Origin: Actinomycetota bacterium | Lineage (GTDB): Bacteria; Actinomycetota; Coriobacteriia; Anaerosomatales; SLCP01 | Direction: 5' to 3' | Assembly: GCA_037446725.1 (NCBI GenBank) | Contig: JBBIIC010000004.1 | Span: forward strand, 74,891-138,890 | Length of the DNA: 64,000 bases | Part shown: positions 1 through 64,000 of the stretch, piece after piece | Layout: each line of letters begins with the position of its first letter | Numbering within the stretch: position 1 is the first letter of the stretch | Translations under genes and position numbers: made by a program | Notes under the pieces: model-generated | Told to the model about the DNA's origin: nothing | Databases searched by the model: none | What the model saw: only the letters and a program-made list of their open reading frames with translations

Positions 1-1
1 C

Positions 2-445
2 GGTATCGCCGACGGTCGCGGGATCGCCGCCGCGTTCGCACTCGGGGCGGAAGGCGTCCAGGTGGGTACGCGGTTCATGTGCGCGACAGAGTGCACCATC
101 CATCCCGACGTCAAGCAACGCATCGTGAAGGCGCGCGACCGCGACACCGTGGTCACGGGCTACTCCACCGGCCATCCGGTGCGCGTGATCAAGAACAAGC
201 TCGCCAAGACCATCGTCGAACTCGACCGTGAGAACCGCCCCGAGGACATCGAGGTGCTCGGAAGCGGGAAGCTTGCGCTGTGCATGCGCGAGGGCGATCT
301 CGAGATGGGCTCGATCATGGCCGGCCAGGCGGCCGCGATGGTCGAGTGCGTACAGCCTGCCGCCGAGATCGTAGAAGAGATGATCGCCGAGGCGTGCGAG
401 GTCATGTCGAGGCTCGCAGCGCGCTGCGTGAATGACGCCGGGTGA
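2..445 (+). CDS. fabK: Enoyl-ACP reductase II (FabK, FMN-dependent NMO family), C-terminal part. The 5' end lies upstream of the window.
   Basis: The frame is open from the window edge and reads GIADGRGIAAAFALGAEGVQVGTRFM..HPDVKQRIVKARDRDTVV..GHPVRVIKN, like the C-terminal half of streptococcal-type FabK. The stop overlaps the fabD start (GTGA). Confidence 0.8.
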   Translation, partial: GIADGRGIAAAFALGAEGVQVGTRFMCATECTIHPDVKQRIVKARDRDTVVTGYSTGHPVRVIKNKLAKTIVELDRENRPEDIEVLGSGKLALCMREGDLEMGSIMAGQAAAMVECVQPAAEIVEEMIAEACEVMSRLAARCVNDAG

Positions 446-1365
446 CGAGCGTGAACGCAGTGTTCGCGTTCCCGGGCCAGGGATCGCAGCGTGCAGGGAT
501 GCTCGATGCGATTCCCGAGGTCGACGAGCTCGACCGGCTTCTCGACGCCGCGGAGGCACTCGTCGGTGCCGACCTCCGACGCATTGCGCGCGAGGGAGCG
601 CCCGCCGAACTCGCAGACACCCGGGTTGCCCAGCCGCTCCTGTACCTGGCCGACTGGGCGTGGGGCAGCGTCCTGCTCGACGTCGGCATACGCCCGGTCG
701 CCGTCGCCGGACACAGCCTCGGAGAACTGGCGGCTCTCGCGATCGCGAATGTCTTCTCGGTCGAAGCCGGACTCGAGCTCGTCTGCACCCGCGCTGGCCT
801 TATGGCCGCTACCGCCCAGGCGAGTCCGGGCACCATGGCCGCGGTCCTCGGCTTGGACGGCCCTGCCGTCGCCGAGGTAATCGGCCCCCTTGCGGGAGTC
901 TGGGTCGCCAACGACAATGCACCGGGCCAGGTCGTCATCTCAGGGCTCACCGAGTCGGTCGCGTCCGCGAGCAACCTCTTGCGTGCTGTAGGGGCGCGGC
1001 GCGTCGTACCGCTCGACGTGTCAGGTGCGTTCCACTCCCCGTTGATGAGTGATGCGGCCATCGCGTTCGCAGACGTCCTCAGGGAGGCGGAGTTCCATGA
1101 CGCGGCCGTACCGATCCTCCAGAACACGAGACCAGAACCCGCCGCCGCCGCAGAATCGATACGCACAGCGCTCATCAACCAGATCGCCTCACCTGTCCGC
1201 TGGACCGAGACCATGCACGCGCTCGCAGCCTTCGCACCGGTAACCCTGATCGAGGCGGGCCCCGGTTCGGTCCTCAAGGGTCTTGCGCGCCGCATGCCCG
1301 ACGTGCCGGCAGTCAGCATAGAGGAGACCGGCGTTGAGACCCTCGTCGAGGAGGTGCTCGGATGA
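442..1365 (+). CDS. fabD: Malonyl-CoA:ACP transacylase
   Basis: N-terminal FPGQGSQ and active-site GHSLGE motifs. It sits between fabK and fabG. Confidence 0.95.
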   Translation: MTSVNAVFAFPGQGSQRAGMLDAIPEVDELDRLLDAAEALVGADLRRIAREGAPAELADTRVAQPLLYLADWAWGSVLLDVGIRPVAVAGHSLGELAALAIANVFSVEAGLELVCTRAGLMAATAQASPGTMAAVLGLDGPAVAEVIGPLAGVWVANDNAPGQVVISGLTESVASASNLLRAVGARRVVPLDVSGAFHSPLMSDAAIAFADVLREAEFHDAAVPILQNTRPEPAAAAESIRTALINQIASPVRWTETMHALAAFAPVTLIEAGPGSVLKGLARRMPDVPAVSIEETGVETLVEEVLG

Positions 1366-2111
1366 AGTCGCTCGAAGGCAAGTCCGCGCTCGTGACCGGC
1401 GGCTCCCGTGGCATCGGCGCGGCCATAGCCACGGAGCTGGCGGCGCGGGGTGCCACCGTTGCGGTCAACTACTCCGGCAGCGCGCAGGCGGCTGCCGACG
1501 TCGTTTCCGCCATCGAAGCAGCCGGCGGAACGGCCGTCACGCTCCAGGCCGACGTGTGCGACCGCGGTGCATGCGGGGCGCTCGTCGAGTCGGTTGTCGG
1601 GCGGTTCGGGACGCTCGACATCCTCGTCAACAACGCTGGCATCACGCGGGACGGCCTGCTCGTCCGCATGTCAGACGAGGACTGGGACGCCGTCATAGCG
1701 ACGAATCTCACCGGTGCCTTCACGATGACCCGTGCGGCTGCCAGGGTGATGATGAAGGCCCGGAGCGGCTCCATCGTCAACGTCTCCTCGGTCGTCGGCC
1801 TCGTGGGCAACGCGGGCCAGGCCAACTACGCCTCGGCCAAGGCGGGACTCATCGGCCTGACGAAGTCGGTGGCGCGCGAGCTCGCCCCGCGTTCGGTCAG
1901 GGTCAACGCCGTGGCCCCCGGCTTCATCGAGACCGACATGACCGCGTCACTCGGCGACACGGTCCGTGAAGCCGCACTCGCACAAATCGCCATGCGAACG
2001 TTCGGCCAGCCGTCTGACGTGGCGGCTGCAGTGGCGTTCCTCGCGTCGGAGGACGCCGCCTACATCACCGGTCAGGTCCTCGCTGTCGACGGAGGCATGA
2101 CGTTCGTTTAG
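1362..2111 (+). CDS. fabG: 3-oxoacyl-ACP reductase (SDR)
   Basis: TGGSRGIG cofactor motif, NNAG, YASAK catalytic motif. ATGA overlap with fabD. Confidence 0.93.
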
Positions 2112-2164
2112 AGTGTCCGCGGGTGGAACCAGTGGTCCCCCGGAAGGGAGGTGTTCACGTACCT

Positions 2165-2404
2165 ATGGAGCGTGAAGAGATCTTCGAGAAGGTCGCAGAG
2201 GTCATCGTCGATCAGCTGAACGTCGAGCGCGATGACATCACCGACGAGTCTGCCTTCATCGACGACCTCGGTGCCGACTCGCTCGACCTCGTCGAGCTCG
2301 TCATGGCACTCGAGGCCGAGTTCAACGTCTCGATCCCCGACGAGGACGTCGAGTCGATCAAGACCGTGGCCGACGCCGTCGTCTACATCGAGGCGAACGC
2401 CTGA
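2165..2404 (+). CDS. acpP: Acyl carrier protein
   Basis: The 79-aa product carries [17 protein letters not shown] (phosphopantetheine Ser in DSL). A GGAAGGGAGG RBS lies upstream. I prefer ATG 2165 over the longer ORF start at 2123. Confidence 0.95.
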
Positions 2405-2421
2405 TCGCTGCTTGCGGCGAG

Positions 2422-2455
2422 CCCCGGCCCCGGCCCCGCACGGGTCGGGCCGGGG
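2422..2455 (+). terminator. GC-rich hairpin after acpP (possible partial terminator or processing site)
   Basis: CCCCGGCCC (2422-2430) pairs with GGGCCGGGG (2447-2455). There is no clear U-tract. Confidence 0.3.
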
Positions 2456-2496
2456 GTGATCGCCTGTGTTCCGTCTGCCGTACCGGGAGCCCGCTT

Positions 2497-3456
2497 GTGC
2501 ACCGTATGCCCCCGCTCACGATAGGGACGAAGACTGCACGCCTCCCCATCATCCAGGGCGGTATGGCGGTCCGGATTTCCATGGCCCCGCTCGCGACCGC
2601 CGTCGCAGAGGCGGGCGGGATCGGGCTGATCGCCGGATCGGGCTTGAGTCCTGCAGAGATGCTCGAGGAGATGCGCCGGGCGCGTGCGGCCACCCAGGGC
2701 GTCGTCGGCGTCAACATAATGGTAGCGGTGCGCAAGTTCAGAGAGCTCGTCCACGCGGCACTCGAGGGTGGTGCTGACCTCATCGTCGCGGGAGCTGGCT
2801 TCTCGCGAGACGTCTTTGGATGGGCACGAGAGGCGGGTGTCCCGGTCGTTCCGATCGTCGGGTCCGCTCGTGTTGCGGCCCTCTCCGAACGGTTCGGGGC
2901 CACGGCCGTCGTCGTGGAGGGTGTGGAGGCCGGAGGTCATCTCGGTACCGACCGACCCATGCTCGACCTGCTGCCCGAGATCATCGAGGCGGTGAGCATC
3001 CCTGTTATCGGGGCGGGGGGAGTGGTCACCGGGTCCGACATCAAGCGGACACTCGACGCCGGTGCGGCCGGTGTGCAGATGGGGTCACGCTTCGCCGCGA
3101 CAGCCGAGTCGTCTGCTCCGGAGGCCTTCAAGCAGATGTACGTCGACGCGCGCGAGGAAGACATCGTCCTCGTGAAGAGCCCGGTCGGACTGCCCGGACG
3201 CGCGCTGCGCAACCCGTTCTCGCGCAAGATGGCCGAGGGGAAGTTCCCGCCCATCGAGCGTTGCATCTCGTGCCTCAAGAAGTGTGGGAAGGACTACTGC
3301 ATCGTCGAGCGTCTCGAGCGCGCCCAGGGCGGCGACGTCACCGACGGTCTCGTGTTCGCGGGCTCGTCGGCGGCGCGCATCCATGACGTGCCCACCGTGG
3401 CCGAGCTCATGCGGCGTCTCGAGACCGAGTACGACGAGTGCGTGGAGGGGGAGTGA
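2497..3456 (+). CDS. NMO/FabK-family FMN oxidoreductase, a second paralog in the fab operon, with a C-terminal Cys cluster
   Basis: PIIQGGMA.., GVNIM, VVVEGVEAGGHLG and GAGGV..G..GVQMGSRF motifs are typical of the nitronate monooxygenase/FabK fold. CISCLKKCGKDYC lies near the C-terminus. Confidence 0.75.
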   Translation: MHRMPPLTIGTKTARLPIIQGGMAVRISMAPLATAVAEAGGIGLIAGSGLSPAEMLEEMRRARAATQGVVGVNIMVAVRKFRELVHAALEGGADLIVAGAGFSRDVFGWAREAGVPVVPIVGSARVAALSERFGATAVVVEGVEAGGHLGTDRPMLDLLPEIIEAVSIPVIGAGGVVTGSDIKRTLDAGAAGVQMGSRFAATAESSAPEAFKQMYVDAREEDIVLVKSPVGLPGRALRNPFSRKMAEGKFPPIERCISCLKKCGKDYCIVERLERAQGGDVTDGLVFAGSSAARIHDVPTVAELMRRLETEYDECVEGE

Positions 3457-4685
3457 CCGTGAGAAGCGTAGTCGTCACCGGCATCGGCGTCGTCTCACCC
3501 GTCGGCATCGGCAAGGAGGCCTTCGCGGCGTCCCTCGCCGAGGGCCGTTCTGGGGTACGTCCGATCTCGCACTTCGATGCCACCGAGTTCACGACGCGTT
3601 TCTCCGCGTATATCGACGAGTTCGATCCGACGCCGGCCCTCAACCCTAAGGAAGCCCGCCGCATGGCCCGCTTTCAGCAGTTCGCGGTCATCGCAGCCGA
3701 CGAGGCGATCGCCGACGCCGGGCTCGACTTCGGCGAGGGCGAAGCCGACCGGATAGGGGTCATCGTCGGTTCGGGGATCGGCGGCCTCTACACGATGGAG
3801 GAGCAGCACGACAAGCTAGTCGAGGGCGGTATGCGCAAGGTGAGCCCCTTCCTCGTCCCGATGATGATCGTCGATCTCGCGGCCGGGCTCATTTCCATCC
3901 GCCACGGCGCGAAGGGCATCAACTACTCGCCCGTGTCCGCCTGCGCCACCGGCTCGCACGCCATCGGTGAAGCGGCCGAAGCGATCCGTCGCAGACAGGC
4001 TGACGTCATCATCGCCGGGGGTGTCGACGCCGCCATCACGCCGCTCGGGCTTGCCGGCTTCGCCGCCGCCCGCGCACTCTCCACCCGCAACGAGGAGCCC
4101 GAGCGCGCGTCGCGTCCGTTCGACGTGAACCGGGACGGCTTCGTGATGGGAGAGGGCTGTGGCATCCTCGTGCTCGAGGACCGCGAGCGGGCGCTGGCGC
4201 GCAACGCTCGCATCTACGGAGAGGTCTCGGGCTACGGGGCCACCGCCGACGCCTACCACATCACGGCTCCGGAACCATCGGGTGACGGCGCTGTGCGCGC
4301 CATGCGGCACGCTCTCGAACAGTCAGGGTTGAGTCCTCGCGACATCGGCTACATCAACGCGCACGGCACTTCGACGCCTCAGGGCGACGTGATCGAGACG
4401 CGAGCGGTCAAGGAGGTCTTCGGCACCGATGCCCCACCCGTTTCGTCGACCAAGTCCATGACCGGACATCTTCTAGGCGGAGCCGGAGCCGTCGAAGCTG
4501 TCGTCTGCGCGCTCGTCCTCGAGCGCGAGTTGCTGCCTCCCACGATCAACCTGGAAGACCCCGACCCGGAGTGCGACCTGGACTACGTGCCGCACGCTTC
4601 GCGTGCGCTCAGGGTGAACGCCGTGATGAGCAACTCCTTCGGCTTCGGCGGACACAACGCGACCCTCATCTTCAGCAGGGGCTGA
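3453..4685 (+). CDS. fabF: 3-oxoacyl-ACP synthase II
   Basis: VVVTGIG, active-site SACATG, HGTSTP and GHLLGGAG motifs. The start is ambiguous (GTG 3438, 3453 or 3459). GTG 3453 overlaps the upstream stop. Confidence 0.93.
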   Translation: MTVRSVVVTGIGVVSPVGIGKEAFAASLAEGRSGVRPISHFDATEFTTRFSAYIDEFDPTPALNPKEARRMARFQQFAVIAADEAIADAGLDFGEGEADRIGVIVGSGIGGLYTMEEQHDKLVEGGMRKVSPFLVPMMIVDLAAGLISIRHGAKGINYSPVSACATGSHAIGEAAEAIRRRQADVIIAGGVDAAITPLGLAGFAAARALSTRNEEPERASRPFDVNRDGFVMGEGCGILVLEDRERALARNARIYGEVSGYGATADAYHITAPEPSGDGAVRAMRHALEQSGLSPRDIGYINAHGTSTPQGDVIETRAVKEVFGTDAPPVSSTKSMTGHLLGGAGAVEAVVCALVLERELLPPTINLEDPDPECDLDYVPHASRALRVNAVMSNSFGFGGHNATLIFSRG

Positions 4686-4692
4686 CCCACCA

Positions 4693-5403
4693 GTGGGCCA
4701 CGACGACCTGCACGACAGCACGAAACTCGACCGCGCCGAGGAGGTGGTCGGACACCGTTTCGAGCAGCGGGCGCTCCTCGCCAGTGCGCTCACCCACCCC
4801 AGCGCTCCGGCCGAGGGGACGCAGGCCCTCGACTACGAGAGGCTCGAGTTCCTCGGCGACGCGGTCCTCGGCCTTCTGGTAGTTGAGGAGATATACCGGC
4901 GCTTCCCGGAGCTCCCCGAAGGAGAGATGACGAAGCTCAAGATCCACCTCGTCTCCGGAGGCTCGCTCGTTGAGGCTGCCGAGGACCTGGGGCTTGGCGA
5001 GTTCATCGCACTCGGTGAGTCGGAACGAGGCACCGGGACCCGGGGGTTGCGCTCGGCGCTGGAGAACGCATTCGAAGCGGTCGCCGGAGCCATCTACCTC
5101 GACGGAGGCCTTGAGGCTGCGCGCCGCTTCGTCGGCGCGACGCTCGGCGGGCGCATCTCGGCGGAGGGGATCGACGTCGCAGACCTCGAGCACCCCAAGT
5201 CACGCCTCCAAGAAGTCGTCCAGGCCGACGGGCGAAGCGTGGAGTACCGCATAGTGAGTGAGGAAGGCCCGCCGCATGCCCGCCGTTTCTGCGCTGAAGC
5301 ACTGGTCGACGGCCGCGTCCTCGGCACCGGTGAAGGCGGCACGAAGAAGGAGGCCGAGATGCGCGCCGCGCGGGAGGCGCTTATCAAGGTTTCCGCTGGC
5401 TGA
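4693..5403 (+). CDS. rnc: Ribonuclease III
   Basis: ERLEFLGDAVL signature, and a C-terminal dsRBD (GEGGTKKEAEMRAAREAL). Confidence 0.93.
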   Translation: MGHDDLHDSTKLDRAEEVVGHRFEQRALLASALTHPSAPAEGTQALDYERLEFLGDAVLGLLVVEEIYRRFPELPEGEMTKLKIHLVSGGSLVEAAEDLGLGEFIALGESERGTGTRGLRSALENAFEAVAGAIYLDGGLEAARRFVGATLGGRISAEGIDVADLEHPKSRLQEVVQADGRSVEYRIVSEEGPPHARRFCAEALVDGRVLGTGEGGTKKEAEMRAAREALIKVSAG

Positions 5404-5421
5404 AAGGGCGCCTGACCGCGC

Positions 5422-5448
5422 TTGCGCTGCGGTGTCCTGTGATAGAAT
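5422..5448 (+). promoter_or_regulatory. Candidate extended -10 promoter for smc
   Basis: TGaTAGAAT at 5440-5448 with a weak TTGCGC at 5422-5427. It lies in the 110-bp rnc-smc gap. Confidence 0.4.
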
Positions 5449-5514
5449 CACGGTCGTTCCGCAGCCGGGGGCCCACCCCCTCCACCACCCGCATTCCGCA
5501 CCGAGAGGCTCTGC

Positions 5515-8500
5515 GTGCACCTGAAGTCCCTCATACTCAAAGGCTTCAAGTCCTTCGCGGACCGCACCGTCCTGTCGCTCGAGCCCGGCGTTACCGTCGT
5601 CGTCGGCCCGAACGGATCGGGCAAGTCCAACATCTCCGACGCCGTGCTCTGGGTCCTCGGCGAGCAGTCCGCCAGGAGCCTGCGCGGTCAGGCGATGGAG
5701 GACGTCATCTTCGCCGGTTCGTCAGCGCGCCAGCCCGTCGGCGTCGCCGAGGTCGACCTCGTACTCGACAACTCAGATGGCACGCTCCCCATCGAGTTCA
5801 ACGAGGTCACGATCACCCGGCGCATGTTCAGGAGTGGCGAGAGCGAGTACCTCATCAACCAGTCGCCCTCGCGTCTCATGGACGTCCAGGAGCTCCTTCA
5901 CGACACCGGTTTGGGAAGGGACACGCACTCGATCATCAGCCAGGGCCGTCTCGACGAGATCCTCAACTCACGGCCCGAGGACCGGCGCGCACTGATCGAA
6001 GAGGCCGCAGGCGTCCTCAAGCACAAGAAGCGGCGCGAGCGTGCGCTGCGCAAGCTTTCGGGGCTGGACGCGCACCTCGAGCGCGCGCGCGATATCTCCG
6101 GGGAGATCGACCGCCAGCTCAGGCCGCTGCAGCGACAGGCGTCGCGCGCCGCCCAGCACGCCGAACTGAAGACCGAACTCGTGTCGGTCCAGACCTCGCT
6201 TGCCGTCGACGACCTGCGTACACTCCAGCGCTCCTGGGATGAGCTCGAGAAGCGTGAGAAGGAGCAGGACGCCGAGATCGAGCTCACCCGTTATCGCCTG
6301 GCCGAGAAGGAACGTGAACTCGCGACCTTCCAGGCTCTGCTCGAGGAGAAGGGACTGTTCGTCGGCGACCTCTCCGAGCAGCGCCGCCGCCTGCAGTCGG
6401 TACTCGAGCGCATCAACTCGGGACTGCTGCTGCTCGAGGAAAAGGGCAAGAACCTCATCGAGCGCCTGAGCGAGCTGCGCGGGAAGCTCTACCAGGCCGA
6501 AACCCGTACCGAGGCGCGCACCGGCGAACTCGAACGCCTGTCGGCTGACCGGGTCGAGACAGACACGCGGCTCAAGGCCCTCTACGGTCAGCTCGGCGAG
6601 CTGCGCAAGGAGGCCGAGTCCTCCAAGAAGGAGCGTATCGCGGCGGACGAGGCGCTCGCCCGGATCACTGGTGAGATCCGCCGGGGACGCAAGGGCGCGG
6701 ATGACCTGAGGATGGAGCTGGCGGTACTCGAGCAGTCGGTCGCTGCACACCGTCTCGAGACCGAGATGCTCGGCGAGCGGCTCAACGCCTTGAAGGACCA
6801 GCGCACGACGCTGTCAGCTACGCTGTCGAGCCGTCGCGCCCGCATGGAACAGCTCGACAATGACCTCAGCCGCTCCCGGATGGCGCGATCGCTTGCCGAC
6901 AGTGACGTCGACAAGCGAGTGAGAGTCCTCGATTCGCGACGCAAGGAACTGGCCGAGGTTCGCGAGCGTCTCACCGCTGCCCGCGCGGAGGTGCGCGCGC
7001 TCGAGGAGGTGGACCGCGCGTTCGAGTCCGCCTCACCAGCACTGGCGTGGGCCCTCTCTCGTCAGCGCGATCTGCCGGGCCTGGTCGGCCCACTCGCCGA
7101 GCGGATCCGGGTCCCCGGGGGCTACGAGCAGCTGCTCGAGCACCTGCTCGGGACCGACCTGTTCGCGCTACTCGTCGACGATCTCGACGCTGCATCGCGT
7201 ATCGCCGGCGCCGCTGCCGAACAGAACGAAGGCGAGCTTGCGCTCCTGCCGATATCAGCTACAGCGGTGCCGGCTCGCACCGCGGCCGGCGTCGGCACAC
7301 CCCTCATGGATCTTCTTGAATGCGATGCGGAACTGCGTCCAGCACTCAACGGCCTCCTCGGAGACGTGTACGTCGTCGAGTCCCTCCCTGAAGCGGTCGA
7401 GGCGGTCCGAACTGACCCTACCGGTGCGCGCTTCGCCACTCCCGCCGGTGCGATTGCTTGGCCCGGCGGTAAGGTCACCGTCGGCCGCGTCGTCGCGACC
7501 GACGGTGCCGGGGTGCTGACTCGCAAGCGGCGCATCACCGAGCTCGAAGACGAGGTCAACGCGCTCGACATCGCGGTGGGCGAGGCGGAAGCGGACACGT
7601 CGACCGCAGAAGAGGCCGTCGCGGCGGCACAGCAGGACGCGCTCGAGCTCGGACAGAAGATCGCCCAGCTTGCGGGGGAGCACGACTCGCTGCGCGAGGA
7701 GATCGGCCGCCTGGAGCAGGCGTTGACGATGCTGGACGCCGAGCTCGTCACCATCAACGCGAGATCCCGGGAAGTCGAAACCCGCGTGGAGAAGGAGGCG
7801 CCGGGCATCGAACCTCTCAAGCGTCGGATCGTGGAGGCTGAGGCCGCGGTCGACGAGCTCGAAGAGCAGGCCACGGCCGCTCGCGAACGGCGGGACTCCC
7901 GATTCCGTGACGAGGCCGCGATCAATGAGCGTCTCTCCGCATGCCAGGTAGACATCGCCACCGTCTCCGAGCGGGAGGTCCACCTCAAGCGACAGGTCGC
8001 CTCGATCAGGGCGGAGCTCTCCGAGCTGGAGGCGACGGTCATTCAGAGCCGGAACACCGAGGCCGCGCTCGAGCTGCTGCGCGAACGTATCGAGCCCGTG
8101 CACGACCTGTACGCAGCCCTTCTCGAGCGCGCCGAGCACTGGGCCGTGCGACTCAAGGACCGCGCGCACTTCGAGCAGGCGGACTCCGAGTCGCTGCGTA
8201 CGACGATCCACGCGGCGCAGGATGGCGTGCGCGCGCTCCAGTCACAGATCGACGAGCAGTCGGCCCTGATGAGCGACATCCGAGTCGAGAAGGGTCAGCT
8301 CGAGGTCCAGGTCGGCGCCGCGGTCGCACGGATCGTGGAGGAGTATGGCGTTCCCCTAGAGCGCGCGCTCGAGCACGAGCCGCTCGAGGATCGCCGGACC
8401 GCCGAGGACCGCGCACACGCGCTGCAGAAGCGTCTCGAGAACATCGGCCCCGTCAATCCCGTCGCAATGCAGGAGTACGAGGCGCTCAGGGAACGCCGTG

Positions 8501-9078
8501 ACTTTATGAACGACCAGATCGACGACCTTGTCGGGAGTCGCCAGGCGCTCGGCAAGGTCATCGCGGCCATCGACCGCAAGATCCGCGATCGCTTCCACGA
8601 AACCTTCGAGCAGGTGAACAACCACTTCCAGGAGGTCTTTGCCGTCCTGTTCCCTGGCGGACACTGTGCCCTCGAGCTCACCGAACCCGACGACCCCGAG
8701 GCCACCGGTGTCGAGGTCATCGCCCAACCACGCGGCAAGAAGCTCTCGAAGATGTCGCTCATGTCCGGCGGTGAGAAGGCGCTGACCGCGCTCGCACTCC
8801 TATTCGCCGTCTACCGTACGCGTCCATGCCCCTTCTACATCCTTGACGAGGTCGAAGCCGCACTTGATGACACGAACCTGCGTCGTTTCATCTCCTTCAC
8901 CGACACCATGCGTGCGCACACGCAGTTCATCATCGTCACGCATCAGCGACGGACGATGGAGATGGCGGACGTCCTCTACGGGGTCTCGATGCAGGCCGAC
9001 GGTATGAGCAAGGTCGTCAGCCAGAAGCTCGAGCGCGCCCTTCATGAGGAAGCCGCCGATGGCCACGCCCTGGTATAG
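5515..9078 (+). CDS. smc: Chromosome condensation/segregation ATPase SMC
   Basis: The 1187-aa product has Walker [10 protein letters not shown], long coiled coils, a hinge, the LSGGEK signature and Walker [13 protein letters not shown]. Confidence 0.97.
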
Positions 9079-9979
9079 GCGGGTTTCCGAGGGCCTCACC
9101 CGAAGCCGTGAGCGCCTCGAGGGTCAGCTCAACGTCCTCCTCAGGAAGGGCCCTGATCTCGACGAGGAGTTCTGGGAGGATCTCGAGGACACACTCGTCG
9201 GTGCCGATGTGGGCGCTGTCGCGGTCGGCGAGATAGTCGACCGGTTGCGCGACAATGCGGCGCGCCAGGCACTGCCCGACGCAGGGGCGGTCCTCGATCA
9301 CCTTGCGGAGGAACTAGCACGTGAGTTCCCCGAAGGGGGGACCGACCCGCTCGGGGAGAGTCCGGTTGTCTTGCTCGTCGTAGGCGTCAATGGCACCGGG
9401 AAGACGACGACGGTCGGCAAGCTAGCGACCGAGGCCGCGCGCGCGGGCCGCTCTGTTCTGCTCGGTTCCGGCGACACCTACCGCGCCGCCGCCGTCGAGC
9501 AACTCGACATTTGGGCGCAGCGCGCCGGCGTCCCGGTCGTCCGGCGTGACCGCGGGGCGGATCCCGCCGCGGTCGCCTTCGACACGGTGGCGCGCGCCAA
9601 CGAGACGAACCCCGATCTCACCCTCATCGACACCGCCGGACGCCTCCACACGTCGCCGGACCTCATGCGCGAACTCGAGAAGGTACAGCGGATTGCGAGC
9701 CGGGAGAGCGTGGCCCCAGTGCGCAGTCTCCTGGTGATGGACGCGACCACCGGCCAGAACGGACTCGCTCAGGCCCGCGAGTTCCACGCCGCTCTCGAGC
9801 TGGATGCGATCGTGCTCACGAAGCTCGACGGTACGGCCAAGGGAGGTATCGCCGTGGCGGTCGTCCGGGAGCTCGGCATCCCTATCGTGCGCATCGGCGT
9901 GGGGGAGGGCGCGGACGACCTCAAACCCTTCGTGCCATCCGAGTTCGCCCGCGCCCTCGTGGGGCGTGGCGGAGAATGA
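9059..9979 (+). CDS. ftsY: SRP receptor FtsY (short form, NG domain only)
   Basis: GVNGTGKTTT, DTAGR and TKLDGTAKGG motifs. The start is ATG 9059 or 9044, overlapping the end of smc. Confidence 0.93.
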   Translation: MATPWYRRVSEGLTRSRERLEGQLNVLLRKGPDLDEEFWEDLEDTLVGADVGAVAVGEIVDRLRDNAARQALPDAGAVLDHLAEELAREFPEGGTDPLGESPVVLLVVGVNGTGKTTTVGKLATEAARAGRSVLLGSGDTYRAAAVEQLDIWAQRAGVPVVRRDRGADPAAVAFDTVARANETNPDLTLIDTAGRLHTSPDLMRELEKVQRIASRESVAPVRSLLVMDATTGQNGLAQAREFHAALELDAIVLTKLDGTAKGGIAVAVVRELGIPIVRIGVGEGADDLKPFVPSEFARALVGRGGE

Positions 9980-10533
9980 CGGCGTTCGGCCCACCCGGCC
10001 GCGGAGATCGCGTCGCTCGACGCCTCCTGCTGCCGCTTACGCTCGTTCTCATACTGCTCGTACTCATCTTCTGGGTGCTCTTCACGTCGCTCCAGGTGTC
10101 GGGGGACTCCATGTATCCGACCCTGGGCCACGGTGACCGTGTCCTCGTTAGCCGGGGGTACGGCACGCCGGAGCGCGGTGATATCGTGCATGTCGATGCG
10201 CGAGAACTCGAAGGCGCCCGGGGAGACCAGGTCATCAAGCGCGTCGTCGCCTTGGCAGGTGATACGATCAGCATCGAGAACGGACGTGCGCTGGTGAACG
10301 GGGTGCCGGAAGACCCCGTGAACGATCTCATCCTCGACGACAACGATGTCTCGATCCCCTCGCTTACCATCCCCGAAGGGTATGTCTACGTGCTCGGTGA
10401 CAATCGGCCCGTCTCGCTGGACAGCCGCTTCTACGGTCCGGTACCGGTCGGCGCGATCGAGGGCCGGATCATCTTCTGCTACACGCCGGTCACCCGGTTC
10501 GGCCCGATAGACCGAGGCCGGGGGCCACTCTAG
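9976..10533 (+). CDS. lepB: Signal peptidase I (paralog 1)
   Basis: N-terminal TM segment, SGDSMYPTL (catalytic Ser), KRVVALAGD (catalytic Lys) and GDNRPVSLDSR boxes. Confidence 0.88.
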   Translation: MTAFGPPGRGDRVARRLLLPLTLVLILLVLIFWVLFTSLQVSGDSMYPTLGHGDRVLVSRGYGTPERGDIVHVDARELEGARGDQVIKRVVALAGDTISIENGRALVNGVPEDPVNDLILDDNDVSIPSLTIPEGYVYVLGDNRPVSLDSRFYGPVPVGAIEGRIIFCYTPVTRFGPIDRGRGPL

Positions 10534-10563
10534 CCTGTACGGACCCGAGGAAGGGCATCCCGG

Positions 10564-11916
10564 ATGTTCGAAAGCCTCTCACAACGACTTCAGTCGGTCT
10601 TCGCTGGCCTGACAGGCAAGGGACGTCTGTCCGAGGCGGACGTGGACGCCGCCATGCGCGAGATTCGTCTCGCGCTGCTCGAGGCCGACGTGAACTTCAA
10701 GGTGGTCAAGGAGTTCGTTGGCCGCGTGCGTGCGCGCGCCGTCGGCACCGACGTGGCCAAGAGCCTCACCCCCGGGCAGATGGTCGTGCGAATCGTCCTC
10801 GATGAGCTGACGACGCTGCTTGGCGGAACCGATGCGAAGCTTACGTTCACCGGACGCGTACCCGGCTCGGTTATGCTCGTCGGTCTGCAGGGCTCGGGCA
10901 AGACGACCGCGAGTGCCAAGCTCGCGAACCTGCTCCGTAAGCAGGGTAAGCGCCCGCTGCTGGTTGCGTGCGACGTCTACAGGCCCGCGGCGATCGACCA
11001 GCTCGTCGCCCTCGGCCGGGAGCTCGACATCCCCGTCTACAGCGGAGACGGCACCGACCCTGTCCGGATCGCGCAGCAGGGCATCAAAGACGCGGTCGCC
11101 CAGATGCGTGACGTGGTGATCATCGACACAGCCGGACGCCTGCATGTCGACGACGAGATGATGACCGAGGCGGCTCGCATCAAGGAGGCTGTCCGCCCCG
11201 ACCAGGTCCTGATGGTCGTAGACGCGATGACGGGTCAGGATGCCGTGACGGCGGCCCAGGCCTTCGCAGACAGGGTGGACTTCGACGCAGTCCTCATCAC
11301 CAAGCTCGACGGTGACGCGCGCGGCGGCGCCGCGCTCTCCGTGAAACAGGTGACAGGCAAGCCGATCATGTTCGCCGGAGTGGGGGAGAAGCTCGACGCG
11401 CTCGAGCAGTTCCACCCCGACCGAATGGCCAAGCGCATACTCGGCATGGGCGACGTCGTTTCCCTCATCGAGAAGGCCGCTGAGACGGCAGACCTCGAAG
11501 CAGCGGAGGAAATGGAGGAGCGGCTGCGCAGGGCCGAGTTCACCTTCGACGACTTCCTCACCCAACTCAGACAGGTCAAGAAGATGGGCGGCCTCGGAAG
11601 CATGCTCAAGATGTTGCCTGGCGCAGGGCAGTTCAAAGGGCTTGCCGACGCCGACATCGACGAGCGCCAGCTTGACCGTGTCGCCGCCATCATCCAGTCG
11701 ATGACTGCCGCCGAACGAGCCAATCCGAAGCTCCTGAATGGATCGCGACGCGAACGCATCGCGCGCGGCGCAGGGGTGACGGTCTACGACGTCAATCAGC
11801 TGGTCAAGCAGTTCCAGGCCGCACGCAAGATGATGAAGCAGTTCCAGGCCGGCGGACCGGGCAGGGGCAGGCGAGGCCGCTACAAACTCCCTGGGGGTCT
11901 CCAACCGCCTCTGTGA
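10564..11916 (+). CDS. ffh: Signal recognition particle protein Ffh
   Basis: GLQGSGKTT, DTAGR and TKLDGDARGGAA motifs, plus a Met-rich M domain (MGGLGSMLKMLPG). Confidence 0.97.
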   Translation: MFESLSQRLQSVFAGLTGKGRLSEADVDAAMREIRLALLEADVNFKVVKEFVGRVRARAVGTDVAKSLTPGQMVVRIVLDELTTLLGGTDAKLTFTGRVPGSVMLVGLQGSGKTTASAKLANLLRKQGKRPLLVACDVYRPAAIDQLVALGRELDIPVYSGDGTDPVRIAQQGIKDAVAQMRDVVIIDTAGRLHVDDEMMTEAARIKEAVRPDQVLMVVDAMTGQDAVTAAQAFADRVDFDAVLITKLDGDARGGAALSVKQVTGKPIMFAGVGEKLDALEQFHPDRMAKRILGMGDVVSLIEKAAETADLEAAEEMEERLRRAEFTFDDFLTQLRQVKKMGGLGSMLKMLPGAGQFKGLADADIDERQLDRVAAIIQSMTAAERANPKLLNGSRRERIARGAGVTVYDVNQLVKQFQAARKMMKQFQAGGPGRGRRGRYKLPGGLQPPL

Positions 11917-11938
11917 TCCGCGAAGTTGCTCTCACAGT

Positions 11939-11960
11939 CGGCGTTCACCGTCGCCGTTTT
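11939..11960 (+). terminator. Weak intrinsic terminator after ffh
   Basis: CGGCG-ttcaccgt-CGCCG followed by TTTT. The stem is only 5 bp. Confidence 0.3.
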
Positions 11961-11987
11961 GACCCGCCCTGGGGTATGTCGTATCAT
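11959..11987 (+). promoter_or_regulatory. Candidate promoter of the rpsP operon
   Basis: TTGACC (11959-11964), 17-nt spacer, TATCAT (11982-11987). Confidence 0.5.
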
Positions 11988-12045
11988 GGGCAATCGTTTT
12001 GCGTGCGTGTGGCCGCAGTCGGCCACCCTACCCGGAGGTGAACTC

Positions 12046-12483
12046 TTGGCAGTCAAGATCCGTCTGGCTCGCGCCGGCGCGAAGAAGGCCCCCTTCTACC
12101 GCATCGTCGCAGCAGATTCGCGCTCGCCGCGCGACGGCCGTTTTATCGAGATCCTCGGCCGATACAACCCCCGCACCGAACCGAGCTTCATCGAACTCGA
12201 TGTCGAACGCACCGAGGAGTGGCTCGGCAAGGGCGCACAGATGACTGAGACCGTCGCCAAGCTCTACGAGGCGGCGAAGAACCCCGACGCCGCAGCTCCC
12301 GTCAAGGAGGCCAGACTCTCCAAGAAGGCCCAGGCGAAGGCCGCCGCGGAAGCGGAGGCACCCGCCGCGCCCCCGGCCGAGGCGGCTACTGACGCTGCCG
12401 AACCCGAGGCTGAGTCCGTGGACGCTCCCGGGGACGCTGAGCCTGAAGCTCAGGCTGAGGAGCCCTCCGAGGCTGCGGAGTAG
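12046..12483 (+). CDS. rpsP: 30S ribosomal protein S16 with an acidic Ala/Glu/Pro-rich C-terminal extension
   Basis: A TTG start is preceded by GGAGG. The product begins [34 protein letters not shown], the canonical S16 N-terminus. The upstream part of the track ORF is rejected. Confidence 0.95.
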
Positions 12484-12491
12484 CGGCCGGC

Positions 12492-12740
12492 ATGGCAACT
12501 CCCACCGACACGGAGAGCCTCGTCCGCTACCTCGTGACTTCCCTCGTAGACGAGCCTGACTCAGTGAGCATCGCCAAGCGGGTGGCGGGGGACTCAGTGA
12601 CCTACGAGATCTCACTGCATCCCGACGACGTCGGCAAGGTCATCGGACGCCAGGGTCGTATCATCAAGGCCATCCGCACTCTCGCGCGAGCCTCGGCCGG
12701 CACGACCGGCGAGCACGTCGACGTGGAGGTCTTGGGGTAG
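12492..12740 (+). CDS. khpA: KH-domain RNA-binding protein (YlqC/KhpA family)
   Basis: 82-aa product with the VGKVIGRQGRIIKAIR GXXG KH motif, in the conserved position between rpsP and rimM. Confidence 0.85.
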   Translation: MATPTDTESLVRYLVTSLVDEPDSVSIAKRVAGDSVTYEISLHPDDVGKVIGRQGRIIKAIRTLARASAGTTGEHVDVEVLG

Positions 12741-12745
12741 CAGCC

Positions 12746-13276
12746 ATGAGTGATGCCCCCTTCGTCCCGGTGGGGCGGATCGTCAAGGTCCATGGACTGA
12801 ACGGGGAGGTATCGGTGGCTCCGGCCGCCGGTCCTCCTTTCGTTTTTCCCGAGGGACTAGCGGTCTGGATCGTGCCCCCGACATCCGTTCCCGCCGAACT
12901 AGTGATCGAGTCGGTCCGCCAGGGACCGAAAGGCCCGCTCGTGAAGCTCTCCGGGGTCGACACCCGCGCCGATGCGGAGCCTCTGCGCGGACGTACCCTG
13001 CTGGCACGCGACTCCGACCTCCCCGACGGGTGGACGGAAGTGGACGTGACCGACGTGGGGCTGAAGGTCGTCGACGTGAAACGGGGAGCGATCGGAACCG
13101 TGGCCGATGTGATCATCACGGGTGCCAATGACGTCTGGGTCGTCCACGACGGGCCCTTCGGAGAGGTGCTCGTGCCCGTGATCGACGATGTCGTCGTCGA
13201 GATCGATGAAGATGCGGGCATCGCAACCGTCCGGCTGCTTCCCGGCCTTCTGGATGAAGGGGATCTCGGGTCATGA
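12746..13276 (+). CDS. rimM: 16S rRNA processing protein RimM
   Basis: VGRIVKVHGLNGEV N-terminus and a PRC-barrel-like C-terminus, located upstream of trmD. Confidence 0.9.
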   Translation: MSDAPFVPVGRIVKVHGLNGEVSVAPAAGPPFVFPEGLAVWIVPPTSVPAELVIESVRQGPKGPLVKLSGVDTRADAEPLRGRTLLARDSDLPDGWTEVDVTDVGLKVVDVKRGAIGTVADVIITGANDVWVVHDGPFGEVLVPVIDDVVVEIDEDAGIATVRLLPGLLDEGDLGS

Positions 13277-14016
13277 TCGTCGATGTCATCACGATCTTCC
13301 CCCAGATGTTCGAGGGGCCCATGTCGACGTCGATGGTGGGCCTCGCCCGTGAACGCGGACTCCTCGAGCTGCGAGTCCACGACCTCAGGGAGTACGCAAC
13401 CGACCGCCACCGGACGACCGATGACTACCCGTACGGGGGAGGTCCGGGCATGGTCATGAGGCCTGAACCCCTCTTCAGCGCGGTGCGGGCGGTTCGCGCG
13501 ATGGGGCCGGACTCCGCGACCGTCGTCTTCTTGACCCCGGGCGGTGAGCGCTTCACGCAGCGTACGGCGGTGACGTTTTCCGAGCTGGAACGTCTCATAC
13601 TCGTGTGCGGCCGATACGAGGGTTTCGACGAGCGCACTTTCGGCCTCGCCGACGTTCGGCTGTCCATAGGGGACTATGTGCTCACCGGGGGGGAACTGCC
13701 GGCGATGGTCGTCATCGATGCCGTAGTCCGGCTGGTGCCCGGCGTGCTCGGACACGAGGAATCGTCTGCGGATGAGTCGTTCACTGAAGGCCTCCTGGAG
13801 TATCCTCAGTACACACGCCCGGCGGACTTCGAGGGGCTGTCTGTGCCCGAGGTCCTCCTGAGCGGCGACCACGCCAGGATAGCGGCCTACCGTCGCCGGG
13901 AGGCCGTCGTACGCACTGCCCGCATGAGACCCGACCTTCTTGACGAGGCCTGTCTCTCAGGTGAGGAGCAGGCGCTCGTTGATGAACTGCTCGAAAGGAG
14001 CCCCGAACGTGACTGA
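13273..14016 (+). CDS. trmD: tRNA (guanine37-N1)-methyltransferase
   Basis: IFPQMFEGP.., DDYPYGGGPGMVM, CGRYEGFDER and LTGGELPAMV motifs. Confidence 0.95.
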   Translation: MIVDVITIFPQMFEGPMSTSMVGLARERGLLELRVHDLREYATDRHRTTDDYPYGGGPGMVMRPEPLFSAVRAVRAMGPDSATVVFLTPGGERFTQRTAVTFSELERLILVCGRYEGFDERTFGLADVRLSIGDYVLTGGELPAMVVIDAVVRLVPGVLGHEESSADESFTEGLLEYPQYTRPADFEGLSVPEVLLSGDHARIAAYRRREAVVRTARMRPDLLDEACLSGEEQALVDELLERSPERD

Positions 14017-14587
14017 CCCGAATCAGACTGCGCCGGTCGCCGAGACCGAGAAGTCAGGAGGCAACTTGGGCCGCTGGCTGCTGGAGACCGCGGTCATGAT
14101 CGCGCTGGCGTTCCTTCTTGCCCAGGGTATCAAGACCTTCGTCATGCAGCCCTTCGTGATCCCAACCGGCTCGATGGAGCCGACGATCATGACCGGTGAT
14201 CGTGTCCTTGCCGAAAAGATCTCGACCCGCTTCCGCGAGCCGCGCCAGGGCGAGATCGTCGTCTTCGACGACCCGACCGGCCGCCACCCGCAGCTCATCA
14301 AGCGCATCATCGCTGTCGGTGGCCAGACCGTCGACATCGACGACGGCACTGTCGTCGTCGATGGCACGCCCCTCTCAGAACCCTACGTCCACGGCAAGGT
14401 GAGCGATCCGGGTACGGTACCGCTCCCCATCACGCTCGCCGACGACGAGGTCTGGCTCATGGGCGACAACCGTCCGAACTCCGGCGACAGCCGCTTCATG
14501 GGGCCGATTCCCGAGTCGATGGTGCAGGGGCGAGCGTTCGCCATCTACTGGCCGCTCAGCCGGATGGGTACCCTCGCCCTGCCCTGA
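14009..14587 (+). CDS. lepB: Signal peptidase I (paralog 2)
   Basis: GTG 14009 follows an AAAGGAG RBS and overlaps the trmD stop. TM segment, PTGSMEPTI, KRIIAVGGQ and GDNRPNSGDSR boxes. Confidence 0.9.
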   Translation: MTDPNQTAPVAETEKSGGNLGRWLLETAVMIALAFLLAQGIKTFVMQPFVIPTGSMEPTIMTGDRVLAEKISTRFREPRQGEIVVFDDPTGRHPQLIKRIIAVGGQTVDIDDGTVVVDGTPLSEPYVHGKVSDPGTVPLPITLADDEVWLMGDNRPNSGDSRFMGPIPESMVQGRAFAIYWPLSRMGTLALP

Positions 14588-14605
14588 GGCTGGCCTGAGA
14601 GGGGT

Positions 14606-14633
14606 TTGCATCACGCCCGACGTGGTCTATACT
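14606..14633 (+). promoter_or_regulatory. Candidate promoter of rplS
   Basis: TTGCAT (14606-14611), 16-nt spacer, TATACT (14628-14633). Confidence 0.5.
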
Positions 14634-14686
14634 TTCGCCTTGCGCCTGAACAGCGCCTGACCGTTGAAGGACGACTGAGGACACCA

Positions 14687-15031
14687 ATGGACACTATTCG
14701 CCTGATCGAACAGCAGCAGATCCGTGACGATCATCCCGCCTTTCAGGTGGGCGACAACGTCAAGGTCCACTACCGCGTCATGGAGGGCGCCCGGGAGCGA
14801 GTGCAGGTCTTCGAAGGCCGCGTCATCCGCCGACACGGCTCGAGCAACCGCGAGACCTTCACGGTCCGCAAGATCTCGTTCGCGGTCGGTGTCGAGCGTA
14901 CCTTCCCAGTGCACTCGCCCAAGATCGTCAAGGTCGAGATCGTGGGCCGCGGCAAGGTCCGCCGCTCCAAGCTTTACTACTTGCGCGACAAGGTCGGCAA
15001 GGCCGCCCGCCTCAAGGAGAAGTCCTACTAG
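14687..15031 (+). CDS. rplS: 50S ribosomal protein L19
   Basis: The product reads [37 protein letters not shown], canonical L19. I prefer ATG 14687 over the track start at 14606. Confidence 0.96.
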
Positions 15032-15053
15032 TCTGCGCATCTCGTGCACGCCC

Positions 15054-15090
15054 GAACGACCCCGGTACCCGCTCCGGGGTCGTTCTGTTT
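15054..15090 (+). terminator. Intrinsic terminator after rplS
   Basis: A perfect 12-bp stem, GAACGACCCCGG / CCGGGGTCGTTC, with an 8-nt loop, followed by TGTTT. Confidence 0.7.
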
Positions 15091-15125
15091 CCGCGCTATA
15101 CTCGGCGTGAGCCTGAGGAGGGCCC

Positions 15126-15905
15126 GTGCGCACATACACCGTTGCCGAAGTGAGGGCCGACCTCGCGGGAGCAGGCGGAGAGCAGCTCCGTTCGCTCATC
15201 GAGACCCATTCGCGAGACACCCGCGCTGGCATCCAGGCGGTCGTGGCCTCGGCAGCGCTTCGCCTGCGAAGGGAGACCGCCGAGGCGGAACGCCTCACGC
15301 ACCTGAGCTCCCTCGAAGACGACCTTCGGAGTGCGGGATTCAACCATGTTGCCGGGCTCGATGAGGTGGGGAGGGGAGCCCTCGCCGGTCCCCTGACCGC
15401 TGCGGCAGTCGTGCTGCCGCCCGGAGCACGCATCGAGGGCCTCGATGACTCCAAACGCCTCTCACCTGAGCGCCGAGTCCAGGTGGCCGAGCGGGTGCAT
15501 GCAACCGCACTGTGCGTCGGCGTCGCACACGTGCCCGCTCATGTCGTAGATGGGCTCGGCATGACCGCAGCACTTCGATGGGCTATGGAGCGTGCGCTCG
15601 CGCTTCTCGAACCCGCCGCCGACCACGCGGTCACGGATGGCCTGCGCATCGGCCTGAGCGTGCCTGAGACCCCGGTTGTCAAGGGAGACTCTTCGGTGGC
15701 CGCGGTCGCCGCCGCATCGGTCGTCGCGAAAGTCGCACGGGACGCCCTCATGACCTCGCTCGCGCATCGCTACCCTGAGTGGGGGTTCGATGTGAACAAG
15801 GGGTACGGCACCGCCGAGCATCTCAGCTCGATCGGCCATTACGGGCTGTGTCCACTGCATCGCCGCTCGTTCGGCCCGTGTAAAGATGCGCCCACGCTGT
15901 TCTGA
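15126..15905 (+). CDS. rnhB: Ribonuclease HII
   Basis: GLDEVGRGALAGP and DSKRLS motifs, C-terminal GYGT..H. It has an N-terminal extension of about 70 aa. Confidence 0.92.
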   Translation: MRTYTVAEVRADLAGAGGEQLRSLIETHSRDTRAGIQAVVASAALRLRRETAEAERLTHLSSLEDDLRSAGFNHVAGLDEVGRGALAGPLTAAAVVLPPGARIEGLDDSKRLSPERRVQVAERVHATALCVGVAHVPAHVVDGLGMTAALRWAMERALALLEPAADHAVTDGLRIGLSVPETPVVKGDSSVAAVAAASVVAKVARDALMTSLAHRYPEWGFDVNKGYGTAEHLSSIGHYGLCPLHRRSFGPCKDAPTLF

Positions 15906-15984
15906 ACGCTGACACCTCCCTGAGCAGACAACAGTAAGAGACTGTTTCGTGTGCCGTGGCATGCTCCGCCCGAAAGGGGGAGTC

Positions 15985-16344
15985 ATGACGCGATCAGAAC
16001 TGGCACGACGCGGCGAAGATGCGGCGGCCGCATACCTGGAGCGAATCGGCCTGACCATCGTGGAGCGCAACTGGCGTTGTACCTCCGGAGAGGCGGACAT
16101 CATCGCGCTCGATGGAAGCGCGCTGGTCATCGCGGAGGTCAAGACGCGCAGGAGCGTGTCGGCGGGCACGCCGGAGGAGGCCGTGTCACCGACGAAGCAA
16201 CGCACTCTCGTCCGTGTCGCACGACACTACCTCGCCTACGCGGGCCTGGACGAGGCAGCGGTGCGCTTCGATGTCATCGCCATCAGGCCGCTCGGGGAGG
16301 ACCGGGCACTCCTCCGGCACCACAGGGACGCTTTCACGGCATGA
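15985..16344 (+). CDS. yraN: UPF0102 endonuclease-like protein YraN
   Basis: GEDAAAAYLERIGLTIVERNWRC..GEADIIA..LVIAEVKTR is the typical YraN pattern. A GGGGGAG RBS precedes ATG 15985. Confidence 0.85.
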   Translation: MTRSELARRGEDAAAAYLERIGLTIVERNWRCTSGEADIIALDGSALVIAEVKTRRSVSAGTPEEAVSPTKQRTLVRVARHYLAYAGLDEAAVRFDVIAIRPLGEDRALLRHHRDAFTA

Positions 16345-17834
16345 GTGAACGCTACGGACAGGCCGTCATCGCCACCGCAACTATCGTCGGGACCGAACCG
16401 ATTCCCGTCGAGGTCCAGGCGGACGTGGCGCGCGGGCTGCCCGCGTTCTCGATCGTCGGGCTCGGAGACACGGCAGTACTGGAGGCCCGCGAGCGCGTCC
16501 GTTCGGCAATCCGTGCTGCGGGATACCGGTTCCCCAACGCACGAATCGTGGTGAACCTCGCGCCGGGCCCGGTACGCAAGCACGGCTCGGGTTTCGATCT
16601 TCCGATAGCACTCGGGATCCTCTCGGCCACGGGTCAGATCCCCCGCTCGCTTACCGTGCGAAGCCGCGCGGTCGGGGAACTCGCCCTCGACGGCACGGTC
16701 CGCCCCGTTCCGGGCATGCTCGCCCACGCCCTGGGAGCCCGGCGTGACAATTGCGCCCTCTTCGGGCCTGCCGAGTCGGCACACCTGGCGCTCGACCTGT
16801 CCGGGTTGGAGTACCGCAGCGTACGCACGCTCACCCGGCTCTCGCCCGCCGAGGTGTCATCGACATCGGTCACCGGCCGACAGGCTGCCGAACCAGAGCC
16901 CGACCTTGCCGACGTGATCGGACTGGATGCCGCGAAACGAGCACTCGAGGTCGCCGCGGCCGGCGGCCTCAACCTGCTCCTCATCGGCCCCCCGGGCGCG
17001 GGCAAGACGATGCTTGCCCGCAGACTGGGGCCGGTGCTGCCCGCCCTGGACGCGGAGGAGCGCATTGATACCGCCCTGGTGCACTCCGTCGCTGGTCTGA
17101 GCGAGGCGTTGGCCCTGGCAGGGCACCGTCCGTTCAGGGCGCCCCATCACAGTGCGTCACTGGCCGGGCTCGTCGGAGGAGGGACTCCGCCACGACCGGG
17201 GGAGGTGAGTCTGGCGCACAACGGGGTTCTGTTTCTTGACGAGTTCCCGGAGTTCGCACCGTCGGTGCTTCAGGCGCTTCGCCAACCTATGGAGGACGGG
17301 CGCGTCGTGCTCGTGAGAGCAGAGGGCCGGGTCACCTTCCCGGCTAGGTTCTCCCTCATAGCGGCGGCGAACCCCTGCCCGTGCGGCTATCTCGGTGATC
17401 CGGTGAAGCCCTGCGCGTGCACCGACGCGGCCGTCGCCCGATACCAGGGTCGCATCGGCGGCCCGATCCTCGACCGTATCGACATGGCCGTTACCGTCGA
17501 GCGGACCGACCCCGCACTCATCGTCGGCAGCACGCGCAGTGAGTCGTCCGCCATCGTCCGGGAGCGTGTGAGAGCTGCCCGTGAGCGCGCGACGCATGCG
17601 GGCCGGCCGGTTGCGTCGACGCTTAGCGGGTCTCAGTTGCTGGCGGCGTGCGGGATGGACCTCGCGACACGTCAGATGCTCACCGACTTCGCCCGGCACG
17701 CCCACCTGTCCGGCCGTTCCGTCACCCGGCTGATGCGCGTCGCGCGCACCGTAGCGGACCTCGACGGTGTCGAACACGTCCGGCCCTCCCATATCTCAGA
17801 GGCGCTCGCGTTTCGCAGGGAGGACCTGCGGTGA
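16341..17834 (+). CDS. comM: Mg-chelatase-like AAA+ protein ComM/YifB
   Basis: Lon-like N-domain (GLPAFSIVGL, GSGFDLPIALG), Walker A GPPGAGKTM and HNGVLFLDE. ATG 16341 overlaps the yraN stop (ATGA). The 130-aa upstream extension in the track ORF is rejected. Confidence 0.92.
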   Translation: MSERYGQAVIATATIVGTEPIPVEVQADVARGLPAFSIVGLGDTAVLEARERVRSAIRAAGYRFPNARIVVNLAPGPVRKHGSGFDLPIALGILSATGQIPRSLTVRSRAVGELALDGTVRPVPGMLAHALGARRDNCALFGPAESAHLALDLSGLEYRSVRTLTRLSPAEVSSTSVTGRQAAEPEPDLADVIGLDAAKRALEVAAAGGLNLLLIGPPGAGKTMLARRLGPVLPALDAEERIDTALVHSVAGLSEALALAGHRPFRAPHHSASLAGLVGGGTPPRPGEVSLAHNGVLFLDEFPEFAPSVLQALRQPMEDGRVVLVRAEGRVTFPARFSLIAAANPCPCGYLGDPVKPCACTDAAVARYQGRIGGPILDRIDMAVTVERTDPALIVGSTRSESSAIVRERVRAARERATHAGRPVASTLSGSQLLAACGMDLATRQMLTDFARHAHLSGRSVTRLMRVARTVADLDGVEHVRPSHISEALAFRREDLR

Positions 17835-18682
17835 GCCCGGAGCGCGGGTGCTGGCGGATCATGCGCGGTGAAGACGGTTACCCGGCGGAGCTCGAGGACC
17901 TGACTGATCCGCCCCACGCCTTGTTCGGCTGCGGAGACCCCGGGCTGCTCGGAGGCGGGCTTGCCGTGATCGGATCACGTCGCGCCACTCCGTATGGCCT
18001 CGCCAGCGCACGCATGTTCGCGGGCTGGGCGGCGGGCCACGGCGTGCCGGTCGTCTCCGGAGCTGCGGTCGGCTGCGACCTGGAGTCCCACCGGGCAGCA
18101 CTCGACGCAGGCGGCCCCACGGTTGCGGTCCTGCCCTGTGGCGCGGACGTCGACTACCCCCGGCGTGCATCGGAGACACTTGCCCGCATCCGGTCAGAGG
18201 GTGTGGTCATCTCCGAGGCGCCCTGGGGTTCCGAGCCGCAGCGATGGTCCTTCGTGCGCCGTAACCGCCTGATCGCGGCGTTGTCGGTGGCCGTTCTTGT
18301 CGTCGAGGCGGGTCTCCCAAGCGGGACCTTCAGCACCGCCGACCAGGCACTCGACATCAATCGCGACGTGTACGCCGTACCCGGATCCATCTTCGCGCCG
18401 GAGTGTAGGGGATCGAACCGTCTCATACGTCAGGGCGCGCTGCCGATGACCGACATCGCCGAACTCGCGCAGGCACTCGGTCGCGAGACCACAGCGTGCG
18501 TGCCTCCCAGAGAAGCCGATGCCGTCGTGGCGGCGCTCATCGCATCCCCTATGCGACCAGACGACGTCGCACGGGCGTTCGGTCTCGACATCGTCCAGAC
18601 CGTCCGCACGCTGGGATTGCTGGAGACCTCCGGGCGCATCTGTCGCTACACCGACGGCAGGTACGGCGCGCTTCGGAGCTGA
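17831..18682 (+). CDS. dprA: DNA processing protein DprA (Smf)
   Basis: GSRRATPYG, VVSGAAVGCD and GTFSTADQALDINRDVYAVPG Rossmann-like DprA motifs. GTG 17831 overlaps the comM stop. Confidence 0.9.
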   Translation: MSPERGCWRIMRGEDGYPAELEDLTDPPHALFGCGDPGLLGGGLAVIGSRRATPYGLASARMFAGWAAGHGVPVVSGAAVGCDLESHRAALDAGGPTVAVLPCGADVDYPRRASETLARIRSEGVVISEAPWGSEPQRWSFVRRNRLIAALSVAVLVVEAGLPSGTFSTADQALDINRDVYAVPGSIFAPECRGSNRLIRQGALPMTDIAELAQALGRETTACVPPREADAVVAALIASPMRPDDVARAFGLDIVQTVRTLGLLETSGRICRYTDGRYGALRS

Positions 18683-18734
18683 GGCGAGGTACAATGCCGA
18701 CGTCAAGGTCCCCGCCGAGAGAGGTCCCCCGCAC

Positions 18735-20084
18735 GTGTCTGCCCGCGAACGTATCCTCGTCATCGGCGCCGGGCTCGCCGGCACCGAGGCTGCCTGGCAG
18801 CTGGCCGAGCGCGGCGTTCCCGTGACGCTGCACGAGATGCGTCCCACTACGATGGGGCCTGCTCATGCCACGGGGAACGCAGCGGAGCTCGTGTGCTCCA
18901 ACTCGTTCAAGGGCACGGACCCTTCGTCTGCCACCGGCACGCTCAAGCTCGAACTCGAAGCGCTCGGCTCGCTGGTCATGAAACTCACCCGTGAGACCTC
19001 CGTGCCTGCAGGCGCCGCGCTCGCGGTCGATCGTGACCGCTTCTCACAGGCCGCCACGCAGCGCCTGGCGGCCCATCCACTCATCGAGCTCGTTCGAGGC
19101 GAGGTCACCGCAGTTCCCGAAGGACGCGTCATCGTAGCGACGGGCCCGCTCACCAGCCCCGCGATGGAGGAGTCCCTCTCGGCACTCATCGGCCCCGACC
19201 GGCTCGCCTTCTTCGACGCTGCCGCTCCGATCATCGACGCGGCCACGATCGACCGCGACGTCGCCTTCGCGGCAAGCCGCTATGGGAAGGGCGGGGGAGC
19301 GGACTACCTGAACTGCCCGTTGGACGAGCCGGAGTACCTCACCTTCAGGGCGGCCCTTGTCGGGGCCGACAGAGTCGCAGCTCACGAGTTCGAACGTGGC
19401 GACCTGTTCCAGGCCTGTCAGCCCATCGAGGAGGTAGCCCGCACCGGCGTCGACGCGCTGCGCTACGGTGCGCTCAAGCCCGTCGGTCTCACCGACCCGC
19501 GCACCGGCGGACGCCCGTGGGCGGTCGTGCAGCTTCGCCCGGAGAACTCAGCATGCACCGCCTACAACCTTGTCGGCTTCCAGACCAATCTGACCTTCCC
19601 GGAGCAGCGGCGCGTGTTCCGGATGATTCCGGCGCTGCGGGATGCCGAGTTCCTCAGGTACGGCGTCATGCACCGCAACACGTTCGTCAACGCCCCGGAA
19701 ACGCTCGACTCCACACTCGCGCTCCGCGCGGCCCGGCGGATACGTCTCGCCGGCCAGCTGACCGGAACCGAGGGCTACCTTGAGGCAGCCGCGTCGGGAC
19801 TGCTTGCCGCTCTCAACACGTTCGCCGACCTGAGCGGGGCACCCACCGTCGTGCTCCCCGAAACGACCGCGCTCGGCTCGCTCGTCGCGTACGCGACCGA
19901 TTCCGATACCACCGACTACCAGCCGATGCACGTCAACTGGGGTCTCGTCCCGCCACTCGACCCGCCCATACGCGGCAAACGGAACCGGTATGCCGCGTAC
20001 GCGGCGCGAGCTGCGGCGGACCTCACGGACCTGCTCCGTTCCCATCCGCTCTTCACCGAGCGGCGCGTCGACCGGGTGACCTGA
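18735..20084 (+). CDS. trmFO: Methylenetetrahydrofolate-tRNA-(uracil54-C5)-methyltransferase TrmFO
   Basis: VIGAGLAGTEAAWQLA FAD motif, LVCSNSFK, and GQLTGTEGYLEAAASG. Confidence 0.93.
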   Translation: MSARERILVIGAGLAGTEAAWQLAERGVPVTLHEMRPTTMGPAHATGNAAELVCSNSFKGTDPSSATGTLKLELEALGSLVMKLTRETSVPAGAALAVDRDRFSQAATQRLAAHPLIELVRGEVTAVPEGRVIVATGPLTSPAMEESLSALIGPDRLAFFDAAAPIIDAATIDRDVAFAASRYGKGGGADYLNCPLDEPEYLTFRAALVGADRVAAHEFERGDLFQACQPIEEVARTGVDALRYGALKPVGLTDPRTGGRPWAVVQLRPENSACTAYNLVGFQTNLTFPEQRRVFRMIPALRDAEFLRYGVMHRNTFVNAPETLDSTLALRAARRIRLAGQLTGTEGYLEAAASGLLAALNTFADLSGAPTVVLPETTALGSLVAYATDSDTTDYQPMHVNWGLVPPLDPPIRGKRNRYAAYAARAAADLTDLLRSHPLFTERRVDRVT

Positions 20085-20085
20085 C

Positions 20086-20979
20086 ATGAGCGAACAGCAG
20101 ACAGTGCTCGACGCGTTCCTCGTCAACATCTCGGCCGAGCGCGCGCTGTCCCCGCATACCGTTCGTGCGTATGCGTCCGACCTCGCGCGGTACTTCGAGT
20201 GGGCCGAGCGCTCCCATGTCGATCCGCTGCGGCCAAGCCATCGCGATCTCCGTCGCTACCTGGCATACCTCGATCGTTCGGGCTACGCGCGGCGCACCGT
20301 GGCACGGCGACTGGCAGCGGTGCGTACCTTCATGACCTATCTCGCCGAGCGCGGAACAGTCACGTCGGACCCCTCACGTGTCGTCTCCGCGCCCAAGGTT
20401 CCTCGCCGACTGCCCGCTGTCGTATCCCAGGACGTGCTCCGCACCCTGCTCGACGCTCCCGACGCCAGCACTCCCGTAGGGATCCGCGACCGGGCCGTTC
20501 TTGAGACGCTGTATGCGACCGGCATGCGCGTCTCGGAGCTAGCCGGAATGAGACTCGAGCGCCTGGACCTGCACTCGGGGGGGGTGACGGTGATGGGCAA
20601 GGGGTCCCGGGAGCGCACCCTGCCGCTTCACCCCTACGCGGTGTCGCGAGTGCGCGACTACCTCGAGCGTGGACGACCACATCTGGTCAAGGGAACTGAC
20701 CCGGGTACCGTCTTCCTGTCGACGCGCGGCAACGCGCTGTCGCCGGACGCGATCCGCAGACTGCTGAAACGACACCTCACCGCAACGGGGGCGGCACTCT
20801 CGCTCTCGCCGCACGCGCTGAGGCACACCTTCGCCACGCATCTCCTAGAGGGGGGCGCCGACCTGCGTACGGTGCAGGAACTCCTCGGTCACGTTGCGCT
20901 GTCCACTACCCAGATTTATACTCACGTGAGCATGAGGCGGCTGCAAGACGTACACCGTCAGGCACATCCACGGGCGTGA
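20086..20979 (+). CDS. xerC: Tyrosine recombinase XerC/XerD family
   Basis: TVRAY..DL, ATGMRVSEL, HALRHTFATHLL and LGHVALSTTQIYTHV (R-H-R-Y catalytic set). Confidence 0.9.
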   Translation: MSEQQTVLDAFLVNISAERALSPHTVRAYASDLARYFEWAERSHVDPLRPSHRDLRRYLAYLDRSGYARRTVARRLAAVRTFMTYLAERGTVTSDPSRVVSAPKVPRRLPAVVSQDVLRTLLDAPDASTPVGIRDRAVLETLYATGMRVSELAGMRLERLDLHSGGVTVMGKGSRERTLPLHPYAVSRVRDYLERGRPHLVKGTDPGTVFLSTRGNALSPDAIRRLLKRHLTATGAALSLSPHALRHTFATHLLEGGADLRTVQELLGHVALSTTQIYTHVSMRRLQDVHRQAHPRA

Positions 20980-21007
20980 CTCGCCCGGAGCGAGAGCCGC
21001 GGGCGAG
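20980..21007 (+). terminator. Hairpin immediately after xerC (possible U-tract-less terminator)
   Basis: CTCGCCCG (20980-20987) pairs perfectly with CGGGCGAG (21000-21007) around a 12-nt loop. There is no T-tract. Confidence 0.3.
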
Positions 21008-21019
21008 GGGCGCAAACCT

Positions 21020-21787
21020 ATGAGAAGCGACGCACGGACCGACCTTTCCGGTCTGTGGGCGATATTCAAGGAGACGGGCGATGCTGATGCTCGTGAGCGC
21101 CTCATTCTCAACTACTCTCCGCTGGTCAAGTACGTTGCCGGCCGCGTGTCGGCGACGCTCCCGCAGACCGTCGAAACAGCCGACCTCATCAGCTACGGCC
21201 TGTTCGGCCTGATTGACGCCATCGAGAAGTACGATCCCGAGCGCGGAATCAAGTTCGAGACGTACGCCATCGCCCGGATCAAGGGCGCGATCATCGACGA
21301 GCTCCGCTCCATGGACTGGGTCCCGCGCTCGGTACGTTCGCGCGCCCGCCAGCTCGAGGCCGCCTACGTCGCGCTCGAGATGCGCCTGCGCCGCGCGCCG
21401 ACCGATGCCGAGGTTGCCGAGGAGATGGGCGTCACCGTCGATGAGCTGCGCGACATCCTCTCCAAGCTCTCGTACGCCTCGGTTGTCTCCTTCGAGGAGC
21501 TGTGGTCGGGCGGGGAGCGCGAGGAGCGCTCCGACGGCGCCGCGGCCATCCCGGACCACGATGCCGAAGACCCCGTAGCGATGTTCGAGACCGAGGAGGT
21601 CAAGCACATCCTCGCCGATGCCATCGAGAAGCTGCCGGAGCGCGAGCGGGTCGTTATCACGCTCTACTACTACGAGGGTCTTACGCTGAAGGAGATCGGC
21701 AAGGTGCTCGGTGTCACCGAGTCCCGTGTGAGCCAACTTCACACGAAAGCCGTGCTCAGAATGCGTGCGAAGCTGCACACCTCGTAG
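21020..21787 (+). CDS. Sigma-28-type RNA polymerase sigma factor (FliA/SigD/WhiG family)
   Basis: Region 2 reads [42 protein letters not shown]. Region 4 reads [25 protein letters not shown]. It occupies the same position upstream of rpsB as sigD and whiG. Confidence 0.85.
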
Positions 21788-21808
21788 CGGCGCCACCACT
21801 GCTTCCAC

Positions 21809-21832
21809 CCTCGCATCCCGCCTCGCATCCCG
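21809..21832 (+). repeat. Perfect tandem duplication of the 12-mer CCTCGCATCCCG upstream of the rpsB promoter
   Basis: Positions 21809-21820 and 21821-21832 are identical, read directly from the sequence. Confidence 0.9.
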
Positions 21833-21855
21833 CTGTTCTCGCCCGCGATGCCCTG

Positions 21856-21864
21856 TGCTATGAT
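21856..21864 (+). promoter_or_regulatory. Candidate extended -10 promoter of rpsB-tsf
   Basis: TGcTATGAT at 21856-21864. This implies a leader of about 120 nt before ATG 21991. Confidence 0.45.
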
Positions 21865-21990
21865 ACGCGGGTTCTCATCACACACGCTCGCCGACCCGCC
21901 TGCGGGTGCCCGTGCCGACACGATGCGGCCTGGAGCGCAGGAGAGGGGATGACAGCGGGCGGAGGTACAACCGATCAAGGAGGTAGCACT

Positions 21991-22833
21991 ATGTCCGTTG
22001 TCTCGATGAAGAGCCTTCTCGAGGCCGGTGTCCACTTCGGACACCAGACCCGTCGCTGGAACCCGAAGATGAAGCCCTACATCTTCACCGAGCGTAACGG
22101 GATCTACATCCTCGACTTGCAGCGCACGCTGCGCGAACTCGACACCGCGTATCACTTCGTGCGCGATCTTGCCGCCCGCGGCGAGCACGTCCTGTTCGTC
22201 GGCACCAAGAAGCAGGCCCAGGAGCCCATCGCGTCCGAGGCTGAGCGTTCCGGCAGCCCGTACGTCAACCAGCGTTGGCTTGGCGGCATGCTCACGAACT
22301 TCGTCACCATGCGCACCCGCGTCGACCGCCTCGTCGAACTCGAGACGATGGAAGAGAACGGGACGATGGCGTCGCTCCCCAAGAAGGAGCAGCTTCTACT
22401 CGGCAAGGAGCGCGAGAAGCTCGAGCGCAACCTCTCGGGAGTTCGGGACATGAAGAGCCTTCCCGGCGCTGTCTTCGTCATCGACACCAAGCGTGAGGCC
22501 ATCGCGGTCGCCGAAGCCCGACGCCTGAGGATCCCGATTATCGGGCTTGCCGACACCAACGCCGATCCCGATGAGATCGACTACATCATCCCCGGCAACG
22601 ATGACGCCATCCGTTCCGTGACGCTCATGTCCCGCGTCATCGCCGATGCCGTCATCGAGGGCCGTGCGGCGCTCGAGGGCCCGCGCGTGACGGAGACCGC
22701 CGAGCGCCCGGCGCCTGCGGTTGTCGAGGCCGTCGTCGAGCCGGCACCCGAGGCGCCCGTTGCTGAAGCGGCTGCCGAGCCCGTCGCAGAGGCTTCCGCC
22801 GAGGCCGGAGAGACAACCCCCGCCGCCGAGTAG
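21991..22833 (+). CDS. rpsB: 30S ribosomal protein S2 with an Ala/Glu/Pro/Val-rich C-terminal tail
   Basis: [27 protein letters not shown] is the canonical S2 N-terminus. An AAGGAGG RBS lies upstream. The 163-aa upstream extension of the track ORF is rejected. Confidence 0.96.
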
Positions 22834-22889
22834 CATCGGCGCACCACATCCCGTCGTACCAAGACTTCGATCACTGGAGGTAGCCGCAC

Positions 22890-23789
22890 ATGGCTGACAT
22901 CACCGCCACAATGGTCAAGGACCTGCGCGAGTGCACCGGCGCGGGCATGATGGACTGCAAGAAGGCGCTCACCGAGGCCGAGGGCGACATGGACGCCGCG
23001 GTCGATATCCTGCGCACCAAGGGTCTCGCCGCCCTTGCCAAGAAGGCCGGCCGCGCCACGAACGAAGGTGTCGTCGGCGGCTTGGTCGCGAATGACGGGC
23101 GTACCGGCGTGCTCGTGGAGGTGAACTGCGAGACCGATTTCGTCGCGCGCAACTCCGACTTCAAGGCGTTCGTGAGTGACATCGCCGCCCACATCGCTGC
23201 CACCGCGCCTGCAGACGTCCCGGCGCTGCTCGCGCAGGACTACGTCGCCCGGCCCGAGGTGACCGTCGAGCAGTTCCTCGGCGAAACCGTCGGCAAGCTC
23301 GGCGAGAACATGGGCATCAGCCGGTTCGCCCGCTACGAGCTCGGCTCCCAAGCGGGTGCGATCACCGTCTACATCCACGGTGTGGGCAACATCGGTGTCA
23401 TGGTCGAGATCGCCGCCGGGGATGCCGCGGCTGTCGCCTCGGACGTGTTCGCGGCGGTTGCGAAGGACATCGCGATGCAGATCGCTGCCGCTGCTCCCAT
23501 CTCGGTGACCCGCAACGAGGTCCCTGCCGGCGTCGTGGCCCACGAGATGGAGATCTACAAGGCGCAGGCCGCTGAGTCGGGCAAGCCCGAGCAGATCCGG
23601 GAGAAGATCGCCACCGGCCGGCTCGAGAAGTACTACAAGGAAGTCTGCTTGCTCGAGCAGGACTTCGTGAAGAACCCCGACGTCACGGTGAAGGCTCACC
23701 TGGACGCCACAGCCAAGAACCTCGGCACCACGCTCGAGGTCGTGCGATTCGAGCGGTTCGTGCTCGGTGAGACTGCTTCAGCCGAGTAA
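22890..23789 (+). CDS. tsf: Elongation factor Ts
   Basis: The product reads ITATMVKDLRE.TGAGMMDCKKAL.EA.GD.D.A...LR..G, canonical EF-Ts. Confidence 0.96.
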   Translation: MADITATMVKDLRECTGAGMMDCKKALTEAEGDMDAAVDILRTKGLAALAKKAGRATNEGVVGGLVANDGRTGVLVEVNCETDFVARNSDFKAFVSDIAAHIAATAPADVPALLAQDYVARPEVTVEQFLGETVGKLGENMGISRFARYELGSQAGAITVYIHGVGNIGVMVEIAAGDAAAVASDVFAAVAKDIAMQIAAAAPISVTRNEVPAGVVAHEMEIYKAQAAESGKPEQIREKIATGRLEKYYKEVCLLEQDFVKNPDVTVKAHLDATAKNLGTTLEVVRFERFVLGETASAE

Positions 23790-23832
23790 TCGATGTACCC
23801 GCTCACGGTGGTCAGTAACCGCCGTGTGACAA

Positions 23833-23863
23833 CGCGGGCCGGCGCCCCGGGCGCCGGCCCGCG
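23833..23863 (+). terminator. Strong hairpin terminator after tsf
   Basis: A perfect 14-bp stem, CGCGGGCCGGCGCC / GGCGCCGGCCCGCG, with a 3-nt loop, followed by TGCTGTATGCTATT. Confidence 0.6.
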
Positions 23864-23908
23864 TGCTGTATGCTATTGAGGATGTGCGGACGTCGGGCCG
23901 TGCTTTGA

Positions 23909-25200
<1,292 letters not shown>

Positions 25201-25205
25201 GCATC

Positions 25206-25982
25206 TTGGCCCCCTCAACGGAGTCCCGCGCCCGGTTCTTCGCGGACGCCTCCGGGCCCGGACTGCTCGAGCGCCTCGACCCGGATCTCGTGCCGCGCCA
25301 CGTCGCGGTCATCATGGACGGCAACGGCCGGTGGGCCGCGGCCCGCAACCTGCCCCGCGTGGCCGGCCATCGCGCCGGCGCCAAGGCAGTGCGCGAGCTG
25401 ATCGCGGGCTCGATCGAACTCGGAATCGAGTACCTCACCGTCTACTCCTTCAGTTCGGAGAACTGGTCGCGTCCAGCCGACGAGGTCTCCGGACTGATGC
25501 GCCTGTTCGTGGAGGTCCTCGAACGAGAGCTCGCGAATCTCGAGAAGATGCGGGTCCGCGTGCTCGTGATAGGTGATCTCGAAGCACTCCCGGCTGAGAC
25601 CGCGCAGGCGTTCCGCAACACCGTCGAACGAACGGCCGACAACCGGGCGCTCACGCTGGTGGTCGCACTCAACTACGGTGGCCGTGCCGAGATCGTGGGG
25701 GCAGCGCGCGCCATCGCTCGGGAAGCGGTTGCCAGCGAGCTCGACCCGGAAGCGATCGACGATACCGTCTTCGCGGCGCACCTCCATCAACCGGCGGTGC
25801 CTGACCCCGATCTGCTCGTGCGCACCAGTGGTGAGATGAGGGTCTCGAACTTCCTGCTGTGGCAGATCGCCTACAGCGAGATCTGGGTGACGGACACGCT
25901 CTGGCCGGACTTCGACCGGTACGAGCTGCTGCGCGCGGTCACCGAGTTCCAGTCCCGAGAGCGCCGCTTCGGGGGGAGGTAG
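25206..25982 (+). CDS. uppS: Undecaprenyl-diphosphate synthase (cis-prenyltransferase)
   Basis: HVAVIMDGNGRWA, FSSENW.RP, RTSGE.R.SNFLLWQ.AY.E motifs. Confidence 0.93.
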   Translation: MAPSTESRARFFADASGPGLLERLDPDLVPRHVAVIMDGNGRWAAARNLPRVAGHRAGAKAVRELIAGSIELGIEYLTVYSFSSENWSRPADEVSGLMRLFVEVLERELANLEKMRVRVLVIGDLEALPAETAQAFRNTVERTADNRALTLVVALNYGGRAEIVGAARAIAREAVASELDPEAIDDTVFAAHLHQPAVPDPDLLVRTSGEMRVSNFLLWQIAYSEIWVTDTLWPDFDRYELLRAVTEFQSRERRFGGR

Positions 25983-25985
25983 TCG

Positions 25986-26810
25986 ATGGGCGCCGCATCC
26001 CGAAGCCCGTTCTCCACCCTCGGCCTGCGGATACTGACGGGGGTGGTCTACGGTGTCGTGCTGCTCTCCACGATTGTCTGGGGCGGCGTCCTCGGCCTCG
26101 CACTACTCCTCTCGCTGCTCGGGGGGCTCGCCGTATCCGAGTTCTTCCGCATCACCCGCAGGGAACGCCGGCACGTCGCCGAGTTCTGCGGCGTCTCTGC
26201 TGTCGTCGCCATGCCGCTTGCGACCGTAGCCCTGGGCATCTCGGCGCTGCTCGCGGTGACGACCGTGCTCGTCGTCGCTGCGATACTGTGGCATGTGGCC
26301 TACCTCAACCTGCGGATAGGCGACACCGCGGTCGCGGTCACCGGAACGCTCTACGTCGGCTTCACGCTTGCCCATCTCATCCTCATCCGCTCGCTCGAAG
26401 ACGGCATCATCCTCCTTCTCGCGGTGCTCGTGAGCGTATGGGCGAGTGACGTGCTCGCGTACTTCGTGGGGTCCCTGATCGGGTCTCACAAGCTCGCTCC
26501 GCGCATCTCGCCCAACAAGTCCTGGGAGGGGTTCGCCGCCGGTGCAGCAGGTACGGTCGCAGTCTGGCTCCTCCTGCCGCTCGTCACCGACATTTGGATG
26601 CCGATCGAGTTCCTGGTCCTGATCGGCCTGCTCATCGCCGTAGCGGCGCTTGCCGGGGACCTGTTCGAGTCGCGCATCAAGCGTGAGGTCGGCGTCAAGG
26701 ACTCCGGCGAGCTACTCCCGGGCCACGGCGGCATGCTCGATCGCATAGACAGCCTCCTGCTCGTCAGCCTAGTCGCTTACTACGGGCTGCTGGCGGGGGG
26801 CGCGCGATGA
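25986..26810 (+). CDS. cdsA: Phosphatidate cytidylyltransferase
   Basis: Polytopic membrane protein with KSWEGF..G and PGHGGMLDRIDS signature motifs. Confidence 0.9.
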   Translation: MGAASRSPFSTLGLRILTGVVYGVVLLSTIVWGGVLGLALLLSLLGGLAVSEFFRITRRERRHVAEFCGVSAVVAMPLATVALGISALLAVTTVLVVAAILWHVAYLNLRIGDTAVAVTGTLYVGFTLAHLILIRSLEDGIILLLAVLVSVWASDVLAYFVGSLIGSHKLAPRISPNKSWEGFAAGAAGTVAVWLLLPLVTDIWMPIEFLVLIGLLIAVAALAGDLFESRIKREVGVKDSGELLPGHGGMLDRIDSLLLVSLVAYYGLLAGGAR

Positions 26811-27958
26811 GCGGTCCTCTGCGGGTCGCCATTCTCGGCTCGACCGGTTCGATCGGTCGTCAAGCGCTTGAGGTGGCGGAGCGGATGCCCGAGCGCGTGC
26901 GGGTCGTCGCGCTTGCGGCCAACACCGACCACGAGACACTCGTCTCTCAGGCGAGACGGTTCCGCCCCGTCGCCGTGGCATTGGCCGACGAAACTGCCGC
27001 TCGGGCCACCGCCGGCATGCTCCCGGGCGTGGATGTCGCGACGGGCGCTGAGGGAGTGACCGCCCTCGCATCTCAACCCGAAGTCGATCTCGTGCTCAAC
27101 GCCCTCGTCGGTGCCGCCGGTCTGCGCACCACCATCGCCACCCTGTCATCGGGCAAACGTCTGGCACTCGCCAACAAGGAGTCACTCGTCGTCGGAGGCG
27201 ATCTCGTCACGTCGTTGGCGGGTCCGGGCACCATCCTTCCGGTGGACTCCGAGCACTCCGCGATCTACCAGTGTCTTCTCGGCGAGGACCCCCGTGACGT
27301 CGTGCGGATCTGGCTCACCGCCTCGGGCGGGCCGTTCAGAGGACGTGACCGGACGTACCTTCAACACGTCACCGCAGAGCAAGCGCTCTCGCACCCGACG
27401 TGGGCGATGGGTCCCAAGATCACCATCGACTCGGCAACTCTCATGAACAAGGGTCTGGAGGCCATAGAGGCGCACCACCTCTTTGGCGTCGGCTACGACA
27501 CAATCTCGATCGTGGTTCACCCGCAGTCGTGCATCCACTCGATGGTCGAGTACGCGGACGGTTCGGTGAAGGCCCACCTCGGCGCGACCGACATGCGCAT
27601 CCCCATCCAGTACGCATTCAGCCACCCGCGACGGTGGGAGACCCCCACAGCGCCGGTCGACTTCACGACTCTCGGCTCGCTCGACTTCGAGCCGCCGGAC
27701 CTTGAGACCTTCCGCTGTCTCACGCTTGCGCTTGAGGCCGGCCGCGAAGGAGGGACGCTGCCCGCGGCGATGAACGCCGCCAACGAGGTCGCGGTCGACG
27801 CCTTCCTCAAGGGGCGGTGTGCGCTCACCGATATCGACCGTGTGGTCGATTCGGTGATGTCGGTGCATGCGACCGAGCCACTCCGCTCAGTCGAGCAGGT
27901 CGAGACGGTAGACGTGTGGGCGCGCGGAGCCGCACTGGAGGCGCTCGGCCGACGGTAG
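26807..27958 (+). CDS. dxr: 1-deoxy-D-xylulose-5-phosphate reductoisomerase
   Basis: ILGSTGSIG, LANKESLV, PVDSEHSAI.QC and SHP.W.MG.KITIDSAT.MNKGLE motifs. Confidence 0.95.
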   Translation: MSGPLRVAILGSTGSIGRQALEVAERMPERVRVVALAANTDHETLVSQARRFRPVAVALADETAARATAGMLPGVDVATGAEGVTALASQPEVDLVLNALVGAAGLRTTIATLSSGKRLALANKESLVVGGDLVTSLAGPGTILPVDSEHSAIYQCLLGEDPRDVVRIWLTASGGPFRGRDRTYLQHVTAEQALSHPTWAMGPKITIDSATLMNKGLEAIEAHHLFGVGYDTISIVVHPQSCIHSMVEYADGSVKAHLGATDMRIPIQYAFSHPRRWETPTAPVDFTTLGSLDFEPPDLETFRCLTLALEAGREGGTLPAAMNAANEVAVDAFLKGRCALTDIDRVVDSVMSVHATEPLRSVEQVETVDVWARGAALEALGRR

Positions 27959-28027
27959 CCGCCCCTGGCGCGGTGTTTGCACCTCACGGCTGCACGCAGC
28001 AGACGATGACGATTCGAAAGGGCCTCG

Positions 28028-29293
28028 ATGACTGACGCCGGCTCGACCATTCTCTGGGGCATCCTGACCTTCTCCATCCTCGTGGTCATCCACGAGGGAG
28101 GGCACTTCCTCGCCGCGCGGGCGTTCGGGGTCAAGGTCCACGAGTTCATGATCGGGCTCCCGGGTCCGGCGCTCAGGGTCCGCAGCAAGAAGACTGGGAC
28201 GGCATTCGGCATCACGGCCGTTCCCCTCGGCGGCTACGTCCGGATCGCCGGGATGGAGCCCGGGCCTGAGGACGAGCTGCTCGGCGCGGCGCTCAAGGCA
28301 GCGACCATCGCCCGCAGAACCGATGCGAATCGGCTTGCCGCTGACATCGGCATCGACGTCGAGCGCGCCGCGCGGCTCCTGGCCACGCTCGCCGACTGGG
28401 GAGCACTCGAGCCCGCGACAGACGACGAGGTCTCCTACCTTGCAGTCCTCGAGGCCGACGATGCCACCGACGCGGTTACCCTGCTCGATTCCGCACGCTC
28501 GGTGACCTACCGTGCACTCTCCAAGCCCAAGCGCATCACCGTGCTCTCGATGGGCGTGCTGGCCAACCTGTTGACCGCACTGCTCGTCTTCACGACGGTG
28601 TTGAGCGTCTGGGGTTACTACACTCAGTCGCTCACTCTCTACGACGTGGCGGCGGATTCAGGCGCCGAGGAGGCAGGTCTGCTTCCCGGCGACCGCATCG
28701 TCGCCATCGACGGTGAGGATCTCGCTGACTGGACGGCGCTCACCACTGTGGTCGCCGCAACGCAGCCCGGCGACTTGGTCGAGGTCGTCTATGTCCGGGA
28801 CGGCGTCACAGCCAGCACCATCGCGGTTATCACCGAGTCCGAGCAGGGCGCCCCGGTGCTCGGAGTCGTCTCCGACGTCGAACAGATCAACCCGACAGTC
28901 GGCGAGGCGGCCCTGGAGAGCGTGAGGCTCACCGGGATGGTCTTCGCCGCGATCGGCCGGTTCTTCTCGCCCGAAACATTTGAGGAGTCTGTCGAAGGCG
29001 CCCGCAGCATCGTCGGCATCTCCGTCGAGGTCGCCGAGGCCGCCCGCAGCGGTCCGCTCAGTTATGCCTGGATCGTCGCGCTGCTCTCGCTCTCGCTCGG
29101 TGTCATGAACATCCTGCCCATACCGCCGCTCGACGGCGGCAAAGTCGCCATCGAGATCGTCGAGGCGGTTGCGCGACGGCCGCTGGGCAGGCGGTTCTCG
29201 CTCGGCCTGAGCCTGTCCGGAGCGGTGCTGCTCTTCTCGCTCATCGGCTATCTCATGTACGCTGACGTCGTCAGATACTTCATCGAAGGCTGA
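28028..29293 (+). CDS. rseP: RIP site-2 metalloprotease RseP/Rip1 family
   Basis: HEGGH (HExxH) lies in the first TM region. There is a central PDZ (GLLPGDRIVAIDGE) and a C-terminal NILPIPPLDGG motif. Confidence 0.9.
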   Translation: MTDAGSTILWGILTFSILVVIHEGGHFLAARAFGVKVHEFMIGLPGPALRVRSKKTGTAFGITAVPLGGYVRIAGMEPGPEDELLGAALKAATIARRTDANRLAADIGIDVERAARLLATLADWGALEPATDDEVSYLAVLEADDATDAVTLLDSARSVTYRALSKPKRITVLSMGVLANLLTALLVFTTVLSVWGYYTQSLTLYDVAADSGAEEAGLLPGDRIVAIDGEDLADWTALTTVVAATQPGDLVEVVYVRDGVTASTIAVITESEQGAPVLGVVSDVEQINPTVGEAALESVRLTGMVFAAIGRFFSPETFEESVEGARSIVGISVEVAEAARSGPLSYAWIVALLSLSLGVMNILPIPPLDGGKVAIEIVEAVARRPLGRRFSLGLSLSGAVLLFSLIGYLMYADVVRYFIEG

Positions 29294-29306
29294 GGGAGGT
29301 CGTCGG

Positions 29307-30365
29307 ATGACCGAAAGGCGCGAGACGCGGCCGGTGATGGTCGGCGGCGTCGCGATCGGAGGACGCGCCCCGGTGACGGTGCAGTCCATGACCACCACCG
29401 ACACGCGGGACCCGGACGCCACCCTCACCCAGATCGGTGCTCTGGCCGAGGTCGGGTGCGAGGTAGTCCGTGTAGCAATCCCGCGAATCGACGCGCTCGA
29501 AGGCTTCGAGGCGGTTTGCGAGTCCTCGCCGCTCCCGGTCGTGGCCGACGTGCACTTCGACCACACGATCGCTATCGAAGCAGCACGCCGCGGCGCCGCG
29601 AAGCTCCGGATCAATCCGGGCAACATCGGCGATATGGCACGCGTCGACGCCGTCATCGACGCCGCCGGTGAGGCCGGCATCCCCATCCGCATCGGGGTCA
29701 ATGCCGGCTCTCTCGCCGACGAGTACCGGGACCGGGACTGGCCGCTCGCCGACAAGCTCGTCGCCAGTGCCGTCGCCTTCTGCGAGCACTTCGAGAGTCG
29801 CGGCTTCTCCGACATCGTGGTCTCGGCTAAGGCATCGAGCGTCGTCTCGACGGTCGATGCCTATCGTACCCTCGCGGACAGACTCCCGTACCCGCTGCAC
29901 ATCGGCGTCACTGAGGCCGGGACGTCGCTCGCCGGCACAGTGAAGTCGAGCGTGGGGCTCGGGATCCTCCTCGCAGAAGGGATCGGCGACACCTTGAGGG
30001 TCTCGCTCACCGCTGACCCCGTCGACGAAGTCCTCGTCGGCTGGGAGATCCTCGCTGCCCTCGACCTGCGCCGCCGCTCTCCGGAGCTCGTGAGCTGCCC
30101 GACCTGCGGGCGGTGCGAGGTCGACCTCATCCCGATCGCGTGCGAGGTCGAGAGGCGCCTGCGCGGACGCCGCGCCGGCCTGAAGGTCGCCGTCATGGGG
30201 TGCGTGGTCAACGGGCCCGGAGAGGCACGCGAGGCAGACATCGGTGTAGCCGCCGGCAGGGGAGTGGGCGTGCTCTTCGCGAAGGGTAAGCCCCTGCGCA
30301 AGGTACCCGAAGCCGAGATAGTCGATGCGCTGATGGAGGAGTTCGACGCCCTCGAACGGCAGTAG
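29307..30365 (+). CDS. ispG: HMBPP synthase (GcpE)
   Basis: VQSMT.T.T.D, LRINPGN.G, and C-terminal SCPTCGR...GCVVNGPGE (Fe-S Cys ligands). Confidence 0.95.
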   Translation: MTERRETRPVMVGGVAIGGRAPVTVQSMTTTDTRDPDATLTQIGALAEVGCEVVRVAIPRIDALEGFEAVCESSPLPVVADVHFDHTIAIEAARRGAAKLRINPGNIGDMARVDAVIDAAGEAGIPIRIGVNAGSLADEYRDRDWPLADKLVASAVAFCEHFESRGFSDIVVSAKASSVVSTVDAYRTLADRLPYPLHIGVTEAGTSLAGTVKSSVGLGILLAEGIGDTLRVSLTADPVDEVLVGWEILAALDLRRRSPELVSCPTCGRCEVDLIPIACEVERRLRGRRAGLKVAVMGCVVNGPGEAREADIGVAAGRGVGVLFAKGKPLRKVPEAEIVDALMEEFDALERQ

Positions 30366-30456
30366 GCACCCCGCTCCCCTCGCAGCGCGCATGCGGTATC
30401 CTGTCACGCGACACATCGCGTCGCCCGCCACCCATCACACAGGAAGCGAGCGCCCC

Positions 30457-32184
30457 ATGACCGTCGCACTACGCATGAGCAACCTGCACGTCCCGACGCT
30501 CAAAGAGGATCCTGCCGAGGCCGAGATCGCCTCGCACCGGTTGCTACTGCGCGCGGGCATGATCCGCAAGGCCGCCTCAGGCATCTACACGTTCCTTCCC
30601 CTCGGCTGGCGCAGCGTGCGCAAGATCGAGCAGATCGTTCGCGAGGAAATGGACGCCATCGGCTCCCAGGAGCTCCTCCTGCCGTTCGTCCAGCCTGCCG
30701 AGCTCTGGCTCGACTCCGGCCGCTGGGACGCATACGGCCCAGAGCTCGCTCGCCTCACCGACCGGCAGGGCCGGGAGTTCTGCCTCGGCCCGACCCACGA
30801 AGAGATCATCACCGCGCTTGTTAGAGGCGAGGTGCGGTCCTATCGCGACCTGCCGCTGTCTCTCTACCAGATCAACCTCAAGTTCCGCGACGAGATGCGC
30901 CCGCGTTTCGGCCTGCTGCGTGGCCGGGAGTTCATCATGAAGGATGCCTACTCGTTCCACGACTCCCAGGAGTCCCTGCAGGAACACTACGACGACCAGG
31001 CGCGCGCGTATGGGCGCATCTGCGAGCGCCTCGGACTGGTGTACCGACCGGTCGAGGCCGACTCCGGACAGATCGGGGGATCGGTGACCACCGAGTTCAT
31101 GGCGCTTGCCGAAACCGGAGAGGCCTCCCTCGTGTTCTGTGGATGCGGATGGGCCGCCAACGTCGAGGCCGCGGCCACCATCGTCCCGCGCTCACCCGGA
31201 GTCACCGAGCCGCGCCCTATGGAACGCGTGCACACTCCCGACATCCGAACGATCGCCGAGCTCGCCGAGTTCCTCGGTATGCCCGGGCACGACACGGTGA
31301 AGACCATGGCCGGGAAGACTCCCGAGGGCCGGCTGGTCTACTTCTGCGTTCCGGGCGACCGCGAGCTCAATCCGGTCAAGGCCGGTCGCGCGGTTCCTGG
31401 AGTCGAACTGCTCGACGAGGCCGATTTCGCTGCCTTCGCCATCCCCAAGGGCTCACTCGGCCCGGTCGATCCTCCTGCAGACACGCTCGTGGTGGCCGAC
31501 AGCTCGCTGCGTGGCGAGGTCTCGTGGGGAGTGGGAGCGAACGCCGGGGACTACCACTTCATCGGAGCCATGCCCGGACGCGATTTCGACGTCGAGCTCT
31601 GGGCCGACCTCGTCGTGGCCGAACCGGGTGACGGCTGCCCCGTGTGCGGACGAGCGCTCGAGAGCGGGCGCGGCATCGAGGTGAGCCAGGTCTTCCAGCT
31701 CGGCACGAAGTACTCAGCGGCGCTCGGGGCGACCTTCATGGCCGAGGACGGGACCGAGAACCCCTTCGTGATGGGCTGCTACGGCGTGGGTATCACGCGC
31801 TCGCTCGCCGCCGTCATCGAGCAGCACCACGACGAGGGAGGCATCGTCTGGCCAATGTCGGTGGCCCCGCTGGAAGCGGTCGTCGTACCGCTCTCTGTAG
31901 GGGATGAAGAGGTATGGCCGGTCGCCGAGCGGCTCTGGCGAGAACTTGCCGAGGCAGGCGTGGAGACCCTCATCGACGACCGCGACGAGCGTGCCGGTGT
32001 CAAGTTCGCCGATGCCGATCTCGTGGGATACCCGTTTCAGGTGGTTGTTGGCAAGCGGGGAGTCTCCGGCGGCGTCGTCGAGCTGAAGGACCGCGCGACC
32101 GGCGAGCGCACGGAGGTCCCGATCGGCGATCTTGTCACCTCCCTTGCCATGCGCATCGCGGACGAGCGCACGAGGTTCATCTGA
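30457..32184 (+). CDS. proS: Prolyl-tRNA synthetase (bacterial type with INS editing domain)
   Basis: PTLKEDPAEAEIASHRLLLRAGMIRK..SGIY..LP, FRDE.RPRFGL.R.REF.MKDAYSF. The start is ATG 30457 (alternative 30475). Confidence 0.95.
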   Translation: MTVALRMSNLHVPTLKEDPAEAEIASHRLLLRAGMIRKAASGIYTFLPLGWRSVRKIEQIVREEMDAIGSQELLLPFVQPAELWLDSGRWDAYGPELARLTDRQGREFCLGPTHEEIITALVRGEVRSYRDLPLSLYQINLKFRDEMRPRFGLLRGREFIMKDAYSFHDSQESLQEHYDDQARAYGRICERLGLVYRPVEADSGQIGGSVTTEFMALAETGEASLVFCGCGWAANVEAAATIVPRSPGVTEPRPMERVHTPDIRTIAELAEFLGMPGHDTVKTMAGKTPEGRLVYFCVPGDRELNPVKAGRAVPGVELLDEADFAAFAIPKGSLGPVDPPADTLVVADSSLRGEVSWGVGANAGDYHFIGAMPGRDFDVELWADLVVAEPGDGCPVCGRALESGRGIEVSQVFQLGTKYSAALGATFMAEDGTENPFVMGCYGVGITRSLAAVIEQHHDEGGIVWPMSVAPLEAVVVPLSVGDEEVWPVAERLWRELAEAGVETLIDDRDERAGVKFADADLVGYPFQVVVGKRGVSGGVVELKDRATGERTEVPIGDLVTSLAMRIADERTRFI

Positions 32185-32262
32185 TGCTCCCTGCTCCTTT
32201 CGTCCGGCCCTTCCGGTGACATCCGGGAGGGGCTCCGGTGATTCTTTGCCCCCACCCTGCAC

Positions 32263-32273
32263 TATGATAGAAT
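32263..32273 (+). promoter_or_regulatory. Candidate -10 region of the rimP-nusA-infB operon promoter
   Basis: Overlapping TATGAT (32263-32268) and TAGAAT (32268-32273) hexamers in the proS-rimP gap. Confidence 0.45.
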
Positions 32274-32299
32274 TGTCGGGGTCTACAGCGTGTCCTGCG

Positions 32300-32326
32300 A
32301 GAAGTGGGTAACCCCCGCTTCTTTTC
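32300..32326 (+). terminator. Terminator-like attenuator hairpin in the rimP-nusA leader
   Basis: AGAAGTGGG (32300-32308) pairs with CCCGCTTCT (32314-32322) over 9 bp including one G-U, followed by TTTTCG. It lies between the -10 element and the rimP RBS at 32331-32339. Confidence 0.5.
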
Positions 32327-32346
32327 GTCTGGAAGGAGGTCGGCAC

Positions 32347-32835
32347 GTGACACGGGAACTCGAAGACAGCCTGGCTTCGTCGCTCGCGTCCGCGGCTGAG
32401 TGCCACGGGTACGAACTCGTCGCCGTCGAGCTTGCCGGTGCCCACGCACAGCCGACCTTGCGCATCTTCCTGGACAAGGAAGGCGGCATCACGCTCGACG
32501 CGATCTGCGAGGCGAACGCGTGGATATCCGCGCTCCTCGACGAGCTCGAGCCGTTCGAGGGCGCATACACGCTCGAGGTGTCCTCGCCGGGAATCGATCG
32601 CCCGCTGCGCACGATGGCGGACTTCGAGCGTTTCGCGGGATCGACGGCGAACGTTCGCACGCGCCCGATCGACGGGCGCACGAGATTCACCGGGGTCATC
32701 ACCGGTGTACGGGACGACGGATTCGTCCTCCAGGTTGACGGAAAACCCGTCCACATCCCCCTCGATGAGGTGCGCACCGCGCGCCTCAAGGGCGACGTGG
32801 ACTTCGGCCAGGGAAAGGGCGGTTGTGAGCAATGA
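32347..32835 (+). CDS. rimP: Ribosome maturation factor RimP
   Basis: GTG 32347 follows AAGGAGG. The N-terminus aligns with E. coli RimP (..GYELVAVEL.., LEVSSPGIDRPL). The track start at 32290 would place the hairpin in-frame and is less likely. Confidence 0.9.
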   Translation: MTRELEDSLASSLASAAECHGYELVAVELAGAHAQPTLRIFLDKEGGITLDAICEANAWISALLDELEPFEGAYTLEVSSPGIDRPLRTMADFERFAGSTANVRTRPIDGRTRFTGVITGVRDDGFVLQVDGKPVHIPLDEVRTARLKGDVDFGQGKGGCEQ

Positions 32836-33977
32836 GCTCTGAAATGATGGACGCGCTGCGCGCGCTCGCACGCGAGAAGAACATCGACGAATACGAGATG
32901 CTGGACCGCCTTGAGCACCAGCTCGCCATGACATACCGCCGTATCCTCGACCTTGAGAACGATACCCGCGTATCGATCGACCGTGAGAGCGGCCGCATCT
33001 ACGTCTACGAGCTCGTTCCCGTCGGTGGGACCGAAGAGGAACCCGAGCTCGAAGAGCGCGACATCACACCCGCTGACGTCTCGCGTATCGCCGCTCAGGC
33101 GGCCAAGAACGTCATCATGTCCTCGATCCGCGAGGCCGAGCGCGAGAAGATCTTCGAGGAGTACTCCGATCGTGTCGGGGAGAGCGTCACCGGGACCGTA
33201 CAGCAGTCGGACAGCCGTTACACGCTCATCAAGCTGCGTGAGGGCGTCGAGGCACTCCTGCCGCCCGCCGAGCAGCCTCCTAACGAGCGCTACGACCATA
33301 ACCAGCGACTCAAGGCCTACATCATCGAGGTGCGCAAGACGTCGACCGAGCCGTCGATCGTCGTCTCCCGCACCCACCCCGGTCTCATCCGCCGCCTGTT
33401 CGAACTCGAGGTGCCCGAGATTTACGACGGCATCGTAGAGATCAAGAGCGTGGCGCGCGAGCCCGGCATGCGCTCCAAGGTCGCCGTCGCAAGCCGCGAG
33501 TCCGGACTCGACCCTGTCGGCGCGTGCGTCGGTCCCAAAGGCAGCCGTGTGCGCATGATCGTGAGCGAGCTCCGTGGCGAGCGCATCGACGTCATCCCGT
33601 GGGCCGAGGAGCCCGCGGCCTACGTCGCCAACGCGATCTCGCCCGCCAAGGTCACTAACGTGCTTATCGACGAGAACAACCACATCGCCACGGTCATCGT
33701 GCCCGAAGACCAGCTCTCGCTCGCCATCGGCAAGGAGGGCCAGAACGCCCGCCTAGCCGCCAAGCTCACCGGCTGGCGCATCGACATCAAGAGCCAGGCC
33801 CAGGCCGCCGAGGCAGGCATCACCAGCCACGTCGCCGGCGGCGAGAGCGGTGGTCCGGACGAGGAGTCCGACGGCCGGTGCGTCGCGGTCACCAGCTCGG
33901 GCCTGCGCTGCCGCAACAAGGCGCGGCCGGGCAGTGTCTACTGCGGGATCCACGAGAAGGAGGGCGCCGACACGTGA
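32832..33977 (+). CDS. nusA: Transcription termination/antitermination factor NusA with a C-terminal Cys/His extension
   Basis: N-terminal domain, S1 domain (GTVQQSD...LIKL), two KH domains ([25 protein letters not shown]), then a tail of about 45 aa ending [25 protein letters not shown]. Confidence 0.95.
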
Positions 33978-34273
33978 CACGCGCGCGCAAGACACCGACG
34001 CGCACCTGCGTCGGCTGCGGTCACGCAGACGACAAGCGCGCCCTCGTGCGGATTGTGCGCACGAACGGCGGCCACACCGACCTCGATCCCTCGGGGAAGG
34101 CCAACGGCCGCGGGGCGTACGTCTGTGCCCGCGTCGAGTGTTTCGACGCGGCCATCGCCCGCAAGCGGTTCGATGCCGCCCTGCGCGTACACCTGCACGA
34201 TGACGACCTCGACCGACTAAGACGAGACCTCGAGGCCTACCTGGTTAGCACGGCCTCGCAGCAAGGACGGTGA
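33974..34273 (+). CDS. ylxR: YlxR/DUF448 RNA-binding protein
   Basis: RTCVGCG...K..L.R.V and GRGAY.C motifs. GTG 33974 overlaps the nusA stop (GTGA). Conserved position between nusA and infB. Confidence 0.85.
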   Translation: MTRARKTPTRTCVGCGHADDKRALVRIVRTNGGHTDLDPSGKANGRGAYVCARVECFDAAIARKRFDAALRVHLHDDDLDRLRRDLEAYLVSTASQQGR

Positions 34274-34277
34274 CCGT

Positions 34278-36713
<2,436 letters not shown>

Positions 36714-36721
36714 GGGGAGTC

Positions 36722-37114
36722 GTGAAGCAGACGCCTCGCACCCGCAAGATCAACGAGACCGTGCGCGAAGCGATCGCGATCATCCTCGCAGAGGAGATCG
36801 CCGATCCCCGTGTCGACCTTGCCACCGTCACGTCTGTCGAGGTGAGTTCCGACCTCATGGTCGCAAACGTCTACGTCATTACCCACGGCGGCGCCGAGCG
36901 CTACGCCGAACTGCTTGACGGCCTCGAGTCGGCGAAAGGGCGCATGCGCTCACTCCTCGGACAACGCATCACCCTGCGCTTCACGCCCGAGCTGCGGTTC
37001 TTCATAGACCGTTCGGTCGATGAGGGGATGCGCATCGCCGAGGCCCTCAAGGACATGCCGCCCTCCCTGCGCGAGGAGCGCGACGGAGAGGCGGACGACG
37101 AGACGCAGGAGTGA
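36722..37114 (+). CDS. rbfA: Ribosome-binding factor A
   Basis: R..K.NE.VRE.I..IL..EI.DPR......T.V.VS.DL..A.VY is the typical RbfA pattern. Confidence 0.93.
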   Translation: MKQTPRTRKINETVREAIAIILAEEIADPRVDLATVTSVEVSSDLMVANVYVITHGGAERYAELLDGLESAKGRMRSLLGQRITLRFTPELRFFIDRSVDEGMRIAEALKDMPPSLREERDGEADDETQE

Positions 37115-37121
37115 GCCGGTG

Positions 37122-38087
37122 ATGGCGGGGTACCACCGGGCTGCCGTCGAGCTGCGCAAGGCGGCCTCGGTGGCCATCTGCAGCCACGTGAAGCCCGACG
37201 GCGACGCAGTGGGTTCGACGCTTGCCCTCACCCTTGCACTCAAGGAGGCCGGTATCCCAGCGGTGCCGACCCTGGCCGACAATGCAGAGCCCCCCGGCTC
37301 ATACGAGTTCCTGCCCGGGTTCGGTCTCTACGTGCGAGCGGCGGAACTCGAGCCGCCTGACGTGTTCGTCGCGCTCGACACGCCCAACCTCGAGCGGCTC
37401 GGCGCCGCCGCCGACCTTGCGCGCTCCGCACGGGTTCTTGTCGTCATGGACCACCACCCGGACAACGCCCAGTTCGGTTCGGTCAACCTCGCGGACCCGC
37501 AGGCAGCGGCGACCGGTCTGATGGTGTGGCGCCTGTTGAGAGCGCTCGAGATCGCCCCTTCGCCCGAGGTCGCGTTGTGCTGCTGGGTCTCGCTCGTGAC
37601 CGATACCGGGCGTTTCGCCTACTCGAACACCACGCCGGACGCGCTGCGCGACGCGGCGGACATGCTCGAGGCGGGAGCCGACGCCGCCGAGGCCCACCGG
37701 ATGCTCTACGAAAGCCGAACGGCTGCGGCCCTCACGTTGGAGACCCGGGTGCTCGGCCGCCTGACCATGGTAAACGGCGGTCGCGTCGCGTACGCCTGGA
37801 TCGAGGATGCCGACTACGCGGACACAGGTGCGCGCCCCTGGGAGACCGAGCACCTCATCGACGCGGCGCGCGCGATACAAGGAATCGACGTTGCGCTCCT
37901 GCTGCGTGTCCATGCCGACGATGTACGCGTGAATCTGCGAGCCAAGACCGGTTTCGACGTGAGTGCGGTGGCCCGCCGATGGGGTGGGGGAGGTCACACC
38001 GCCGCCGCCGGGTTCACACTCGCAGGCGACCTGACGAGCGTCCTCGCTCAGGTCCTGCCGCAGTTGCCCGGAGGTGAAGGCGCGTGA
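37122..38087 (+). CDS. nrnA: DHH/DHHA1 phosphoesterase (NrnA-like nanoRNase/pAp phosphatase)
   Basis: H..PDGDAVGS, D, DHH (VVMDHHPDN) and GGGH (RWGGGGHTAAAG) motifs, in the position after rbfA. Confidence 0.85.
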   Translation: MAGYHRAAVELRKAASVAICSHVKPDGDAVGSTLALTLALKEAGIPAVPTLADNAEPPGSYEFLPGFGLYVRAAELEPPDVFVALDTPNLERLGAAADLARSARVLVVMDHHPDNAQFGSVNLADPQAAATGLMVWRLLRALEIAPSPEVALCCWVSLVTDTGRFAYSNTTPDALRDAADMLEAGADAAEAHRMLYESRTAAALTLETRVLGRLTMVNGGRVAYAWIEDADYADTGARPWETEHLIDAARAIQGIDVALLLRVHADDVRVNLRAKTGFDVSAVARRWGGGGHTAAAGFTLAGDLTSVLAQVLPQLPGGEGA

Positions 38088-39016
38088 GTCGGTCGCGGCG
38101 CGGGACGAGCGGGCTGTCCGGAGTGCTTGTCGTGGACAAGCCCGCCGGGATGACCAGTCACGACGTCGTCGCGACCGTGCGCCACTCGACCGGCGAAGGC
38201 CGTGTGGGCCATGCGGGCACGCTCGATCCCGCAGCGACTGGCGTGCTTGTCGTCCTTGTCGGCCCGGCCACCCGGCTTGCGCCGTATCTCACCGGGGCAG
38301 ACAAGCGCTATGAGGCCCGCATCGTCTTCGGGACGCAGACAGACACCGACGACGCCGAAGGGACTCCGGTCCGCACCGCCCCGATACCAGCACCCCTCAC
38401 CGACCCGACCTTCGCCGCCGACACTCTCTCCGGGCTGGTTGGGGTCCACGAACAGCGACCGCCCTCATACTCCGCGCTCAAGCGCGGTGGCGTCACCGCC
38501 CACCGCGCCGCGCGTGCGGGCAAGCCGCTTCACCTCGAAACGCGCTCTGTCGAGATCCTCCAGGCCCGGCTCATCGGACACGATGCTGGCGAAGCCGTCG
38601 CGTGGGAGGCGGAGTTCACCGTGTCTAAGGGCACGTATGTGCGTGCCATCGCGCGTGACCTCGGGAACGCACTCGGCACCGCTGCACACCTCGGCGCGCT
38701 CCGGCGGACCGCGAGCGGAGCCCTGGGGCTCTCCTCCGCGCGCACCCTCGAAGAGGTGGTCGCTGCCGGCCCGCACGTGGCACCTCTGTTTGCGGACCCC
38801 GTGCCCGCGCTCGGGCTGCCGGTGCATCGCGTCGGCGCCGCTGACGTCGCACGCGTCGGGATCGGCGCGTCCCTGCCATCGACCCCGGATCGCACGGTCA
38901 CTTCCGCCGGCGAGATCGCGCTCGCCGACGACGAGCGGCTCTGGGCCGTCTACCGTCTGACGACCGACGGCACCCTGCGCCCTGTCGTGGTCCTCGCGGG
39001 AGGTGTGCCTCGATGA
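38084..39016 (+). CDS. truB: tRNA pseudouridine55 synthase
   Basis: GVLVVDKPAGMTSHDVV and GHAGTLDP.ATGVL (catalytic Asp) motifs. Confidence 0.93.
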   Translation: MSRSRRGTSGLSGVLVVDKPAGMTSHDVVATVRHSTGEGRVGHAGTLDPAATGVLVVLVGPATRLAPYLTGADKRYEARIVFGTQTDTDDAEGTPVRTAPIPAPLTDPTFAADTLSGLVGVHEQRPPSYSALKRGGVTAHRAARAGKPLHLETRSVEILQARLIGHDAGEAVAWEAEFTVSKGTYVRAIARDLGNALGTAAHLGALRRTASGALGLSSARTLEEVVAAGPHVAPLFADPVPALGLPVHRVGAADVARVGIGASLPSTPDRTVTSAGEIALADDERLWAVYRLTTDGTLRPVVVLAGGVPR

Positions 39017-39936
39017 CCGGCGTCGTCACCTGGGAGCGCGGCACCAGACCGCTCGGCGACGCGGTCGCAGCGATCGGGGTATTCGACGGCGTGCACATCG
39101 GTCACCAGTCCCTCGTCCGACACGCCGCTGTCGACGCCGCTTCACGTGGACTGCAGTGTGTCGTGGTCACCTTCGACCGCGATCCCGACCAGGTCGTCAC
39201 GCCCGACAGTGCGGCCCCCCAGCTCCTGACGCTTGCGGACAAGTGCCGATTCATCGCCGAGGCTGGCGCGGACCGGGTCCTCGTGGTTCCGTTCGACGCA
39301 GATCTTGCGACACTCTCTCCCCGAGCATTCCTCGAGCATGTTCTACTCCGGGCCCTGACGCCGCATGCCGTTCATGTCGGAATCGACTTCCGCTTCGGCC
39401 GCGCCGCCGAGGGTACGGTCGAGACCTTGCACACGGCGGGCACCGACGCCGCCTTCCACGTGACCGCGCACGAGCTGGTCGCGGTGGACGGAACTCCGGT
39501 CACCTCCACACGCATCCGCGGGCTTGTTGCCGCAGGAGCGATCGAGGGCGCGGCCGCGCTTCTCGGCAGGGATCACCGGGCCACCGGCCTCGTTGTGCGG
39601 GGCAGGGGAGCGGGCTTGCGCGACCTCGGAGTGCCCACCGCGAACCTGCTCCCGGTCGAACACGCCGCGCTACCGGCCGACGGCGTCTATGCGGGATGGG
39701 CCGAGTTTGACGGGCGGCAGGTGCCCGCGGCGATCTCTGTCGGCGTCCCGCCGAGCTTCCCCTCGGCACACGACCGCCTCGAGGCGCACCTGATCGGTGT
39801 CGACGAGGACCTTTACGGCCGGACCCTGACCGTCGGGTTCACGCGCCGCCTTCGCGCCCTGATGGCGTTCGGCTCGGCCGCGGAGCTCGCGGCGGCCATG
39901 AAGCGCGACATCGGGCAGGTAGGCCGTACAGGCTAA
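39013..39936 (+). CDS. ribF: Bifunctional riboflavin kinase / FMN adenylyltransferase
   Basis: IGVFDGVH.GHQ, and a C-terminal kinase domain with G.G..LG.PTAN....P..GVYA. Confidence 0.93.
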   Translation: MTGVVTWERGTRPLGDAVAAIGVFDGVHIGHQSLVRHAAVDAASRGLQCVVVTFDRDPDQVVTPDSAAPQLLTLADKCRFIAEAGADRVLVVPFDADLATLSPRAFLEHVLLRALTPHAVHVGIDFRFGRAAEGTVETLHTAGTDAAFHVTAHELVAVDGTPVTSTRIRGLVAAGAIEGAAALLGRDHRATGLVVRGRGAGLRDLGVPTANLLPVEHAALPADGVYAGWAEFDGRQVPAAISVGVPPSFPSAHDRLEAHLIGVDEDLYGRTLTVGFTRRLRALMAFGSAAELAAAMKRDIGQVGRTG

Positions 39937-39947
39937 GCTAAGCGCGC

Positions 39948-39976
39948 TTACATTCGAAGCCGAGCCGTGCTATAGT
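39948..39976 (+). promoter_or_regulatory. Candidate promoter of rpsO
   Basis: TTACAT (39948-39953), 17-nt spacer, TGcTATAGT (39968-39976). Confidence 0.55.
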
Positions 39977-39995
39977 ACGCAGGTTGTATCGACTA

Positions 39996-40042
39996 CCCTC
40001 GCCTGAGACCCGCGACTCACCGACGCGGGCCCCGGACGAGGG
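39996..40042 (+). promoter_or_regulatory. Nested-helix structure in the rpsO 5' leader (candidate S15 autoregulatory element)
   Basis: The outer helix pairs CCCTCG (39996-40001) with CGAGGG (40037-40042). The inner helix pairs CCCGCG (40009-40014) with CGCGGG (40024-40029). The structure ends about 25 nt before ATG 40068. Confidence 0.35.
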
Positions 40043-40067
40043 CGGACCCGAACGGAAGGTGAACCAC

Positions 40068-40337
40068 ATGCCCTTGTCCAAGGACACCAAGGCCGAGATC
40101 GTCGCCCAGCACGCGCGGGGCGAGGCCGACACCGGCTCCCCGGAGGTTCAGATCGCGCTGCTCACCCAGCGCATCCGCGACCTCACCGAGCACCTCAAGA
40201 CTCACAAGAAGGACCACCACACACGCCGCGGCCTGCTTAAGCTCGTCGGACAGCGTCGCCGGCTCCTCGGGTACCTGAAGAAGACCGACATCGAGCGGTA
40301 TCGCGCGATCGTCGCGGAACTCGGGATCCGCGGGTAA
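40068..40337 (+). CDS. rpsO: 30S ribosomal protein S15
   Basis: [39 protein letters not shown] is canonical S15. Confidence 0.96.
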
Positions 40338-40356
40338 GAACCCACAAGGCACTCCG

Positions 40357-40381
40357 AAGGCGGGAGAGAGCTCCCGCCTTC
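40357..40381 (+). terminator. Hairpin after rpsO (partial terminator upstream of pnp)
   Basis: GAAGGCGGGAG-agag-CTCCCGCCTTC forms an 11-bp perfect stem with a poor U-tract (CTTACTAC). Confidence 0.5.
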
Positions 40382-40466
40382 TTACTACCGGTCGCCCGAT
40401 GCGTCGGTAGCCGAGAGGACTCCGCGCGCGGGGCGCGGGGTGATGAGGTAGAGGAAGTAGGATCAG

Positions 40467-42656
40467 ATGTCTAAGATCGTCGAACGTTTCGAACTGTACG
40501 GCAAGGAGTACGTCCTCGAGACCGGGGAGCTGGCCAAACAGGCCGGCGGTGCGGTCGTCGTCCGCCAGGGAGACACGATGGTGCTCGTCACCGCAACCGC
40601 GTCGCGGCAGCCCAAGGACCTCGACTTCTTCCCGCTCACCGTCGACTTCGAAGAGAGGATGTACGCCGCGGGCAAGCTACCCGGCGGTTTCATCAAGCGT
40701 GAGGCCCGGCCGAGCGAGAAGGCCATCCTGACCGCCCGCATGATCGACCGCCCGCTGCGCTCGGCGTTCGCCGACGGCTTCCGCAACGAGGTCCAGGTCA
40801 TCGCCACCGTGCTCTCGGCCGACCAGGTCAACCAGCCCGACATCATCAGCATCATGGGTGCCTCGTCAGCCCTGATGGCAGCCGGTATCCCGTTCGAGGG
40901 ACCGCTCGCCGGTGTGCGTATCGCCCGCATCGACGGTGAGTTCTGCGTGAACCCGACCTTCGACGAGCTCGAGGACTCCGACCTCGACCTCGTGGTCGCA
41001 GGCTCGCCGGACGCCGTCTACATGATCGAGGCAGGCGCGTACGAGGTCTCCGACGACGACATGCTCGCCGCGCTCACATTCGCCCAAGAGGCGATCACCG
41101 AATTCTGCCGCGTGCAGGAGACGTTCGTCGCGAAGGCCGACGTCACGCCCATGGAGGTTCCCCTCTACAGCATCGATGAGTCGCTGCGTGAGCGCGTCTT
41201 CGCGGCCGGCTCCGACAAGATGCGCGCCGCGCTGCGCAACCCCGACAAGCACTCGCGCATGGACAACGTGGCAGCTGTTAAGGACGAGGTACTCGCCACG
41301 TTCACCGAGGACGAGCTCGCCGCCGACGGCAAGGACATCAAGGCCCTGCTCAAGCAGCTCGAGAAGAAGGCCATGCGCACCATGGTTCTCGAGGAGGGCG
41401 AGCGTGCCGACGGCCGCCGGGTCGACGAGGTCCGCCCGATCAGCTCGGTCGCCGGCTATCTGCCCCGGGCCCACGGCTCGGGCCTGTTCACCCGTGGCCA
41501 GACGCAGGTGCTCTCCGTGCTCACGCTCGGCATGCTCTCCGAGTGGCAGCGCATCGACACGATCGACGTCTCCGAGGGCAAGCGCTACCTGCACCACTAC
41601 AACTTCCCGCCCTTCTGCACGGGCGAGACCGGGTTCATGCGCGGGCCGAAGCGCCGTGAGATCGGTCACGGCGCGCTCGCCGAGCGCGCGCTTGTCCCGG
41701 TCATCCCGGCCGAGGACGAGTTCCCGTACACGATTCGCGTCGTCTCCGAGGTACTCGAGTCCAACGGCTCGAGCTCAATGGGGTCGGTCTGTGGCTCGAC
41801 GCTCGCGCTCATGGACGCAGGCGTCCCGATCAAGGCGCCGGTATCCGGCATCGCCATGGGCCTGATCAAGGAGGGTGACGACGTCGCCGTCCTCTCCGAC
41901 ATCCAGGGCCTCGAGGACTTCCTCGGCGACATGGACTTCAAGGTCGCCGGGACCGAGAAGGGCATCACGGCGCTGCAGATGGACAACAAGGCGAAGGGCT
42001 TGTCCTACGAAATCCTCGAGCGGGCGCTGCGCCAGGCCAACGACGGTCGTGCGCACATCCTCGAGAAGATGCTCGAGGCCATTGACGTGCCGCGCGGTGA
42101 GCTCTCGCAGTACGCTCCGCGCATCCTCACCGTCAAGATCCCTGTCGACAAGATCCGCGACGTCATCGGGTCGGGCGGCAAGGTCATCCGCGGTATCCAG
42201 GAGGAGACCGGCGCGCAGATCGACATCCAGGAAGACGGCACGATCTTCGTCGCCTCGCGCGACCAGGGCGGGGAGGAAGCGGTCCGTCGCATCCAACTCA
42301 TCGTCAAGGTCCCCGAGATTGGCGAGCGCTACAAGGGCCGGGTCGTCTCGATCCAGGCGTTTGGCGCGTTCATCGAGCTCACTCCGGGCAAGGACGGCCT
42401 CCTGCACATCTCGCGCGTGGCCAAGGGCCGTGTTGAGAAGGTTGAAGATGTCCTGAACGTCGGTGACGAGGTCGAGGTCGAGGTTCTCGACATCGACGAG
42501 CGCGGCAAGATCAGTCTCGACCGCATCGACAAGCCGGAGGCTCCGCCTTCGTCAGGCGGCGGTGGTGGGGGCGGCGACCGTAAGCCACACGGCGACCGTG
42601 GTGGGGACCGGGGCGGCGACCGCGGAGGCGACCGCAGGCCCCGCCGTCGCCACTAG
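40467..42656 (+). CDS. pnp: Polynucleotide phosphorylase with a Gly/Arg/Asp-rich C-terminal tail
   Basis: Two RNase PH domains, a KH domain (GSGGKVIRGIQEETG), an S1 domain (GRVVSIQAFGAFIEL), then SSGGGGGGGDRKPHGDRGGDRGGDRGGDRRPRRRH. Confidence 0.97.
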   Translation: MSKIVERFELYGKEYVLETGELAKQAGGAVVVRQGDTMVLVTATASRQPKDLDFFPLTVDFEERMYAAGKLPGGFIKREARPSEKAILTARMIDRPLRSAFADGFRNEVQVIATVLSADQVNQPDIISIMGASSALMAAGIPFEGPLAGVRIARIDGEFCVNPTFDELEDSDLDLVVAGSPDAVYMIEAGAYEVSDDDMLAALTFAQEAITEFCRVQETFVAKADVTPMEVPLYSIDESLRERVFAAGSDKMRAALRNPDKHSRMDNVAAVKDEVLATFTEDELAADGKDIKALLKQLEKKAMRTMVLEEGERADGRRVDEVRPISSVAGYLPRAHGSGLFTRGQTQVLSVLTLGMLSEWQRIDTIDVSEGKRYLHHYNFPPFCTGETGFMRGPKRREIGHGALAERALVPVIPAEDEFPYTIRVVSEVLESNGSSSMGSVCGSTLALMDAGVPIKAPVSGIAMGLIKEGDDVAVLSDIQGLEDFLGDMDFKVAGTEKGITALQMDNKAKGLSYEILERALRQANDGRAHILEKMLEAIDVPRGELSQYAPRILTVKIPVDKIRDVIGSGGKVIRGIQEETGAQIDIQEDGTIFVASRDQGGEEAVRRIQLIVKVPEIGERYKGRVVSIQAFGAFIELTPGKDGLLHISRVAKGRVEKVEDVLNVGDEVEVEVLDIDERGKISLDRIDKPEAPPSSGGGGGGGDRKPHGDRGGDRGGDRGGDRRPRRRH

Positions 42657-42672
42657 GCACCGGGACGTGACG

Positions 42673-43923
42673 ATGTTCTATCGGAAAACCGTACTCAAGA
42701 ACGGCATCACGGTCCTCACCGAGTCCCTCGACTCGGTGAGGACCGTTGCGCTCGGCGTCTGGTTCTCCGTGGGAAGCCGCGATGAGAGCCCCGAAGAGGG
42801 CGGCATGTCCCACTTCATGGAGCACATGATGTTCAAGGGCACGCCGACCCGCACCGCGGCAGATATCTCGGAGACGTTCGACAGCCTCGGCGCAGAGCTC
42901 AACGCGTTCACGAGCAAGGAGTACACGTGCTACTACTCGCGCGTGATCGACGAGCACGTGCCGACCGCTATCGAGCTTCTCGCCGACATGGTCTGCAACG
43001 CCGAGCTCACCGACCGCTCCTGCTGGAGGGAGCGCCAGGTCGTGCTCGAGGAGATCGCCCGTGCCGAGGACACGCCTGACGACAACATCCACGAGCTGTT
43101 CGCGCGCACGCTGTGGCCCGCACACCCGATCGGGCTGCCCATCCTCGGGAAGAAGACGACGGTGGGCCGGTTCAACCACAAGGCTGCGGTCGACTTCCGC
43201 ACGCGGCACTACCTGACCGGCAACTGCGTTGTGGCCGCCGCGGGCAACATCGATCACGACGCGCTCGTGCGGCTGGTCCGCAGACACCTGACGTTGCCGC
43301 CGGGCCCGCGCAGCGCGCGCCCGGGTGCCGAGTCGCTCTCGTCCGGCCGCATCAAGACCATGACCAAGGACACCGAGCAGGCCCACATCTGCTACGGCGT
43401 CTCGTGTCTGAACGCCCGGCATCCCGACCGTTTCGCGCTCGCGGTCGTCGACACGGTGCTCGGCGGCGGGATGTCCTCGCGCCTATTCCAGGAGATTCGT
43501 GAGAAGCAGGGGCTCGCTTACTCGGTATACAGCTTCCACGCGCTGTACCAGGACACCGGGCAGTGGACCGTCTACGCGGGCACGCGTCCGGACAACGCTG
43601 GACAGGTCCTCACGCTCATCCGCTCCGAGATCGACCGGTTGCTGGAGTCCGGGTTGACCGAGGAGGAGCTCTTGCGCGCCAAGGAGTCGATCAAGGGCCA
43701 CCTCGTGCTCGGCCTGGAGAACACCCGCAACCGCATGACCCGTCTCGGCAAGAACGCGGTGACCGGAGGAGAGCTCCTGTCCGTCGACGAGGTCGTGGAG
43801 CGCATCGACGCTGTCGACCTCGAGGCGACTCGCCGCGTGACCGAGAACGTTCTGTCGGGCGAGCGCGTGCTCGCCATGATCGGTCCGTACTCCAAGTCGG
43901 ACGTCGCCCGTCTCGCCAGGTAG
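42673..43923 (+). CDS. M16-family zinc peptidase (PepR/MlpA-like)
   Basis: Inverted zinc motif HFMEHMMFKG (HxxEH), in the conserved position after pnp. I prefer ATG 42673 over the track start at 42463. Confidence 0.88.
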   Translation: MFYRKTVLKNGITVLTESLDSVRTVALGVWFSVGSRDESPEEGGMSHFMEHMMFKGTPTRTAADISETFDSLGAELNAFTSKEYTCYYSRVIDEHVPTAIELLADMVCNAELTDRSCWRERQVVLEEIARAEDTPDDNIHELFARTLWPAHPIGLPILGKKTTVGRFNHKAAVDFRTRHYLTGNCVVAAAGNIDHDALVRLVRRHLTLPPGPRSARPGAESLSSGRIKTMTKDTEQAHICYGVSCLNARHPDRFALAVVDTVLGGGMSSRLFQEIREKQGLAYSVYSFHALYQDTGQWTVYAGTRPDNAGQVLTLIRSEIDRLLESGLTEEELLRAKESIKGHLVLGLENTRNRMTRLGKNAVTGGELLSVDEVVERIDAVDLEATRRVTENVLSGERVLAMIGPYSKSDVARLAR

Positions 43924-43945
43924 GCGCGGGGAGGGGAGTGACCGG

Positions 43946-44731
43946 ATGATCGACGTACTGGTAAGCGGCGCAGCCGGCCGCATGGGCCGTGAAGTGGTGT
44001 GTGCGCTTGGTGCCGCCGACGGTATCAGGGTCGTAGCGGCGGTCGACCCCAGTCACGCCGGCGGTCGGGTCGATGACGGCGCCGTAGGCGAGATACGCTG
44101 TACCGGCGACCTGGCCGGCGCGATCGCAACCACCGCACCGCACGTGATGGTCGACTTCACACATCCCGACGCGGTCGAAGGCAATCTGCGAACCGCGCTC
44201 GCCGCAGGCGTGCACTGCGTCGTCGGTACGACGGGTCTCTCGGAGAGCGCACTTGCCGAACTTGCCGCGAGCGCCCCGGACGAAGTCTGCCTCTTCGTCG
44301 CGCCGAACTTCGCGATCGGCGCCGTGCTCATGATGCGATTTGCCGCCGAGGCAGCACGCTACCTGCCGCACGTCGAGATCATCGAGCTGCACCACGACCG
44401 CAAGGCCGACGCGCCGTCCGGCACCGCCCTGCGCACCGCGTCGCTGATCGCAGCGACGCGTGCCGAGGTGCCGCCGTCGCCCGGGCGCGAGACCGAACTC
44501 GAGCAGGGGGCCCGCGGCGCGATCATCGAGCACGTGAGCGTTCACTGCGTGCGCCTGCCCGGCCTCGTCGCCCACCAGGAGATCATCTTCGGCGGCCAGG
44601 GCCAGACGCTCACGATCAGGCACGACTCCATCGACCGGACCTCGTTCATGCCCGGCGTCGTGCTCGCCGTGCGCGAGGTCGTCCACCGCTCGGGCCTGAT
44701 TGTCGGCCTCGAGAACCTGCTGGAGGCGTAG
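43946..44731 (+). CDS. dapB: 4-hydroxy-tetrahydrodipicolinate reductase
   Basis: GAAGRMG NAD(P) motif, APNF..G, and E..H..K.DAPSGTA signature. Confidence 0.93.
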   Translation: MIDVLVSGAAGRMGREVVCALGAADGIRVVAAVDPSHAGGRVDDGAVGEIRCTGDLAGAIATTAPHVMVDFTHPDAVEGNLRTALAAGVHCVVGTTGLSESALAELAASAPDEVCLFVAPNFAIGAVLMMRFAAEAARYLPHVEIIELHHDRKADAPSGTALRTASLIAATRAEVPPSPGRETELEQGARGAIIEHVSVHCVRLPGLVAHQEIIFGGQGQTLTIRHDSIDRTSFMPGVVLAVREVVHRSGLIVGLENLLEA

Positions 44732-44732
44732 C

Positions 44733-45965
44733 GTGGCCGCGTCAGACCCGCGCGTCGTCGTCATGAAGTTCGGCGGCACCTCGGTCTTGACGGCCGAGTC
44801 GCGCGCAGCCGTGGCCAGAACGGTTCAGGCCGGCATCGAATCCGGCGTCGCGCCGGTGGTCGTCGTCTCGGCGATGGGCCGCGCGGGTGACCCCTATGCG
44901 ACCGACACGCTGCTCTCACTCGTCAACTCAGCCGTGATCGAACCACGGGAACGTGACCTTCTCATGTCGACCGGTGAGGTCATCTCGGCCGTGGTGGTTG
45001 CCAGCGAGCTCAGAGCTGCCGGCATCGCTGCACGCGCGTACACAGGCGCCGAGGCGGGTATCGGGACCGACGGCGTCTTCGGGTCTGCGACGGTCACCGA
45101 CGTCCATCCGGGCCCATTGCGCGCGGCGGTCGCCGCCGGCATCGTACCGGTCGTCACTGGATTCCAGGGCGTAGGGGCGGACGGCTCACTCACCACGCTC
45201 GGCCGGGGCGGCTCCGACACCACCGCCTGTGCTCTCGGGGTCGCACTCGGGGCCGAGGCCGTCGAGATCTACACCGACGTCGTCGGCGTGATGAGCGCCG
45301 ACCCGCGCGCCTGCGAGGGGCCCGCCGTGCTCGAAGTCGTCCGTGCTGACGAACTGCACCAGATGGCGCGGCACGGTGCCCGGGTCGTCCACACACCGGC
45401 AGCGGAGCTCGCCCTGACGAGCGGGCTTGCCGTCCGCGTTCGAAACACCTACACGACCCACCCCGGCACACTCGTCGCCGATATCTCCTCATACCGTCCC
45501 GATCGCGTGGCCACCGCCGTCACTCACGCCGACGACGTCGCACGTATATGCGTGTCCCTTCCGGCCCCGGAAGGCACCCGTGCGCATACGGCCGATCAGG
45601 CCCGCGTCTACCGTGCCATGGCAGACGCCTGCGTCTCACTCGACATGTTCACACCCGTCGGCGAGACCCTGGCCTTCTCGGTCGCGACGGACGCTCTCAC
45701 GCGCGCCACTGAGGTGCTGTCGTCTCTCGGCCTGACCTACCGTGTGCAGCCGTCGCTCTCGAAGGTCACGCTCGTCGGCGCGGGCATGCACGGCGTGCCC
45801 GGTGTCATGGCGCGCATGTCCGAGTACCTCGACCGTGCCGGCATCACCGTGCTGCAAACCGCGGACAGCCACACCACGATCTCGGTCCTCGTCCCTGCGA
45901 AGGAGTGCAGTCATGCGGTGCAGGCACTTCACGACGGCTTCGAGCTCGGTGACCCTCCGTCCTGA
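44733..45965 (+). CDS. ask: Aspartokinase with C-terminal ACT domains
   Basis: VVMKFGGTSV, GRGGSDTTA and C-terminal ACT repeats. The start is GTG 44733 after GGAGG (alternative ATG 44763). Confidence 0.9.
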   Translation: MAASDPRVVVMKFGGTSVLTAESRAAVARTVQAGIESGVAPVVVVSAMGRAGDPYATDTLLSLVNSAVIEPRERDLLMSTGEVISAVVVASELRAAGIAARAYTGAEAGIGTDGVFGSATVTDVHPGPLRAAVAAGIVPVVTGFQGVGADGSLTTLGRGGSDTTACALGVALGAEAVEIYTDVVGVMSADPRACEGPAVLEVVRADELHQMARHGARVVHTPAAELALTSGLAVRVRNTYTTHPGTLVADISSYRPDRVATAVTHADDVARICVSLPAPEGTRAHTADQARVYRAMADACVSLDMFTPVGETLAFSVATDALTRATEVLSSLGLTYRVQPSLSKVTLVGAGMHGVPGVMARMSEYLDRAGITVLQTADSHTTISVLVPAKECSHAVQALHDGFELGDPPS

Positions 45966-46115
45966 TCTGCGCACCAGCATGCGCTCGCAGCACCCGCAAC
46001 GGCACGGGAACGGATCGCCACGGAACACCGCGACGGTCGCGGGTGTGGCAGAATGAAACACGTGTCCGGCCCCATGCGGGTCGGCCGGCTCACGATGCGA
46101 CACAAGGGGAGCACC

Positions 46116-47012
46116 ATGGCTGATCCGCGCTTCGGACGCATGCTGACCGCGATGGTCACGCCGTTCACGCCCGAACTCGAACTCGACCTGCCGCGGGCCG
46201 AGGCGCTCGCCGACCGTCTGCTGGCATCCGGCTCCGACGGGCTGATCGTCTGTGGCACGACGGGCGAATCACCGACCGTTTTCTACCCGCAGAAGATGGA
46301 TCTGTTCCGCACCGTGATAGGCGCCGTGGCCGGGAGGGTGCCTGTCATCGCGAACGCGGGCGACAACTGCACCGCGGACAGCGTCGAATTCGCGCGAAAG
46401 GTCGCGGCGCTCGGCGTCGACGGCATCATGGCCGTCGTGCCGTACTACAACAAGCCGCCCCAAGACGGCCTCTACCGGCACTTCCGCTCGATCGCGGAGG
46501 CGGTCGACGTTCCGGTCGTCCTCTACAACATCCCCGGACGGTGCGTCATCAACATGGCCACCGAGACCACGCTCAGACTGGCCAACGACTGCGAGAACAT
46601 CGTCGCGGTCAAGGAAGCGAGCGGAGATCTCACCCAGATCGCGCAGATCATCGACGGAGCTCCCGACGGCTTCGAGGTGTTGTCGGGAGATGACGAGATG
46701 ACGCTACCCATGATGGGACTGGGCGGGACCGGCGTCATAAGCGTGGTGTCTCACGTCACGGGTCACCGGTTCAAGGAGATGATCGCAGCACAGGTCGCAG
46801 GAGATCACACGCGTGCCCTGCGAATCCACCTCGAACTGCTGCCGCTGATGAAGGCGCTGTTCATGACCGCGAATCCCATCATGGTCAAGGAAGCGCTCCG
46901 CCTGCAGGGTTTCCCGGTCGGCACCGTGCGTCTCCCACTCGTTCCGCCCACGCCCGAGCAGACCGCCGAGCTCGAGCGCGTGATGCGACACGTCGGCGCG
47001 CTGCCGGTCTGA
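46116..47012 (+). CDS. dapA: 4-hydroxy-tetrahydrodipicolinate synthase
   Basis: TAMVTPF, GTTGES.T, YNKP, YN.P.R, and the catalytic Lys in VAVKEASGD. Confidence 0.94.
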   Translation: MADPRFGRMLTAMVTPFTPELELDLPRAEALADRLLASGSDGLIVCGTTGESPTVFYPQKMDLFRTVIGAVAGRVPVIANAGDNCTADSVEFARKVAALGVDGIMAVVPYYNKPPQDGLYRHFRSIAEAVDVPVVLYNIPGRCVINMATETTLRLANDCENIVAVKEASGDLTQIAQIIDGAPDGFEVLSGDDEMTLPMMGLGGTGVISVVSHVTGHRFKEMIAAQVAGDHTRALRIHLELLPLMKALFMTANPIMVKEALRLQGFPVGTVRLPLVPPTPEQTAELERVMRHVGALPV

Positions 47013-47103
47013 GCCGACTGAGACGCGGAAGCTCCGCTCCCGCGGATGTACCGAACGACGCCGCCGTACGGCGGCACGGCCGAAGGAGTGCAACCGCACC
47101 CGA

Positions 47104-48774
47104 ATGACACAGAAGAAGAACCGCCTTCGCGTCATCCCTCTCGGAGGGCTCGACGAGATAGGCAAGAACATGACCGTGATCGAGTACGGCAACGACATGG
47201 TCCTGATCGATGCGGGGATCATGTTCCCTGACGACGATCACCCCGGAGTCGACCTCATCCTCCCGGACTACAGCTACGTCCTGCACCGCAAGGACAAGCT
47301 GCGCGGCATCATCATCACGCACGGGCACGAGGACCACACCGGTGCACTGCCGTACCTGCTCAAGGAGCTTGGTCCCACGGTGCCGGTGCTCGGCACGAAG
47401 CTTACGCTCGGACTGGTCGCGGGCAAGCTCGAGGAGCACCGCATCAAGAAGCAGAAGCTACGTGAGGTCCGGGCGGGCGGTCACGTCAATCTTGGCGTAT
47501 TCGGTTTCGACTTCATCCCGGTGAACCACTCCATCCCCGACGGTGTCGCGCTGTACATACGCACCCCGGTCGGCAACATCCTGCACACCGGTGACTTCAA
47601 GTTCGATCAGACACCGATCGACGGCCGTCTCACGGATTACGGCGCACTCGCTGCGGCGGGCAAGAAGGGCGTCACGCTCCTCATGAGTGACTCGACGAAC
47701 GCCGAGAGCGCCGGCATCACCCACTCCGAGGCCACCGTCGGCGCCGCGCTCAGGGACATCTTCGCCGATGCCGACCAGCGCATCATCGTCGCCTCGTTCG
47801 CCAGTCACATCCACCGCATCCAGCAGGTCTGCGACGCGGCTGCGGCCTCCGGCCGTAAGGTCGTCGTCACGGGCAGGTCGATGATCAACAACACGCGCAT
47901 CGCGCGCCAGCTTGGCTACCTCAGCATTTCCGAGAACGACCTCGTCGACGCTTACGATATGGGGAACCTGCCCGCTGAGAGAGTTGTCGTTCTGTCGACC
48001 GGTAGCCAGGGCGAGCCGCTCTCCGCACTCGCGCGGATGGCCAACCACGATCACCGCACGGTCACCGTCGAGAGCGGTGACACGGTCGTGATCTCGGCCA
48101 CCCCGATCCCCGGCAACGAGAAGGCGGTCAGCCGGGTGATCAACCGGCTCGCGAAGGCCGGTGCGACGATCGAGCACAAGGGAACCGCGCCGGTGCACGT
48201 CTCGGGCCATGCGGCCGCCGAAGAGCTGAAGCTGATGCTCAACCTCGTGAAGCCCACCTACTTTGTGCCCATCCACGGCGAGAGCCGCCATCTGAAGGCG
48301 CATGCCGATCTCGCGATGCTGACAGGCGTGGCCGAGCAGAACGTCTTCATCATGGACAACGGCGACTGCCTCGAGCTGACCGAGAACTCCTGCAAGTTGG
48401 CCGAGCGCGTCGAGTCGGGCGTCGTCTACGTAGACGGGCTGTCGGTTGGGGACATAGGGCAGGTCGTCATACGCGACCGCCAGCTGCTCGCCCGGGACGG
48501 CGTTGCGACCATCATCATCGCGATCGACCGCGTCGACGGCAGGCCCGTCGGCGAGCCCGAGCTCGTGACCCGCGGGATCGTTCTCGGCGGCGATGACTCG
48601 GTCTTCCTCGAGGAGGCACGAGCACGCGTCGCCAAGACGCTCGCCAAGACCGCCCGCGAGGGCGCGACGGACCATGCTGTCATCAAGAACGCGGTGCGCG
48701 AGTCCCTCTCCCAGTTCATGTGGGAACGCACGCGGAGCAGGCCGATGATCGTGCCCGTCGTGATGGAGGTCTGA
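47104..48774 (+). CDS. rnj: Ribonuclease J
   Basis: Beta-lactamase/beta-CASP fold with LGGLDEIGKNM, ITHGHEDHTGALPYL and HVSGHA motifs, plus a C-terminal domain. Confidence 0.95.
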   Translation: MTQKKNRLRVIPLGGLDEIGKNMTVIEYGNDMVLIDAGIMFPDDDHPGVDLILPDYSYVLHRKDKLRGIIITHGHEDHTGALPYLLKELGPTVPVLGTKLTLGLVAGKLEEHRIKKQKLREVRAGGHVNLGVFGFDFIPVNHSIPDGVALYIRTPVGNILHTGDFKFDQTPIDGRLTDYGALAAAGKKGVTLLMSDSTNAESAGITHSEATVGAALRDIFADADQRIIVASFASHIHRIQQVCDAAAASGRKVVVTGRSMINNTRIARQLGYLSISENDLVDAYDMGNLPAERVVVLSTGSQGEPLSALARMANHDHRTVTVESGDTVVISATPIPGNEKAVSRVINRLAKAGATIEHKGTAPVHVSGHAAAEELKLMLNLVKPTYFVPIHGESRHLKAHADLAMLTGVAEQNVFIMDNGDCLELTENSCKLAERVESGVVYVDGLSVGDIGQVVIRDRQLLARDGVATIIIAIDRVDGRPVGEPELVTRGIVLGGDDSVFLEEARARVAKTLAKTAREGATDHAVIKNAVRESLSQFMWERTRSRPMIVPVVMEV

Positions 48775-48777
48775 CGC

Positions 48778-49578
48778 ATGGAGCTGCTTCAGGCCATCGC
48801 ACTCGGCGTCGTGCAGGGGGCCGCCGAGTTCCTCCCCATCTCGTCCTCGGGTCACCTTCACCTGGTCCAAGAGGTCTTCGACATGCCAGCCCAGTTCGGC
48901 CTGGCATTCGACACGCTCCTCCATCTGGCGACGCTGCTCGCTGTGATCGTGTACTTCCGAGACGACCTGCGCCATATGCTGCGGGCGTTCCTCACGCGCG
49001 ATCCGGAACTCGCCCGTGACCGGCGCCTCGCATGGCTCGTCATAGCAGCCACGGTACCGACCGGGATCATCGGCATCGCGGGAGGGGACTTCTTCGAAGA
49101 GGCCTCCACCCTCCATGTCGGCATGGCCTTACTGCTGACGTCGGCCATCCTCACCGCGGCCGACTTACTCTCCCGCAAGTCGCTGCATGCCGCCGAGGCC
49201 CTCGGGTGGGGCAAGGCCTTGCTCGTCGGCGTCGCGCAGGGAGTGGCGATCATGCCCGGCATCTCCCGCTCGGGGGCCACGATGTCGATGGGGCTGGGCG
49301 TGGGTCTCGACCGCGCACAGGCCGCCCGGTTCTCCTTCCTGCTCTCGGGGCCCACCATCCTGCTCGCGGGCCTCAAGCAAGGGCTAGACGTCATCCAGGG
49401 GGACGCCGTGCTCCCCGGGCTGTTGGCGACACTTGGGGGATTCGCCGCCGCGGCTGTCACCGGCTATCTCGCCATCGCGTTCATCATGGAATACCTGCGG
49501 CGCCACTCGTTCGCCGTCTTCGCCGCGTACACGGCCGTCCTGGGCGTTTCCGTGATAGCCTGGCAGTTGACGGGCTGA
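48778..49578 (+). CDS. uppP: Undecaprenyl-diphosphate phosphatase (BacA/UppP)
   Basis: The product reads GVVQGAAEFLPISSSGHL and PGISRSGATM, and is a polytopic membrane protein. Confidence 0.93.
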   Translation: MELLQAIALGVVQGAAEFLPISSSGHLHLVQEVFDMPAQFGLAFDTLLHLATLLAVIVYFRDDLRHMLRAFLTRDPELARDRRLAWLVIAATVPTGIIGIAGGDFFEEASTLHVGMALLLTSAILTAADLLSRKSLHAAEALGWGKALLVGVAQGVAIMPGISRSGATMSMGLGVGLDRAQAARFSFLLSGPTILLAGLKQGLDVIQGDAVLPGLLATLGGFAAAAVTGYLAIAFIMEYLRRHSFAVFAAYTAVLGVSVIAWQLTG

Positions 49579-49597
49579 CGGAGAGGGAGCCCCGTTC

Positions 49598-51853
49598 ATG
49601 GCAGCCACCAAGAAGACCGCGCGGACGACCACCACGAGATCCTCCTCCCGGAGTGGCCCCAGCGCATCCAGCTCCGGGCCCCGCGCCAGGCGTGAGGTGC
49701 TTGACGCGCAGTCCCGCAACGACATCTACGGCATCCTGCTCGTTGCCGGCGCGGTCGCACTGAGCATCGCTCTGCTCTCCGCCCGCACCGGGATGCTCGG
49801 CGGGGCGCTGGCGACGGTGTTCCGCCTGCTCTTCGGACTGGGCGCCTTCGCCGTACCCCTACTCCTCCTACTGTGGGGCGTCACCTTCTTCGTACGCGCG
49901 TTCGACATCAGCGAGGCACGGATGGGCCTCGGACTCGGCGCGATGTTGCTCGCCCTCATCGGTATGCTCGCGCTCTACGCGCCCGAGGCAACTCAGTGGC
50001 AAGCCGAGGTCCTGCAGACACGCGGCGGCTACATCGGTGCCGCCCTGGCATGGCTGTTCCGCTCGCTGTTCGGCGTCACGATCGGCTACGTGCTGCTCGC
50101 CGCGCTCATGCTAGTCGGGCTTGTTTTTGCCGGCCTGTCGATATCGGGCATCGTCGCGTGGGCTGGCGAGCGATTCGGCAGCGGGCCGAGAACGGATGCA
50201 GAGACCCTGCCGCGCGCACGCGAGCGCACACCACGAACCGTACCGCTGGCCGACCTCGAAGAGCCTGCCCCCAGGCCGGCGCGCCGCGACCAACGCGAGG
50301 CTCGCGCCGCAGACGAGGACCTCGAGATGCGCAAGAAGACCGAGCCGGCGCCCCGCGCCACGGCCCCCAAGGCGATGGAGGGCTTCGAGCTCCCGAAGCC
50401 GACGCTGCTCATCCGCAGCTCCGAGTCCGAGTCGAAGCACCGGGCGAGCGAACGTGAACTGACGTCGACCGCGCGCGTGATCGAGGAGACGCTGGCAACG
50501 TTCGACGTTCCGGCGACCGTCGTCGGCTGGATCCCCGGCCCGACCGTCACCATGTACGAGATCGAGCTCCCGAAGGGCATCAAGGTGAGCAGCATCACCC
50601 GGCTTGCCGACGACCTCGCGCTTGCGCTCGCTGCCGCAACGGTGCGCATCCTCGCTCCGATCCCCGGCAAGTCCCTCGTCGGCATCGAGGTGCCCAACGA
50701 GCGGCGTACCACCGTCACGCTCGGCGACGTGCTGGCCACGCCGGTGGTCGCCACCGGCGGGCCGCTCCTCCTCGGCATCGGCAAGGACGTCGCCGGCGAC
50801 AGTATAGTGGCCGACCTCGCCGCGATGCCGCACCTGCTCATCGCCGGGTCGACCGGCACCGGCAAGTCGGTGTGCATCAATGCGCTGCTCACGACGATAC
50901 TCATGCGGGCCACACCGGCAGAGGTGCGCCTCATCCTCATCGATCCGAAGCGTATCGAGCTGTCGCTCTACAACGGGGTGCCGCACCTGTACGTACCGGT
51001 CGTCACCGAACCGAAAGAGGCGGCGAGCGCGCTCGCGTGGGCGGTCTCCGAGATGGAGGCCCGGCTCAAGCGCCTGCAGAAGGCCGGCGCGCGCAACATC
51101 GGCACGTACAACGCGCTCGTCCAGGACGGCAAGGCCCCCGAGGGCGCCGAGGAGATGCCATACCTCATGATCGTCATCGACGAGCTTGCCGACCTCATGA
51201 TGGTCGCCGCTAAAGAGGTCGAGGACTCGATCTGCCGCATCGCGCAGCTGGCACGAGCCGCCGGCATCCACCTCGTGGTTGCCACCCAGCGCCCGTCGAC
51301 CGACATCATCACCGGTCTGATCAAGACGAACATCACCAACCGGATCGCGTTCGCGGTGGGATCGAGCATCGACTCCCGGGTCATCCTCGACCAGCCCGGC
51401 GCCGAGAAGCTCATCGGCGAGGGCGACATGCTGTTCTCCACGCCGCAGCTCCACAAGCCCAAGCGTATCCAGGGCGCCTACGTGACCGAGGCAGAGATCG
51501 GACTCGTGGTCGAGCACCTGAAGGCACAGGCCGAGCCCGACTACCACGAGGAGATCCTGCATCTGAAGGTCGCCGCCGTCGGCGGGGGGGTGGACAGCGG
51601 CGAGGAGGACGACCCGCTGCTGTGGGAGGCCGCGGACATCGTCGTGACCTCGGGGCTCGGATCGACCTCCATGCTTCAGCGACGCCTCAAGGTCGGCTAC
51701 GCCCGCGCCGGACGCATCATGGACATGCTCGAGTCGAAGGGGATCGTCGGCCCGCCTGACGGCTCGAAACCGAGAGACGTCGTCGTCGACGTGGAGGAGC
51801 TCGAGGCGCTCAAGGCATTCGAACGGGCGGACGACGCGACGGCGGAGGGGTAG
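49598..51853 (+). CDS. ftsK: DNA translocase FtsK/SpoIIIE
   Basis: N-terminal TM helices, a Pro/Arg-rich linker, a motor domain (GSTGTGKSV Walker A, MIVIDELADLM Walker B) and a C-terminal gamma winged helix (LQRRLKVGYARAGRIMD). Confidence 0.95.
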   Translation: MAATKKTARTTTTRSSSRSGPSASSSGPRARREVLDAQSRNDIYGILLVAGAVALSIALLSARTGMLGGALATVFRLLFGLGAFAVPLLLLLWGVTFFVRAFDISEARMGLGLGAMLLALIGMLALYAPEATQWQAEVLQTRGGYIGAALAWLFRSLFGVTIGYVLLAALMLVGLVFAGLSISGIVAWAGERFGSGPRTDAETLPRARERTPRTVPLADLEEPAPRPARRDQREARAADEDLEMRKKTEPAPRATAPKAMEGFELPKPTLLIRSSESESKHRASERELTSTARVIEETLATFDVPATVVGWIPGPTVTMYEIELPKGIKVSSITRLADDLALALAAATVRILAPIPGKSLVGIEVPNERRTTVTLGDVLATPVVATGGPLLLGIGKDVAGDSIVADLAAMPHLLIAGSTGTGKSVCINALLTTILMRATPAEVRLILIDPKRIELSLYNGVPHLYVPVVTEPKEAASALAWAVSEMEARLKRLQKAGARNIGTYNALVQDGKAPEGAEEMPYLMIVIDELADLMMVAAKEVEDSICRIAQLARAAGIHLVVATQRPSTDIITGLIKTNITNRIAFAVGSSIDSRVILDQPGAEKLIGEGDMLFSTPQLHKPKRIQGAYVTEAEIGLVVEHLKAQAEPDYHEEILHLKVAAVGGGVDSGEEDDPLLWEAADIVVTSGLGSTSMLQRRLKVGYARAGRIMDMLESKGIVGPPDGSKPRDVVVDVEELEALKAFERADDATAEG

Positions 51854-51857
51854 GACC

Positions 51858-52616
51858 GTGAGCGAGAAGCTCGGACACATCCTGGAGAGCCGGCGTCGAA
51901 CGCTCGGCCGGACGCTCGCTGAGGCGGAGGCGGACACCAAGATACGCGCGAGACTGCTCGCCGCGCTCGAGAAGGGTGAGTACGAGTCGCTTCCGAGCCC
52001 GGCCTACGTGCGCGGCTACATCATCTCTTACGCGAAGTTCCTCGGACTGGATTCCGCACCGCTCGTCGAACTCTACGAGAAGGAGACCGGGCACCTGCGT
52101 GCCGCCGAGCCCGTTCGCCTGCCCGAGCAGGTCGTTGCGTCCCGCGGGCACGGCCAGCACCTCCCTCTTCGTACGGCACTCATCGTGCTCGCACTCCTCA
52201 TCACCCTCGGCGGCGTCATCTGGGCCGTTTCTGCGGTGCTGAGCGGCCCGGAGGACCCGCCCCCCATCCCCACAGTGCCCGAAGCCACGTCCACGCCCGA
52301 GCCGGGCGAAGAGACGTCCGTACCCGGGGAGACCGAGGAGCCGGGTGCGGCGGAAGAGGAGCCCGCCACCGCGAAGCCCTTCACCCTCAGGGTCAGCATC
52401 GCCCGCGACAGCGCCTCGTGGCTCCGCGTGACAGTTGACGGGCTGGTCGCCTACGAAGGCACCATGGCCGGCGGTCAGACAGACGAATGGGAGGTGACCG
52501 AGGAGGCATCCGTAAGAATCGGCAGGCCCACGGCGGTCACCGTGTATCGTGACGACGTAGAGCAAGACATCCCGGAGGGCGACCCGCCCACTCTGGTTCT
52601 GTCCGCAACTCAGTAG
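51858..52616 (+). CDS. RodZ-like membrane-anchored HTH protein
   Basis: N-terminal XRE-type HTH (LG.ILESRRRTLGRTLAEAEADTKIR...L..LE.G) and one TM segment (ALIVLALLITLGGVIWAV). A Pro/Glu linker and a DUF4115-like C-terminus follow. It sits where ymfM/rodZ lies upstream of pgsA in Bacillus. Confidence 0.7.
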   Translation: MSEKLGHILESRRRTLGRTLAEAEADTKIRARLLAALEKGEYESLPSPAYVRGYIISYAKFLGLDSAPLVELYEKETGHLRAAEPVRLPEQVVASRGHGQHLPLRTALIVLALLITLGGVIWAVSAVLSGPEDPPPIPTVPEATSTPEPGEETSVPGETEEPGAAEEEPATAKPFTLRVSIARDSASWLRVTVDGLVAYEGTMAGGQTDEWEVTEEASVRIGRPTAVTVYRDDVEQDIPEGDPPTLVLSATQ

Positions 52617-52653
52617 CACCCGCTCGAGCGACCTTCGGAGGAGTGAACGGCAG

Positions 52654-53151
52654 ATGGCCAAGGAACAAAGCTTCGACGTAGTCTCGCAGGTGGACATGCA
52701 GGAGGTCGACAACGCGGTCCAGCAGGCCTCCAAGGAGCTCAAACAACGCTACGACCTCAAGGACAGCGGCGCCACGCTCGCACTCGACAAGTCGGCGGCG
52801 ACCGTGACGGTTGCCGCACCGACCGACTTCGTCGGCCGCCAGGTCATCGACGTGCTCGGCAGCAAACTCGTGCGCCGCGGGGTCGACCTCAAGGCGCTGG
52901 CCTGGGGGGTGCCGGAGTCGGCATCGGGCGGCAGCGTCCGGATCACCGCGAAGATCGTCAACGGTATCGAAGCCGATCTGGCGCGACGCATCAACAAGGA
53001 CATTCGCGACAGGAAACTCAAGGTCAAGGTGCAGATCGAAGGCGACAAACTGCGCGTGTTCAGTCCGAAGCGCGACGAGCTTCAGGACGTGATCACCTTC
53101 CTCAAGGAGCAGGATTACGGGATCCCGCTGCAGTACACGAACTACCGGTGA
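52654..53151 (+). CDS. yajQ: YajQ-family (UPF0234) nucleotide-binding protein
   Basis: SFDVVSQVDMQEVDNAV.QA.KE...RYD.K...A....... and a C-terminal LQYTNYR, the typical YajQ pattern. Confidence 0.9.
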   Translation: MAKEQSFDVVSQVDMQEVDNAVQQASKELKQRYDLKDSGATLALDKSAATVTVAAPTDFVGRQVIDVLGSKLVRRGVDLKALAWGVPESASGGSVRITAKIVNGIEADLARRINKDIRDRKLKVKVQIEGDKLRVFSPKRDELQDVITFLKEQDYGIPLQYTNYR

Positions 53152-53154
53152 CGC

Positions 53155-54450
53155 ATGGCCCCTCTTCCCGCTGTCGCCTTCCTGACGCTCGGATGCCCGA
53201 AGAACGAGGTCGACTCGGACAAGATGCGCGCGTCCGTGGTCGGGTCTGATTACCGGATTACCGACGACCTCGAGAACGCCAACGTCATCGTGCTGAACAC
53301 CTGCGGGTTCATCACCGATGCGGTCGAGGAATCGGTGTCGACCGCGCTCGATCTTGCCGACTGGCGCGACGCGAAGCCCGGGCGGTTCCTCGTCGTGGCC
53401 GGCTGCATGGTGTCGCGCTACGGGGATGCGCTCGCCGAGGCGATGCCCGAAGCCGACGCGTTCCTGCTCGTCGCCGACGAGGCCGCACTGCTCTCTGTCG
53501 TCGAGCGTCTCACTGGTGCCGCTCCTGGAGCTTCACGCGGACCGTCGCGGACGGGAGGAGCCGTTACCGAGTACCTGCAGATCGCGGACGGTTGCTTCCG
53601 GACGTGCGCCTACTGCACCATCCCGGCGATCCGGGGGCCGTATCGCAGCCGCCCGCTCGAGGAACTGACCGCCGAGGCGTCGTTTCTGGTGAGCCGGGGT
53701 GCGAGGGAACTCGTGCTCATCGGGCAGGACACCTCCTCGTGGGGCCGCGACCTTCCCGGCACAGCCGACATTGCCGACGTGATCAGCGCGGTGTCCGCGA
53801 CTCCCGGGCTCGACTGGCTGCGGCTCATGTACGTCCAACCCGACACCGTGACGCCCCGGCTGGTCGAGACCATGGCATCCACCGGTACCGTCCGCCACTA
53901 CCTCGACATGCCGCTCCAACACACCTCGCCGAAGGTACTGAGGGCGATGCACAGAAGCGGCTCGGGCGGCTCCTTCCTCGAGCTCATCGGACAGCTGCGC
54001 GACGCCATGCCCGACATCGTGCTTCGCTCCACATTCATAGCCGGATTCCCGGGTGAGACCGAGGGCGAACTCGACGAGCTTCTGGGATTCATCGAAGTGG
54101 CGAGCCTCGACTACGCCGGAGTGTTCCCGTTCTCGCCCGAAGAGGGGACGCCCGCGGCCGGGCTTCCCGGCCAGCTCCCGGACGAGGAGCGTCTCGAGCG
54201 GGCCAACAGGGTGCGCGAAGCCGCGGATGAGATCAGCACCGCACGCGCCGCGCGCCGGGTGGGTTCGGTCCTCGAGGTGCTGTCCGAGGGGCCCGATGTC
54301 GAGGGGTTCCCGATCGGCAGGTGGAGCGGTCAGGCGCCCGAGGTCGACGGGTATGTCATTCTCGACCGCGAGATCGAGGCCGGACGACTCGTGAGGGTGC
54401 GCATCGATGCCTCCTACGGATACGACCTCGAAGGTGAGGTGCTTGAGTGA
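53155..54450 (+). CDS. rimO: Ribosomal protein S12 methylthiotransferase RimO
   Basis: LGCPKNEVDS (UPF0004), the radical-SAM motif CAYCTIPAIRG, and a C-terminal TRAM domain. Confidence 0.9.
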   Translation: MAPLPAVAFLTLGCPKNEVDSDKMRASVVGSDYRITDDLENANVIVLNTCGFITDAVEESVSTALDLADWRDAKPGRFLVVAGCMVSRYGDALAEAMPEADAFLLVADEAALLSVVERLTGAAPGASRGPSRTGGAVTEYLQIADGCFRTCAYCTIPAIRGPYRSRPLEELTAEASFLVSRGARELVLIGQDTSSWGRDLPGTADIADVISAVSATPGLDWLRLMYVQPDTVTPRLVETMASTGTVRHYLDMPLQHTSPKVLRAMHRSGSGGSFLELIGQLRDAMPDIVLRSTFIAGFPGETEGELDELLGFIEVASLDYAGVFPFSPEEGTPAAGLPGQLPDEERLERANRVREAADEISTARAARRVGSVLEVLSEGPDVEGFPIGRWSGQAPEVDGYVILDREIEAGRLVRVRIDASYGYDLEGEVLE

Positions 54451-55055
54451 AGCTCCGGATGAACTGGGCGAACCGCGTGACCGTCTTGCGCATGGTCTTC
54501 ATACCGGTCTTCGTGGTCACATTGCTCGCGAATATGCCCGACTGGGGACCCGTCTGGGCGGCCGGCCTGTTCACCCTGCTCGCCGTGACCGACGGGGTGG
54601 ACGGCTACCTCGCACGGTCGCGCAACGAGGTGACCACCTTCGGCAAGTTCCTCGACCCGCTTGCCGACAAGCTGCTCGTGACCGCCGCGCTGGTCGCACT
54701 GGTCGACCTGGGGTCACTGGCGGCATGGATCGCGCTCGTGATCATCAGCCGTGAGTTCATCGTTTCGGGTCTGAGGATGGTCGCCGTGGCGGAGGGCAAG
54801 GTCATCGCAGCGTCGAACTACGGCAAGGTCAAGACGGTCTTTCAGATCCTCGCGATCATCGGGTTCATCATCAAGGACTCGGAACCGCTCGTTCGCATCC
54901 TGGGCGCGCAGGGTGCCGAGCTCTTCGCATCGACCGCGTGGCTGCTCATGGGAATCGCCATCGCGCTCACCATCGTCTCGATGATCGACTACTTCTACCA
55001 CGCGCGTGACGTGATCAGCGGCCCGTGGGAGACCGCGGGGGGGACTGACCCGTGA
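54447..55055 (+). CDS. pgsA: CDP-diacylglycerol-glycerol-3-phosphate 3-phosphatidyltransferase
   Basis: CDP-alcohol phosphatidyltransferase motif DGVDGYLAR....T.FGKFLDPLADK. Confidence 0.9.
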   Translation: MKLRMNWANRVTVLRMVFIPVFVVTLLANMPDWGPVWAAGLFTLLAVTDGVDGYLARSRNEVTTFGKFLDPLADKLLVTAALVALVDLGSLAAWIALVIISREFIVSGLRMVAVAEGKVIAASNYGKVKTVFQILAIIGFIIKDSEPLVRILGAQGAELFASTAWLLMGIAIALTIVSMIDYFYHARDVISGPWETAGGTDP

Positions 55056-56308
55056 GACGCCGTGAGCAGCACACGCGTCAGCCGGCAGCGATTGTCGCGG
55101 TCGGGACCGAACTGGTCGCCGGGCTGCGCGCCGACACCAACGGCGAGGAGATCGCGCGCGCGCTCGTCACCTGCGGCTACGAGGTCGTAATGCGTGAGGT
55201 GCTGCCCGACCACCTCGAGCGGCTCTCTGGGCGACTCGCCGCTATCGCGAGCTCCGTCGAGCTCCTGGTCGTCACCGGCGGCCTCGGGCCCACCCACGAC
55301 GACCTCACGCGAGAAGCGACCGCCCGCGCTCTCGGGATCGGGATCCGCCGCGACGAGACCATCGCCGCCCGGCTGCGACCGGTCGTCGAGCGGCACCGGG
55401 AGCCGGGCGCTGGGAGCCAGGTACTCCGCCAGGCCGACGTGTTGGAAGGGGCGCACGTCCTGCAACCCCGGACGGGGACGGCCCCCGGGCAGCTGATACC
55501 GACCGAGTGCGGACACCTCCTGCTGCTGCCAGGACCACCCCACGAGCTCAGGCCGATGCTCTCAGAAGCACTCTCCCTCCTGCCCACGGTGCCGGTCGCG
55601 GCGCCACGCATCCTGGGATGCGTGGACGTACCGGAATCCGACGTTCAAATCGCCGCGCAGCGGGTGCTGGCCTCGCACCCCGGCATCGGGCTCGCGGTCC
55701 TCGCGCGTCCCTCGGTGATCGAGGTCGTCCTCTTCGACGAGGGAGGCGGCGCTGAGGCGCTCGACGAGGCGGCATCGCAGGTCGGAGAGGCTCTCGGCGA
55801 AGGATGCTTCGCCGATGACGGCGCGACGCTGGCACAAACAGTCGTACGCTCCGCAACCGAACGCGAGCTCAGCCTCGCACTGGCTGAGTCGTGCACCGGC
55901 GGCATGATCGCCGCCGAACTCACCGGTGTCCCCGGTGCCTCGGCCGTGTTCCGCGGTTCGGCCGTGACCTACGCCGACAACGCGAAGACGGACATGCTCG
56001 GCGTCGATCCACAGACCATAGAGACCCATGGAGCTGTGAGCGCCGAGACCGCGGCGGACATGGCCGCCGGCGTCCGTCGCCTGCTCGATGCCGACCTCGC
56101 GCTCGCGGTGACGGGTATCGCAGGACCCGGCGGGGGAGACGCACGCAAGCCGGTGGGCACCGTCTGGTTCGCTGTGGATACCCGCGAACGGACGTCGGTG
56201 ACTCATCGCGCCTTCGCGGGCGACCGAGCGGTCGTCCGGGCGAGAGCCACCGCGATCGGGCTGAATCTGCTGCGGCGGGAGATCGCGTCGCACGCAGGCA
56301 ATGAGTGA
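55052..56308 (+). CDS. cinA: CinA (MoCF-like domain plus NMN deamidase PncC domain)
   Basis: N-terminal VGTELV.G...DTN and TGGLGPT.DD. The C-terminal domain reads AESCTGG..A..LT..PG.S..F.G..V.Y. Confidence 0.88.
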   Translation: MRRREQHTRQPAAIVAVGTELVAGLRADTNGEEIARALVTCGYEVVMREVLPDHLERLSGRLAAIASSVELLVVTGGLGPTHDDLTREATARALGIGIRRDETIAARLRPVVERHREPGAGSQVLRQADVLEGAHVLQPRTGTAPGQLIPTECGHLLLLPGPPHELRPMLSEALSLLPTVPVAAPRILGCVDVPESDVQIAAQRVLASHPGIGLAVLARPSVIEVVLFDEGGGAEALDEAASQVGEALGEGCFADDGATLAQTVVRSATERELSLALAESCTGGMIAAELTGVPGASAVFRGSAVTYADNAKTDMLGVDPQTIETHGAVSAETAADMAAGVRRLLDADLALAVTGIAGPGGGDARKPVGTVWFAVDTRERTSVTHRAFAGDRAVVRARATAIGLNLLRREIASHAGNE

Positions 56309-56873
56309 GATGCGTGCCTTCCTCGGGATCGACCTGGATGACGACGCGCGCGCCGTGGTCGCCGACTTCGCACAGGCCGCTCGCAGTGCCGTACCCGGCT
56401 GGATGGGCGAGAAGTGGGTCCCCCAGGAGAGCCTTCACCTGACCTTACGGTTCCTTGCGGACGTGGAGCGAGCGTTCATAGAAGAACTGCTCGGGGCACT
56501 CGCGCCGGCGCTCGAACGGCATGACCCCTTCGCGATCGCGCCACTCGTCCCGGTCGAGCCGGTTCCGGGCCCCCGTCGCGCCCGCATGCTCTGGACCCGC
56601 TACGACGACCCTGAAGGCCGCTGCGGCGCTCTGGCGGCCACGATCGACGATGTCCTTGCACCGCTCGGCGTGCCGCCCGAGACCCGCCCGTTCGTCCCTC
56701 ACGTCACGCTCGCCCGGGCGCGCAGGCCACGCGTGTTCGCGCCACTCCCAGACCTTGCAGCGGGACCGGCCGCGTCGTTGTCAGTGCGCGAGGTTACCCT
56801 CTTCTCGAGCGTGTTGAACCGGTCAGGCCCTCGCTACGAGCGTCTCGACCGCATCCCGCTCGGAGTGCGTTGA
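56301..56873 (+). CDS. thpR: RNA 2',3'-cyclic phosphodiesterase (2H family, ThpR/LigT)
   Basis: Two H-x-T-x motifs (HLTLRFL and HVTLARA) in a 190-aa protein. Confidence 0.85.
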
Positions 56874-56898
56874 CATCGAACACGTGTTCGTGTACGTT
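56870..56898 (+). promoter_or_regulatory. recA promoter
   Basis: TTGACA (56870-56875), 17-nt spacer, TACGTT (56893-56898). Confidence 0.6.
56877..56890 (+). promoter_or_regulatory. LexA operator (Gram-positive/actinobacterial SOS box)
   Basis: The perfect palindrome CGAACACGTGTTCG matches CGAAC-N4-GTTCG. It lies in the spacer between the -35 and -10 elements of recA. Confidence 0.8.
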
Positions 56899-56946
56899 CG
56901 TGGCGGCCCCGAGGGAGTCGCCGCTGAGAAGAAGGGGAGCGACCCG

Positions 56947-57993
56947 ATGGATTCCGAGAAGAACAAGGTCCTGGACGTCACCAAGGAGCAGATCGAGCGC
57001 AAGTTCGGCAAGGGCTCCCTGATGAAGCTCGGGGAACACGCTGCGATAACGCAGGTCGCCGCCATACCCACCGGCTCGCTCGCGCTCGACGCGGCACTCG
57101 GGATAGGCGGGGTTCCGCGCGGCAGGATCGTGGAGATCTTCGGACCAGAGTCGAGCGGCAAGACCACACTTGCGCTCCAGATCGTCGCCGAAGCGCAGGC
57201 CGCAGGCGGCATCGCCGCGTTCATCGATGCGGAGCACGCTCTGGACCCGAGCTATGCCGCCCGGCTCGGCGTGGACATCGACGAGATCCTCATCTCGCAG
57301 CCCGACACCGGCGAGCAGGCACTCGAGATCGCGGACATGCTGGTACGCAGCGGCGCCATCGACGTCATCGTCATCGACTCGGTCGCTGCCCTCGTCCCGC
57401 GGGCCGAGATCGAAGGCGAGATGGGCGACGCGTCGGTCGGCTTGCAGGCGCGCCTCATGAGCCAGGCGTTGCGCAAGCTCGCCGGCTCACTGAACCGCTC
57501 GAACACAACATGCATCTTCATCAACCAGCTGCGTGAGAAGATCGGCGTCATGTTCGGCAGTCCGGAAACCACCACCGGCGGACGTGCGCTGAAGTTCTTC
57601 TCGACCGTCCGTATCGACGTGCGCAGGATCGACTCGATCAAGCAGGGCACCGAGATCGTCGGTAACCGCGTGCGCGCGAAGGTCGTCAAGAACAAGGTCG
57701 CCGCACCCTTCCGCCTCGCGGAGTTCGACATAATGTACGGCACCGGGATCTCCAAGGAGGGCAACCTCATCGACCTCGGCGTCGAAGAAGCCGTCGTGTC
57801 GAAGTCCGGTGCCTGGTACACGTACGGCGACGAGCGTCTCGGGCAGGGACGGGAGGCCGCCAAGGACTATCTGCGCGAGCACACCGCGCTTCGCAACGAA
57901 ATCGAGCACAAGATCCGCGAGAACATCGGCCTGCCGGTCAACGGCTCCACCCCCGTGGCCGAACTCGTCTCCGAGGTAAGCGAGGAGAGCTAG
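56947..57993 (+). CDS. recA: Recombinase RecA
   Basis: [34 protein letters not shown] and the L2 loop. I prefer ATG 56947 over the track start at 56884. Confidence 0.98.
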
Positions 57994-57999
57994 CACCCC

Positions 58000-58647
58000 G
58001 TGGACGGCGACGCGCCGGGCATCGTCGAGCTCTCGAGCCCCCGCGGGCGAAGCCGCGTCCGTTCCGTCGCGCTCGACGGCATCGAGGTCCGCAGGACCAG
58101 CGTCGACGCCCTCAGGCTCGCCGGAGTGAGCGACGGGGACTCCATGTCCCGCGACGAACTCGGACGCCATCTCGACGAGTCGGAGTCGCGAGCGGCGATG
58201 AACCGCGCGCTGAGACTGCTCGGCCACCGGGAGCGGTCAGACGCCGAGCTTGGTGCCCGTCTGAGTGAGGACGGCTATCCGGTCCGCGTGATCGCCCAGG
58301 TGCTGTCCCGCCTGTCCGACTACGGCTACCTCGACGACGCGCGTTTCGCCGACGACTACGTCCGCTCGAAGAGGTCCGCGGGCTGGGGGAGGCGTCGGAT
58401 CTCGAGAGGTCTCGCAGAAAAGGGGGTGGCCGAGGAAGTCGCCGCGGCCGCCCTCGAAACCTCTCTGCCGGAGTCCGACGAGTTCGAGCGAGCATGCGCC
58501 GTCGTCTCCGGAGTGGACGTCTCGACCCCCGCAGGCGCCGCCAGAGCGCTCAGGAGGCTCGTGGGCCGCGGTTTTGACTACGATGTCGCCCGCCGGGTCA
58601 TCGACCGGCAGAGGAGCTGTGGCGACGGGTGCGCCGACGACCTGTGA
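58000..58647 (+). CDS. recX: RecA regulator RecX
   Basis: Repeated helical RecX pattern (A...AL..L..RERS..EL..RL...G, YLDD.RFA..YVRSK) immediately after recA. Confidence 0.88.
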   Translation: MDGDAPGIVELSSPRGRSRVRSVALDGIEVRRTSVDALRLAGVSDGDSMSRDELGRHLDESESRAAMNRALRLLGHRERSDAELGARLSEDGYPVRVIAQVLSRLSDYGYLDDARFADDYVRSKRSAGWGRRRISRGLAEKGVAEEVAAAALETSLPESDEFERACAVVSGVDVSTPAGAARALRRLVGRGFDYDVARRVIDRQRSCGDGCADDL

Positions 58648-58650
58648 ATC

Positions 58651-58680
58651 TTGACACTTTCCGCTGCTGAACCGTACTAT
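58651..58680 (+). promoter_or_regulatory. Near-consensus sigma-70 promoter in the recX-rny gap
   Basis: TTGACA (58651-58656), 18-nt spacer, TACTAT (58675-58680). Confidence 0.6.
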
Positions 58681-58685
58681 GAGCC

Positions 58686-58864
58686 AGGCATATGTGATTC
58701 TCCGCCGCACAACGCGACAAGCTATGCCGGCGGTTTCGCACGAGCGACTCTAGACAGGCGACATCGCCCGGACCCTGAGGTCCGGCTTTGCGCATACCTG
58801 GCATATCGCATCGCGAGCAGCGTGATATCACATCTGCCGGACGCCGTGGCGTCCGGTTTTCTTG
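58686..58864 (+). ncRNA. Candidate structured RNA of about 180 nt (orphan sRNA or cis-acting rny leader/attenuator). The family was not recognised.
   Basis: It is bounded by the promoter above and an intrinsic terminator. A long-range helix pairs 58687-58698 with 58827-38. Local hairpins lie at 58702-33, 58768-85 and 58801-29. No plausible coding potential. Confidence 0.45.
58837..58864 (+). terminator. Intrinsic terminator
   Basis: CCGGACGC-cgtg-GCGTCCGG forms an 8-bp GC stem with a 4-nt loop, followed by TTTTCTTGTT. Confidence 0.75.
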
Positions 58865-58977
58865 TTCGCATCGCGTCCTGCCACTGACCGACACTCACGA
58901 GGCCAGAGGACCTGCCGGAACCGGCCTGCCACGCTAACGCACACGATAGAACCGGTCACGGGAAGGGAGGGTACACG

Positions 58978-60507
58978 GTGGAGTACATCTACGTAGTAGT
59001 TGCGGTCTTCGTCGGCGTCGCCCTCGGCTTCGCTTTCAACAGGTTCTTCGTCCAGGGCAAGTCGGCCCGCTCGCGGGAAGACGCCGAACGCATCGTCCGG
59101 GACGCCGAGAAGCAGGCCGAGACACTCAGAAAAGAAGCGGTCATCGAGGCCAAGGACCAGGTCTTCCGCATGAAGCAGGAGGCCGAGGTCGAGATCAAGG
59201 AGCGCCGCAAGGAACTCGGCGCGCTCGAGAACCGCATGGTGCAGCGCGAGGAGTCGATCGACCGGCGCGCGGAGTCACTCGACAAGCGTGAGCACCAGCT
59301 GTCGAGCCTGCAGGGCCAGATCACCAAGCGCGAGCAGGACCTCGAAGAGCTCGTCGCCGAGGAGAACGCGCGCCTGGAGCGGCTCGCGGGCATGAGCGCC
59401 GATGAGGCGCGCGACCTGCTGCTCGACCGCGTCAAGGAGGACGTGACCCGCGACGCGGCCGCCTACATCCGCGAGGCGGAGGCCCGCGCTCGCGAGGAGG
59501 CGGACAAGAAGGCCCGCAACATCGTCGGCATCGCGATCCAGCGTGTCGCCGCGGACCATACCGCCGAATCCACCGTGTCGGTGGTGCATATCCCATCGGA
59601 CGACATGAAGGGCCGCATCATCGGGCGTGAAGGCCGCAACATCCGCGCCTTCGAGCAGCTCACCGGAATCAACCTCATCATCGACGACACCCCCGAGGCG
59701 GTCATCCTCTCCAGCTTCGACCCTGTGCGCAGGGAGGTCGGCCGCATCACGCTCGAGTCGCTCATTCAGGACGGCCGCATCCATCCCGCACGCATCGAGG
59801 AGATGTTCAACAAGGCCGAGTCACTCGTCGCGCAGCAGATCCACGAAGCGGGGGAGCAGGCGGCCTTCGAGGCGGAGGTCCACGGTCTGCACGCCGAGCT
59901 CGTCCGCACGCTCGGGCGGCTGCGCTACCGCACCTCCTACGGCCAGAACGTCCTCAAGCACTCCCTGGAGGTCTCCCATCTCGCGGGTGTGATGGCCGCC
60001 GAGCTCGGTGTCGACGTCAAGCTCGCCAAGCGCGCCGGACTCCTGCATGACATCGGCAAGGCGATCGACCACGAGATCGAAGGTCCCCACGCCGTCATCG
60101 GCGCGGATCTGGCGCGGCGCATGAACGAGCCCAAGACCGTGCTTCACTGCATCGAGGCGCACCACGGCGACGTGGAACCCGCGACCGTCGAGGCGGTTCT
60201 CGTGCAGGCGGCCGACGCGATCTCCGCGGGCCGTCCGGGCGCACGCCGCGAGACGCTCGAGAGCTACATCAAGCGTCTCGAGAAGCTGGAGGCCGTCGCG
60301 CAGTCCCATTCGGGGGTCGAGAAGTGCTACGCGATGCAGGCGGGGCGTGAGATCCGCGTGATGGTGCAGCCCGACCGCATCAGCGATGCCGACTCGGTCG
60401 TGCTCGCGCGCGACATCGCGAAGCAGATCGAGGAGGAACTTGAGTATCCCGGCCAGATCAAGGTCATGGTCATCAGGGAGAGCCGGGCGGTCGACTACGC
60501 CAAGTAG
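58978..60507 (+). CDS. rny: Ribonuclease Y
   Basis: N-terminal TM helix, a coiled coil, a KH domain ([15 protein letters not shown]), an HD domain (HDIGKA...H) and a C-terminal region. Confidence 0.95.
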
Positions 60508-60549
60508 CCCCGGGCGTCTGATACGATACTGATGGCTACCAGCCATGTG

Positions 60550-60578
60550 GAAGAAGGCCGCGCGAAGCGGCCTTCTTC
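60550..60578 (+). terminator. Hairpin after rny (probable U-tract-less terminator)
   Basis: GAAGAAGGCCGC-gcgaa-GCGGCCTTCTTC forms a perfect 12-bp stem. Confidence 0.5.
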
Positions 60579-60617
60579 GCGTACCGAAGCGACAGACCGG
60601 CGGTATAGACTGTGGGT

Positions 60618-61694
60618 ATGAGCGACAACGACAACCTTCTCGAGTTCGTCGGAGCGGTCTCGGGCGAGGCCTACCTCAAGGTCGAGGAGAACCTGGGCGA
60701 AGGTTTCGTAAGGCTGCGCACCTCCGAGGCCGAACGACGTCAGGCCAAACACGATATCCGCTCGGTCGAGGACATCGTGGTCGAGCTGCTGCGCAACGCG
60801 CGTGACGCCCACGCCCAGCACATCTTCATCGCCACCTCGCGCGACGGCGAGCGTCGCCTGCTGACCATGATCGACGATGGAGTAGGGATCCCGTCCACCC
60901 ACCAGGAGGCCGTGTTCGAGCCGCGTGTGACCTCGAAACTCGACACCATGGTCATGGACAGGTGGGGCGTGCACGGGCGGGGAATGGCACTCTTCTCAAT
61001 CCGTGCGAACACCGCTTCATGCCGCATCGCGGCGTCCGACCTGCACCGCGGGACCTCGGTCTCGTTTACCGTCGATACCTCTGAGCTGCCTGAACGAGGT
61101 GATCAGTCCACCTGGCCCACCGTCGAGCGGGACGAGGCGGGCACGCTGCATGTCGCCCGTGGCCCTCATAACATCGTCCGCCGGGTGCTTGAGTTCGCCT
61201 GTGAGCACCCCGAGCTCGACGTCTACCTCGGGTCGCCCGCTGAGATCGCGGCGACTCTGTACGCGATCGCGCGTGCGCGCCTGGACACAGCTGAGCTGCT
61301 CTTCTGCGAGTCGCCCGGCCGGCTCGCGGTGTGGCAGCGCCCCGCAGCGGCATGCGATGCGTCGGACCTCGTCGATATCACCGCTACAATCGGCCTGCCG
61401 CTGTCCGAGCGCACGGCGCACCGCATTCTCGCCGACGAGCTGACAACCGTCGAGACGGTGATAGCCCAGGCGCAGGTGGACGAGGAGCCCCCGGCCCCGA
61501 CCACGCCGGACATCTATCGCGACCGAAGGGGCTTGAAGATCCACCACACCGACATCGCGCGCTTCAAGCAGGACCTCGCACGCGCATTCGACGACCTCGC
61601 CGAGCGGTATTACCTTCACCTGAAGGGTGAACCGAAGGTTAATGTCACCCGCGACGGTATAAGGGTCAAGTTCGAGGTCGACAAGGAGGAGTAG
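60618..61694 (+). CDS. Stand-alone histidine-kinase-type GHKL ATPase. It has no DHp/His domain and no TM segment, and has a possible C-terminal HTH.
   Basis: N box ELLRNARDA (60783-60809), G1 DDGVGI (60873-60890), F-like VFEPRVTSK, G2 GVHGRGMAL (60966-60992), and an HTH-like ATIGLPLSERTAHRIL (about 61378-61440). The start is ATG 60618 or GTG 60612. Confidence 0.7.
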   Translation: MSDNDNLLEFVGAVSGEAYLKVEENLGEGFVRLRTSEAERRQAKHDIRSVEDIVVELLRNARDAHAQHIFIATSRDGERRLLTMIDDGVGIPSTHQEAVFEPRVTSKLDTMVMDRWGVHGRGMALFSIRANTASCRIAASDLHRGTSVSFTVDTSELPERGDQSTWPTVERDEAGTLHVARGPHNIVRRVLEFACEHPELDVYLGSPAEIAATLYAIARARLDTAELLFCESPGRLAVWQRPAAACDASDLVDITATIGLPLSERTAHRILADELTTVETVIAQAQVDEEPPAPTTPDIYRDRRGLKIHHTDIARFKQDLARAFDDLAERYYLHLKGEPKVNVTRDGIRVKFEVDKEE

Positions 61695-61717
61695 CGCGGA
61701 TCGGGTTCGGTCTTCGC

Positions 61718-61723
61718 TATAAT
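61718..61723 (+). promoter_or_regulatory. Candidate -10 element for spoVS
   Basis: A perfect TATAAT in a G+C-rich genome. No good -35 element. It implies a leader of about 115 nt. Confidence 0.4.
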
Positions 61724-61843
61724 GCAAACCCCCTACTCTGCCGAATACAGGGGTGCAGCAACGATTTCAGTGATGACAGTCACACGTACGACAACTGTAC
61801 CCGCAGCACACATCGCAGCATCTGTCCCAGCAGAGGAGTACCA

Positions 61844-62116
61844 GTGGAAGTCCTCAAGGTCTCCAGTAGGTCGAACCCTAACTCGGTTGCAGGCGCCCTG
61901 GCAGGCATCATCCGCGAGCAGGGTCCGGTCGAGGTCCAGACGGTCGGCGCCGGTGCGCTGAACCAGGCAATCAAGGCCATCGCAATCGCGCGCGGCTTCA
62001 TCGCACCCTCCGGCATGGAACTGACGTGTGTGCCCGCGTTCGCCGACATCACGATCGACGGCGAGGAGCGGACCGCCATCCGGCTGCTCGTTGAGCCGAG
62101 GGACATGCGCCGCTAG
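61844..62116 (+). CDS. spoVS: SpoVS-family protein
   Basis: MEVLKVSSRSNPNSVAGALAGIIREQG..EVQ..GAGALNQAIKAIAIARGF.APSG..L.C.PAF.DI.IDGEERTAI.L.VEPR is near-identical in pattern to B. subtilis SpoVS. The GTG start follows GAGGAG. Confidence 0.93.
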   Translation: MEVLKVSSRSNPNSVAGALAGIIREQGPVEVQTVGAGALNQAIKAIAIARGFIAPSGMELTCVPAFADITIDGEERTAIRLLVEPRDMRR

Positions 62117-62125
62117 AGACCGGGG

Positions 62126-62992
62126 GTGCACGTGCGCTTCGACCTGCACGTACATACCACCGCATCGGACGGCACGCTGACCCCCGGCGACCTCGTCCGC
62201 ATGGCGGTCGCCAAGCAGCTGGCCGCGATCGCCATAACCGACCATGACTCGGTCGAGGGGATCGCCGACGCCCTCTCTGTGGCCCGGCAGGCGAGACCGT
62301 CGACCACCGTCATCCCCGGAGTCGAGCTCTCCGCCGTTCACGACGGCCGGGACGTCCACCTCCTCGGTTACTTCGTCGACCATACCGACGAGGAACTGGT
62401 CCGGCACCTGTCCGACTTGCGCGGCGCGCGCCTGGCGCGTGCGCGGGCGATCGTCGAGGCCCTCAGTGATGCGGGGTACGCCATCTCGCTCGATGACGTG
62501 CTCACGCTGTCCGACGGCGGGGCTGTGGGCCGATCGCATGTCGCACGCGCCCTCGTCCTCCACGGCCACGCGGACGATGTCGCCGACGCCTTTCGCCGGC
62601 TCCTGGGGCGCGGAAGGCCGTTCTACGTCCCCAAGGACGTCAGAACGCCTTCAGAGGTACTCGCCGTCATCCTCGAGGCCGGGGGTGTGGCCGTGCTCGC
62701 CCATCCGGGAGTCACCGCTGTCGACGACCTCATTCCCGGTCTCGTTCGCGAAGGCCTCGCAGGCCTGGAGGCGTACCACCCCGAACACGATGACACCCAG
62801 CGCGATCGCTATCTCGAGCTCGCAGCCTCGCTCGGCCTCATCGTCACCGGTGGCACGGACTACCACGGCGCATCGGCGCCCAATCCGGATCTCGGCACGC
62901 TCGAGATCCCCGCGACTGTCCTTCACGAGCTGTACGCCGTGGCCGGCCGCTCAATGCCGCCACTCTCGGGCACTGATATCGGCCCCGTCTGA
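62126..62992 (+). CDS. PHP-domain metal-dependent phosphoesterase (TrpH/YciV-like)
   Basis: The product reads FDLHVHTTASDGTLTP, ITDHDSV, HLLGY, AHP and GGTDYHG (PHP His/Asp metal ligands). Confidence 0.85.
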   Translation: MHVRFDLHVHTTASDGTLTPGDLVRMAVAKQLAAIAITDHDSVEGIADALSVARQARPSTTVIPGVELSAVHDGRDVHLLGYFVDHTDEELVRHLSDLRGARLARARAIVEALSDAGYAISLDDVLTLSDGGAVGRSHVARALVLHGHADDVADAFRRLLGRGRPFYVPKDVRTPSEVLAVILEAGGVAVLAHPGVTAVDDLIPGLVREGLAGLEAYHPEHDDTQRDRYLELAASLGLIVTGGTDYHGASAPNPDLGTLEIPATVLHELYAVAGRSMPPLSGTDIGPV

Positions 62993-63026
62993 GCCGCGTT
63001 TCGGCGCATGCTACACTCGTCCGGCT

Positions 63027-64000
63027 ATGGCAGACACCTACCTCGTGCGCACCTTCGGGTGCCAGATGAACAAGCACGACTCGGAGCGCGTCGCAGGACT
63101 GCTCGGAGCTGCCGGGATGAGCCCGGTGACCGAGGTCGAAGAGGCTGACGTCGTCGTCTTCATGACGTGCTGTGTGCGTGAGAACGCCGACGAGCGGCTC
63201 CGTGGCCAGGTCGCCTCCCTCAAGAGCGTCAAGAACGTGCGTCAAGGCGCGCAGATCATTGCCGTGGGCGGATGTATCGGCCAGCGGGACGGCGCGCTTC
63301 TGCTCAACCAGCTGCCGCACGTCGACGTCGTGTTCGGTACGCACAACGTGTCGCACCTTCCCTCGCTCATCGACACCGCCCGTCAGGCGCGCGGGCCGGT
63401 GGTCGAGATCCTGGAGTCGTCCACCGAGTTCGCGAGCGACCTGCCCTCCGAGCGTGAGCATCCGTGGCATGCCTGGGTCCCGATCACGGTAGGCTGTGAC
63501 AACTTCTGCAGCTACTGCATCGTGCCGTACGTCCGCGGCAGAGAGCGTTCGCGGCCCCTTGAGGACATCGTGCAGGAATGCGAGCACCTTCAAACGCAAG
63601 GGGTGGCCGAGATCACGCTGCTCGGCCAGAACGTCAACTCCTACGGTCGCGATCTGTACGGCTCACCGCGCTTCGCGCAGGTGTTGCGCTCCGTCGCCGC
63701 AACCGGCGTACCGCGCATCCGGTTCGCGACCAGCCATCCGAAGGATCTCTCCACGGATACCATCGCTGCGATAGCCGAAATCCCCGCGGTGGCGCGCTCG
63801 CTCCACCTGCCGGTGCAGTCCGGATCGGACCGCATACTGGCGGCGATGAACCGCCACTACACGAAGCGCTCCTATCTCGACCTCGTCGAGCGTCTTCACG
63901 AGGCGATGCCCGACCTCGCACTGTCCACCGACATCATCGTAGGTTTCCCGGGCGAATCGGAAGACGATTTCGCCGACACGCTCGACGTGGTGGAAGCGGC
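63027..64000 (+). CDS. miaB: tRNA-i6A37 methylthiotransferase MiaB, N-terminal part (runs off the window)
   Basis: The frame is open from ATG 63027 to the window edge. MADTYLVRTFGCQMNKHDSERV (UPF0004) and the radical-SAM motif GCDNFCSYCIVPYVRGRERS. It is absent from the ORF track because there is no stop in the window. Confidence 0.93.
   Translation, partial: MADTYLVRTFGCQMNKHDSERVAGLLGAAGMSPVTEVEEADVVVFMTCCVRENADERLRGQVASLKSVKNVRQGAQIIAVGGCIGQRDGALLLNQLPHVDVVFGTHNVSHLPSLIDTARQARGPVVEILESSTEFASDLPSEREHPWHAWVPITVGCDNFCSYCIVPYVRGRERSRPLEDIVQECEHLQTQGVAEITLLGQNVNSYGRDLYGSPRFAQVLRSVAATGVPRIRFATSHPKDLSTDTIAAIAEIPAVARSLHLPVQSGSDRILAAMNRHYTKRSYLDLVERLHEAMPDLALSTDIIVGFPGESEDDFADTLDVVEA

Follow-up and report, generated by a model that had tools for sequence, protein, structure and literature searches.

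A conserved structured RNA leader, a candidate transcription attenuator, upstream of the RNase Y gene in Coriobacteriia

The intergenic region between recX and rny in the 64-kb stretch of DNA analysed here (the window) carries a structured RNA that we interpret, with a probability of about 0.7, as the 5' leader of the rny mRNA and as a conserved cis-acting attenuator of this gene. The evidence for this leader is sequence-based, and the position of both transcript ends as well as the proportion of read-through are predictions. Transcription from a strong conserved promoter would begin at about G58687, and the first ~150 nt of the transcript would adopt a three-way-junction fold, with the helix P1, the hairpin P2 and an arm formed by P3 and P4. 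P1 would close the junction by pairing the very first nucleotides of the transcript and would pass straight into an intrinsic terminator, T. Two outcomes would then be expected, either a stop giving an RNA of ~175 nt or a read-through into rny across an unconserved spacer of ~110 nt; the leader would thereby set the amount of full-length rny mRNA, whose paired 5' end would probably shield it from 5'-end-dependent decay.

The genes of this part of the window are arranged in the order cinA, thpR, recA, recX, the RNA, rny, a gene coding for a 360-aa GHKL-type ATPase-like protein and spoVS. The gene recX (58000..58647, + strand) was assigned with the RecX models of NCBIfam, although the match (E ~1e-25) did not reach the curated cut-offs, and rny, coding for ribonuclease Y (58978..60507, + strand, with a GTG start at 58978), with the TIGR03319 RNase_Y model at 747 bits for a cut-off of 454. 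The nearest relatives of this RNase Y are from uncultured Coriobacteriia, with 90% identity, one of them being labelled Anaerosomatales. The 330-bp gap between recX and rny exhibited a G+C content of 0.59-0.63 compared to 0.67-0.74 in the flanking genes, which bears out the lower G+C content given to this spacer in the original prediction (~0.60 in the gap and ~0.70 in the neighbours). The same prediction had presented the spacer as the longest non-coding gap of the window. On a crude map of ORFs and of codon-position G+C, the larger apparent gaps in the 64 kb all corresponded to long ORFs with a coding-like composition, which plausibly leaves the 330-bp gap as the longest genuine intergenic region.

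A sigma-70-type promoter (58651..58680, + strand), close to the consensus and already recognised in the original prediction, was confirmed upstream of the RNA, with TTGACA at 58651-56, an 18-nt spacer and TACTAT at 58675-80. It is the sole sigma-70-like site in the 57900-59400 region, for 0.1 expected from shuffled sequences. The -35 box lies 4 nt after the recX stop codon and, in the window sequence, no terminator was found between this stop codon and the promoter. A TTGACN-N18-TANNNT motif was located at a fixed distance from the GGCA of P1 in 44 of 46 homologues, so that the first G of P1 coincides with the +1 expected for this promoter. The transcript is predicted to start at this G, about G58687, 7 nt past the -10 box.

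The spacer located between the hairpin of the terminator and rny (58867..58977, + strand) is unconserved apart from the ribosome-binding site, GGGAGGG at 58965-71 in the window, and its length varies from 63 to 168 nt in the homologues. The original prediction had seen no convincing promoter for rny in the window spacer, and this observation holds for the family, no promoter-like site being found in any of the 46 hairpin-to-rny spacers scanned (the window and 45 homologues). With no promoter of its own in 46/46 spacers, rny would be transcribed through the RNA and its terminator, which makes this RNA its 5' leader. The position of the element, in the 5' UTR of the gene of a ribonuclease with no other promoter, is that of the autoregulatory leaders of ribonucleases.

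Other elements of the region were also considered. A TGACA sequence is present ~35-45 nt before the start codon in 15 of 45 spacers, for 3.2 expected, and is absent from the window; as a second promoter it was rejected, being without a -10 partner. Sequestration of the ribosome-binding site was rejected as well, the unpaired probability of 0.25 being not significantly different from the 0.33 obtained in shuffles, and the accessibility of the site was in the lowest 10% for only 9 of 43 homologues, the window not being among these. A leader peptide or small ORF was not retained either: the 78-aa ORF found at 58651-58887 begins inside the -35 box, and the total length of the homologues varies from 153 to 184 nt, which gives no indication of a conserved reading frame.

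We then describe the fold of the RNA in the window, where all features are on the + strand. The 58686-58866 RNA gave a folding energy of -78.4 kcal/mol (z = -3.58), and none of 200 dinucleotide shuffles folded as well. The 12-nt long-range helix of the original prediction, P1, was recovered with 11 of its 12 pairs formed between GGCAUAUGUGAU (58687..58698), which begins at the predicted 5' end, and the inverted repeat AUCACAUCUGCC (58827..58838), whose last 3 nt, GCC 58836-58838, are common to the stem of T. Two of the local hairpins proposed inside this helix were likewise found: P2 (58702..58733), an inverted repeat formed by CCGCCG 58702-07 and CGGCGG 58728-33 and followed by a conserved GGUU at 58732-35, and P4 (58768..58785), an inverted repeat CCGGACC-CUGA-GGUCCGG with a z of -3.0 when folded alone. 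The third one, at about 58801-29, was at chance level (z = -0.18) and unconserved, and was not retained. P3 is a long-range irregular stem around P4 (58735..58817) whose pairing in the window is uncertain; read by analogy with the homologous loci L005 and L019, the candidate pairs are UUCGC 58735-39 with GCGAG 58813-17, GCGA 58744-47 with UCGC 58806-09 and CAGG 58755-58 with CCUG 58797-800. An A/U-containing motif, GCGCAUAC (58790..58797), lies 3' of P4 and corresponds to the family consensus cGUAUAc in the nhmmer and covariance-model alignments.

The intrinsic terminator that had been located ~150 nt past the promoter was also found. Its hairpin, GCCGGACGC-cgtg-GCGTCCGGT, extends from 58836 to 58857 and is followed by TTTCTTGTT. 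Terminator prediction gave the corresponding stem, GCCGGACGC/GCGUCCGGU at 58836-57, with a U-tract, UUUCUUGUU, at 58858-66. Folded alone, this terminator exhibited an energy of -17.3 kcal/mol with a z of -3.9, and its stem sequence is present once in the 64-kb window. The U-tract contains 6 U in its first 8 nt in the group of the window, for a family median of 4 U; it is poor in many high-G+C homologues and perfect in the low-G+C relatives, and the efficiency of the hairpin, judged from these sequences, may be low in some of the high-G+C homologues.

In the subgroup of the window, the most stable fold is a rod at -78.4 kcal/mol, which pulls P2 apart and exceeds the consensus-constrained fold (-71.1 kcal/mol) in stability by ~7 kcal/mol. 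A long irregular rod as minimum free energy structure, together with a length of ~180 nt and a strict synteny with the downstream gene, could correspond to a divergent 6S-like RNA, or to another housekeeping RNA, co-transcribed with rny. This is highly improbable, since no match to the Rfam 6S models was obtained even with E relaxed to 10, the rod is confined to the subgroup of the window, and the consensus of the family is a three-way junction with a terminator hairpin and no large central bubble.

The conservation of the element was investigated in 80 Coriobacteriia loci chosen through RNase Y, and iterated nhmmer found it in 58 of them, with a conserved block whose limits are precisely the -35 box and the terminator tail. 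The conserved sequence comprises the CTTGAC...TAnnAT promoter, the 5' strand GGCAnnnGUGAU and the 3' strand AUCnCnnnUGCC of P1, the GGUU after P2, the cGUAUAc after P4, and the GCCGGRCG-loop-CGYCCGGY stem of the terminator. In P1, the GGCA and GUGAU of the 5' strand are at least 90% conserved and the UGCCGG of the 3' strand is nearly invariant. The sequence of the terminator stem is kept in every homologue, and such a sequence conservation of the stem is unusual among terminators.

The structure was then deduced from these homologues. MAFFT followed by RNAalifold on all 45 sequences led to a poor alignment in the middle and recovered the terminator alone, and subgroup folds and a covariance model were used instead. 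RNAalifold run by subgroup on sequence-only alignments recovered P1, P2, P3, P4 and T independently, with P3 being GUAUGnGG/CCnCAUAC in most subgroups. In nine seed sequences, compensatory changes were already visible in P3 and in an extension of P1, for instance GC to CG or UA to CG. The covariance model, R1, was used to align 35 and then 64 distinct sequences. In these alignments, which are fitted to the structure and in which the interior (P3) of the subgroup of the window aligns poorly, standard pairs occupied 91.8-92.2% of the cells compared to 75% after column shuffling and 27-46% when the partner was slid by 1-3 columns. Compensatory changes were found in 27 of the 38 pairs, and 0 of 500 shuffles matched the observed value on any measure. 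P1 was 92.8% paired in the 64 sequences, with four pairs showing compensatory changes; the base of P2 was 96% paired, with three of its four pairs compensatory across the family; P3 was 86% paired, and its six modelled pairs were all compensatory; P4 was 95% paired, with 7/7 compensatory pairs in the 64 sequences. All the modelled pairs of P2, P3 and P4 vary, while the terminal GGCA/UGCC of P1 and the greater part of T are invariant and bring no covariation information. The matches of R1 on the opposite strand were far weaker (for example 20.8 compared to 134 bits in L036) and G-U pairs were frequent, which indicates that the + strand is the RNA. A covarying structured domain in the 5' UTR, on the same strand as the gene, is a feature expected of a transcriptional riboswitch or attenuator.

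More distant relatives were assessed with a descriptor and with fold predictions. Four loci (L057, L067, L071 and L073) exhibited a shorter version of the element, with the promoter, a GGCA-type P1, P2, the A/U-rich motif, the 3' strand of P1, a GCCGGAU...GUCCGGC hairpin and U-rich tails. L057 carries GGCU/AGCC in P1, so that the fourth pair of this helix shows a compensatory change. Another locus, L032, passed the descriptor, its downstream hairpin being a weak 5-bp stem without U-rich tail. Slackia and one Eggerthellaceae MAG plausibly have a related leader; in the low-G+C relatives, among them Slackia, this layout comes with perfect U-tracts.

In the 64-kb window, R1 found a single copy of the element (58686-58862, 41.5 bits, E = 2e-10), the next match having an E of 0.94. 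A repeat or a mobile element was rejected, as neither the motif of P1 nor the sequence of the terminator recurs in the window and the covariance model gives one copy. The recA-recX-RNA-rny order is kept in nearly all loci; in L064, recA-recX is replaced by unrelated ORFs, and the promoter, the RNA and rny are still together. Wherever rny is visible, it is on the same strand, 60-230 nt downstream of the element. A test of this linkage that is independent of rny was made by scanning metagenomes with a pattern built from P1 and T alone, which returned 62 loci, and a full-length R1 match was obtained in 39 of them. In 34 of these 39 genuine copies, the element was followed on its own strand by rny at a distance of 79-227 nt; the five others are too near a contig end to show rny, and four of the five have recX upstream. 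The 23 pattern loci without rny were rejected as chance matches, having no full-length R1 match. The visible downstream gene is always rny, and no association with several metabolic or transport genes was found in this set. Strict synteny with co-transcription is also a property of housekeeping RNAs, and linkage alone is no proof of a regulatory leader.

The original prediction had proposed either an orphan sRNA or a riboswitch-like attenuator of RNase Y. Its promoter-to-terminator structured RNA stands, and the attenuator is plausible; the orphan sRNA has become weaker, the position, the strand and the distance of the element being all tied to rny. A trans-acting sRNA of ~175 nt, or a dual-function RNA with rny expressed via leaky read-through, would account for the strong promoter and the canonical terminator seen in the window, an RNA ending at this terminator would form a compact, stable molecule, and the sequence conservation of the helices could mean the binding of a protein or of a target. 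We consider such an RNA unlikely, as the element has its own promoter and terminator but was never found apart from rny, and the downstream gene is promoterless in 46/46 homologues. Moreover, the weak U-tracts of many relatives do not assure a discrete sRNA, and no obvious conserved single-stranded seed was seen besides GUAUA.

The leader of rny could act as an attenuator through the GCC triplet 58836-58838, which is common to P1 and T and forms a conserved 3-nt overlap. This one GCC would be contested by two GGC sequences, the 5'-terminal one in P1 and the 3' one in the terminator. In the model, a closed P1 leaves a terminator stem of 5-6 bp, 2-3 nt back from the U-tract; P1 closure would thus give a shorter stem placed farther from the U-tract, and through this small conserved overlap termination could depend on whether the junction is open or closed. 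In the predicted ensembles, the contested pairs of the window have a probability of 0.90 in P1 and of 0.09 as outer pairs of the terminator, and over 46 homologues the means are 0.62 for P1 and 0.35 for T, with many near 0.5. We infer that termination is partial and tunable. The mutually exclusive folds put forward in the original prediction are reduced, for P1 and T, to a conserved 3-nt overlap, and are lost for P4 and T as a family feature. The complementarity between the GGTCCGG of P4 and the 5' arm of the terminator is indeed present, and it does not extend beyond the close relatives of the window: the 3' arm of P4 as an antiterminator was rejected, this pairing being possible only where P4 is CCGGACC, in the subgroup of the window, with unrelated P4 sequences elsewhere. 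An exclusive pairing of 3 nt is small for a classical switch.

This minimal conserved alternative pairing would also be expected from a constitutive element, in which full pairing of the 5' end would make the rny mRNA more resistant to 5'-end-dependent decay and the hairpin would mainly end the transcription of recA-recX or dampen read-through at a fixed level. P1 begins at the predicted +1 in 44/46 homologues, no terminator separates the recX stop codon from the promoter, and there is no conserved sequestration of the ribosome-binding site, all of which agree with such an element. Against it, a conserved three-way junction, invariant stems and the GGUU and GUAUA motifs kept class-wide are more than would be needed, and terminator stems are rarely conserved in sequence; we give this explanation a small probability.

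A small-molecule or ion riboswitch, in which the junction would be the aptamer and a ligand would shift the stability of P1 and so tune the terminator, was considered on the same data. It would be consistent with a multi-stem junction closed by P1 and adjoining the terminator, with the strong covariation, with the GCC triplet common to P1 and T, and with the conserved unpaired GGUU and GUAUA motifs. We regard it as quite unlikely, given that rny is the only downstream gene and that no metabolic theme appears. The strongest conservation is located within the P1 and T helices and not in the junctions, the lengths of P2, P3 and P4 vary greatly with an interior remodelled between subgroups, and no Rfam riboswitch class matches. 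This helix-centred conservation, of P1 and T and not of the junctions, looks more like recognition by a protein or an RNase than like a small-molecule pocket.

For the effector of the attenuator, feedback by RNase Y itself is, by analogy with known leaders, our first candidate, at somewhat less than even odds; some other protein or a ligand is a more doubtful proposal, and the absence of any regulated switching would be surprising. RNase Y comes first on account of the precedent of B. subtilis rny, of its preference for A/U sites and of the rne and pnp leaders acting as sensors. The conserved GUAUA might, as a speculation, be a candidate entry site for RNase Y. A bolder and rather unlikely proposal is that of a new class of attenuator, in which the 5' GGC engaged in the P1 of a three-way junction would compete by strand exchange with the 3' GGC of the terminator for one GCC triplet, and in which any factor opening or locking the junction, be it RNase Y, another protein or a small molecule reporting RNA turnover, would set the read-through. 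If this were true, it would be a riboswitch-like sensor governing the global mRNA decay capacity in Coriobacteriia, including the Eggerthellaceae of the human gut.

We examined whether the element belongs to a known family. The original prediction had recognised no RNA family and, in agreement with this, Rfam 15 gave no family match in the 64-kb window or in 14 homologous loci; at E up to 10, a 20-nt terminator-like fragment of isrL was the only match, with 9.8 bits where the gathering score is 35. In the literature, neither the main text of surveys of RNA motifs nor searches on rny and RNase Y brought up a motif of this kind in the rny leader. On its sequence features we classified the element as a putative, previously uncatalogued structured cis-regulatory RNA motif specific to the rny of Coriobacteriia, and it can be proposed, with good support, as a new family for Rfam.

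Several known systems can be compared with this leader. The 6S RNA of E. coli is coded by ssrS, which is co-transcribed with ygfA, and it resembles the present element by being a structured RNA of ~180 nt with a fixed synteny upstream of a protein gene; in contrast, the rny leader lacks a central bubble, is not matched by the 6S covariance models and contains a terminator hairpin. With terminating riboswitches and protein-dependent attenuators, it has in common the succession of a promoter, a multi-helix domain closed by P1, an adjacent terminator and the gene, as well as a covarying structure. It differs from them by a single gene context, a competing pairing of 3 nt and a conservation centred on helices. 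In E. coli, the 5' UTR of rne is a conserved structured leader that is the autoregulation sensor of the major decay-initiating endoribonuclease; we take this rne5 element to be Rfam RF00040. Both are structured leaders of the gene of a decay-initiating endoribonuclease, but rne5 belongs to another enzyme family and another phylum and is without a terminator, and the element described here has no Rfam match. The Actino-pnp motif and the pnp leader of E. coli are conserved structures of 5' UTRs, thought or known to mediate feedback. They are also located upstream of a ribonuclease gene, but this gene codes for an exoribonuclease (PNPase), the folds are different, and again no Rfam match links them to the present leader.

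The initiation of most mRNA decay is due to RNase Y where this enzyme is present, and the control of its dosage is thus of transcriptome-wide consequence. To our knowledge, feedback control of RNase Y has been shown in B. subtilis alone, without a defined RNA structure. In this bacterium, the rny 5' UTR of 164 nt is cleaved by RNase Y within an autoregulation that relies mainly on cleavage in the first ~100 nt of the ORF, with no need for an elaborate leader structure (PMC10303841). The sites favoured by RNase Y are A/U-rich and weakly structured, and often lie beside stabilising hairpins (PMC11780869). Compared by description, the two rny leaders are alike in having a sigma-A-type promoter and a long leader, of 164 nt in B. 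subtilis and ~290 nt here, and differ in that neither a conserved junction nor a leader terminator was reported for B. subtilis. The carriers of the Coriobacteriia leader probably include cultivable gut genera such as Slackia, and a covarying, class-wide leader with its terminator constitutes a mutable element for studying how the RNase Y level is set outside Firmicutes.

A scan for hairpins over the whole window found canonical G+C-rich stems followed by a U-tract at only four loci of the + strand (around positions 15057, 32300, 40359 and 58836) and gave no such locus on the - strand. This genome has few classical intrinsic terminators, and the terminator of the rny leader, the structured RNA at 58687-58866 (+) in the recX-rny gap, is conspicuous for that reason. 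In the closest relatives of the window (loci L001-L004, L088, L100 and L118), a rod-like fold of the leader was favoured by about 7 kcal/mol over the family-consensus fold, a three-way junction derived from the covariance model and subgroup folds of leader homologues. The rod-like pairing spans 58700-58826 and joins the arms of the P2 hairpin with 58800-58826 (AUGCCGG/CUGGCAU and CGCGA/UCGCG). It may be an alternative conformation specific to the lineage of these relatives.

The low-G+C gut relatives Slackia and Eggerthellaceae (L074-L078, L080) exhibited a leader of about 115 nt, located about 130-300 nt 5' of rny. A promoter is followed there by a closing stem at the 5' end, a hairpin of 7 bp, either a GCAUAUGC or a UAUAUAUA motif, and a terminator whose U-tract is perfect. 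This leader is probably the rny leader of the window in diverged form, and its carriers are cultivable and suited to experiments. In L064, a MAG locus, unrelated ORFs occupy the place of recA-recX 5' of the leader (L064:1-2200), one of them with YD/RHS-like repeat sequence at its end. Despite this upstream replacement, the promoter, leader and rny are all intact.

Between the terminator hairpin and the rny start codon, a TGACA motif (YTGACAS) recurred 33-48 nt 5' of the start codon in 15 of the 45 spacers of related loci (L045, L064, L048 and L034, for example), compared to 3.2 expected from shuffled sequences (maximum 9); the motif is absent from the window. The motif is accompanied by no matching -10 box and is therefore no obvious promoter. 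A role as a signal for RNA processing is conceivable.

The gene directly downstream of rny (60612-61694, +) encodes a protein of 360 aa that has a GHKL/HATPase_c ATPase fold (PF02518). Of the 80 related loci, chosen through RNase Y, about 75 have it in synteny with rny, at 43-83% identity. A functional partnership between this protein and RNase Y is possible. After these two genes comes that of a SpoVS homologue (61844-62116, +; PF04232, E = 5e-38). The corresponding neighbourhood of Bacillus subtilis is recA-rny-ymdB-spoVS, and the order recA ... rny ... spoVS of the window is similar, despite its non-sporulating actinobacterial lineage.
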